In this document: in pieces, positions 1 through 32,000 of the stretch
Layout: every line of letters begins with the position of its first letter
Position numbering within the stretch: the first letter of the stretch is position 1
Made by a program: the position numbers and the translations under genes
The notes under the pieces: generated by a model
Seen by the model: only the letters and a program-made list of their open reading frames with translations
Told to the model about the DNA's origin: nothing
The model's database searches: none
Source of the DNA: Candidatus Harpocratesius repetitus
GTDB taxonomy: Archaea; Asgardarchaeota; Lokiarchaeia; Sigyniarchaeales; Promethearchaeaceae
NCBI GenBank assembly: GCA_021498095.1
Contig: JAIZWK010000001.1
Location: 2,760,001-2,792,000, forward strand
Direction of reading: 5' to 3'
Length of the DNA: 32,000 bases

Positions 1-42
1 TATGAATTCTTGAATAGAAATAGGAAAGGAAAAGTGATTCAG

Positions 43-1023
43 ATGATTAAAGGACTAATACTGTTTTCTGTTCAAATACCAGCATCCAATGATCAAAATA
101 AGAACGAAATACAAGGCTCAAAGGGAGAAAACTATTCTAATTCATCTCGTGTTCTACCGAATTGGTCCATTTTAGCTAAGTTCATCCCTGAAAAAGAAGA
201 TGAACCCCAACATGAAACAGTAAACGAAATAATGATTCGTTATTTTTCTTCGAATGATAATTCAACTTTGAATATCCGTCTTTTTCCATTCAAATATTTC
301 ATTCAACCAATTAAGGAAGATCGTTCTATTTTATTAGTTTATCTTTTAGATGCGAAAGAATCTTTAGAAATTGCTCAAATTTATTCTGAAGAAACAATAA
401 AAAATCTTGAGATGCAAATCAATGGAAATTCTGAATTAAACGAGAGTCTTGAAGAAATTTTTACATATAGAAATAAAATTTTGATGAAATTAGAAAAAGA
501 AGGCGTTTTACAAGAAGAAATCGGTCATTCTGCAAATAGATTAATTGATAGTGGTAAATTTGATGAAGCTCAAGATTTAATCAAACTTGCAAAAACAATT
601 CCTGAAAAAATGGTTTCTACTTATCTTAAAAGCAAGTTAATAGCGAAAGAGCATAGTTATAGACAAGCACGAAAATTATTGGGTGATTGCTTAAGTTTAG
701 CACAAAAAATTGAAGATGATGGAATAATACAATATTTAAATAAGAAGATTGAAATTTTTACCCAAATTCCGCAATATGAAAAAGATGTTCGTTCGTTAAT
801 TTCGTCATTTTCTAAGGAACTATCCAAATCAATAAACTTACCTTCTTATCAAAGACAAGTATATAAATTGGACAAAACTCTTGATTTACTTGATAAATTA
901 GAAGAAGATGAATTGATCGAAAAGATTATGGAACTTTCTAATACTTTAATATTAGCAGGAAAATTAGTTTTCGATCTTAAATCATTGGATAAAAAAATTA
1001 AAAATATTATTTCTGAATTATAA
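43..1023 (+). CDS. Hypothetical protein: possible N-terminal longin-like domain plus TPR-like helical C-terminus (326 aa)
   Basis: Long ORF (track starts at TTG 10; ATG at 43 preferred). N-terminal beta/alpha pattern (IKGLILFSV...WSILAKF...NEIMIRYF...FKYFIQPI..SILLVYLL). C-terminal amphipathic helices (ANRLIDSGKFDEAQDLIKLA; YRQARKLLGDCLSLAQKI). Confidence 0.6.
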   Translation: MIKGLILFSVQIPASNDQNKNEIQGSKGENYSNSSRVLPNWSILAKFIPEKEDEPQHETVNEIMIRYFSSNDNSTLNIRLFPFKYFIQPIKEDRSILLVYLLDAKESLEIAQIYSEETIKNLEMQINGNSELNESLEEIFTYRNKILMKLEKEGVLQEEIGHSANRLIDSGKFDEAQDLIKLAKTIPEKMVSTYLKSKLIAKEHSYRQARKLLGDCLSLAQKIEDDGIIQYLNKKIEIFTQIPQYEKDVRSLISSFSKELSKSINLPSYQRQVYKLDKTLDLLDKLEEDELIEKIMELSNTLILAGKLVFDLKSLDKKIKNIISEL

Positions 1024-1236
1024 ATTAAACTTTTCACACTATATCATAGCTTTTTGAAAACATACATTAATTCTGCTCTTTTTTCACTTGATTTTTCTTA
1101 ATATATTTTATCCAATTTATCTTTTGAAATGATTTTTTACTTTTATTAATATGTAAAAGAAAAAAGAAATAAATACATTCAATATAATTGTGTTATATTT
1201 TAATTTTTTTTAATTATTGATTTAACTTTAATTATC

Positions 1237-2094
1237 TCAATACTGTACAAAGGCAGTATAAGGAATAACTTGTAATTCAATCAAACCAACTTGCACAAAA
1301 ATTATTGTAATTATCGCGAATACTAAAAATTGAGCAAGAGTTCTCACCCAAGTGCGCTTTATTCTCGGACCTACGAAATAGAGAATTCCATTAATAAAAT
1401 AGAGTAAAGCAATAACAATGATATATTCCAAACCGTAAAAGACAAACGGCATATTATTTATTTGATTTGTACTTATCATTCCTAATTCATTACCAGGTGC
1501 CCAATATGGCCATTTCTGTAGAAATATTCTTGCTAATATAAATAACAACCAAGTAAAAAGAATTGTTGGAGTAATCTTTTTAAAATTGATATTTTCATTA
1601 TTCTTATTCAAAGCATTATAATTATAAATTCCCATAATGATTCCACATAAATGATTCAAATCGTATATAATCTGGAGTATATATGAATGGTAATAAAATA
1701 TATCCCACGTAAAGATATCAGAAGCCACAAATGGATTAATAGTGCTGAAAGCAGATATTACAGGAAATGCCATTGTTGCTACTGAGCCTTGTCTTAACCA
1801 TTTATTACCTGTAATTAGTGCTAAATATGAGATTGTTCCCGTCCAATAGCAAATATAGACTAGATTATGCAGGTTATTTGTAGAATAATATACTCTTTCT
1901 CCGTTAATTATATCCCATTGCATATCTCCAAAAATATTAAAGTCAAAATGTTGATTTGCGCCAGAATATCCGTAATGTAGCCATTCAAAATGCCAACCAT
2001 CGAAGAAAAGATAAAATAGGAATATAAAAATATAAATTCCCATAAAGAAATATCCCCAATGCCGCTCTCGTTTATTTTCATTTAATTTAATCAT
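1237..2094 (-). CDS. Multi-pass integral membrane protein, unknown function
   Basis: 285 aa ORF with about 7 hydrophobic segments; no motif recognised. Confidence 0.75.
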   Translation of the reverse strand: MIKLNENKRERHWGYFFMGIYIFIFLFYLFFDGWHFEWLHYGYSGANQHFDFNIFGDMQWDIINGERVYYSTNNLHNLVYICYWTGTISYLALITGNKWLRQGSVATMAFPVISAFSTINPFVASDIFTWDIFYYHSYILQIIYDLNHLCGIIMGIYNYNALNKNNENINFKKITPTILFTWLLFILARIFLQKWPYWAPGNELGMISTNQINNMPFVFYGLEYIIVIALLYFINGILYFVGPRIKRTWVRTLAQFLVFAIITIIFVQVGLIELQVIPYTAFVQY

Positions 2095-2431
2095 TTTTTA
2101 TTACTTTCCGTTCTATATTTTTAAAATTTCACGAAAATAATCATGATTCTCTTCTCAATTTCTTTGATAGTAATGATACCAAAAACATCGTATTATATAA
2201 GTGGTATATTTTCCCACAAAAGAAATTTTCAATTATTTTTTTTTATTCAAAAGATCATTTATACTTTCTGAATATTGATAAATTATGAATAAGCTAAATT
2301 GAAAACTTATCTTTTCGAAAATTCTTGTAGATCTAGGTCAATATCATTATGAGAATTATAGGAAATTTTTCATTCAACATCTAATTCGAATTTTATAAAA
2401 TATTCTACTTTTTAAAAGTTTCTCGTTGAGG

Positions 2432-2713
2432 TTAATTCTCTTTTATTCTTTTGAAAATTCGCTCAGCTCTTTTTAAATCATGTACGATTTCTTCATCAGA
2501 TTGCGATGGGGGGTTGATTTTCTCCGCTTCAAGATATTCCATCATCTGATAAATAGTTACTTTGGCTTGATAAGCTGCTTCTTGCAAACTAACTGTGCCT
2601 TTTCGGTAATGATTTGCCATTTTTTTCATATTATATTGTTCTATTTGAGCAAGTAAAAATTTCCTGATTAAATTATACCGATCCATTTGCTCCTCTTCTG
2701 CAATTTGATTCAA
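2432..2713 (-). CDS. UPF0175-family protein (putative antitoxin), possibly N-terminally truncated
   Basis: YRKGTVSLQEAAYQAKVTIYQMMEYL matches the UPF0175 HTH pattern. The TTG start overlaps the stop of the upstream gene and is preceded in frame by TAA TAA. Confidence 0.7.
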   Translation of the reverse strand: MNQIAEEEQMDRYNLIRKFLLAQIEQYNMKKMANHYRKGTVSLQEAAYQAKVTIYQMMEYLEAEKINPPSQSDEEIVHDLKRAERIFKRIKEN

Positions 2714-3348
2714 TTATTATAATAAATTCTTAATAATAGTTTTACTTGTTTTTTTATGGATAATTTGTTCCAATCATCAAGATCAAGATTGAAATCTGTA
2801 AAAAGCTTTTCGTTAAGTAATTTGTAATATTCATATTCTATTTTACGCTCCTTTTCAACTACTTTATCGATAAATCCAATAGGTAAAAATATCTCATCAT
2901 TTTTTTTTTGAGGAAAAACTCGAAATAAGGAATTAATAATGTTACATGAATCATACATATTTTGTAATTGAACAGAATCTTCTAAAATACAATAAATAAA
3001 GGGAAAAAAGCGGCACTGGTCTGAACGCGCAGGATATATGTCGCAATTTCTCGTCTGTGAATTATAAAATGGGCAACCATGTTTTTTTTGCATGCGAATA
3101 GAAAACACAGGAATAAATTTTGAGATTCCAGTTAATTGAAAATTTTCATCTCGAATATGATATTCATATTCAATTATTTTTAGATATTTTGAAATGAGTA
3201 ATTTGGGTTTTATTTGTAAGTAATTGAGTAAACGATGAAAATCATGTGGAAATATTAGCACATCTCCCTCTTGTGAAGCGGTGCAGCATTTTCCACAATT
3301 ATTGCATTTTTTCATTAATTCTTTACCCACTTGATGAACATTTTCCAT
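2710..3348 (-). CDS. YkgJ-family cysteine-cluster (CxxCxxCC) protein
   Basis: CNNCGKCC near the N-terminus, followed by CPFY...CDIYPARSDQCRFFPF. Confidence 0.88.
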   Translation of the reverse strand: MENVHQVGKELMKKCNNCGKCCTASQEGDVLIFPHDFHRLLNYLQIKPKLLISKYLKIIEYEYHIRDENFQLTGISKFIPVFSIRMQKKHGCPFYNSQTRNCDIYPARSDQCRFFPFIYCILEDSVQLQNMYDSCNIINSLFRVFPQKKNDEIFLPIGFIDKVVEKERKIEYEYYKLLNEKLFTDFNLDLDDWNKLSIKKQVKLLLRIYYNN

Positions 3349-3603
3349 AATAATCTCACTTAATTTAAAGATAGAAAAACTTTTATCAATTTATATCTTC
3401 TTGTTCAAAAACAAACGATCTAATTAAATAGAGTTCAATTATAGAATTTGAATAAAAATCTTATATTTAATATCAAACATTCTAAATCTTTTAAATCTAA
3501 ACCATAGAGATCAACTAAATTGCTATTTCGATAAAATGTTAAAAATAATAAAATTGTCCAAATGAATGAAAATGCTCCTGAAGTGGCTTTTCAAGCTGCT
3601 GTT

Positions 3604-3644
3604 GAAATTCTACAGAAATTCTACAGAAATTCTACAGAAATTCT
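3604..3644. repeat. Perfect tandem repeat, 11-bp unit GAAATTCTACA x3 plus 8 bp
   Basis: Read directly: units at 3604, 3615 and 3626, partial unit at 3637. Confidence 0.95.
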
Positions 3645-3715
3645 TGAGATATTTCTTTATTTCTAAAACTGAAAAAGAAGAAAAAGAAAAAATTTGTTAT
3701 AAAATTCTGTTCCAA

Positions 3716-3907
3716 TTAATTTCCTAACTTGGAGATAGAATTTTTGCATGTAAAATCTTCAAAACAACTTTTATGATACCATTTGTCAGATCTTGCATGG
3801 TAAAAAAGATATTCACCTTCTATTTTTCTGCAGATTGCACATGGTTCTAGTTTTTTTATTGTAATTTTGTTTTGTGGATTGTTTGTGGAAATTGATTCTT
3901 CAGTCAT
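3716..3907 (-). CDS. Small zinc-finger protein (C-x2-C-x18-H-x2-C), 63 aa
   Basis: CAIC...KWYHKSCF motif; SD-like GAGGGG 8 nt upstream of the ATG; fills an otherwise non-coding gap. Confidence 0.65.
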   Translation of the reverse strand: MTEESISTNNPQNKITIKKLEPCAICRKIEGEYLFYHARSDKWYHKSCFEDFTCKNSISKLGN

Positions 3908-3939
3908 TCAATAATCCCCTCATGAAAATTTGTCGGCAG

Positions 3940-3958
3940 TTGTTGGGATTTCCAACAA
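3940..3958. other. Perfect inverted repeat TTGTTGG-N5-CCAACAA
   Basis: Read directly, just upstream of the zinc-finger gene; a related TTGTCGG lies at 3930-3936. Confidence 0.6.
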
Positions 3959-4172
3959 ATCGCTGATATTCTAAGTAGATCGTTCCCAAATAAAAGAATT
4001 TCGTTCCAAAAATATTTAAGGAATGAGAATATTCATGTTAAAGAGTAAACAAACAATTTCGACAAAAATCATGATTTGATTCCTTTTTATGTAATCCTAA
4101 AAATAATCCAGTATCCAAAAACTCTTCACACTTGATCTATAAAAAATTATCATTATCATTATCAAATTCTAA

Positions 4173-5087
4173 TTAGACTTTATTCTGTTTAACAATTGGA
4201 TTGATAAGAGCAGGAAATCCATCGATGTGACATTCAAGAACATCACCATCTTTTAGTGGCACTGCGCGCGGGGTTCCGGTTGAAATTATATCACCAGGAT
4301 AAAGCGTCATTACTTTACTGTGAAAAGAAACCAAATAATCTGGAGGAAATGTCATATTGTAAATGAAATTGCTGGCATGAATCTGCCCATTTATAACAGT
4401 AGAAACTTTTATCGTAGCTATTTCAGAAAATTCATTTGGAGTTATTAAAACGGGTCCAAAACTGAAAAAGGAGTCAAAATTTTTACTTAAAGTTAGATAA
4501 CGAGGGTTTTGTCGCAAAATATCTTCTGCTGTCATATCCAAAATAGGAACAAATCCTGCCACCACAGATTTCCAATTTGAACGCGGAACATTTTTACATT
4601 TTTTTTTAATAATTATTCCCAATTCTGCTTCACCTGTAGTTTTATGGGAAAGTGCAGGAATTATAATGGGATCTTGGTAACCGATAATTGTGTTTTTTCC
4701 TTTAATGAAACTTGCAGGATATGATTCTGGAGCAATTTCATTTAAATCTTTAGCATGATCTTTGTAATTTAATCCAATTCCCCAAATTTTTGAAGGATTT
4801 CGATAGAGTGGACAAAATTTAACTTCTTGAGCTAAAATTGCATTTAAATTTTGAGAGATTATATTCCTCTGAATTTCTTGATATTTCTTTTGGAACCAAC
4901 CTAAAAATTCATCGAAAAGATTAGAATTCAAGAGTTCTTCAATGGATAGAGCCCAATTTACATCAAAAAAAGTGTTAAGTACTTCAATTGGTATAAAAAA
5001 AACTTCATTATTTTGATTTAAATTTATATATACTGCCAATTGCTCCCTGTTTTTATAATTTATCGTCGCAAATCGCATTTTAATCAA
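4173..5087 (-). CDS. Fumarylacetoacetate hydrolase (FAH)-family protein
   Basis: KIWGIGLNYKDHA, GEAELGIII, DMTAEDI, SKNFDSF, TLYPGDIISTGTP motifs. Confidence 0.93.
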   Translation of the reverse strand: MIKMRFATINYKNREQLAVYINLNQNNEVFFIPIEVLNTFFDVNWALSIEELLNSNLFDEFLGWFQKKYQEIQRNIISQNLNAILAQEVKFCPLYRNPSKIWGIGLNYKDHAKDLNEIAPESYPASFIKGKNTIIGYQDPIIIPALSHKTTGEAELGIIIKKKCKNVPRSNWKSVVAGFVPILDMTAEDILRQNPRYLTLSKNFDSFFSFGPVLITPNEFSEIATIKVSTVINGQIHASNFIYNMTFPPDYLVSFHSKVMTLYPGDIISTGTPRAVPLKDGDVLECHIDGFPALINPIVKQNKV

Positions 5088-5126
5088 TGATCCTTAAAAT
5101 AATAGTTAAAAGTGAAAAGTTTTAAT

Positions 5127-6845
5127 CTAAAATTCTCTCCAGTAATCTTCTAGTTCAATATCAGAAACATCCCATCTTCGCTCTTGGTTATCTTCAAGAG
5201 GTTCATTTATCATAAATTCTGGAAATTGATCCACCGGAGATAGTCCTACCTTTTCATTATAATCTCTTTCAATTTTCAACCATGTTTTTGACCATTCAAT
5301 CAGCTTTTCTGGTGTAAGATTCCATCCAAATTTTGCATTTAATAATGTAACAATATGAGGGGTGGATTGAAATGTTGGATTCATGAAATAACATTGACCA
5401 ATAGAATCGTGGATCATGGTAAATATTTGCAATCCTCTAGATAGTTCAACTTTATGCTCTGCTTCGGTTATTTTTCCATATTCTTTATCTGGATAAGGAA
5501 CTCTACCTGTAATAGCTGCACCGGCTGTATGATCAGCACCCATCGGTGATGTTAGATATGTAACGCCCATTCCCTTAAACGACCGTGGATCATATCCTGG
5601 AATTCCTTGCCCTTTAACTTGAGCCACTCGTTTAATATTATACATTTTTCCGGTATACACCGCTCCATTTGCAATTGCAAGACTATCTGGGTTATCAACA
5701 GCAATTTCATTTATAAGTTTTACAACGTTATCAGCATCTCCCCACTTTATTTTCCCCGTTTCCATAAATACTCCCATTGCATTACCAATTTCAATTGAAT
5801 CAACACCTACATCGTCGCATGCATGATCAATTTCTGCTAATTTTTCAATATCGTTAATTAATAGATTTGATCCATTTAATGCAACTGTTTCATACTCCAA
5901 ACTTGAAGTTATATGTTCTCCTTTTGAATTTTTCACCAAATTTGAACATTTAATAACACAACCTGGAGAACAAGCAAGACCAGATTTACCATGATTGGTT
6001 TGAATATAATCATACAATGTTTCTGCGCTTATTTTTTCTACATCATCAAATGATCCACGCCTAAAATTATGTGTTGGAAGAGCGTTAAGCGAATTCATTG
6101 TAGTTAGACCGATTAAAGTACCAAATTGCGAAAAAAGCCGCTTTGCCTTGTATACAGATAAACCCCAAGATTTTGCTTCATTTTTAAAGGATTTTGAATC
6201 TAGATAAGTCAACTTATTCTTTTTTGGAGGTATTACTACTATTGCCTTTAATTTTTTTGAGCCTATCACCGCACCCATGCCTCCTCGTCCAGCATGTCGC
6301 GAAGGATAACCTTCTAAATCAATTGAAGCAATGGATGCTGAATTTAACTGCTTTTCTCCTGCAGTTCCTATTGAGAATAAACCGATTTTTGGACCAAATT
6401 CTTTTTTTAGGGCATCTGCTAGCTCATAATTATTCATTCCTTGAAATTGGTCGCCAGGTTGAAGTTTAAGATTACCTTCTGCATCTATAATTAATATTTT
6501 CCATGAAATCGCTCTTTTTTCAAAAATTAGAGCCCGAATATCATGTCGACCGATTAAAGCAGGAGCTCTTCCCCCAACATTCGATTCTTTAATACCTTTG
6601 GTTAATGGACTTTTTGCTCCAATTGAAATTCTTCCAGAGTTTGGGCAAGGTGTTCCTGTTAATAATCCTGCAGCTATAATTAGTTTATTAGATTCATCTA
6701 ATGGATTTATTTGAGGATCAACTTCTTCAGCAATAATTTTTGAAGAAAGAGCCCTACCACCAAAATAATAATAGGGATGACCTTTAATTATTTCTTCAAT
6801 TTGAATATGATTATCTGCTAAATCAATTCGAATAAGTTTAGGCAT
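5127..6845 (-). CDS. aor: Tungsten-dependent aldehyde:ferredoxin oxidoreductase family protein
   Basis: AKSPLTKGIKESNVGG, GRGGMGAVIGSKKLKAI, CSPGCVIKC, EYET, CDDVGVDSI, KGQGIPGYDPR and GADH motifs. Confidence 0.93.
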   Translation of the reverse strand: MPKLIRIDLADNHIQIEEIIKGHPYYYFGGRALSSKIIAEEVDPQINPLDESNKLIIAAGLLTGTPCPNSGRISIGAKSPLTKGIKESNVGGRAPALIGRHDIRALIFEKRAISWKILIIDAEGNLKLQPGDQFQGMNNYELADALKKEFGPKIGLFSIGTAGEKQLNSASIASIDLEGYPSRHAGRGGMGAVIGSKKLKAIVVIPPKKNKLTYLDSKSFKNEAKSWGLSVYKAKRLFSQFGTLIGLTTMNSLNALPTHNFRRGSFDDVEKISAETLYDYIQTNHGKSGLACSPGCVIKCSNLVKNSKGEHITSSLEYETVALNGSNLLINDIEKLAEIDHACDDVGVDSIEIGNAMGVFMETGKIKWGDADNVVKLINEIAVDNPDSLAIANGAVYTGKMYNIKRVAQVKGQGIPGYDPRSFKGMGVTYLTSPMGADHTAGAAITGRVPYPDKEYGKITEAEHKVELSRGLQIFTMIHDSIGQCYFMNPTFQSTPHIVTLLNAKFGWNLTPEKLIEWSKTWLKIERDYNEKVGLSPVDQFPEFMINEPLEDNQERRWDVSDIELEDYWREF

Positions 6846-7179
6846 TTTTCAAGGATTGTTAAGCAAGTTATATAATTAAGGGTTATCTTTATGAATATTT
6901 AAAATAATTAATCGAAAATCTTTCAGATGATCAAGATTAAGGACCAAAGGTTCATCAGAATTTAAATTAAACTTTAAATGATAGTAATTAAGGATTCTCT
7001 TGCTGTACTATTATCAACTTTTTACCCTTCTCACAAATTTAGAAGTTTGACCCATATTGATATATACAGTAAAGAGAACCCTTTTTTATGAAAATTTAGA
7101 TCTGCTCTTTTTTTGCGAATAATTATGATATAAAATCAAAATGATGACAATAACTAAATTTAAGTAAATATGCTAGATT

Positions 7180-7602
7180 CTAATATTCTAATATTGGAAG
7201 TTCCCAGCATGTAAAATGAAGGCGATTTCGAGTGATTATTGATTTAGCATTGTAATATTTTGCTGTAGCTCCTATAATGAGATCGATTAAATCGATTTTA
7301 GCACCTTGATAAAGAAGAATTCCCCTCATTTGTCCGCTTAATTCCATAATTGCTTCATTTAGGGACAAAATATCGAATGAAAGAAGCACAGATTTAAGCT
7401 CTTTAGATTTCTTAAGAAACACTGCTTCTCCCAATTTTCTTTTTGTATAATAAAGTCCAGTAAACAATTCTGATATAGAAATTAAGGAAAGTCCAATAGA
7501 ATCTTGCAGAATATTCTTTTGAACATGAGAAACATTACCTCGATTTCTAAGAAGATCAATAACAAAAGTAGTATCAGCAATTATCATCTTACATCTCATC
7601 AT
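7180..7602 (-). CDS. vapC: PIN-domain toxin (VapC); start may be ATG at 7587
   Basis: IIADTTFVIDLLR, SISELFTG, DLIDLIIGATA, IITRNRLHF acidic PIN motifs; directly downstream of the antitoxin gene. Confidence 0.9.
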   Translation of the reverse strand: MMRCKMIIADTTFVIDLLRNRGNVSHVQKNILQDSIGLSLISISELFTGLYYTKRKLGEAVFLKKSKELKSVLLSFDILSLNEAIMELSGQMRGILLYQGAKIDLIDLIIGATAKYYNAKSIITRNRLHFTCWELPILEY

Positions 7603-7603
7603 T

Positions 7604-7855
7604 CTAAAGATTTATAATGTATTCATTCTTCTGTTTATCTATTTTTCGAGCTTTTATAATTGCCTCTTCAAAAATTCTCCCTTCATCTTCTTCATCGCCT
7701 TCAATTTTCTTTTCCCAGATTCCAAGATATTCAAATGGATCCTTTTTGTTTTCCAATAATCGATTAATTAACTTGGAGAAACTTTCATTTGGGCGCTTTA
7801 ATCGTTTTAATTTGTAATAAATCTCTTTTGTAATTGAAATATTTATAGATGACAT
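7604..7855 (-). CDS. vapB: Archaeal VapB (DUF217-type) antitoxin
   Basis: INISITKEIYYKLKRLKRPNESFSKLINRLLE signature; 1 bp from vapC. Confidence 0.88.
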   Translation of the reverse strand: MSSINISITKEIYYKLKRLKRPNESFSKLINRLLENKKDPFEYLGIWEKKIEGDEEDEGRIFEEAIIKARKIDKQKNEYIINL

Positions 7856-7960
7856 GTGCTCATATGAGTATATGGAGTGAATGAATTTATTTTTTTACAT
7901 GATTTATTTGTTCGCAAAAGAAAAAAGAAAAAGAAAAGATATATCAGCATCAAAATTAGG

Positions 7961-7996
7961 TAGATAAATTTTTGGTTAGATAAATTTTTGGTTAGA
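7961..7996. repeat. Perfect tandem duplication, 16-bp unit TAGATAAATTTTTGGT x2 plus TAGA
   Basis: Read directly: units at 7961 and 7977, between the MTase stop and the vapB start. Confidence 0.93.
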
Positions 7997-8002
7997 CAAT
8001 AT

Positions 8003-9109
8003 TTAGTTAAGAAAATACTCACACTCATATTCATTTTGATTTTTTTTTCTAATTTTTGAGATAATTGGAAAAGAGCAAAGCCGTTCTTGATTGGTTATAA
8101 CATGAAGATTAATGTTGTTGTTAAAATATTTTGGTATTTTTCCTGCATTAATTCGATTTTTAATAAAAATTTCATGAGTTTTAATTCGGTTGTGTACTAA
8201 TTTTTGGCTTAATTTGCGAATTTCTTGAAGTCTTTCTATTATAATTGTGCTAAATCGCCCCTCTAATTCATATCCAATTGAATTTCGAGCAGCACACATT
8301 GCTGCAAACATTGTTGTACCTGTTCCTAAAAAAGGATCTAGTATATAATCTCCCTGAATTGAATACATGTGAATAAGACGCCATGGTAATTCAAAAGGAA
8401 ACGCACCACTCCTCATTCTTATTTTGTTTTCTAAACCATTTAGAGAAGAAGTTTTTTTTTCTTTTTTCTTTTTTCCAGATTTATTATCAAATAAAGATTG
8501 AGAAATTCCTTTAAATTTCCAAACATCAGAAAACCATTCGTTCCGTTCTTCCCAAAAATAAGCACTTTTCCTGCGTTTCTCTATATTCTCTTCAGTTTTA
8601 AATTCCCTCTTTCCTTGTTTTCGAAAAATCAAAATAAATTCATGTTCTAATGTAACATAAGCATTTGAAGGAAGCATGCCAGATCCCATAAATTTGGTAG
8701 GAGAATTTGTAGATTTTCTCCAAATAATTTCAGGTAATGATTGAAAACCCAATTTTTGAAATCTTCTAATTATTTCTGCATGAGATGGGTATAATTGAAA
8801 TTTTTTTCCAATGCGTCTGGTTGCATCGCCAATATTTATGCAAACAATTCCTCCAGGAATCAAAACCCGGGATATTTCTTGCCAAATATATTGTAATTCT
8901 TCATGCATTAAAATAAAAGCTTTATTTCCTTCTCCAGTAATTAATAAATCTCTTATTTTTTGATTTTGTTCGCTGAAAATATCGTCCCACATCTCTATCA
9001 TAGGATACGGCGGAGATGTTACAACTAAATGAATCGTCTCATCAGAAATTTCAGTCAATTGTTTTGAAGTATGAAAAAAGACACGATGTGATGTAATCAA
9101 TGATTGCAT
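8003..9109 (-). CDS. Orphan beta-class site-specific DNA methyltransferase (N4-C/N6-A; SPPY suggests m4C)
   Basis: VVTSPPY (motif IV) precedes ILDPFLGTGTT (motif I); no restriction endonuclease gene adjacent. Confidence 0.9.
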   Translation of the reverse strand: MQSLITSHRVFFHTSKQLTEISDETIHLVVTSPPYPMIEMWDDIFSEQNQKIRDLLITGEGNKAFILMHEELQYIWQEISRVLIPGGIVCINIGDATRRIGKKFQLYPSHAEIIRRFQKLGFQSLPEIIWRKSTNSPTKFMGSGMLPSNAYVTLEHEFILIFRKQGKREFKTEENIEKRRKSAYFWEERNEWFSDVWKFKGISQSLFDNKSGKKKKEKKTSSLNGLENKIRMRSGAFPFELPWRLIHMYSIQGDYILDPFLGTGTTMFAAMCAARNSIGYELEGRFSTIIIERLQEIRKLSQKLVHNRIKTHEIFIKNRINAGKIPKYFNNNINLHVITNQERLCSFPIISKIRKKNQNEYECEYFLN

Positions 9110-9171
9110 TTTCTAATATCCATAAGAATAATTAAAAAAAAGATAAAATGCTTTACGGTTTCATATTATAT

Positions 9172-10482
9172 TTATTTGAGTATTGACAATCCAGGATATA
9201 ATGGAAATTCTTTAGTTAATTCCAAAATTTCCTCATGAACCTTAGCACTTACTGATTTATCGCCTTTAGATTTGATAACACGAGCAATTCCGCTGGCAAT
9301 TACCTTCATTTCAGATTCTTTCATTCCACGACTTGTAATTGCAGGTGTTCCCAAACGAATTCCTGAAGGATTAAATGGAGTTGATGGTTCATAAGGAACA
9401 GTATTTTTATTTGTGGTGATTCCTGCAGCGTCTAATGCATTTTGGATTAATTTGCCTTCTCCAGTTAATCCATCAGGTCGTAAATCAATAAGAATAAGAT
9501 GATTGTCTGTTCCATTTGAAACTAATTTTATATCAAGAGCCATTAATTCATCAGCTAAGGCTTTTGCATTTTTAACAATCTGCTGAGCATATTCTTTAAA
9601 CTCGGGTTTCATAGCTTCTTTAAAGGTTATAGCCTTAGCTGCAGTCACATGATCATGGGGTCCACCTTGTAATCCTGGGAATACAGCAGAATCAATCAAT
9701 TGAGCCAAATTTTTCTTAGAAGTCGGATGATAAAGATCATGTAAACGATCTTCAGTTTTGCACATAATAATTGCACCACGTGGACCTCGTAGACTTTTGT
9801 GCGTTGTTGTTGTAACTACATCAGCATAAGGTACTGGACTCATATGTGCACCACCAGCAACCAATCCCGCAATGTGAGAAATATCCGCTAATTGATATGC
9901 ATTTACTTCTTCACATATTTCTTGAAATGCTTTAAAATCTATAGCACGTGGATAAGCTGTAAGACCAGATATAATCATTTTAGGTTTTTCTTGAATAGCC
10001 AATTTTCTGACATTATCCATATCAAGCATTTCAGTTTTTGGATCTACATCATATGAAACACATGTATAGTTTTTTCCTGAGAAATTTACATGACTTCCAT
10101 GGGTCAAATGTCCACCCGATGTTAGGTTAAAACCTAAATATTTATCTTTTAAATTAAGTAAAGCAAAATAAACTGCTTGATTAGCGGGTGAACCTGAATA
10201 AGGTTGTACATTAACATGTTCAGCCCCAAATAATTGTTTCGCCCTATCAATTGCAATTTGCTCTACTTCATCTACGACTTCATTTCCTCCATAATAACGT
10301 TTTTTAGGATATCCTTCAGAATACTTATTAGTAAAAACACTTCCTACTGCTTGCAATACAGCACGATAAGTATAATTTTCAGAAGGGATTAATTCGATAC
10401 CTTCTTCTTGACGTTTTAATTCTTTTAAAATTAAATCGGCAATTTCAGAATCCGCCTCGAAAATATCGTTCATTAAATTCAT
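9172..10482 (-). CDS. glyA: Serine hydroxymethyltransferase, bacterial-type
   Basis: LIPSENY, NKYSEGYPKKRYYGG, GGHLTHG, TTTTHKSLRGPRG (PLP lysine), VFPGLQGGP, PSGIRLGTPAITSRG. ATG 10482 follows SD-like GAGAGG and is preferred over the track's TTG 10527. Confidence 0.97.
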   Translation of the reverse strand: MNLMNDIFEADSEIADLILKELKRQEEGIELIPSENYTYRAVLQAVGSVFTNKYSEGYPKKRYYGGNEVVDEVEQIAIDRAKQLFGAEHVNVQPYSGSPANQAVYFALLNLKDKYLGFNLTSGGHLTHGSHVNFSGKNYTCVSYDVDPKTEMLDMDNVRKLAIQEKPKMIISGLTAYPRAIDFKAFQEICEEVNAYQLADISHIAGLVAGGAHMSPVPYADVVTTTTHKSLRGPRGAIIMCKTEDRLHDLYHPTSKKNLAQLIDSAVFPGLQGGPHDHVTAAKAITFKEAMKPEFKEYAQQIVKNAKALADELMALDIKLVSNGTDNHLILIDLRPDGLTGEGKLIQNALDAAGITTNKNTVPYEPSTPFNPSGIRLGTPAITSRGMKESEMKVIASGIARVIKSKGDKSVSAKVHEEILELTKEFPLYPGLSILK

Positions 10483-10627
10483 TTTTCTGTCCTCTCTTAA
10501 AGGAAAACACTTTTCCCTACTTGCCAAGGTAGTGATCTTTCCTTGTTATTTATACATGGCTCACTTCCTATTAAAAGCCTACCCTTCCATTTGTGGTTCC
10601 TATGTGGGAAATAAAATTTATAAAAAG
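10483..10627 (-). promoter_or_regulatory. glyA promoter and putative structured 5' leader
   Basis: TTTATAAA TATA-like box at 10617-10624; downstream segment is G/C-enriched with several complementary blocks (see findings). Confidence 0.45.
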
Positions 10628-10761
10628 CATATTAATCTACCTTTATTTTTTATTAAAAAATTGAAAGAATAGTGCAATTTGGTAAAAATTTTTTGCGAAT
10701 GGAATATTCTTCACATTATCAGAATACATATTTATAGCTGTTAATTGGAGGAGACTTTAGA

Positions 10762-11898
10762 ATTAGCGAAAAAATTGAAGAAAAAATCCGCGAATTTGAA
10801 GAACGTTTAGCCCGTACTCAAAAAAATAAAGCTACACAAAAAGCAATTAATTATACTAAAGCACAAATTGCCAAACTGCGGAATGAATTGTTAAAAATTG
10901 CCAGTTCTAAAAAAGGAGGGGGAGGTGGATTTGGCGTTAAGAAATCTGGTGATGCACAAGTTGCCTTTATTGGTTTCCCAAGTGTTGGAAAATCTTCTCT
11001 TCTAAACCTTTTGACAGGAGGAAATACTAATTCAAAGGTTGCCTCTTATGATTTCACAACCTTACAAGCAATTCCTGGTATGATGGTGATAGAAGATGCA
11101 AGAATTCAATTGATTGATCTCCCTGGAATTATCTTGGGTGCTGCTGCAGGAAAAGGTCGAGGAAAAGAAATAATTGGGGCTGCCAGGAATGCTGACCTTA
11201 TTTTAATTCTAATTGCTTTTCAATATGATGGCAGTATAGATTTCGACCATCTCTTTCAAATTCGGAAAGAATTATTTGATGCCGGTATTAGACTTAATCA
11301 AAAACCCCCAAGGATTCAAATTAAAACTCAAACTCGAGGAGGAATTGGTTTTACATATAACGGCGAACAAATAATGGATAAAGATGAAGTAAAAAGTTTA
11401 ATGAATGAATTAGGCTACAGCAATGCTGCTGTTTACTTCTTTGAGCCGAATGTTACTCCCGATCAACTTATTGATTATGTATTAGGAAATCGAAAATATA
11501 TTTCTGAATTTGTGGTTATTAATAAATCAGATTTGGAACAACATACATATACAGATAAAGAAATCAGTGAAATAATTGGCCATCGCAATTGGATAAAAAT
11601 CTCTGCACTGAATGAAGACCATATTGATGATTTACGCCATCAAATTTTCCTACAATTGCATTTAATTCGCGTTTATTTGAAACCACCGGGTGAAGAAGCA
11701 GACATGGAAGAACCAATTATCTTGAAAGAAGGAGATACAATACAGAAATTGTGTGAAAAACTGCATAAAACATTTCTAAAGAATTATCGATATGCACTAA
11801 TTTGGGGCCCATCTGCGAAACACCCAGGGCAAAAATTTAATACTATGGAACATGTATTAGAAGATGGTGATGTTGTATCTATTTACTTAAAACGATAA
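10762..11898 (+). CDS. drg: DRG-family (OBG/HflX-like) GTPase with C-terminal TGS domain; probable non-canonical ATT start
   Basis: GFPSVGKS (G1), YDFTT (G2), DLPG (G3), NKSD (G4), C-terminal TGS (HVLEDGDVVSI). In-frame upstream EEKIREFEERLARTQKNKATQ...KAQIAKLR is the conserved DRG N-terminus and lies upstream of the track's TTG 10888. Confidence 0.92.
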   Translation: MSEKIEEKIREFEERLARTQKNKATQKAINYTKAQIAKLRNELLKIASSKKGGGGGFGVKKSGDAQVAFIGFPSVGKSSLLNLLTGGNTNSKVASYDFTTLQAIPGMMVIEDARIQLIDLPGIILGAAAGKGRGKEIIGAARNADLILILIAFQYDGSIDFDHLFQIRKELFDAGIRLNQKPPRIQIKTQTRGGIGFTYNGEQIMDKDEVKSLMNELGYSNAAVYFFEPNVTPDQLIDYVLGNRKYISEFVVINKSDLEQHTYTDKEISEIIGHRNWIKISALNEDHIDDLRHQIFLQLHLIRVYLKPPGEEADMEEPIILKEGDTIQKLCEKLHKTFLKNYRYALIWGPSAKHPGQKFNTMEHVLEDGDVVSIYLKR

Positions 11899-12026
11899 AT
11901 TCTTTCATTGTAGTTGCAAAAAAGTTAAAAAAATTAATGAATAATTAAAAAAAATCAGCTATAAGAGAGAAAAATACTTTATTTTTTTCATGGCGATATC
12001 TGGATACCTATTTTTATTTTCTTCTT

Positions 12027-12950
12027 TTAATTATTGTTATTTTCCAATTTTTTCTTCCTTTTTTCAAAATAGGAAAGCTTTACAAAGAGAAAGATAATTC
12101 CTATTGTATAAAGAATATTTAAAGCAAAGTATAATGGAATTTGAACTGCTAACTGTAAATAAATCATAGCAGTAATATTAAACAAATAATGAAAAACGAA
12201 GTAAATAAATGGAAAATAATCAGGAATCTGTTCTTTTATCGGATATTCTTTTTTTGAGGTAAAGTAGACAACTAATGAAATAATCGAACCAATATATATC
12301 AACAAAAAGACAAGCCAAACCCAATTCAGAAAGAATTGAACAATTATAAGTACAGCAAAAAGTAAAATTTCTGCTCCAACAACACAAATTATGGTTCTTA
12401 TTCCCAATGTAGTAAAATTCGATTTTTCAAATTTCAAATCAAAAATGTGAAGAATAAGTGAACTTAAAAATATCACAAAATACCAGCCGTAAAAATTCCC
12501 ATATGCTATACCCATAAAATCTGTATTAGTTATAGTTAATACGGCAGGATGATCTGTCCAGATCCAAAAACCTCCATCTAAACGCACAGCTACAATATCT
12601 GAAAATAAATCGATAGACACAATAAAGGTTGCTTCAAAAATTGTTCTGAATATAATTGGTAAGTGAAAACATTTGCTAACTTCATGTGATAATTCCAGAA
12701 GCATTCCCCAAGACAAACCAATTACTATTGGAACATTAATTGGTGCCTTACCAACCAAAAAAATAAAATCTTGACTGTAATAATAACCGTGCGAAAAGTA
12801 GATATTTACATACTCCAGAACCACACCAAAAATAGCACCTGCAATTATCGTTGATAATGCACGATAATCTTTCTTCGCTATAACTCTTATAATTGCTGTA
12901 ATGAAGAATATAAGAGTAATTATTTCGAATGTTATGATCCATATAGCCAT
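12027..12950 (-). CDS. CruF/DUF422 (carotenoid biosynthesis protein)-like integral membrane protein
   Basis: VPIVIGLSW, DLFSDIVAV, FWIW and GIAYGNFYGWY resemble the family pattern; about 9 TM segments. Confidence 0.65.
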   Translation of the reverse strand: MAIWIITFEIITLIFFITAIIRVIAKKDYRALSTIIAGAIFGVVLEYVNIYFSHGYYYSQDFIFLVGKAPINVPIVIGLSWGMLLELSHEVSKCFHLPIIFRTIFEATFIVSIDLFSDIVAVRLDGGFWIWTDHPAVLTITNTDFMGIAYGNFYGWYFVIFLSSLILHIFDLKFEKSNFTTLGIRTIICVVGAEILLFAVLIIVQFFLNWVWLVFLLIYIGSIISLVVYFTSKKEYPIKEQIPDYFPFIYFVFHYLFNITAMIYLQLAVQIPLYFALNILYTIGIIFLFVKLSYFEKRKKKLENNNN

Positions 12951-13225
12951 GAAAAAATCAATAATTTTTAATTTATTATTTTTCGTTTTTTAAAAATATT
13001 CAACAATTAATACAAAATTAATTGTTAATTCGCAATTTTTAATGAAAGTATTCAAATTTCAAGCAATACTTGATTTCAGAAATCGATCGAATAATATTTT
13101 AAAGATTAAGGATTTTGAATGAAAAAATAAAATTATTTTATAATCCTTTACATATCTTTTTTATAAAAGAATTCATTACTATTTTCAGAAATGAATTCTT
13201 TACTATATAGTAAAATTTTTAATTT

Positions 13226-14623
13226 ATGAGGTTTGAAAATATGACTTCAATGTCTACATCATCACTATCAATTGTTTCTTTTATTGGAATTCCATTATAT
13301 CTTATCAATTATGTTATTTCTTCATACTCACGAACACTTAGATGGCTGATATCGGCTCATCAAGTTTTAAAAGTATTATATCTAATTTCATTTTATATAG
13401 TTTCTACTGTCTCAATAATTTATTTAATTATGGGTATTATTGCATATTTTAAGCCAAAAATAGTTAGTAGATCATTGCCTTATGGTGATGAACCTTTTGT
13501 TACAATCCAAATACCCACATATAACGAATTGGCAGCAATTAATTGTGCTCGATGTTGCTTAAATTTTGATTATCCTCGTGATAAAATGCAAATTATAATT
13601 GGTGATGATAGTAATGATCCATCAATTTCTGCCCAGATTGATGAATTTGCAGCAAAATATCCTGAAATTATAATGGTTACTAGAAGAGGTAATAATATTG
13701 GCTTTAAACCTGGAAATTTAAATCATATGTTGAAATATACTAAAGGAGAATTTATTGCAATTTTTGATTCAGATTTTCTTCCACCTCGTGATTTTCTCCG
13801 TAAAGCAATGCAACCTTTTCAAGGAAATCCCGATCTTGCTGCAGTTCAAGCTCGATGGCATATTACAAATTTATCACAAAATGTTTTCAGTCTATTAGGC
13901 GGTATAACTTCTTATGTTACGCACCATATTGCGATTCCGTTTATGCAAAAAATAGGAGGTAGCGCCTTTTTATGCGGTTCTGCTCATGTTACACGAAAAT
14001 CACACATTGAAATGATTGGAAATTGGCGTGTTGGTGCATTAACTGAAGACATTGAAGCAAGTTTAGAATTAATAAAACGAGGCAAAAGAATAACTTATTT
14101 AGAGGATGTTTTAGTTGATTGTGAAGCACCTTTTACTTTCAAAGATCTTCTTTTACAACAAAAACGTTGGGCATCAGGAAATATAACAGCATTTAAGAGG
14201 AATTTATTGAATGTATGGAAATCAAAGAAAATTACACTTAAAGAAAAAATAAGTGCATCTATTTTCAGTACCGGATATATCTATCCTTATTTCTTACTTT
14301 TTCTAAGTATATGGGGTATTATTTCTCAAATTATTCCCAATCCAATCTCACCACCATTTAATTTATTAGCATTTATTCTAAGTACTATTGGTTCAATATT
14401 GTTGACTAGTGGTGCGTTAATCTCAAGTTCTATGGTTCTTATTAAAAAGAAACAAGGTAGATTAATCCCTAAATTAATAGGTGGCACTCTAACTGTAGGA
14501 ATGGGTTTATTAATTTATGTTAATATAGGTATTTATAGTGGACTTTTTAATCGAAAAATCCCATGGTACATGGTTCAAAAAAATGGTAATTCCTTAGTAT
14601 CTTCTTCCGAGGTATCAAAATAA
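13226..14623 (+). CDS. Processive-type GT2 glycosyltransferase (cellulose synthase-like, CslA-like), copy 1
   Basis: QIPTYNE, GDDS, KPGNLN, FDSDF, TED and QQKRW motifs; N- and C-terminal TM helices. Confidence 0.92.
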   Translation: MRFENMTSMSTSSLSIVSFIGIPLYLINYVISSYSRTLRWLISAHQVLKVLYLISFYIVSTVSIIYLIMGIIAYFKPKIVSRSLPYGDEPFVTIQIPTYNELAAINCARCCLNFDYPRDKMQIIIGDDSNDPSISAQIDEFAAKYPEIIMVTRRGNNIGFKPGNLNHMLKYTKGEFIAIFDSDFLPPRDFLRKAMQPFQGNPDLAAVQARWHITNLSQNVFSLLGGITSYVTHHIAIPFMQKIGGSAFLCGSAHVTRKSHIEMIGNWRVGALTEDIEASLELIKRGKRITYLEDVLVDCEAPFTFKDLLLQQKRWASGNITAFKRNLLNVWKSKKITLKEKISASIFSTGYIYPYFLLFLSIWGIISQIIPNPISPPFNLLAFILSTIGSILLTSGALISSSMVLIKKKQGRLIPKLIGGTLTVGMGLLIYVNIGIYSGLFNRKIPWYMVQKNGNSLVSSSEVSK

Positions 14624-14643
14624 TAAATAAAAGATGTGATTCT

Positions 14644-16011
14644 ATGTTTATTCATCAAAATCTAATATTAATAAAATCAATCGTTTCGCGTGTACTTCTA
14701 TATTTAGAACCTGATACTATTTGGGGAAAAGTGGAAGTTATCCAAAGACAACTATTTTTTCATCGTGTATTTACAATATTTTTCTGGATTATTCTCTTTT
14801 TTGTAACATTGCATTCTCTTTTATATCTTATTATGGGTTTGGTCGGGCATTTTAAGAAAATAAAACCAACTCCTTCTTTAGAAATAGGTCATGAGCCATT
14901 TGTAACAATTCAAATTCCTACTTATAACGAAGCTGCAGCAATAAATTGTGCTAAATGTTGTTTGAATTTTGATTATCCTGCAGATAAAATGCAAATAATT
15001 ATTGGTGATGATAGTGATGATCCAGAAATAAGAGCAAAATTAGATGCTTTCAAAAAAGAGTATTCCAATCGAATAACAATCAATAGACGTGGAACAAATT
15101 ATGGATTAAAATCAGGAAATTTGAATTCTATGTTAAAAATATCTAAAGGTAATTATATAGCAGTATTTGATTCCGACTTCTTACCTAAACCTGATTTTTT
15201 ACGTAAGCTTCTTTATCCATTAGTACATGATAAAACGCTCTGTCTTACACAAGCTCGTTGGCGACTTCACAATCTTGACCAAAATTTATTCAGTGTTTTA
15301 GGTGGAACGGTAAGTTCTTTCTCACATTATGCAGCTCTTCCCTTTTTTAAAGCAATAGGTGGAAATTGTTATGTTGGAGGTTCTGGATTTATTATTCGTA
15401 AATCTGTACTTGAAGATGTTGGAGGTTGGATGGAAGGAACACTAAATGAAGATGTGGAATTATCTTTTGAATTAATGTTGAAAGGTAAACGAATGCTTTT
15501 CTTAGAAGATGTTTTAATTGACTGTGAAGCTGCATTTACACTTAAAGATGTTTATAAACAACAGATGCGATGGGCTTTTGGAATTGTTAGTGCTGTAAAA
15601 AGAAGATTGGGTACAATTCTTCGTTCAAAAACTGTAAATTTTCAAGATAAACTAAGTGCAACAATTCTTGCTACAGGATATGTTTATCCAATTTTACTTT
15701 TCTTACTTTCAATGTTTGGAATACTTCAATTTATTATTCCTAACCCATTCTATCCCCCACTTCCAATTTCAGCTCTGATTTTTAATTTATTTATTGGTGT
15801 TATATTCTCAAGTCTCTCAATGATCAGCAGTGCAATAATTTTATTTAAAAAAGAGAATAAAAAGCTAATTCCAAAATTTATATTTGGATCATTAATTTAT
15901 GGAGGTTATATTTTATCTTACGTCAATTATGGTGTATTTAAAGCCCTTTTAGGAAAGAAAATGGAATGGTTTATATTAAATAAAAATGGAAATTCTCTTT
16001 TGATAAACTGA
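14644..16011 (+). CDS. Processive-type GT2 glycosyltransferase, copy 2 (tandem paralog)
   Basis: QIPTYNE, GDDS, KSGNLN, FDSDF, NED and QQMRW motifs; clearly collinear with copy 1. Confidence 0.92.
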   Translation: MFIHQNLILIKSIVSRVLLYLEPDTIWGKVEVIQRQLFFHRVFTIFFWIILFFVTLHSLLYLIMGLVGHFKKIKPTPSLEIGHEPFVTIQIPTYNEAAAINCAKCCLNFDYPADKMQIIIGDDSDDPEIRAKLDAFKKEYSNRITINRRGTNYGLKSGNLNSMLKISKGNYIAVFDSDFLPKPDFLRKLLYPLVHDKTLCLTQARWRLHNLDQNLFSVLGGTVSSFSHYAALPFFKAIGGNCYVGGSGFIIRKSVLEDVGGWMEGTLNEDVELSFELMLKGKRMLFLEDVLIDCEAAFTLKDVYKQQMRWAFGIVSAVKRRLGTILRSKTVNFQDKLSATILATGYVYPILLFLLSMFGILQFIIPNPFYPPLPISALIFNLFIGVIFSSLSMISSAIILFKKENKKLIPKFIFGSLIYGGYILSYVNYGVFKALLGKKMEWFILNKNGNSLLIN

Positions 16012-16194
16012 TCTGCAGGTCTTAAATAATATTAATAACAGATAGCATCTGATTCAAAAGATGCCCTTTTTTAATTATTTATCATCATGTTTTAGTTTCT
16101 TTTTAAACCCCAGTTAAGATTTATATAGTTTCTCCATGTAATCTACTTAAAACATTAATAATACTTTTTTTACCAATTAGAGGTACAAAAAAAA

Positions 16195-17424
16195 ATGATA
16201 TTACAAGCAGAGAGTGGTATTATTTCTACAGTAATAATAATCGTATTTGTCTTAATAGCAATTGTAGGGTTTATTGTTCTCAAAGGAAATACTGTTGTTC
16301 CATTTAATGAAACCCACGTTGTTTCAAAAGGAAAACGTGTTGCCACCTATGATGGTAAAGGACGTTATGTATTCATTCGATTTTTCATGAGTCGAACGAT
16401 TATTCCAAAACATATATTGGATATAGAACCTAAATTGATTAAATTACATGATCAAGATAATTTACCGTTTGGTGTCGAAATTTCCGTAAAAGTTCAAGTT
16501 ACAGATCCGCAAAAAGCAAGTGCAACTTTAACTAGAATAGATCATTCAACAGTAGCCAAAGTGGTCGAAGATACTGTAATGTCTGCTGCTCGTTCAGTAG
16601 CTATGGAACGCACAATCTTGGATGTTATGAAAAAGCGAGAAGAAATTGAACAAGCAATATACATGATGGTTAGTGATGCATTAGGAAAACTTGGATTAAG
16701 TGCAATTATCTTTGATATTAAAAATATTCGAGATGTAGAAGGTGCAGATGTTATTGAAAATCTGGAAAGAGTTAAGATAGCAGAATTGAGAAAGAATGCA
16801 CGAATTAGCGAATCAATCCATAATAATGAAGCAATTGTTGTTGAGGTAGAAAAGAACAAAGAAGCCAAAGTTAAAACCGAACAAATGTTACAAGAGCAAG
16901 AAGCTGCACGACTAGAAAGAGAACAAATGATTGCTGCTCGACAGAAGGCGGTTGAACAAGAAAAACTTGAAATAGAAATGCAAAGAGTTCGTATGCAAGC
17001 TGAAGCTCAGAAACAACAGAAATTAATAAATGCACAATCTGAAGCAGAATCAATTGCTGTTCGGGCTAAAGCTGAAGCTGAAGCAATTAAAATAAAAGCA
17101 TTAGCTGAAGCTGAAAGTATTCGTGCGCGAGGAGAAGCAGAAGCAAATGTCTTAAAACAAAAAGCTATTGCTATGAAAGATGGAAACTTTGCAGCTCAAA
17201 TTGAAATGATGAAAATACTTTCTGTTGCTCAAGTTGATACTGCTGAAAAAGTGGCTCAAGCATTGGGAAAGAATAACAAAATCATGTATATCCCCATGAC
17301 TAAAGAAGGTAATGTTCTTTCTAATTTCTTACCTAAAATGGATGCAATTATGCAATCAGGATTACCAACCGAATTATTAAATACTTTGAAAAATACAAAG
17401 AAAGAAACAAAAAAAAAGAACTAA
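16195..17424 (+). CDS. Flotillin-like SPFH/band-7 protein
   Basis: N-terminal TM helix (IIIVFVLIAIVGFIVL), SPFH domain, long AEA-rich coiled coil (AKAEAEAIKIKALAEAESIRARGEAEA); SD-like AGAGGT upstream. Confidence 0.93.
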   Translation: MILQAESGIISTVIIIVFVLIAIVGFIVLKGNTVVPFNETHVVSKGKRVATYDGKGRYVFIRFFMSRTIIPKHILDIEPKLIKLHDQDNLPFGVEISVKVQVTDPQKASATLTRIDHSTVAKVVEDTVMSAARSVAMERTILDVMKKREEIEQAIYMMVSDALGKLGLSAIIFDIKNIRDVEGADVIENLERVKIAELRKNARISESIHNNEAIVVEVEKNKEAKVKTEQMLQEQEAARLEREQMIAARQKAVEQEKLEIEMQRVRMQAEAQKQQKLINAQSEAESIAVRAKAEAEAIKIKALAEAESIRARGEAEANVLKQKAIAMKDGNFAAQIEMMKILSVAQVDTAEKVAQALGKNNKIMYIPMTKEGNVLSNFLPKMDAIMQSGLPTELLNTLKNTKKETKKKN

Positions 17425-17471
17425 TGACTATGAACTGAAATTTAAAAGCTTTCATCTTTAAGTAGAAAACC

Positions 17472-17492
17472 TTTTTTTCTAATCATTTTTTT
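17472..17492 (+). terminator. Possible archaeal oligo-U terminator after the flotillin gene
   Basis: Two T7 runs (17472-17478, 17486-17492) about 50 nt after the stop. Confidence 0.35.
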
Positions 17493-17575
17493 AACTCTTT
17501 GATCTATGTAAAAGTAACTAATCACACAAATTCGATTCTATATCATAGAAAATAGAAATTGGAGTAAAATCTTAG

Positions 17576-18238
17576 ATGGTAAAAATTCCTATAGGCGAAA
17601 AAGTTGAAATCAATTTATGGAACCACCAAAATCGTCATGGTATGGTTACCTATTATCATGGGACAATGGATATTTGCAGAGCTGAAAGTGAATTTGAATT
17701 AAAAAAGGGCGATTCAGCATATGTTGTCGAATCATATGATAGTTTTGTAGTTGTTGTTCCTGAAGATGAATATACAGAAATTATTGATAATTTTACATCA
17801 TCAAAAATTAATTATGAAAAATTAGCTCACAAAATATGGGAAATTCTGAAAGAAAGAGAAGTAGATACTGGCGGAATCCTAACGATTGATGAATTATATT
17901 CAATTTTTCATCGTACTTCCATCCAATCTTTAATTTCTAAAAAGTTATTAAAAAAGATGTTAAAAATAGCAAATGCACCCTATGATCATCTTAAATTTGA
18001 GAAAAAGATGTATTTTGCTTTGAAAGCTCATGAAGTTGTTCAAGATAAAGCACAATTGATTGCTTTAGCGCAAAAATATCCATTTTTAACACTAGATATG
18101 ATTCAATCTGCTACAGGATGGTCAGATGTGCGAATAAATCGCATGCTTAATCATTTAGTTAAGCAAAATCGTGTTCGAAAAGATGAAACATACCGTATTG
18201 GCACCAGATACTATTTTGTATCAACTATACCTCAATAA
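17576..18238 (+). CDS. Fusion of an NfeD-C-like OB-fold (aa ~6-62) and an EAP30/Vps22-Vps36-like tandem winged helix (aa ~79-215)
   Basis: IG...GMV...G....RA....LKKGDSAYVV......VVVP fits the NfeD-C pattern. YEKLAHKIWE...GGILTIDEL...LIALAQKYPFLTLDMIQSATGWSDVRINRMLNHL fits Vps22/Snf8 as recalled. Confidence 0.75.
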   Translation: MVKIPIGEKVEINLWNHQNRHGMVTYYHGTMDICRAESEFELKKGDSAYVVESYDSFVVVVPEDEYTEIIDNFTSSKINYEKLAHKIWEILKEREVDTGGILTIDELYSIFHRTSIQSLISKKLLKKMLKIANAPYDHLKFEKKMYFALKAHEVVQDKAQLIALAQKYPFLTLDMIQSATGWSDVRINRMLNHLVKQNRVRKDETYRIGTRYYFVSTIPQ

Positions 18239-18320
18239 TTCCTAAAAGAAATCAATAACACATTTAATTTTATAATAAATGACTATAAAAGTGATCACAT
18301 CGATATATAGATCTAGGAAA

Positions 18321-18557
18321 ATGGCATCCAAATCAATTTCAATAACAGAAGATGTATATCTTCTTTTGAAAAAATTTCAGTTAAAAGGAGAAAGTTTTTC
18401 TCAAACAATACTTAGACTGATAAATCGTCAAGAAAATATATTAAAACTTGCTGGAGCTTGGAGTAAAATCCCGAATAATGAAGAAGCAGTAGATTTTGTA
18501 GAAAAAGTAGTTGAAAAACTAAGAAATCAACCAAATAATCCAATTAAAATGGTTTAA
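18321..18557 (+). CDS. vapB: Archaeal VapB (DUF217-type) antitoxin
   Basis: MASKSISITEDVYLLLKKFQLKGESFSQTILRL signature; ATG 18321 preferred over the track's 18279. Confidence 0.88.
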   Translation: MASKSISITEDVYLLLKKFQLKGESFSQTILRLINRQENILKLAGAWSKIPNNEEAVDFVEKVVEKLRNQPNNPIKMV

Positions 18558-18581
18558 AATATTGAATTTTGGTGTTAAAAA

Positions 18582-19016
18582 ATGGCGATATTAATTGATT
18601 CTAATATAATTATTGGATTTTTGAGAGGAGAATCATCAATTGTTAAGTTTATGGAACAAATTGTAAAAGAAAACAACCCTATTTTCATTAGTTCTATTTC
18701 AGTCTATGAAGTCTATCTAGGAATTATCGCAAATCTCTATTTGAAAAAAGGACGTCCTCATTTAGTAGATCAGTTTCTTGCAGATTATAATCAACTATTA
18801 CAAGCATGTACCGTCTTAGAATTTTCAAAAGAAGCAGCAGAAAAAAGTGCAATAATTTATGCACAGGCTCAAGGTAAAGGAATAATTATCAAGCAAAATG
18901 ATTGCTTAATTGCTGGATCTGCATTATCTGTGGGGATCTCAAGAATTATTACTCGAGACAAACAGGATTTTGAAAAAATTAAAAAAATTGCAGGGATTGA
19001 GTTTTCTTCGTTTTAA
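18582..19016 (+). CDS. vapC: PIN-domain toxin (VapC)
   Basis: ILIDSNIII, SVYEVYLG, NDCLIAGSAL, ITRDKQDF motifs. Confidence 0.92.
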   Translation: MAILIDSNIIIGFLRGESSIVKFMEQIVKENNPIFISSISVYEVYLGIIANLYLKKGRPHLVDQFLADYNQLLQACTVLEFSKEAAEKSAIIYAQAQGKGIIIKQNDCLIAGSALSVGISRIITRDKQDFEKIKKIAGIEFSSF

Positions 19017-19186
19017 CCTTTAGCAAATCTCTAGTAAAAGATGGTGCACCTCGAGATTAATATTCCATCTTATTAAAGCATTTAGCAGTTCTGATTAGTA
19101 AAAAATTGTCACAAAATACATGAAAAAGGGAAAAATTAATCGAAAATAATATTTTTTTAATACTTCTTTGTATTAATTTCCCTATA

Positions 19187-20194
19187 ATGCATTATTCACC
19201 TATTCTTTCTAAAGAAACGCTTGAAAAAGTGCGAATTACCTTATTTAAAAATGCCCGTAATTTGGAGAAAAACTTCTTTTCTTTTCTTTTTGAAAATGGT
19301 TCACCTGAACTTGTTTTAGAAGAAATAACACGATATCAAAATAGAGATGGGGGATTTGGCATGGGAATTGAACCAGATTTCCATCTTCCACAATCTACTT
19401 CTATGGCAACTTCTGTAGGCTTGCGATTACTCCATGAACTTAAATATGAAATTAATCAAAAAATGCGCAATGGTGGAACTCTCATCAGTAATGATTTATT
19501 CACTAAAATAGAGAATCAAATAGATCAAAAAATAGCTCTTGCACTTCACCATTTGATAACAAGCTTTGATATTAATCGTAGAGGTTGGTATGCAGTTCGT
19601 CATGAGATCAACGATTTCCCACACGCTCCATGGTGGCATTGGGATGAATTGACTCGAATGACCGTAATTGACAAATCTTGGGCAAATCCAACTGCTGAAT
19701 TAACAGGTTATTTTTATCATTATAGAAATCTACTCCCTGAAAAGCAGTATCAAGAATTTATTGAAGCCACAACCAAATTTGTAATCAAATACTTCTCAGA
19801 AAAAAAGGTATTCACTTCAGAACATGAAATTTATTGTGCAATTCGTCTCTATTGGTTAGTTGATGAGTCGTATCAAAAAATTCTACTTTCTTCACTTAAA
19901 ACAGCAGTTAATTCCCTTATTGAAACAGATTTAGCCAAATGGAAAGATTATGTCCCTAAACCTTTAGATTTTGTAAATCATCCAGATAAAAATCCATTTG
20001 AAATACCAATTGAATTACTGAATAAAAATATTAAATGGTATATCGAAAAACTGAAAAAAAACACCCAGATCGAGCCTAGTTGGCAATGGGGTCAATATGA
20101 TACTTTCTGGAACACAGCTAAACAAAATTGGTCAGGAATTTTAACCCTAAATACCTTACGAGTTTTACGAAATTTTAACTGCTTAGAGTTTTGA
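19187..20194 (+). CDS. Conserved hypothetical alpha/alpha-toroid (prenyltransferase/squalene-oxidase-repeat-like) protein
   Basis: YQNRDGGFGMGIEPDF repeat-like motif; Trp/His-rich segments (HAPWWHW, WANPTAEL, WQWGQY). Confidence 0.6.
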   Translation: MHYSPILSKETLEKVRITLFKNARNLEKNFFSFLFENGSPELVLEEITRYQNRDGGFGMGIEPDFHLPQSTSMATSVGLRLLHELKYEINQKMRNGGTLISNDLFTKIENQIDQKIALALHHLITSFDINRRGWYAVRHEINDFPHAPWWHWDELTRMTVIDKSWANPTAELTGYFYHYRNLLPEKQYQEFIEATTKFVIKYFSEKKVFTSEHEIYCAIRLYWLVDESYQKILLSSLKTAVNSLIETDLAKWKDYVPKPLDFVNHPDKNPFEIPIELLNKNIKWYIEKLKKNTQIEPSWQWGQYDTFWNTAKQNWSGILTLNTLRVLRNFNCLEF

Positions 20195-20656
20195 AGACAA
20201 ATGTTTGAATTCTTTTCGTAATAACGGAAAAGGTTTGATAATCTCATTTATTTCGATGTTATCAAGTAATTCAGTATTTTTTTCCATTTTTTCCATTTTT
20301 TCCATTTTTTCCATTTTTTCCATTTTTTCCATTATTTTAAGACATTGAGAGTGGATTTCAGGAAGGGCTTCTTTTAATGTCTCAATTTTCTTTTGGCTAC
20401 GTCGGTTGATATGAACACCAATTATAAGCAGCAAGTTCTCCTTTAAATGAGTAAATAGTTTATAGGATGTCATATCCATTTTTTGAAGCCCACCAGTTTG
20501 CATTTCTTCTCCCATAAGATATAGTGATTTAGCCATTTGAATGATTATGAAAGGATCAGGAACGGCTTCTCCTATAATCTTTTGAAATGTTCGATCATCT
20601 TGATAATGCAGAATCGGTGTTCCTTCAATTGGAGTGAGAATAAAAAAGAGTATCAT
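20183..20656 (-). CDS. Stand-alone longin-like protein with a (MEK)6 repeat
   Basis: ILFFILTPIEGTPILHY / helix DPFIIIQMAKSLYLMGEEM / LQKMDM / YKLFTHLKENLLLIIGV / helix: longin secondary-structure order. Confidence 0.65.
   Translation of the reverse strand: MILFFILTPIEGTPILHYQDDRTFQKIIGEAVPDPFIIIQMAKSLYLMGEEMQTGGLQKMDMTSYKLFTHLKENLLLIIGVHINRRSQKKIETLKEALPEIHSQCLKIMEKMEKMEKMEKMEKMEKNTELLDNIEINEIIKPFPLLRKEFKHLSSKL
20279..20332. repeat. Perfect in-frame tandem repeat, 9-bp unit (ATGGAAAAA on the minus strand) x6
   Basis: TTTTTCCAT x6 read directly; encodes MEK x6. Confidence 0.97.
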
Positions 20657-20700
20657 GAAAAATCAATAAATAATAAGATGGATTTTAGAAAAAGGTTTCT

Positions 20701-21153
20701 TCATTCTATACAATTTTTGCGATACATCGGTTCATTATCGAAAACATTAGATTCTTCTAACAATGCTTGATATTGATCAAAGATTTGTTGATCACCTTTC
20801 CAATCTTCTATATAATTACTAAATTCTTTGATGAAAATGTCCAAACATAAACGCACGCGGTTCTCATAATCACTTACTTCATCTTCAATACTAATAGCCA
20901 TTATTATAATTACATTGGGTGCAGCGGCAGCAAGATATTGAAATTTCTCAAAACTGATCTGGCGTAATTTACCACCTGAAAAAGTGGACATCGAGATTAA
21001 AGCAGAAAAGAACCCACTAACTAATGAGGGATTTTTTTGAACTACAGCATCTCTCGAATAAACATGACAATTATTTCCATTTGGACAAATATAATTTCCA
21101 GAAAAATACGGCACACCTGAAGGATTCATTAAAATAATTGTACTAATTCCCAT
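20701..21153 (-). CDS. Stand-alone longin-domain protein (150 aa)
   Basis: ISTIILMNPSGVPYFS...NPSLVSGFFSALISMS...KLRQISFEKFQY...VIIIMAI...LCLDIFIKEF...WKGDQQIF is typical of Asgard longins; ATG 21153 preferred over 21213. Confidence 0.78.
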   Translation of the reverse strand: MGISTIILMNPSGVPYFSGNYICPNGNNCHVYSRDAVVQKNPSLVSGFFSALISMSTFSGGKLRQISFEKFQYLAAAAPNVIIIMAISIEDEVSDYENRVRLCLDIFIKEFSNYIEDWKGDQQIFDQYQALLEESNVFDNEPMYRKNCIE

Positions 21154-21214
21154 AGCTATAATGGAACAGATAAAATATAAAAAAGTATAGGCAATTAATT
21201 CTGTAATACTCATT

Positions 21215-22336
21215 GTGAGAAAAAGAACATTGCGAATAAAAAAAAGTAGAAATCAGAAAATATGTTTCATTAGTTTTACTGTATTTTTACTAACAACAGG
21301 AATTATTGGAGGATTTTTGCTTTATCCACATATTCAAGTTTATTTCATCGAATCTGGAAAGTATACTCACCAGAAATCCTTCTTTTGGTTTGCTTCATGG
21401 AATAATCTGTCATTTAATGCTCTAAAGGAGCATGCAGAAAAAATTGATTATATTTCCCCTGTTTGGTTAAGAATTAGACCCAACGGAACGGTTGTATGGA
21501 ACCCATATTTAGACGATCTGCAAGTAAATCAAACAATCATATTTTATAATCAATCTGGAATTGGAATTCATCCATTAATTTCAAATTATGATGATGAATT
21601 TAATGCCACTTTAATTTCAGATCTACTCTTATCTTCCAGCGCTCAAGCGAATTTTATTCAATCACTTAAAGATATACAAGATCAACAAGTAAATACTTAT
21701 AATTTCAGATTTCAAGGATTTAATTTAGATTTTGAAAATATTCCTTCAACACTCCGACCAAATTACACGAGTTTTTTAGAATATGTTCGAAATAATCTTC
21801 CCAAAGAATGGATTATATCTATTGATGTACCAGCAAAAACTTGGGATGATTTAAATGGCTGGGGCGGTGCATTTAATTATAAACAAATATTGGAAATTGT
21901 AGATTGGATGATGATTATGACTTATGATTATCATGGACCTTGGTCATTACCTGGAGAAATCTCACCAAATTCGTGGATTTTAAAAGTGGAGCAATACTTA
22001 GCACAAATTGATCCAAGTAAAACAAATTATTCAAAAGTCTTCATGGGAATTCCTTTATATGGCTATGATTGGGGAATAGATTCAGGTTCATCATTTTCAG
22101 ATGGTTTTTCTAAATTTAATTCAATAGCTGAACAAGATTGGTCGAAAGTTGAGAGAACAATAGATTCTTACGAATTGAAATTGAGCTATTCTATAGAAGA
22201 TGGAAAACACATTGCTTATTACAGCGATTCAACAACAATTATGAAAAAACTTGAACTTTTCAGCAATTATCCCTTTTCAGGTGCATGTTATTGGTATTTA
22301 GGATTAGAAGATCCCAATTATTGGAAAGAAATTTAA
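21215..22336 (+). CDS. Membrane-anchored GH18 glycoside hydrolase (YaaH/chitinase-like)
   Basis: Basic N-terminus plus TM anchor; ISPVW, FQGFNLDFEN catalytic motif, IMTYDYHG, GIPLYGYDW, CYWYLGLED. Confidence 0.9.
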   Translation: MRKRTLRIKKSRNQKICFISFTVFLLTTGIIGGFLLYPHIQVYFIESGKYTHQKSFFWFASWNNLSFNALKEHAEKIDYISPVWLRIRPNGTVVWNPYLDDLQVNQTIIFYNQSGIGIHPLISNYDDEFNATLISDLLLSSSAQANFIQSLKDIQDQQVNTYNFRFQGFNLDFENIPSTLRPNYTSFLEYVRNNLPKEWIISIDVPAKTWDDLNGWGGAFNYKQILEIVDWMMIMTYDYHGPWSLPGEISPNSWILKVEQYLAQIDPSKTNYSKVFMGIPLYGYDWGIDSGSSFSDGFSKFNSIAEQDWSKVERTIDSYELKLSYSIEDGKHIAYYSDSTTIMKKLELFSNYPFSGACYWYLGLEDPNYWKEI

Positions 22337-22435
22337 AGGAAATTATAAAAATTAACTAAAATCCATTAATTGATAATTTTTTCAAATAGATATCTTTTTG
22401 GTGAATTAATTTCGTCAGATCATTACTGATTTAAA

Positions 22436-22822
22436 ATGAAGCAAATTTCACAAATATTCCATTATGGTCAAGTGGTTATCTTGTACACTTATTCATCAGA
22501 TCATAAAATTCGCGGTCGTGAAATGACTGTCTTAACACGCCCACAAGATGAAGATGCAATTTGGTTTGGAACCAGCCAGAATACTCGAAAAGTTAAAGAT
22601 ATAAAGCAAAATAACAATGTAATTATCAATTATAAAGATCCTTTCCGTAGAGAGGAGGTAATTCTATTTGGAACTATTCAAATATTTGATGATTTGAAAA
22701 TAAAAGAAGATTTATGGAGGGACCCACTTCAGATGTTTTGGCCAGAAGGCCCAGAATCAAAAAATTTAGTGTTATTAAAATTTACTCCTAATAGAAATGA
22801 ATTTTTAATGCAAGATATTTAA
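22436..22822 (+). CDS. Pyridoxamine 5'-phosphate oxidase-like FMN-binding (general stress protein 26-like) protein
   Basis: IRGREM, IWFGTSQNTRKVKDIKQNNNV, LW...LQMFWPEGPESKNLVLLKF motifs. Confidence 0.85.
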   Translation: MKQISQIFHYGQVVILYTYSSDHKIRGREMTVLTRPQDEDAIWFGTSQNTRKVKDIKQNNNVIINYKDPFRREEVILFGTIQIFDDLKIKEDLWRDPLQMFWPEGPESKNLVLLKFTPNRNEFLMQDI

Positions 22823-22927
22823 TCTTGCTTTATTTAGAGAATTTTTATCTTTTATTTTTAATCTTAATATATATGAGGTTCTAGCAACTTCTTTATTTTT
22901 GACAGAATTTCCATTTTAATCTTTCAT

Positions 22928-23245
22928 TTTCCGACAATAATCAAACTTATCCAAGAATTATTTCAGTCGGCAAAGATGAACCTTAGAAAATATAATTATG
23001 GGTTGATTTTTGACTATTTTTAATCAAATTTTAGTAGGATTTGATAAAAAAAGTTCTAAATTTTTGATCGACAAATTTCAAATTTGGATGAAATGTTGGT
23101 AAATGCGTAAATTATGCATGCTTTTTATTTTTTTATTAATCTATCAAATGTTGACAAAGGCTCATATGGCTTTAGTAATTTTTTTTATTTTAATCAAAAT
23201 TTATCTTTTAAGCCATTGTTTCCGACAACACATCCAAATATCCAA
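22928..23245. repeat. Two copies of the bipartite motif TTTCCGACAA-N10-TATCCAA in a long intergenic gap
   Basis: Copies at 22928-22954 and 23219-23245, identical arms and spacer length. Confidence 0.7.
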
Positions 23246-23359
23246 TTATTTTAGTTTTCTTGAATCTTCAATGAAATAATAATGACCTAATTATATTTTT
23301 TTCTTTAATTGCAAAAATATTTCAATTTTGACACCTTGATAAAGAAAGAGCTGAAGTTA

Positions 23360-25360
23360 ATGGAATCAGAAAAATTTAATTGGAAAAAAGGAATATTTCA
23401 TGATAGTAGTTCGAATTTTGTGTCTACTTCTAACCCAAAAAAGGGAGAAAAGATTCACATTTATATTCAAATGCTAAAAAATTCTCCCATTACTCAAATA
23501 TTCTTCAGCTTTTTTCAAGATGGTGAAGAAATAAATATTGAAATGCAAAAACTTCCAAAATCAAGTTTGGAAAGAAATAACTACTCTTCAAATCTAAAAG
23601 TATATTCTACAAAAATAGAATTAAAAGGAAATGAACTTAAGTATAGATTTAGAATTTTGACAAATCAAGAACATTTTTGGTATTCAGGTTTAGGTTTAAC
23701 TCGAATAACACCTCCAAGTGAGTATTGTTTTACTATAATAGCAGATGCTTTAATTCCATCTTGGGTTACCAAAACGGTATTCTATCAAATTTTTCCTGAT
23801 CGATTTTGCAATGGAAATCCTTCAATAGATGTAAAAAATAACGAAATCTCAAGAGGTAATGAAAAATCAGTTCATTGTGAATGGAATGACATTCCTGGAG
23901 AATATGGAAAAAATTATACAAGTTTACATTTTTATGGAGGTGATTTAGCAGGAATTAAAGAAAAAATATCTTATCTTCAAGATTTAGGAATAAATGCGAT
24001 TTATTTAAATCCAATTTTTAAAGCTAATTCTAATCATCGTTATGATACTATTGATTACTATAGAATTGATCCACATATTGGTAGCAACGAAGAATTTGCT
24101 CAATTGGTGCAAGAATTGCACAATCAAGGAATTCAAATTATTTTAGATGCTGTAATCAACCATACGGGAGATAAACACCCATGGTTTAATAGAAATGGCG
24201 ATCCCAACAAGGGAGGTGCATATACATCACCAAATGATCCGCATAGATGTTTTTATCGGTTTTATAATGAAGATCCGGAAAGTTTTGATGCATGGAAAAA
24301 TTATAAACTCCTCCCTCGCCTAAATTATAATTCTGATGAACTAAAAGATCAAATATATCGAAAGTCAGATTCGATTCTTAAATATTGGATGCAAACACCA
24401 TATAACATTGATGGTTGGCGATTTGATTGTGCAAATATGGTTGGAAAATATGATTCATTAGGAAAAAGAATCAATGTATGGGAAGAAATTCGTACTCAAT
24501 TAAAAAAAGTCAATCCTAATTCTTTTATTATTGGTGAAAGCTTTTATGATGGAACTGAATTAGTGAATCACCATAAACTTGATGCAATCACTAATTATTG
24601 TGGATTTTATTCTCCTCTTATTCGATGGCTAACCCAAAATGATGGAATTCAAGCATTAAGTAATAAAGAATTTCGTTGTTTTTCATTTTCATATTATTTT
24701 TCACTTTCAGATATGATTACCCAGATGAAAATTTATCGTAATAAGCTACCCTTTCAATTTCAACTAATCCAAATTAACTTATTAGACAGCCACGATGTTC
24801 CAAGATTATTTTCGGCAATAGGAAAAAACGAATCAATAATGAAAATGGCAGTGTGTTTTTTATTCACTTATATTGGGATACCGATGATTTATTATGGAGA
24901 TGAAAATGGAATGGAGGGTATTTCTGATCCTGCCAATCGACAACCTATGATTTGGGAGAAAGCTAGATGGAATTCAAATTTACGACAATTTTATAAGAAA
25001 ATGATATTTTTACGAAAAGAATATTCTGAATTACAAATTGGATCTTTTTTTAATTTTCAATTTGACACAAATAATTCATCAGAAAACGAAGACTCTTATT
25101 CTGAAATTCTTGCTTTTGCACGTTTTTCGAAATCTCGCTGTTTAATTATTATACTACAAAAAAAAGAAGTAAAAAAACAAATACAGATACCTTTATGGCA
25201 ATTGAGGTATGATTCAGGTGTAATTAAGCCTCTACTTGATTTAATTAATCAACAAGAAATTAATCAATCTTTTAAGTTAAACACTAAATTTTCTCAAGGT
25301 ATAGCGATATTTCATGCTGAAAACATTTATCCTTGTTATATTGGAGAAATCAACAATTAG
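23360..25360 (+). CDS. GH13 maltodextrin glucosidase/neopullulanase-like alpha-glucosidase
   Basis: FYQIFPDRF, GGDLAGI, DAVINH (region I), GWRFDCAN (II), IGES (III), LDSHD (IV). ATG 23360 or the track's TTG 23309. Confidence 0.93.
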   Translation: MESEKFNWKKGIFHDSSSNFVSTSNPKKGEKIHIYIQMLKNSPITQIFFSFFQDGEEINIEMQKLPKSSLERNNYSSNLKVYSTKIELKGNELKYRFRILTNQEHFWYSGLGLTRITPPSEYCFTIIADALIPSWVTKTVFYQIFPDRFCNGNPSIDVKNNEISRGNEKSVHCEWNDIPGEYGKNYTSLHFYGGDLAGIKEKISYLQDLGINAIYLNPIFKANSNHRYDTIDYYRIDPHIGSNEEFAQLVQELHNQGIQIILDAVINHTGDKHPWFNRNGDPNKGGAYTSPNDPHRCFYRFYNEDPESFDAWKNYKLLPRLNYNSDELKDQIYRKSDSILKYWMQTPYNIDGWRFDCANMVGKYDSLGKRINVWEEIRTQLKKVNPNSFIIGESFYDGTELVNHHKLDAITNYCGFYSPLIRWLTQNDGIQALSNKEFRCFSFSYYFSLSDMITQMKIYRNKLPFQFQLIQINLLDSHDVPRLFSAIGKNESIMKMAVCFLFTYIGIPMIYYGDENGMEGISDPANRQPMIWEKARWNSNLRQFYKKMIFLRKEYSELQIGSFFNFQFDTNNSSENEDSYSEILAFARFSKSRCLIIILQKKEVKKQIQIPLWQLRYDSGVIKPLLDLINQQEINQSFKLNTKFSQGIAIFHAENIYPCYIGEINN

Positions 25361-25506
25361 GCTTGAATAATTTCCCTATCAATAAGGTTCTGTACCTGAT
25401 TATGAACAGCATTTACAGATAAGTTCAACAATTGAGCCATATTTCGATATATAATTCGAGAATTTTGTAATAGCACTTGGATAAGTTGATGATCTTCAAT
25501 ATCCAT
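25357..25506 (-). pseudogene. Lrp/AsnC-type HTH only (49 aa): truncated regulator or stand-alone HTH; not in the ORF track
   Basis: Hand translation: MDIEDHQLIQVLLQNSRIIYRNMAQLLNLSVNAVHNQVQNLIDREIIQA*; stop overlaps the GH13 stop. Confidence 0.7.
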
Positions 25507-25555
25507 GATTAATTTAATTTTTAAGCAAAGTTATATACTTTTTTTAATTATGCAA

Positions 25556-26926
25556 TTAAGTATCCATATTTTTTCGTTTTAATAAAGCAATAAAATAGCC
25601 TTGTCCGTCTTCTTCAGTTGGATAGAATCGGCGCATAAAGGACTTTGTTTCTGGTGGAATCCCAGAATAATCTAATCCTGAATGACCAAAAGATCTAAAT
25701 TTAGGCGGAAGTGAAACTAATTCGTAATTCAATTTATTAATAGCATATGCCACAATGCCTTCATTTTCTTGAATAGCAAAAGTACAAGTATTATACATTA
25801 GATATCCTCCAGGTTTAACAAGTTTATGGACAATTTTAAGCAATCTTCTTTGGTTCAACGCATATGCTTCTAAATCTTCTTTTGATTTTTGAATAAAAAG
25901 TTTTGGTCTTGGTCCAAGTGCACTACATGGAGGATCAAAAATAACAAAATCACCAGTTCCAACATATTGTGGGTATTTCTTTTCAAGTTTTTCTAATTTG
26001 CATGCAATTACTTCAATGTTTTTCAATCCCAGTCGATCAATATCATGTTTTAGATGTAAAAGTCGATTTTTTGATCGATCGATTGAGACAATTGGAAACC
26101 ATTTTGGATCTCCCTTCTTTTTAGTTAAAAATTGTATCCACTCTGCTAATGCACAAGTTTTATGTCCTGGTGCTGAACAAGTATCAAAAATCACAGGAAT
26201 CTCCTTATTATTGAAATAATATTCTAAAATAAAATAGGCGAAAATTCGTGTAGCAAGATTCGCTTGAAAATGTTGATCTGATATTAATCCCTTTTCAAAG
26301 AATTCACTTTGACGATAAGATGGGATATTGAATTTTGATTGTAAGGTTTTGACCATAATCCCCGTGATTGCTTTCGGATAATCTTTTGAGGCGATCTGAG
26401 TGATTCCATTTGCTACATGGAAATGTTTTTTATCATATTGAATCGATTTCGGTAATTTTTGAGGATCCAACATTACAGAAACCAAAGTATTATTGGAAAA
26501 TTTACCACCAATTTCACACACACCAGGAACATAAAGATTGGCACCCATCATAACAGATTCTGCTGCAAATTTATCACAATAGACGATTGGATCGTGAATT
26601 TCCATTTTTAGTGCCTTTTTGATTTGAATTGAAATCATATTTTCCAAAGAAGTTAAAGAAAAATTATAAGATGGATATGCTTCAATAAGATAATTAATTA
26701 AATTATTTCTTGAAATTCGAGTAAGATTAACTCGAAGGAAATATTCTTTGGGAGTTTTCACCAAATTTTGTAGTAATTTGGATCTCTCTTCTTTATCCTT
26801 ACAAGTTATACTGATATACAAATCGATTTCTGGAGATATCAAAAAATTCTTTATGTTTTCAGTTTGATTTGATGAACTTTTTTGAATTTCTATTTCATGA
26901 GATGGAGTTTTTCGCTGTAAATTCAT
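25556..26926 (-). CDS. RsmB/NOP2/NSUN-family RNA m5C methyltransferase with PUA domain (NSUN6-like, putative tRNA C72)
   Basis: PUA segment (AAESVMMGANLYVPGV), DTCSAPGHKT, FDPPCSALGPRP, YNTCT. Confidence 0.88.
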   Translation of the reverse strand: MNLQRKTPSHEIEIQKSSSNQTENIKNFLISPEIDLYISITCKDKEERSKLLQNLVKTPKEYFLRVNLTRISRNNLINYLIEAYPSYNFSLTSLENMISIQIKKALKMEIHDPIVYCDKFAAESVMMGANLYVPGVCEIGGKFSNNTLVSVMLDPQKLPKSIQYDKKHFHVANGITQIASKDYPKAITGIMVKTLQSKFNIPSYRQSEFFEKGLISDQHFQANLATRIFAYFILEYYFNNKEIPVIFDTCSAPGHKTCALAEWIQFLTKKKGDPKWFPIVSIDRSKNRLLHLKHDIDRLGLKNIEVIACKLEKLEKKYPQYVGTGDFVIFDPPCSALGPRPKLFIQKSKEDLEAYALNQRRLLKIVHKLVKPGGYLMYNTCTFAIQENEGIVAYAINKLNYELVSLPPKFRSFGHSGLDYSGIPPETKSFMRRFYPTEEDGQGYFIALLKRKNMDT

Positions 26927-26980
26927 TCAATAAATCAAAAGTAGAAATTTCTTAAAGTTAAAATGATTTACTGATCTTGC

Positions 26981-27409
26981 ATGTGCAACCAAAATAAAGC
27001 GTGTAAGGAATTACATGAAATCAAAGCGGAAAATATAATGAGCAGGGATGTTACAGTAGTTGAACCAATGGAAAAGCTTTCAACTGCTGAAATTTTAATG
27101 ATTAAAAAGAATATTGGTGGATTACCTGTTGTTTCTCCAGAAACAAAAAAACTAATTGGTATTCTTACACAACGGGATATTCAAATTTCGAAAACATTAA
27201 TCGGAACTGATATATTCCATGTTGATGATATTTATTCGAAAAATCCTGTAGTGGGAAAACCAGATGAAAGTTTACCTAAAATTATTAAAAAAATGAATCA
27301 ATACAATATTGAACGAGTACCTATTGTAGATGATAAAGATCATGTAATTGGAATTGTAGTAACAAAGGATTTAATTCGTTCATTAGCAGAATTTTTTGAT
27401 GATCCATAA
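26981..27409 (+). CDS. CBS-domain pair protein
   Basis: AENIMSRDV...IGGLPVV...LIGILTQRDI and IERVPIVDD..VIGIVVTKDL. Confidence 0.93.
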   Translation: MCNQNKACKELHEIKAENIMSRDVTVVEPMEKLSTAEILMIKKNIGGLPVVSPETKKLIGILTQRDIQISKTLIGTDIFHVDDIYSKNPVVGKPDESLPKIIKKMNQYNIERVPIVDDKDHVIGIVVTKDLIRSLAEFFDDP

Positions 27410-27670
27410 GAATAAAGCACGAATATCATATTTATATTGGAAAAATATCCTATTTTATTGTTTTTTTCTATTTGTGGTTTGAAACAAAATATCCAATGTT
27501 AATTAATGGTTATCTGATAATTATTAGGCGTGCAAGATATTTTATAGACAGATGTTATTTTTTTATTAGAATTTAAAAATTGAAAATGATAAGGTGGATC
27601 TAAAATAAAAAAAAAAAAAATCAATTCACTTTCCAATAAAGCACTAAAACCCAGTGGAACTGAATTTTTC

Positions 27671-30600
27671 ATGGCTGAATTTAAATTTCCCCGGTGGAAA
27701 CCATTCACATTTATAGATTCAAACCCGCCAATATTCTATCCAAGTTTTATTAATGAATTACTCCAAAAATGTGATAATTTTTCCCATACATCAGATATAG
27801 AAACGTTATTTTGGCAGATTCTCACTTTAAAATATCTCAAATTATTAAAAACTAGTGAATTCGAAAATTATTATCAAACATTAATTAAATATGAAGTTAC
27901 AGAAAATGATAAATCGGGTTTTTTAAATCCTCAATTGAAATACTCAAAGAAAAAGAAGAATACAACTTTTTCGATTACTGATTCAGATATCTTAAGTACA
28001 TATTACATCTTAAATATATTCGCCTTAACAGGAAAATTAACGGAATATTTAGCAACTTTGAATGGAAATCGGAAAAAATATTTGGAAAATTATATTTTAG
28101 ATTTACAATTTCATTTAAAAAAGAATAGTCGGAAATCTCAAGCAGAAATTCTCTTTTACATTACTACACTATATCTATTATTAGGAAATTCTCCACGGAC
28201 GATTCAGCACCAAGTAATACAGCAAATAAAGCCAAGTATCAAGCAATCTAAAGGACCGAATACTGTTTTTAAATTACTTTTATTTCGATTTTTTAATATG
28301 CAAGATCCTTTGAAAGAAAGCGATTTGATTTCATTACACCAACTTCAAAAAACAAATGGTGGTTTTAATTTTAAAAATTCAACTATTGCAGATCCATCGA
28401 ATACTTTTTGGATCGTTTTCACCTTAGAAACTTATAGTTGGTTTTTACCCTATCGTCCAGGACCAATATATTCATATCTTTTATCTTTTCTTCGACATGA
28501 ATATCAACATACACAAAATGATTCACAATATCTTTTCTCTAAGAATACTATTAAGTCTATTTTTCAATTAATAGTCTTGTATGCATGTATTTTCGATTCT
28601 CTATTGAATGATGTAGAAAACTTAATTTTTACTAATATATCTAAGAAAGGGATGTTAAATGCAGACAAACTTTCGAATGAAGGAGGATTTGCAGGAGCAG
28701 AGAATGAAATTATCTCTTTATTAAATCAAAAATTTCAATTTAAATTAGAAATATTAGATAATAACATAGTATTTCGGCGATATTTAAATCGTTTAAATCC
28801 ATTTAAAGAAAAATTGGCTGTTCAAATTAGGAAAGAAATAAGAAATTCTCTGCAATTCGATATTAATGAATTTGTAAAAAATTATAACCGGACAAAAAGT
28901 CGAACAAATCGAATTAAAGTTGAATTTATATGTGATTTAATCCAAGAAATGGAACAAGAATTTTTCTTTACAGGAAGTCTTAAATCTCGTAATCGTTTTT
29001 TCTTTTTCCATTCCTATTTATATATTCGGGAAAATTTCATCGAAAAAATCATTGTATGTGACAAACAACTGAATTGGCAAGATATTCAACATGAAAAAAA
29101 ACGGATGGAAGAAATCCTTATAGACATATTCAATATGATAAATGAGATTAAAGAGGCAAAAACCCGAATTTTAAATGATATTGAATCTATGATTTTGGTT
29201 GGAATGAATCCCGAAAAAATTGAAGAACATATGAAATTTTTAATCAAAAATACCCTGATTGATGCTACATTTTTCCGAAAAACAATTGAAACTTTTACTA
29301 GTGAATTTGTTTATTTAAATCCAAATTATGCTCTTAATTCACGAATTAAAGAGTGGGAACTCCTATATTCAAATCTTCAATCAGATTTTCGAAATATTAG
29401 AAAAATACTAAATATAAAATTAGACAACTTAAAAGATGAAATTCAACAAAGAGACTTTCTCTTTTCTTTAGAAAAGGAAATAAATACATGCATAAACCAA
29501 ATTACTGAAAATGCAATAAACTTTGAAGAAAATTTCCGACAAACATTTGACCAAGAATATCATCGAAAATTAATAGATCAACTAAAAGAACAATTGAAAC
29601 TAACAAAAGATAATTTAAATATGCTTGATAAACGGATTAAAAATCGATCTTTGAGAATTACAAGTAAAAAAACAAAAATCACTCAAATGCGTAATAAACT
29701 AATTAATAAGTGGATTTCGCATAAACAAGATATTACTCAATTACTTGCTTTTTATCAAGAAGGCTTTGATTATTGGGATAAATCTCTATCAAAATTTGAA
29801 TTATTACAAAGTAGTTTTCTTCAAAGAATTAATAAAGTTGAAAAAGAAATCAAAAAAGAAATATCTAAAAATGATTATTCAGTCGCATTTGAAATGAATA
29901 GAAGAAAATTTGCTGAAATTTTTAATGATATGAATTTATTAACCAATAATTTTGAAAAGGAATTTAATAAAAAACGCAAAGGAGCGCGTAAATTAAATCC
30001 TTTATATCAAGCACTGATAACAGAGTGGAATTCGCTTCAATATTCACTAGAAGCCCTAATTCAACAAAAGAAGCGTTCGTTCCAAAAATCTATTACTATG
30101 GATCAAATTTCTTTTCATACCGAGAATTTTCAACTTATTGTAGAATCCCAAATCACCATTCTGAATCAAAAGCTTATTGAATTCAAAAAAAGATTTTCAT
30201 CCCTTATTAAACATGATGAAAACATATCCCAATATAATTATAATCATGAAGCTGAAAAATTAAAAAAGGATTTTTTAAAAATACAAGCTCAAATAAAAGA
30301 TGAATACAATAAAATTAAAAAACTCAAATTAAATATAGATTTATCTCTATCTCTTAAGCAATTTCAAGAATTTGAACAGCATTTTAATCATGAAATTCAA
30401 GAAATAATTGATCATTATAATCGAAAAGAAAAAATTCGAAAAATTCTTAAATATGCTGAAGATAAAAATCAAAACTTGTTTGAAATTGCTGAGATCGCTC
30501 AAATATTAAAAATGAGCATATCTGAAACAGATTCATTGCTAAAACAATTAGTATCTCAAAATTTACTTAACGCACGAATATATAATAAAACAAGAAAAAT

Positions 30601-32000
30601 TGAAATACACAATAAGAATTGGAGAAATTATCTCAAACTAAAACAAGAAAGCGAAATTCGTTGTCGGGAATTACAAGCAAAAGTAAATTTAATTCAAAAT
30701 TATTTTAATAAAGCAGTAATCAATCATGAATTTTTGGAAAAAAGCGACCAGCTCGATACACTTATTGAAGAGTTTAATGAATATATAGAAACCAAATCTA
30801 ATGAATTTGAAACTTTTATACAAGATAATCAAATAAATACGAAAAACAATCTGATATATGAAGAATACTTGCAATTCTATCAAAAAATAAATAAGATGAA
30901 AGAACAAGTAAACTCACTACAGAATACAACAAATCAAGCAAAAGAATTTGAACAAATACTTAAGGATTTTACTTCACGTTTAGAAGATTTTGGAAATTCA
31001 ATAATTAATAAAATTGAGCAGGAATTTCAAACTACATCAAAATTATCGCATAAAAATCATACAAAATACTTGCAAAATCAATGGAGTTTTATTCAAAATT
31101 TCTTAGATGATATTCTTTTACAAGAAAAAACCCGTAGAAAAGAAATTTTTCAAAAAAACGGAAATTTTGGAGAAATTTTCTTTGATATTGAAGATGATTT
31201 TAAAAATAGAATTCAAAATATCATGCAAGATTTTAAGACAACTTTCCAAAATTATGAAGAAGAATTAAAAATAAATGAAATAAAAAACCTTCGCCAAAAA
31301 ATGGACGAAATTGTTATCGAAAAGCAAAACCTTGTTGGACAAAATCAAAGAAAAATTGATTTAGAAATAAAAAATAAAATTAGAGCAAAAGAATATATCA
31401 TAGCAGCCAAAAAATTAAATCAACGAGCAAAAAGTCTATATAAAATATTGAAAAATGCTGAAAAAGAAATAAAATTAGCAAACAAAGAGTTTAATGCAAA
31501 ATCAAAAGTATTTGGTATAAAATACTCACCATATATATTAGAAGAATGGACAAACTTTCAAAAACAATTTGAAGAATCAGTAATTTCTACTTTAAATAAA
31601 GTATATGCAAGAGAACTTGTGTTAAACTTTACTTTTTTCTCGATAAAATCCTTTAAAGAGCCTTTTGTCCCATTAAAACTTATAGCTGAAAACCTATTTT
31701 TAAGCCATGATCAAGTACAACATATTCTTATGAGTCTAATAAGCGAAGGAATGCTTTCAGGAAAAATTGATTTAGAACATGATGTTTATTTTGAAGGAAC
31801 AATAAGTTTTGATGATAAAAGTATTGCTCGATTAGAAATTATAAAGAAAACAAATGTTAAAACATATTTAAGAATCAGGCGTTTGGTGAATGTATTTGCA
31901 ATTCTCGGTCCGATTTTAACAGGATTTGCTTCTTTCTTAACAATATTATGGTATTTGATCCGTTTAGCCACAAATTTAGTCTTCATCGCAATTCCTATTG
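27671..32000 (+). CDS. Giant multidomain protein (at least 1443 aa, 3'-partial): prenyltransferase-like repeats, coiled coils, PCI-like winged helices, C-terminal TM
   Basis: Hand translation from ATG 27671 found no in-frame stop to the window end. Absent from the ORF track, presumably because it has no stop inside the window. Confidence 0.88.
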   Translation, partial: MAEFKFPRWKPFTFIDSNPPIFYPSFINELLQKCDNFSHTSDIETLFWQILTLKYLKLLKTSEFENYYQTLIKYEVTENDKSGFLNPQLKYSKKKKNTTFSITDSDILSTYYILNIFALTGKLTEYLATLNGNRKKYLENYILDLQFHLKKNSRKSQAEILFYITTLYLLLGNSPRTIQHQVIQQIKPSIKQSKGPNTVFKLLLFRFFNMQDPLKESDLISLHQLQKTNGGFNFKNSTIADPSNTFWIVFTLETYSWFLPYRPGPIYSYLLSFLRHEYQHTQNDSQYLFSKNTIKSIFQLIVLYACIFDSLLNDVENLIFTNISKKGMLNADKLSNEGGFAGAENEIISLLNQKFQFKLEILDNNIVFRRYLNRLNPFKEKLAVQIRKEIRNSLQFDINEFVKNYNRTKSRTNRIKVEFICDLIQEMEQEFFFTGSLKSRNRFFFFHSYLYIRENFIEKIIVCDKQLNWQDIQHEKKRMEEILIDIFNMINEIKEAKTRILNDIESMILVGMNPEKIEEHMKFLIKNTLIDATFFRKTIETFTSEFVYLNPNYALNSRIKEWELLYSNLQSDFRNIRKILNIKLDNLKDEIQQRDFLFSLEKEINTCINQITENAINFEENFRQTFDQEYHRKLIDQLKEQLKLTKDNLNMLDKRIKNRSLRITSKKTKITQMRNKLINKWISHKQDITQLLAFYQEGFDYWDKSLSKFELLQSSFLQRINKVEKEIKKEISKNDYSVAFEMNRRKFAEIFNDMNLLTNNFEKEFNKKRKGARKLNPLYQALITEWNSLQYSLEALIQQKKRSFQKSITMDQISFHTENFQLIVESQITILNQKLIEFKKRFSSLIKHDENISQYNYNHEAEKLKKDFLKIQAQIKDEYNKIKKLKLNIDLSLSLKQFQEFEQHFNHEIQEIIDHYNRKEKIRKILKYAEDKNQNLFEIAEIAQILKMSISETDSLLKQLVSQNLLNARIYNKTRKIEIHNKNWRNYLKLKQESEIRCRELQAKVNLIQNYFNKAVINHEFLEKSDQLDTLIEEFNEYIETKSNEFETFIQDNQINTKNNLIYEEYLQFYQKINKMKEQVNSLQNTTNQAKEFEQILKDFTSRLEDFGNSIINKIEQEFQTTSKLSHKNHTKYLQNQWSFIQNFLDDILLQEKTRRKEIFQKNGNFGEIFFDIEDDFKNRIQNIMQDFKTTFQNYEEELKINEIKNLRQKMDEIVIEKQNLVGQNQRKIDLEIKNKIRAKEYIIAAKKLNQRAKSLYKILKNAEKEIKLANKEFNAKSKVFGIKYSPYILEEWTNFQKQFEESVISTLNKVYARELVLNFTFFSIKSFKEPFVPLKLIAENLFLSHDQVQHILMSLISEGMLSGKIDLEHDVYFEGTISFDDKSIARLEIIKKTNVKTYLRIRRLVNVFAILGPILTGFASFLTILWYLIRLATNLVFIAIPI

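Follow-up and report, generated by a model that had tools for sequence, protein, structure and literature searches.

The drg gene treated here lies in a stretch of 32,000 nucleotides (G000:C1:2760001-2792000, in the following the window) and raises the question where its translation starts, as the reading frame enters the conserved N-terminus of the protein without passing any ATG, GTG or TTG. The window belongs to a closed genome of 4.36 Mb with a GC content of 31% (G000, genus g1). Downstream of an in-frame TAG the codons read CTG(10738) TTA ATT(10744) GGA GGA GAC TTT AGA ATT(10762) AGC GAA AAA, and the earliest canonical start codon lies so far inside the gene that 42 conserved residues of DRG would be lost if it was used. 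The locus comprises the following features:

10735-10737, plus strand: in-frame TAG, upstream bound of the drg frame
10747..10753, plus strand: Shine-Dalgarno (SD) sequence GGAGGAG, with spacers to the ATT of 10 nt (GGAGG) and 8 nt (GGAG)
10762..10764, plus strand: ATT, proposed initiation codon, aligned with the orthologous starts and presumably read as Met by initiator tRNA
10762..11898, plus strand: full drg coding sequence (DRG/Rbg-family GTPase), 378 codons plus stop
10765..10887, plus strand: conserved DRG N-terminal (helix-turn-helix) region, 41 codons without ATG, GTG or TTG
10888..10890, plus strand: TTG, earliest in-frame ATG/GTG/TTG, from which the ORF listing runs (10888..11898, 336 aa)

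The first-pass annotation of this DNA had named the TAG, the GGAGGAG 8 nt before the ATT, the TTG at 10888 and, in addition, a TTTATA at 10731-10736, and all of its coordinates proved to be correct.

DRG is a conserved ribosome-associated GTPase. The translation ahead of the TTG at 10888 reads ...ISEKIEEKIREFEERLARTQKNKATQKAINYTKAQIAKLRNEL, and the encoded protein displays every feature of the DRG/Rbg subfamily, namely a G domain, an S5D2L-type insertion together with a C-terminal TGS domain, and an N-terminal helix-turn-helix. Pfam matches were obtained for MMR_HSR1 (PF01926, 2.6e-20), MMR_HSR1_Xtn (PF16897, 2.9e-19) and TGS (PF02824, 8.6e-13), and the translation itself shows the motifs of the G domain as GFPSVGKSS (P-loop, GxxxxGKS), DLPG (DxxG) and NKSD (NKxD). 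Matches in the PDB were yeast Rbg1 (4a9a, 7rr5) and Rbg2 (7nrc), with E-values of ~1e-77. The alignment spans the full length and the domain order is the same (helix-turn-helix, G domain with S5D2L insert, TGS); this likeness concerns the identity of the protein only and is uninformative on the start codon. Residue 14 of the stop-bounded ORF is matched by residue 5 of Rbg1 (7rr5_R) and by residue 3 of Rbg2 (7nrc_So), and given this onset of the alignment a start at 10762 would place the N-terminus at most 1-3 residues from the ends of Rbg1 and Rbg2. The nearest named database matches belong to Promethearchaeota MAGs and to Candidatus Lokiarchaeum ossiferum (73% identical); going by these matches, the host is a Loki-type Asgard archaeon.

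The orthologous locus was taken from 40 relatives, and the 5′ ends of drg were compared at 23 loci including that of G000, whereby the relatives compared represent non-independent samples. At the position of 10762 the following codons were found:

G000 (g1): ATT
G002 (g1): ATC; open frame from seven codons before it, without a canonical start
G001 (g1): ATG
G007, G012, G013 and G011 (genus g6): ATT
G010, G006, G005, G004 and G014: TTG
G008 and families f3 and f4: ATG

The codon at 10762 occupies the position which is taken by ATG or TTG in orthologues, and ATG is present there in most of the 23 loci. Within the 12 genomes of family f1, drg starts with ATG in two, with ATT in five, with ATC in one and with TTG in four. 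No ATG, GTG or TTG is found between the upstream stop and the conserved N-terminus in G000, in G002 and in the closed genome G011; in the latter, a TGA two codons 5′ of the ATT leaves this ATT as the sole candidate start. In the DRG tree, G001 (ATG) groups with the pair of G000 (ATT) and G002 (ATC), and this clade is sister to one formed by g5 (TTG) and the four ATT-bearing genomes of g6. ATT and ATC are therefore placed in two separate clades, with ATG- and TTG-bearing sisters, and this distribution indicates that the start codon of drg has changed between ATG, TTG, ATT and ATC while its position stayed the same. The first-pass annotation had proposed, as a check, to align drg 5′ ends of related Lokiarchaeia for a conserved non-AUG codon. 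In the alignment, ATT or ATC recurs in two clades, but most of the orthologues carry ATG and several carry TTG.

Conservation of the protein (S-E-K-I/V-E-E...) begins one codon after the position of 10762 in every genome compared, and 5′ of the start the bases of the SD alone are common to the orthologues. Compared with seven relatives, the 42 codons from the start onwards contain 15-20 synonymous and 1-5 non-synonymous codon differences, and the 42 nt 5′ of the start are identical at just 10-19 of 42 positions. As judged from these differences, the N-terminal 42 codons of drg are under strong purifying selection. Proteins in the database have a corresponding length: 378 aa were found for 78 of the best 120 homologues, and the printed N-termini among these begin with MSEK or MAEK. 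In public annotation, the proteins of this cluster and of the species resembling G002 have 333 and 336 aa and are, in other words, N-terminally short. Those of genus g6 comprise 382 aa and begin at a GTG within the SD; three of the four g6 genomes have such an in-frame GTG, four codons before the ATT. A further database entry, P0003, which was seen as protein only, begins with MKFGEDQT-ISEK.

The GGAGGAG in front of the ATT is complementary to the 3′ end of the 16S rRNA of G000 (...GGAUCACCUCCUU), and its spacing falls inside the range used by 1628 ATG genes of this genome, for which spacers peak at 7-10 nt for GGAGG and at 8-11 nt for GGAG. GGAGG or GGAGTG is also found 8-10 nt 5′ of the start in all six drg orthologues with ATT or ATC. 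Genes led by an SD are a minority in G000, which agrees with the description of SD sequences as not prevalent in Prometheoarchaeum (PMC7531240). The 96-nt leader of drg folds more weakly than shuffled sequences (z +1.26) and had no Rfam match at E<=1; a structured leader or riboswitch was rejected on these grounds. Taken with the orthologue comparison and the selection on the N-terminal codons, the SD spacing supports the start at 10762 over that at 10888, as had been proposed in the first-pass annotation, and drg very probably starts at the ATT at 10762 behind a strong SD.

A probable promoter is located further upstream:

10682..10695, plus strand: BRE/TATA-like element GTAAAAATTTTTTG, probable drg promoter, 66 nt 5′ of the ATT

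The element, which resembles an archaeal BRE plus TATA box, is near-palindromic (family consensus CGAAAAATTTTTTG) and is found 5′ of drg in most genomes of the families f1 and f3. With at most one mismatch it occurs 15 times in G000, and three of these occurrences precede rpoA1, a Nop5-like gene and an Elf1-like gene, the latter two having their ATG ~29-31 nt past the element. No positional peak upstream of genes was observed for AAAATTTTTT when considered as a general promoter motif of G000; this role was rejected, and the motif marks a small gene set instead. In family f3, the ATG of drg follows the element after 26-34 nt and without an SD, which suggests that the drg mRNA is leaderless or very short-leadered there. 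In g1, g5 and g6, 48-73 nt separate the element from the start, which is preceded by an SD and reads ATT, ATC or TTG; G001, the g1 genome with an ATG start, has a degenerate SD. Across the loci aligned here, weak start codons of drg are found to accompany an SD-led architecture. The first-pass annotation had considered that TTTATA at 10731-36 could place the transcription start close to the ATT. This hexamer occurs in 8805 copies in G000 (both strands counted) and is a weaker promoter candidate than the conserved GTAAAAATTTTTTG, from which a transcript would include the SD.

These data also bear on three other accounts of the 5′ end of drg. A leaderless mRNA, for which TTTATA would be the TATA box, the transcript would begin at or near the ATT and GGAGGAG would stay untranscribed, can be assigned only a very small probability. 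Archaeal transcription starts ~26 nt downstream of the TATA box, and a box centred near 10734 would indeed bring the start close to 10762; the apparently leaderless or short-leadered drg genes of f3, with their ATG at 26-34 nt past the promoter element, point in the same direction. However, GGAGG and ATC are kept in G002, which lacks a TATA-like sequence at this spacing, an SD is positioned at 8-10 nt in every orthologue with ATT or ATC, and TTTATA is, with the copy number given above, a frequent sequence in a genome of 31% GC. Initiation on leaderless mRNAs moreover depends strongly on codon-anticodon pairing, and AUG would be expected to be favoured at such a start. In the literature, an AUG preference in leaderless initiation is raised as an open question and not as a result (PMC4705826). 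A start at another upstream near-cognate codon, by which the protein would become 6-8 residues longer, appears highly improbable as well. It is true that CTG at 10738 and ATT at 10744 are both in frame after the TAG, and that an ATH codon (ATT, ATC or ATA) adjoins the GGA of the SD in G000, G002 and G001. Both codons, however, lie 5′ of the SD or overlap it and lack an SD of their own, the intervening residues (LLIGGDFR, EIGGGRS, VFGIGLA) are unconserved, the TGA of G011 removes the option in that genome, and the family norm is 378 aa with N-termini printed as MSEK or MAEK. The CTG, which had been put forward as the alternative start in the first-pass annotation, loses its appeal by the same observations.

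That only the 336-residue protein is made from the TTG at 10888, with the upstream frame as a remnant, or that an ATG was misassembled as ATT, is extremely improbable. Such a reading could draw on the public calls of 333 and 336 aa for this cluster and the G002-like species, and on the 10 N contained in the genome, which is one closed contig. It is opposed by the purifying selection on the 42 upstream codons, by the helix-turn-helix region which these encode and which is present in the Rbg1 and Rbg2 structures, by ATT or ATC at the codon in question in six independent assemblies from two genera, and by the lack of an SD ahead of 10888. Because of the codons of the orthologues, the selection and the lengths of the public proteins, it can for practical purposes be excluded that the ATT is a sequencing error, that drg is a pseudogene or that translation starts at 10888. 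A frameshift from an out-of-frame start was also considered and rejected: the lone canonical triplet nearby is a TTG at -17 (in TTGGAG), which in g6 runs directly into TGA and is absent in G002.

Whether the ATT of drg stands alone in its genome was addressed by a scan of 3472 coding-scoring ORFs of at least 100 codons, in which in-frame codons behind an SD and before the first canonical start were recorded; this census is built on simple motif rules. For nine of ten candidates checked against Pfam, the domain began just after the proposed SD and ATT, ATA or ATC and before any ATG, GTG or TTG. The onset was at position 1-2 of the Pfam model in eight of these genes and at position 15 for RuBisCO_large_N. 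The nine Pfam-backed genes encode:

RNA polymerase A′ (Rpb1 domain 1), with ATC behind AAGGTG
two PemK/MazF toxins
two PIN proteins
an amino-acid kinase
a GH4 hydrolase
a TrmB regulator
a RuBisCO-like protein

At 731 strong-SD sites at ORF 5′ ends, ATG was counted 294 times, TTG 54 times and GTG 29 times. Sites without a canonical start showed ATT/ATA/ATC in frame 50/28/19 times versus 16/10.5/8 times in the other frames, i.e., an approximately threefold difference. In a composition control, for which motifs with C in place of G were used, ATH was found at 97 of 539 sites behind an SD versus 72 of 583 (Fisher p=0.005; ATT alone, p=0.04), and against this composition-matched control the census is only moderately significant. 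A first census with 4-mer SDs had been noisy (ATT 3.05% in frame versus 1.33% out of frame) and was refined by using 5-mers and the composition control. As a rough estimate, the counts suggest ~30 extra ATH starts among strong-SD genes, which is on the order of the GTG count. The 43 ORFs with SD and ATH and without an upstream canonical start have diverse functions and exhibited no excess of translation genes. For rpoA1, the three g1 genomes and g5 all have ATC as the start codon and g6 has ATT, the other genomes having ATG or TTG. As rpoA1 repeats the clade pattern of drg, this pattern follows the clade and not the gene. On the basis of these comparisons, the ATT of drg is best described as an instance of a lineage-wide habit which extends to dozens of unrelated genes.

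We consider it likely that drg is translated by SD-directed AUU initiation at 10762 with the ordinary initiator tRNA, as a habit of the lineage and not by way of a dedicated switch. Transcription would start ~25-30 nt 3′ of the BRE/TATA-like element and would yield an unstructured leader of ~35-40 nt, in which GGAGGAG would pair with the 3′ end of the 16S rRNA and thereby set the P site of the 30S subunit on the AUU. The initiator tRNA with its CAU anticodon would read this AUU with a single third-position mismatch, and the product would be a DRG of 378 residues with the N-terminus Met-Ser-Glu-Lys, Met being the presumed residue 1. In the same way, AUU, AUC and AUA just past an SD would start dozens of unrelated genes in G000 and its sister genera, over genus-level time. 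For drg itself the probable effect is less initiation per mRNA, which the strong SD and the open leader would balance. A pattern search for anticodon arms of the GGG-loop-CCC type revealed one initiator-like tRNA, with the anticodon CAU (the label tRNA-Pyl given by aragorn is wrong). The search, which is weak, as aragorn gave only 21-36 tRNAs and the genome is intron-rich, yielded no such tRNA with a different anticodon; with this reservation on the search, a dedicated AUU initiator tRNA was rejected, the lone initiator-like tRNA having CAU. The aIF1 of Sulfolobus is reported to select against start codons other than the canonical ones (PMC6237735), and efficient use of AUU would consequently need a permissive initiation apparatus.

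Comparable bacterial genes are infC (IF3) and pcnB of E. coli, which have AUU or AUC behind an SD, and the AUU of infC is phylogenetically conserved, functional and autoregulated (PMC4705826, PMC5499595). The drg locus resembles them in that an SD is followed by a non-canonical AUU or AUC although the gene is in other respects ordinary and conserved, and infC is, in addition, translation-related. In infC, however, the AUU is where the gene product, a proofreader of start codons, regulates its own synthesis, and to our knowledge no start-codon proofreading has been ascribed to DRG. The two cases differ further in that the ATT of drg is limited to two clades, the remaining orthologues having ATG or TTG, and in that the apparatus which acts on drg is archaeal (aIF1, aIF1A, aIF2) and not based on IF3. 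It appears very unlikely that the AUU of drg is a selected device of the infC kind, by which DRG synthesis would go up when start-codon stringency, e.g., the activity of aIF1, drops. Some observations would fit such a device: ATG is the drg start in just two of the 12 f1 genomes, ATT is retained in four g6 genomes despite differing flanking bases, and every ATT or ATC comes with a strong SD, whereas the congener with ATG, G001, has a degenerate one, which hints at a tuned output. Yet toxins, a kinase, a glycosidase, a regulator and RNA polymerase A′ share these start codons, rpoA1 has the same clade-restricted pattern of ATC and ATT, and the 43 candidates with SD and ATH show no enrichment of translation genes. 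A non-canonical start is also not conserved across nearly all drg orthologues, most of which have ATG, in contrast to infC, for which AUU/AUC is reported to be near-universal, and it is not confined to a factor gene, being shared with nine further Pfam-backed genes and ~43 candidates. Of the interpretation given in the first-pass annotation, the ATT start is well supported, but a fidelity-sensing control modelled on infC finds no specific support next to so many unrelated genes with SD and ATH. A broader variant, in which the genes started by AUU, AUC or AUA in this Lokiarchaeum/Prometheoarchaeum-type family (among them drg, rpoA1 and toxins) would belong to one translational regulon that tracks start-codon stringency, e.g., through aIF1, with the ATT of drg as a selected sensor, is unlikely. 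A more modest form of this idea is that the checking of the third position at initiation may be markedly relaxed in those cultured archaea which are most closely related to eukaryotes.

Returning to SD-directed AUU initiation as a habit of the lineage, the nearest precedent in Asgard archaea is the tubulin gene atubA, for which a 'rare ATT start codon' with a plausible ribosome-binding site was inferred (Sci Adv 2026, PMC13394414). As for drg, the gene call was N-terminally short, an upstream ATT restores the conserved N-terminus, and the ribosome-binding site is plausibly spaced. The case of atubA differs in concerning another gene family and in being a remark on the cloning of a single gene, without comparative or genome-wide analysis. 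It is the sole Asgard mention of such starts found in our literature searches, which yielded no systematic description of Asgard ATT, ATA or ATC starts. The regular archaeal start codons are given in a review as AUG, GUG and UUG only (PMC4705826). Starts at GUG and UUG share with those discussed here a single mismatch to CAU, the reliance on an SD and the evolutionary interchange with AUG, and TTG is indeed found at the drg position in five relatives. AUU, AUC and AUA, in contrast, mismatch at the third and not at the first position, and they are rejected by standard gene finders.

Gene callers which accept ATG, GTG and TTG only cut 42-45 conserved residues from the DRG of G000 and of its congener, and they shorten other proteins of G000, including RNA polymerase A′. 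These shortened N-termini are carried over into structure predictions and phylogenies of Asgard proteins. Eukaryotes are characterized by a stringent selection of AUG, and an Asgard family that includes cultured species appears to be tolerant of a third-position mismatch behind an SD, which bears on the evolution of initiation stringency. The series of drg genes, which comprises ATG of the leaderless type, SD with TTG, SD with ATT or ATC, and ATG with a weak SD, represents a natural test set in which the compensation between SD strength and start codon can be studied in archaea. The gene for aIF1 (SUI1) of G000 likewise has no ATG. An in-frame TTG is located 11 nt past a GGAGTG, for which reason a near-cognate start was rejected for this gene, and aIF1 probably starts at this TTG, a canonical weak start codon.

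In the genome of Candidatus Harpocratesius repetitus, probable starts at near-cognate codons (ATT, ATA or ATC) are not confined to drg, the DRG/Rbg GTPase gene with its proposed ATT. Another case is rpoA1, which encodes RNA polymerase subunit A′ and lies outside the window, on C1 (contig JAIZWK010000001.1; loci L033 and L044):

1566379, + strand, rpoA1

Its Rpb1 domain 1 begins at residue 9, the first canonical start (ATG, GTG or TTG) is met only at codon 27, and an ATC behind AAGGTG is most likely the start. Each of the three g1 genomes, H. repetitus and its congeners, keeps ATC at this position, as does genus g5, while genus g6 has ATT. Furthermore, the Pfam domains of eight other genes open upstream of the first ATG, GTG or TTG, right behind a Shine-Dalgarno sequence with ATT or ATA. 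These genes encode two PemK/MazF toxins, two PIN proteins, an amino-acid kinase, a GH4 hydrolase, a TrmB regulator and a RuBisCO-like protein. Their positions on C1 are:

+ strand: 3652082, 1349291, 3513579, 4255413, 2602400
− strand: 3422985, 3934443, 4162282

The genome scan for such starts also returned a candidate ATA behind a Shine-Dalgarno sequence at window position 27605 (C1 2787605, +). It precedes the ATG of a giant ORF (27671-32000) by 22 codons and is probably a false positive.

A near-palindromic BRE/TATA-like element is found upstream of drg, where it is conserved in two families. H. repetitus has further copies in front of three other genes, namely rpoA1, a Nop5-like gene and an Elf1-like gene:

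window 10682-10695, CGAAAAATTTTTTG, upstream of drg
C1 1566255 (+), 1184414 (−) and 1119328 (−), further copies

As the element is not a general promoter motif in this genome, a regulator shared by information-processing genes could act there.

The gene for aIF1 (SUI1) was inspected as well:

C1 2952001-2952213, − strand, aIF1 (locus L032, 1474-1860)

It does not contain a single ATG along its whole length. Its start is likely a TTG 11 nt downstream of GGAGTG, with a product beginning MPKDLVGICPKC, so that the start-codon proofreader itself would have a weak, though canonical, start.

Searching the relatives with the H. repetitus DRG gave, in many genomes of family f3 (G015, G021, G023-G025, G027, G029, G031, G032, G034 and others), a top match of only about 30% identity. 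This is a distant DRG-like paralogue, and nothing strong enough for an orthologue was found in these genomes. Other f3 genomes contain both orthologue and distant paralogue, and H. repetitus has its own, 23% identical paralogue (C1 4223140-4224318, −).

The initiator tRNA contains an intron and is mislabelled by aragorn as tRNA-Pyl(cta):

C1 about 751326-751433, − strand, initiator tRNA, anticodon arm GGGCUCAUAACCC

Aragorn detected only 21 tRNAs in this genome without intron search and 36 with it.

Follow-up and report, generated by a model that had tools for sequence, protein, structure and literature searches.

A candidate membrane scaffold of Lokiarchaeia that joins a toroid head, a helical rod and PCI-type winged helices

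Background

Spectrin-repeat linkers such as the nesprins and plakins, and likewise bacterial EzrA, organise partners at membranes, and one spectrin repeat measures about 5 nm. The ER-anchored DDRGK1 has a winged helix through which it pairs with UFL1. Few cultured organisms are as closely related to eukaryotes as Lokiarchaeia, and the lineage is noted for actin-supported protrusions; how membranes are shaped and supported in these archaea is a standing question. Earlier work mentions PCI-like winged helices in Asgard and archaeal ESCRT-linked proteins (PMC10936438). Here we describe a giant ORF at the end of a stretch of 32,000 nucleotides from Candidatus Harpocratesius repetitus (the window), whose product is a candidate membrane scaffold.

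Results and discussion

The frame that starts at 27671 on the + strand runs through 1443 codons to 31999 with zero in-frame stops and is open at the window edge, as the initial annotation had claimed. Since a random frame at about 26% GC would meet a stop once in about 12 codons, an open frame of this length is not due to chance. Extension of the contig, a check which that annotation had asked for, reached the stop after 28 further codons, 86 nt past the window edge (84 coding nt plus the stop), and the complete product is 1471 aa. The CDS, which full-length homologues support, thus covers 27671..32000 and continues to window-equivalent 32086 including the stop (genome C1:2787671-2792086). The ATG start is confirmed because the homologues begin with the same N-terminal peptide (aa 1-22, 27671..27736, +), which carries the motif F-K-x-P-x-W-x-x-F and is disordered in the model. 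The ORF at 27671 is therefore a real and complete gene. Its family is at present labelled 'hypothetical' in databases. A family assignment for the protein was not found in NCBIfam, the full-length family profile gave zero matches at E <= 1 against PDB sequences, and a description of the family was not found in the searchable literature.

An exhaustive search recovered 54 family representatives, about 20 of them full length (1417-1499 aa), and unrelated coiled-coil matches were absent. When the source genome is excluded, the family is present as a single-copy, full-length gene in 4/6, 68/69 and 1/1 genomes of the three closest families, 73 of 76 in total, and it is absent from all 224 genomes searched in the phylum's remaining 27 families. 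The family is thus single copy in nearly all genomes of one Asgard (Lokiarchaeia) order. The lengths of the segments are near-invariant despite identities of 20-30%: rod 1 has 465-482 aa (in 22/22 homologues), rod 2 has 341-349 aa and each winged helix has 44-48 aa. In a word-based search no shorter proteins were found that carry the module of the second winged helix and the membrane hairpin alone. The scaffold gene has three conserved neighbours, namely an RsmB/PUA methyltransferase gene, a gene for a CBS-pair protein, which lies upstream on the same strand (26981..27409, +) and is conserved in the closer relatives, and a convergent gene for a Hef (FANCM-like) helicase. All of these are housekeeping genes, from which no hint of a function can be drawn. 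Synteny is lost in the most distant members.

The N-terminal peptide is followed by an alpha/alpha toroid (aa 23-310, 27737..28600, +), the fold of which is nearest to protein prenyltransferase beta subunits and squalene-hopene cyclases, and in which H148 is invariant. The prenyltransferase-repeat-like motifs that had been reported from this region do belong to a toroid head, but the protein itself scores 14.9 bits on PF00432, which is below the cut-off of 26.5, and the zinc ligands of the enzymes are absent. Among the homologues, 13 of 22 match PF00432 at E <= 0.01, the best of them at 3e-20, and some carry the NCBI name 'prenyltransferase/squalene oxidase repeat-containing protein'. Next to the toroid lie two winged-helix-like segments (aa 326-460, 28646..29050, +). 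Their order of helices and strands in a medium-confidence model agrees with the two weaker winged helices that the initial annotation had placed near 28650-29030, but sequence matches to support them were not obtained: with the profile searched against the PDB the best match, at E 0.03, was a designed protein. The second of the two has the pattern L..M..E.FF.G.I with an invariant G435, and the segments are linked weakly by profile (E 1.3e-4) to WH1, the first of the two winged helices farther along the chain. The mean pLDDT of the N-terminal model is 62.7, and the structure models in this study were built on alignments of 4-5 sequences only.

Pro occurs only 3 times and Gly 7 times between residues 520 and 1300, a region in which K, E, N and Q are abundant. 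Helical rod 1 spans aa 469-935 (29075..30475, +), modelled at its two ends only, and it is probably made of about four helical-bundle repeats. Rod 2 (aa 982-1330, 30614..31660, +) is modelled as three spectrin-repeat-like three-helix bundles with continuous joining helices. In the model of aa 860-1330 the helices are long, with pLDDT of about 90, and they turn back through short turns into three-helix bundles that match spectrin repeats. In this model the rod looks like tandem antiparallel three-helix bundles of the spectrin, plakin or nesprin kind and not like one continuous coiled coil. Hence, of the roughly 800 aa of K/E/Q-rich, heptad-like helical sequence described earlier, the composition and the long helices stand, but the long coiled coil is not supported by the model. 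Spectrin itself is not matched in sequence, as none of the 22 homologues hits PF00435 at E <= 0.01. Aromatic columns are conserved at aa 562, 681, 898, 1069, 1177 and 1293, with about 108-125 residues per repeat. The hhalign self-matches at shifts of about 105 were not taken as evidence of a periodicity within the rods, because the reversed controls score equally well. What does separate from its control is a longer unit: aa 592-971 align with aa 982-1367 at a probability of 99.2% and E 2e-19, compared to 7e-4 for the reversed control, and by this comparison three bundles and the winged helix behind them form a unit that arose by internal duplication.

The two winged helices of this unit, WH1 (aa 936-981, 30476..30613, +) and WH2 (aa 1331-1377, 31661..31801, +), are of the PCI type, and the claim that PCI-like winged helices lie at 30476-30610 and 31664-31792 was borne out by Pfam, by profiles and by structure superposition. 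PF01399 scores 37.8 bits across the two stretches against a cut-off of 22 and matches 21/22 homologues at E <= 0.01. WH1 alone reaches 22.8 bits, and its family profile finds DDRGK1-UFL1 (4.7e-6), eIF3e (1.5e-4) and Rpn6 (6.6e-4) in the PDB. WH1 is homologous to WH2 (E 2.4e-10, control 0.17), and no region of the family is better conserved than WH2, at 40% mean pairwise identity. The modelled WH2 superposes on DDRGK1 and on a proteasome-lid subunit (9e8g chain V) with an rmsd of 1.3-1.7 A at about 20% identity, and when the C-terminal half was searched with Foldseek against the PDB the top 50 matches were all PCI subunits (E 2.5e-3 to 5e-2). The winged helices of the lid, CSN and eIF3 match WH1 and WH2 about as well as DDRGK1 does. 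A TPR-like solenoid was not detected N-terminal to the winged helix, where the helices align best to spectrin repeats. To call these modules 'eukaryote-like', as had been done, is too strong, since of 14 prokaryotic control genomes 4 also contain PF01399 matches and the model gives 23.8 bits, the level of WH1 alone, on a 49-aa AsnC-type HTH in the same window.

Beyond WH2 the chain leads into the membrane. A membrane-adjacent amphipathic helix and a basic stretch (aa 1378-1400, 31802..31870, +) come before transmembrane helix 1 (aa 1405-1431, 31883..31963, +), which is supported by hydropathy and conservation and in which the motif P-I-L...(A/G)-S-x-x-T-I is conserved. Transmembrane helix 2 (aa 1436-1456, +) starts at 31976, crosses the window edge at 32000, ends at window-equivalent 32038 and is followed by a basic cytoplasmic tail. 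The membrane segment reported at 31883-31960 was thus correctly recognised and is the first of two. Two hydrophobic helices, a loop of 4-5 residues and a basic tail are conserved in 22/22 homologues, and the hydrophobic segments bear conserved small-residue and Pro motifs. The anchor is, as predicted from these sequences, a C-terminal hairpin in which two helices cross the membrane, and the tail behind it is cytoplasmic; 'tail-anchored' is therefore right only loosely, as the anchor is not of the classical single-pass kind. Basic residues precede TM1 and come after TM2, and an N-terminal signal sequence is absent from the 1471-aa protein; therefore the bulk of the protein is predicted to be cytoplasmic. 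A homodimer prediction for aa 1288-1465, which comprise WH2 and the hairpin, scored 0.00 against a mark of 0.42, a result that counts neither way.

The reading that we favour, and which we regard as reasonably probable, is that the protein is a cytoplasm-facing structural scaffold of fixed length, held in the cell membrane by the two-helix hairpin and composed of a toroid head, a bundle rod and PCI-type winged helices; the elongated, C-terminally anchored membrane scaffold proposed in the initial annotation is supported in this form. The toroid and the two winged-helix-like segments would sit at the end of the rod that is far from the membrane, and the rod would consist of about seven three-helix bundles, the fourth or so and the seventh each being followed by a PCI-type winged helix. 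By analogy with the spectrin repeat such a rod, if extended, may be about 35-40 nm long. The protein could then act as a fixed-length spacer or ruler that sets a toroid for ligands or proteins and two winged helices for protein docking at fixed distances along the inner membrane face or away from it. By the precedent of PCI proteins and DDRGK1, the winged helices would probably serve for docking to other winged-helix proteins or for self-association of the scaffold side by side. There is also a bolder version, to which we give a slim chance, in which the protein is a Lokiarchaeial membrane-skeleton element or linker whose rod is truly homologous to eukaryotic spectrin repeats and whose winged helices dock UFL1-like tandem winged-helix proteins or cytoskeletal partners, making it a prokaryotic forerunner of the spectrin- and nesprin-type membrane-cytoskeleton linkers.

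Four other readings were weighed, and they are given here in descending order of credibility. The first is a golgin-like tail-anchored tether, a parallel dimeric coiled coil the distal end of which captures vesicles or another membrane; in its favour are the membrane anchor at the C-terminus, the globular head at the distal end and about 800 aa of sequence rich in helix and in K/E/Q/N. We consider this unlikely, since golgin-type Pfam domains occur in 0/22 homologues, the anchor is a two-helix hairpin and the rod is interrupted by winged helices; the golgin-like coiled coil of the initial annotation holds only loosely, given that the rod is modelled as antiparallel bundles. It is very unlikely that the protein is a DDRGK1-like receptor whose winged helices, by winged-helix pairing, recruit the UFL1-like tandem winged-helix proteins of this genome to the membrane. 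DDRGK1 is indeed among the best matches of WH1 and WH2 in both sequence and structure, and two proteins encoded elsewhere in the genome exceed the cut-off of PF09743 (UFL1 family) with 30.7 and 28.3 bits; these UFL1-like proteins are encoded at C1:350910-353180 and by a 937-aa ORF at C1:3336216. However, winged helices from the lid, CSN and eIF3 are about equally good matches, the resemblance is limited to the winged helix, as PF09756 (DDRGK) is unmatched in the giant ORF at E <= 0.1, and Ufm1 was not found in the genome, so that a UFM1-system reading was rejected.

Less likely again is a membrane-tethered enzyme, in which the toroid would be an active prenyltransferase or terpene cyclase working on isoprenoid lipids or proteins and positioned by the rest of the chain. 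Archaeal membranes are isoprenoid-based, and the nearest folds of the toroid and the NCBI names of some homologues agree with such an activity. What argues against it is that the zinc ligands Asp238 and Cys240 of RabGGTase beta fall on variable, Cys-free columns and that an invariant residue (His) was not found near the expected third ligand, both in a colinear profile alignment that is weak (E 0.015-0.02). Moreover, the HCx3-4CxxC knuckle, which is the sole conserved metal-like motif and one that most homologues have, has been lost from the clade of the 1471-aa protein, the alpha-subunit repeats (PPTA, PF01239) have no match at E <= 0.1 in the 93.6%-complete genome, and head and anchor lie at opposite ends of the chain. 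From its sequence, the toroid head is predicted to be non-catalytic. The least likely reading, which we hold to be highly improbable, is that of a membrane-tethered subunit of a PCI/MPN-type complex related to the proteasome lid, the COP9 signalosome or eIF3. It draws on the above-cut-off PF01399 score and on the Foldseek matches, but the good match is confined to the winged-helix subdomain, the helices before it are nearer to spectrin repeats than to a TPR-like solenoid, two winged helices about 350 aa apart in one chain are unlike any PCI subunit, and ordinary prokaryotic HTH proteins match PF01399 too.

A structural scaffold, the reading preferred here, would join to one membrane anchor three types of fold best known from eukaryotic machines, namely a toroid, a spectrin-like rod and PCI-type winged helices, the last of these used in Asgard archaea outside the setting of the lid, CSN or eIF3. 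For the question of membrane shaping and support in Lokiarchaeia, a near-universal, single-copy protein of constant length is a concrete scaffold candidate that is testable in cultured strains. Even as a lineage-specific structural protein without a eukaryotic link it would be a well-defined core gene of its order.

Comparison with known systems

With the beta subunits of FTase, GGTase-I, RabGGTase and GGTase-III the protein shares the alpha/alpha toroid, about 290 residues long and bearing repeated GGF...FW motifs, but it differs from them in that the zinc ligands are unconserved, an alpha subunit was not found and a scaffold of 1150 aa is joined to the toroid. The winged-helix subdomain of the PCI subunits (Rpn3/5/6/7/9/12, CSN1-4/7/8, eIF3a/c/e/k/l/m) and of DDRGK1 is the same in sequence pattern and fold, whereas here two of them occur in one membrane protein in which a TPR-like solenoid was not detected. 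Golgins and other tail-anchored coiled-coil tethers are likewise long helical proteins with a C-terminal anchor and a distal binding end, but the modelled rod of the 1471-aa protein is not a continuous coiled coil, its anchor is a hairpin and golgin domains are absent. The remaining comparison is with the membrane-anchored spectrin-repeat linkers, namely the nesprins and other KASH proteins, the plakins and bacterial EzrA; unlike these, the Lokiarchaeial protein is without a spectrin sequence match, a CH domain or a KASH peptide, and it has a two-helix hairpin as its anchor and winged helices within its rod.

Reading frame and neighbourhood of the giant gene

The initial annotation described a giant open frame starting at position 27671, and this frame was indeed found to run on the (+) strand from ATG 27671 to the window edge for 1443 codons without a stop, with all the listed features at their coordinates. 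The window corresponds to C1:2760001-2792000 of the 4.36-Mb genome, a single contig, and when this contig was read past the window edge the frame that had been left open ended at a stop after 28 further codons, giving a protein of 1471 aa. Since the G+C content of about 26% in the region makes random frames very short, an ORF of this length is not due to chance. The homologues also open with the conserved peptide F-K-x-P-x-W and this common N-terminal peptide therefore fixes the start codon at ATG 27671.

The neighbouring genes, conserved in the closer relatives and gone from the distant members, encode an RsmB/PUA methyltransferase, a CBS-pair protein and, in tight convergence, a Hef helicase. 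These are housekeeping genes and the neighbourhood offers no functional lead. The Hef (FANCM-like) gene lies just past the window end (L002:7135-9339, (-)) and its 734-aa product apparently is without the nuclease half that the full-length Hef model of 781 positions includes. The Hef gene and the giant gene run towards each other, with only 5-48 nt separating their stop codons, and this arrangement persists in relatives where the giant protein is at just 22-29% identity.

Internal duplication and winged helices

When aa 592-971 were aligned with aa 982-1367 by profile-profile comparison, the match covered 378 columns with a probability of 99.2% and an E value of 2e-19 (7e-4 in the reversed control), and the winged helices WH1 (aa 936-981) and WH2 (aa 1331-1377) alone matched each other at an E value of 2.4e-10 (control, 0.17). 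The giant protein therefore has a unit made up of some three bundles and a PCI winged helix twice over, preceded by one extra bundle. Self-matches within the rods at a shift of about 105 residues were set aside because reversed controls scored as well. Conserved aromatic columns occur about once every 108-125 residues.

Of 14 prokaryotic genomes taken as controls, 4 also had matches to the PCI model (PF01399), and a 49-aa ORF with an AsnC/Lrp-type HTH (window 25357-25515, (-)), used as a specificity control, reached 23.8 bits on it. Thus, a PCI score of about 23 bits alone is unspecific and the winged-helix claim therefore rests on structural and reciprocal matches. The 49-aa ORF, which lies between the alpha-amylase and RsmB/PUA methyltransferase genes, consists of the HTH alone without a ligand-binding domain and is possibly what is left of a gene, or else a mini-regulator. 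In the predicted model aa 326-460 comprise two further segments with the winged-helix order of helices and strands, and in the second of them the pattern L..M..E.FF.G.I includes an invariant Gly; the sequence support found for these segments was limited to a weak match of profiles with WH1 (E 1.3e-4). Elsewhere in the genome a 422-aa protein (L007:424-1692, that is C1:1310465-1311733, (-)) has one N-terminal PCI-like winged helix (19.1 bits, below cut-off), a beta-rich middle and a C-terminal CxxC...CxxC zinc ribbon.

Family and distribution

A word-based search gave four relatives, each full length and each from Promethearchaeota MAGs, and an exhaustive profile search gave 54 cluster representatives, about 20 of them full length (1417-1499 aa), with no spurious coiled-coil matches. 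The homologues are named 'hypothetical' or 'prenyltransferase/squalene oxidase repeat-containing protein' in their sources, and one cluster of 192 members matched in the ESM Atlas. When the family profile was run against 301 genomes of the phylum at E <= 1e-10, leaving the window's own genome out of the counts, a full-length single-copy gene was found in 4/6, 68/69 and 1/1 genomes of the three closest families and in 0/224 genomes of the other 27 families. Despite identities of 20-30% the segment lengths are nearly constant, with 465-482 aa for rod 1, 341-349 aa for rod 2 and 44-48 aa for each winged helix. The most distant member (P0058) has on its contig, 3 kb upstream, a methyl-coenzyme M reductase alpha-like gene (L011:3110-4918, (-)), which points to a relative in the class that metabolises alkanes or methane. 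Some relatives have a second family of about 1250 aa (G144:C2:172555-173394; G258:C1:45501-46331; AlphaFold DB A0A524FMQ6) with the rod-plus-winged-helix module in common, matching family positions 712-990; no copy was detected in the window's own genome at E <= 1e-10.

Winged helices of the PCI-like type have already been described for Asgard and archaeal proteins in connection with ESCRT (PMC10936438). In the literature searched no published account of this family or of spectrin-like rods in Asgard archaea was found. The component folds are all known; what is new is the architecture and the tight lineage distribution.

Membrane anchor, toroid head and proposed role

The anchor, which the initial annotation took to be a tail anchor, is a hairpin in which a loop of 4-5 residues connects two hydrophobic helices, aa 1405-1431 and aa 1436-1456. 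Both helices are kept in 22/22 homologues, the first with P-I-L...(A/G)-S-x-x-T-I and the second with a Pro, and basic residues cluster ahead of the first and behind the second. As the giant protein has no N-terminal signal sequence, by the positive-inside rule both termini and the 1400-aa bulk should be cytoplasmic. The golgin-like coiled-coil tether proposed earlier is disfavoured by this hairpin, by the winged helices that break the rod and by the bundle model, outside of which aa 540-860 lie. A counterpart of the lid, CSN or eIF3 complexes is likewise disfavoured, as the good match to these is limited to the winged helix.

The toroid (aa 23-310) resembles protein prenyltransferase beta subunits and could be taken for an enzyme, but when its profile was aligned with RabGGTase beta, a weak match though a colinear one, the latter's zinc ligands Asp238 and Cys240 came to lie on variable columns without Cys, and a search of the genome gave no alpha subunit with PPTA repeats. 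We therefore disfavour the enzyme and read the toroid as a probable binding module. An HCx3-4CxxC knuckle at the invariant His148 (window 28112-28160, aa 148-163) is present in 16/22 aligned homologues, and in the giant protein and its closest relatives the cysteines are lost, the His is kept and there is a short deletion. The genome has two further matches to the toroid family, in a 389-aa ORF above cut-off (C1:2028303-2029001, (-)) and, weakly, in a 2082-aa giant ORF (C1:2331282-2331611, (+)). A role as a DDRGK1-like receptor is kept as a lead. The UFL1 family PF09743 has two matches above cut-off at other loci of the genome, one in a protein of 756 aa (L003:403-2673, that is C1:350910-353180, (-); 30.7 bits, PCI 37.8 bits) and one in a 937-aa ORF (C1:3336216-3336773, (-); 28.3 bits); against the receptor role, the search of the genome for Ufm1 found no gene, and the giant ORF itself gave no match to the DDRGK model. 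In the 756-aa protein an N-terminal zinc ribbon is combined with 4-5 PCI-like winged helices in tandem and a C-terminal part rich in beta structure, a layout similar to that of the 422-aa protein.

The analysis shows a protein that is anchored in the membrane and constant in length, in which a rod carries two docking modules at fixed places and a head at the distal end. Judged from these features, the giant protein may be a scaffold or spacer on the inner membrane face. WH2 is its most conserved part (mean pairwise identity 40%) and is taken as the candidate key docking site. We rate it among the membrane-anchored rod scaffolds, a known kind, and the proposed role would be analogous in principle to that of the spectrin-repeat linkers (nesprin, plakin) and of bacterial EzrA.
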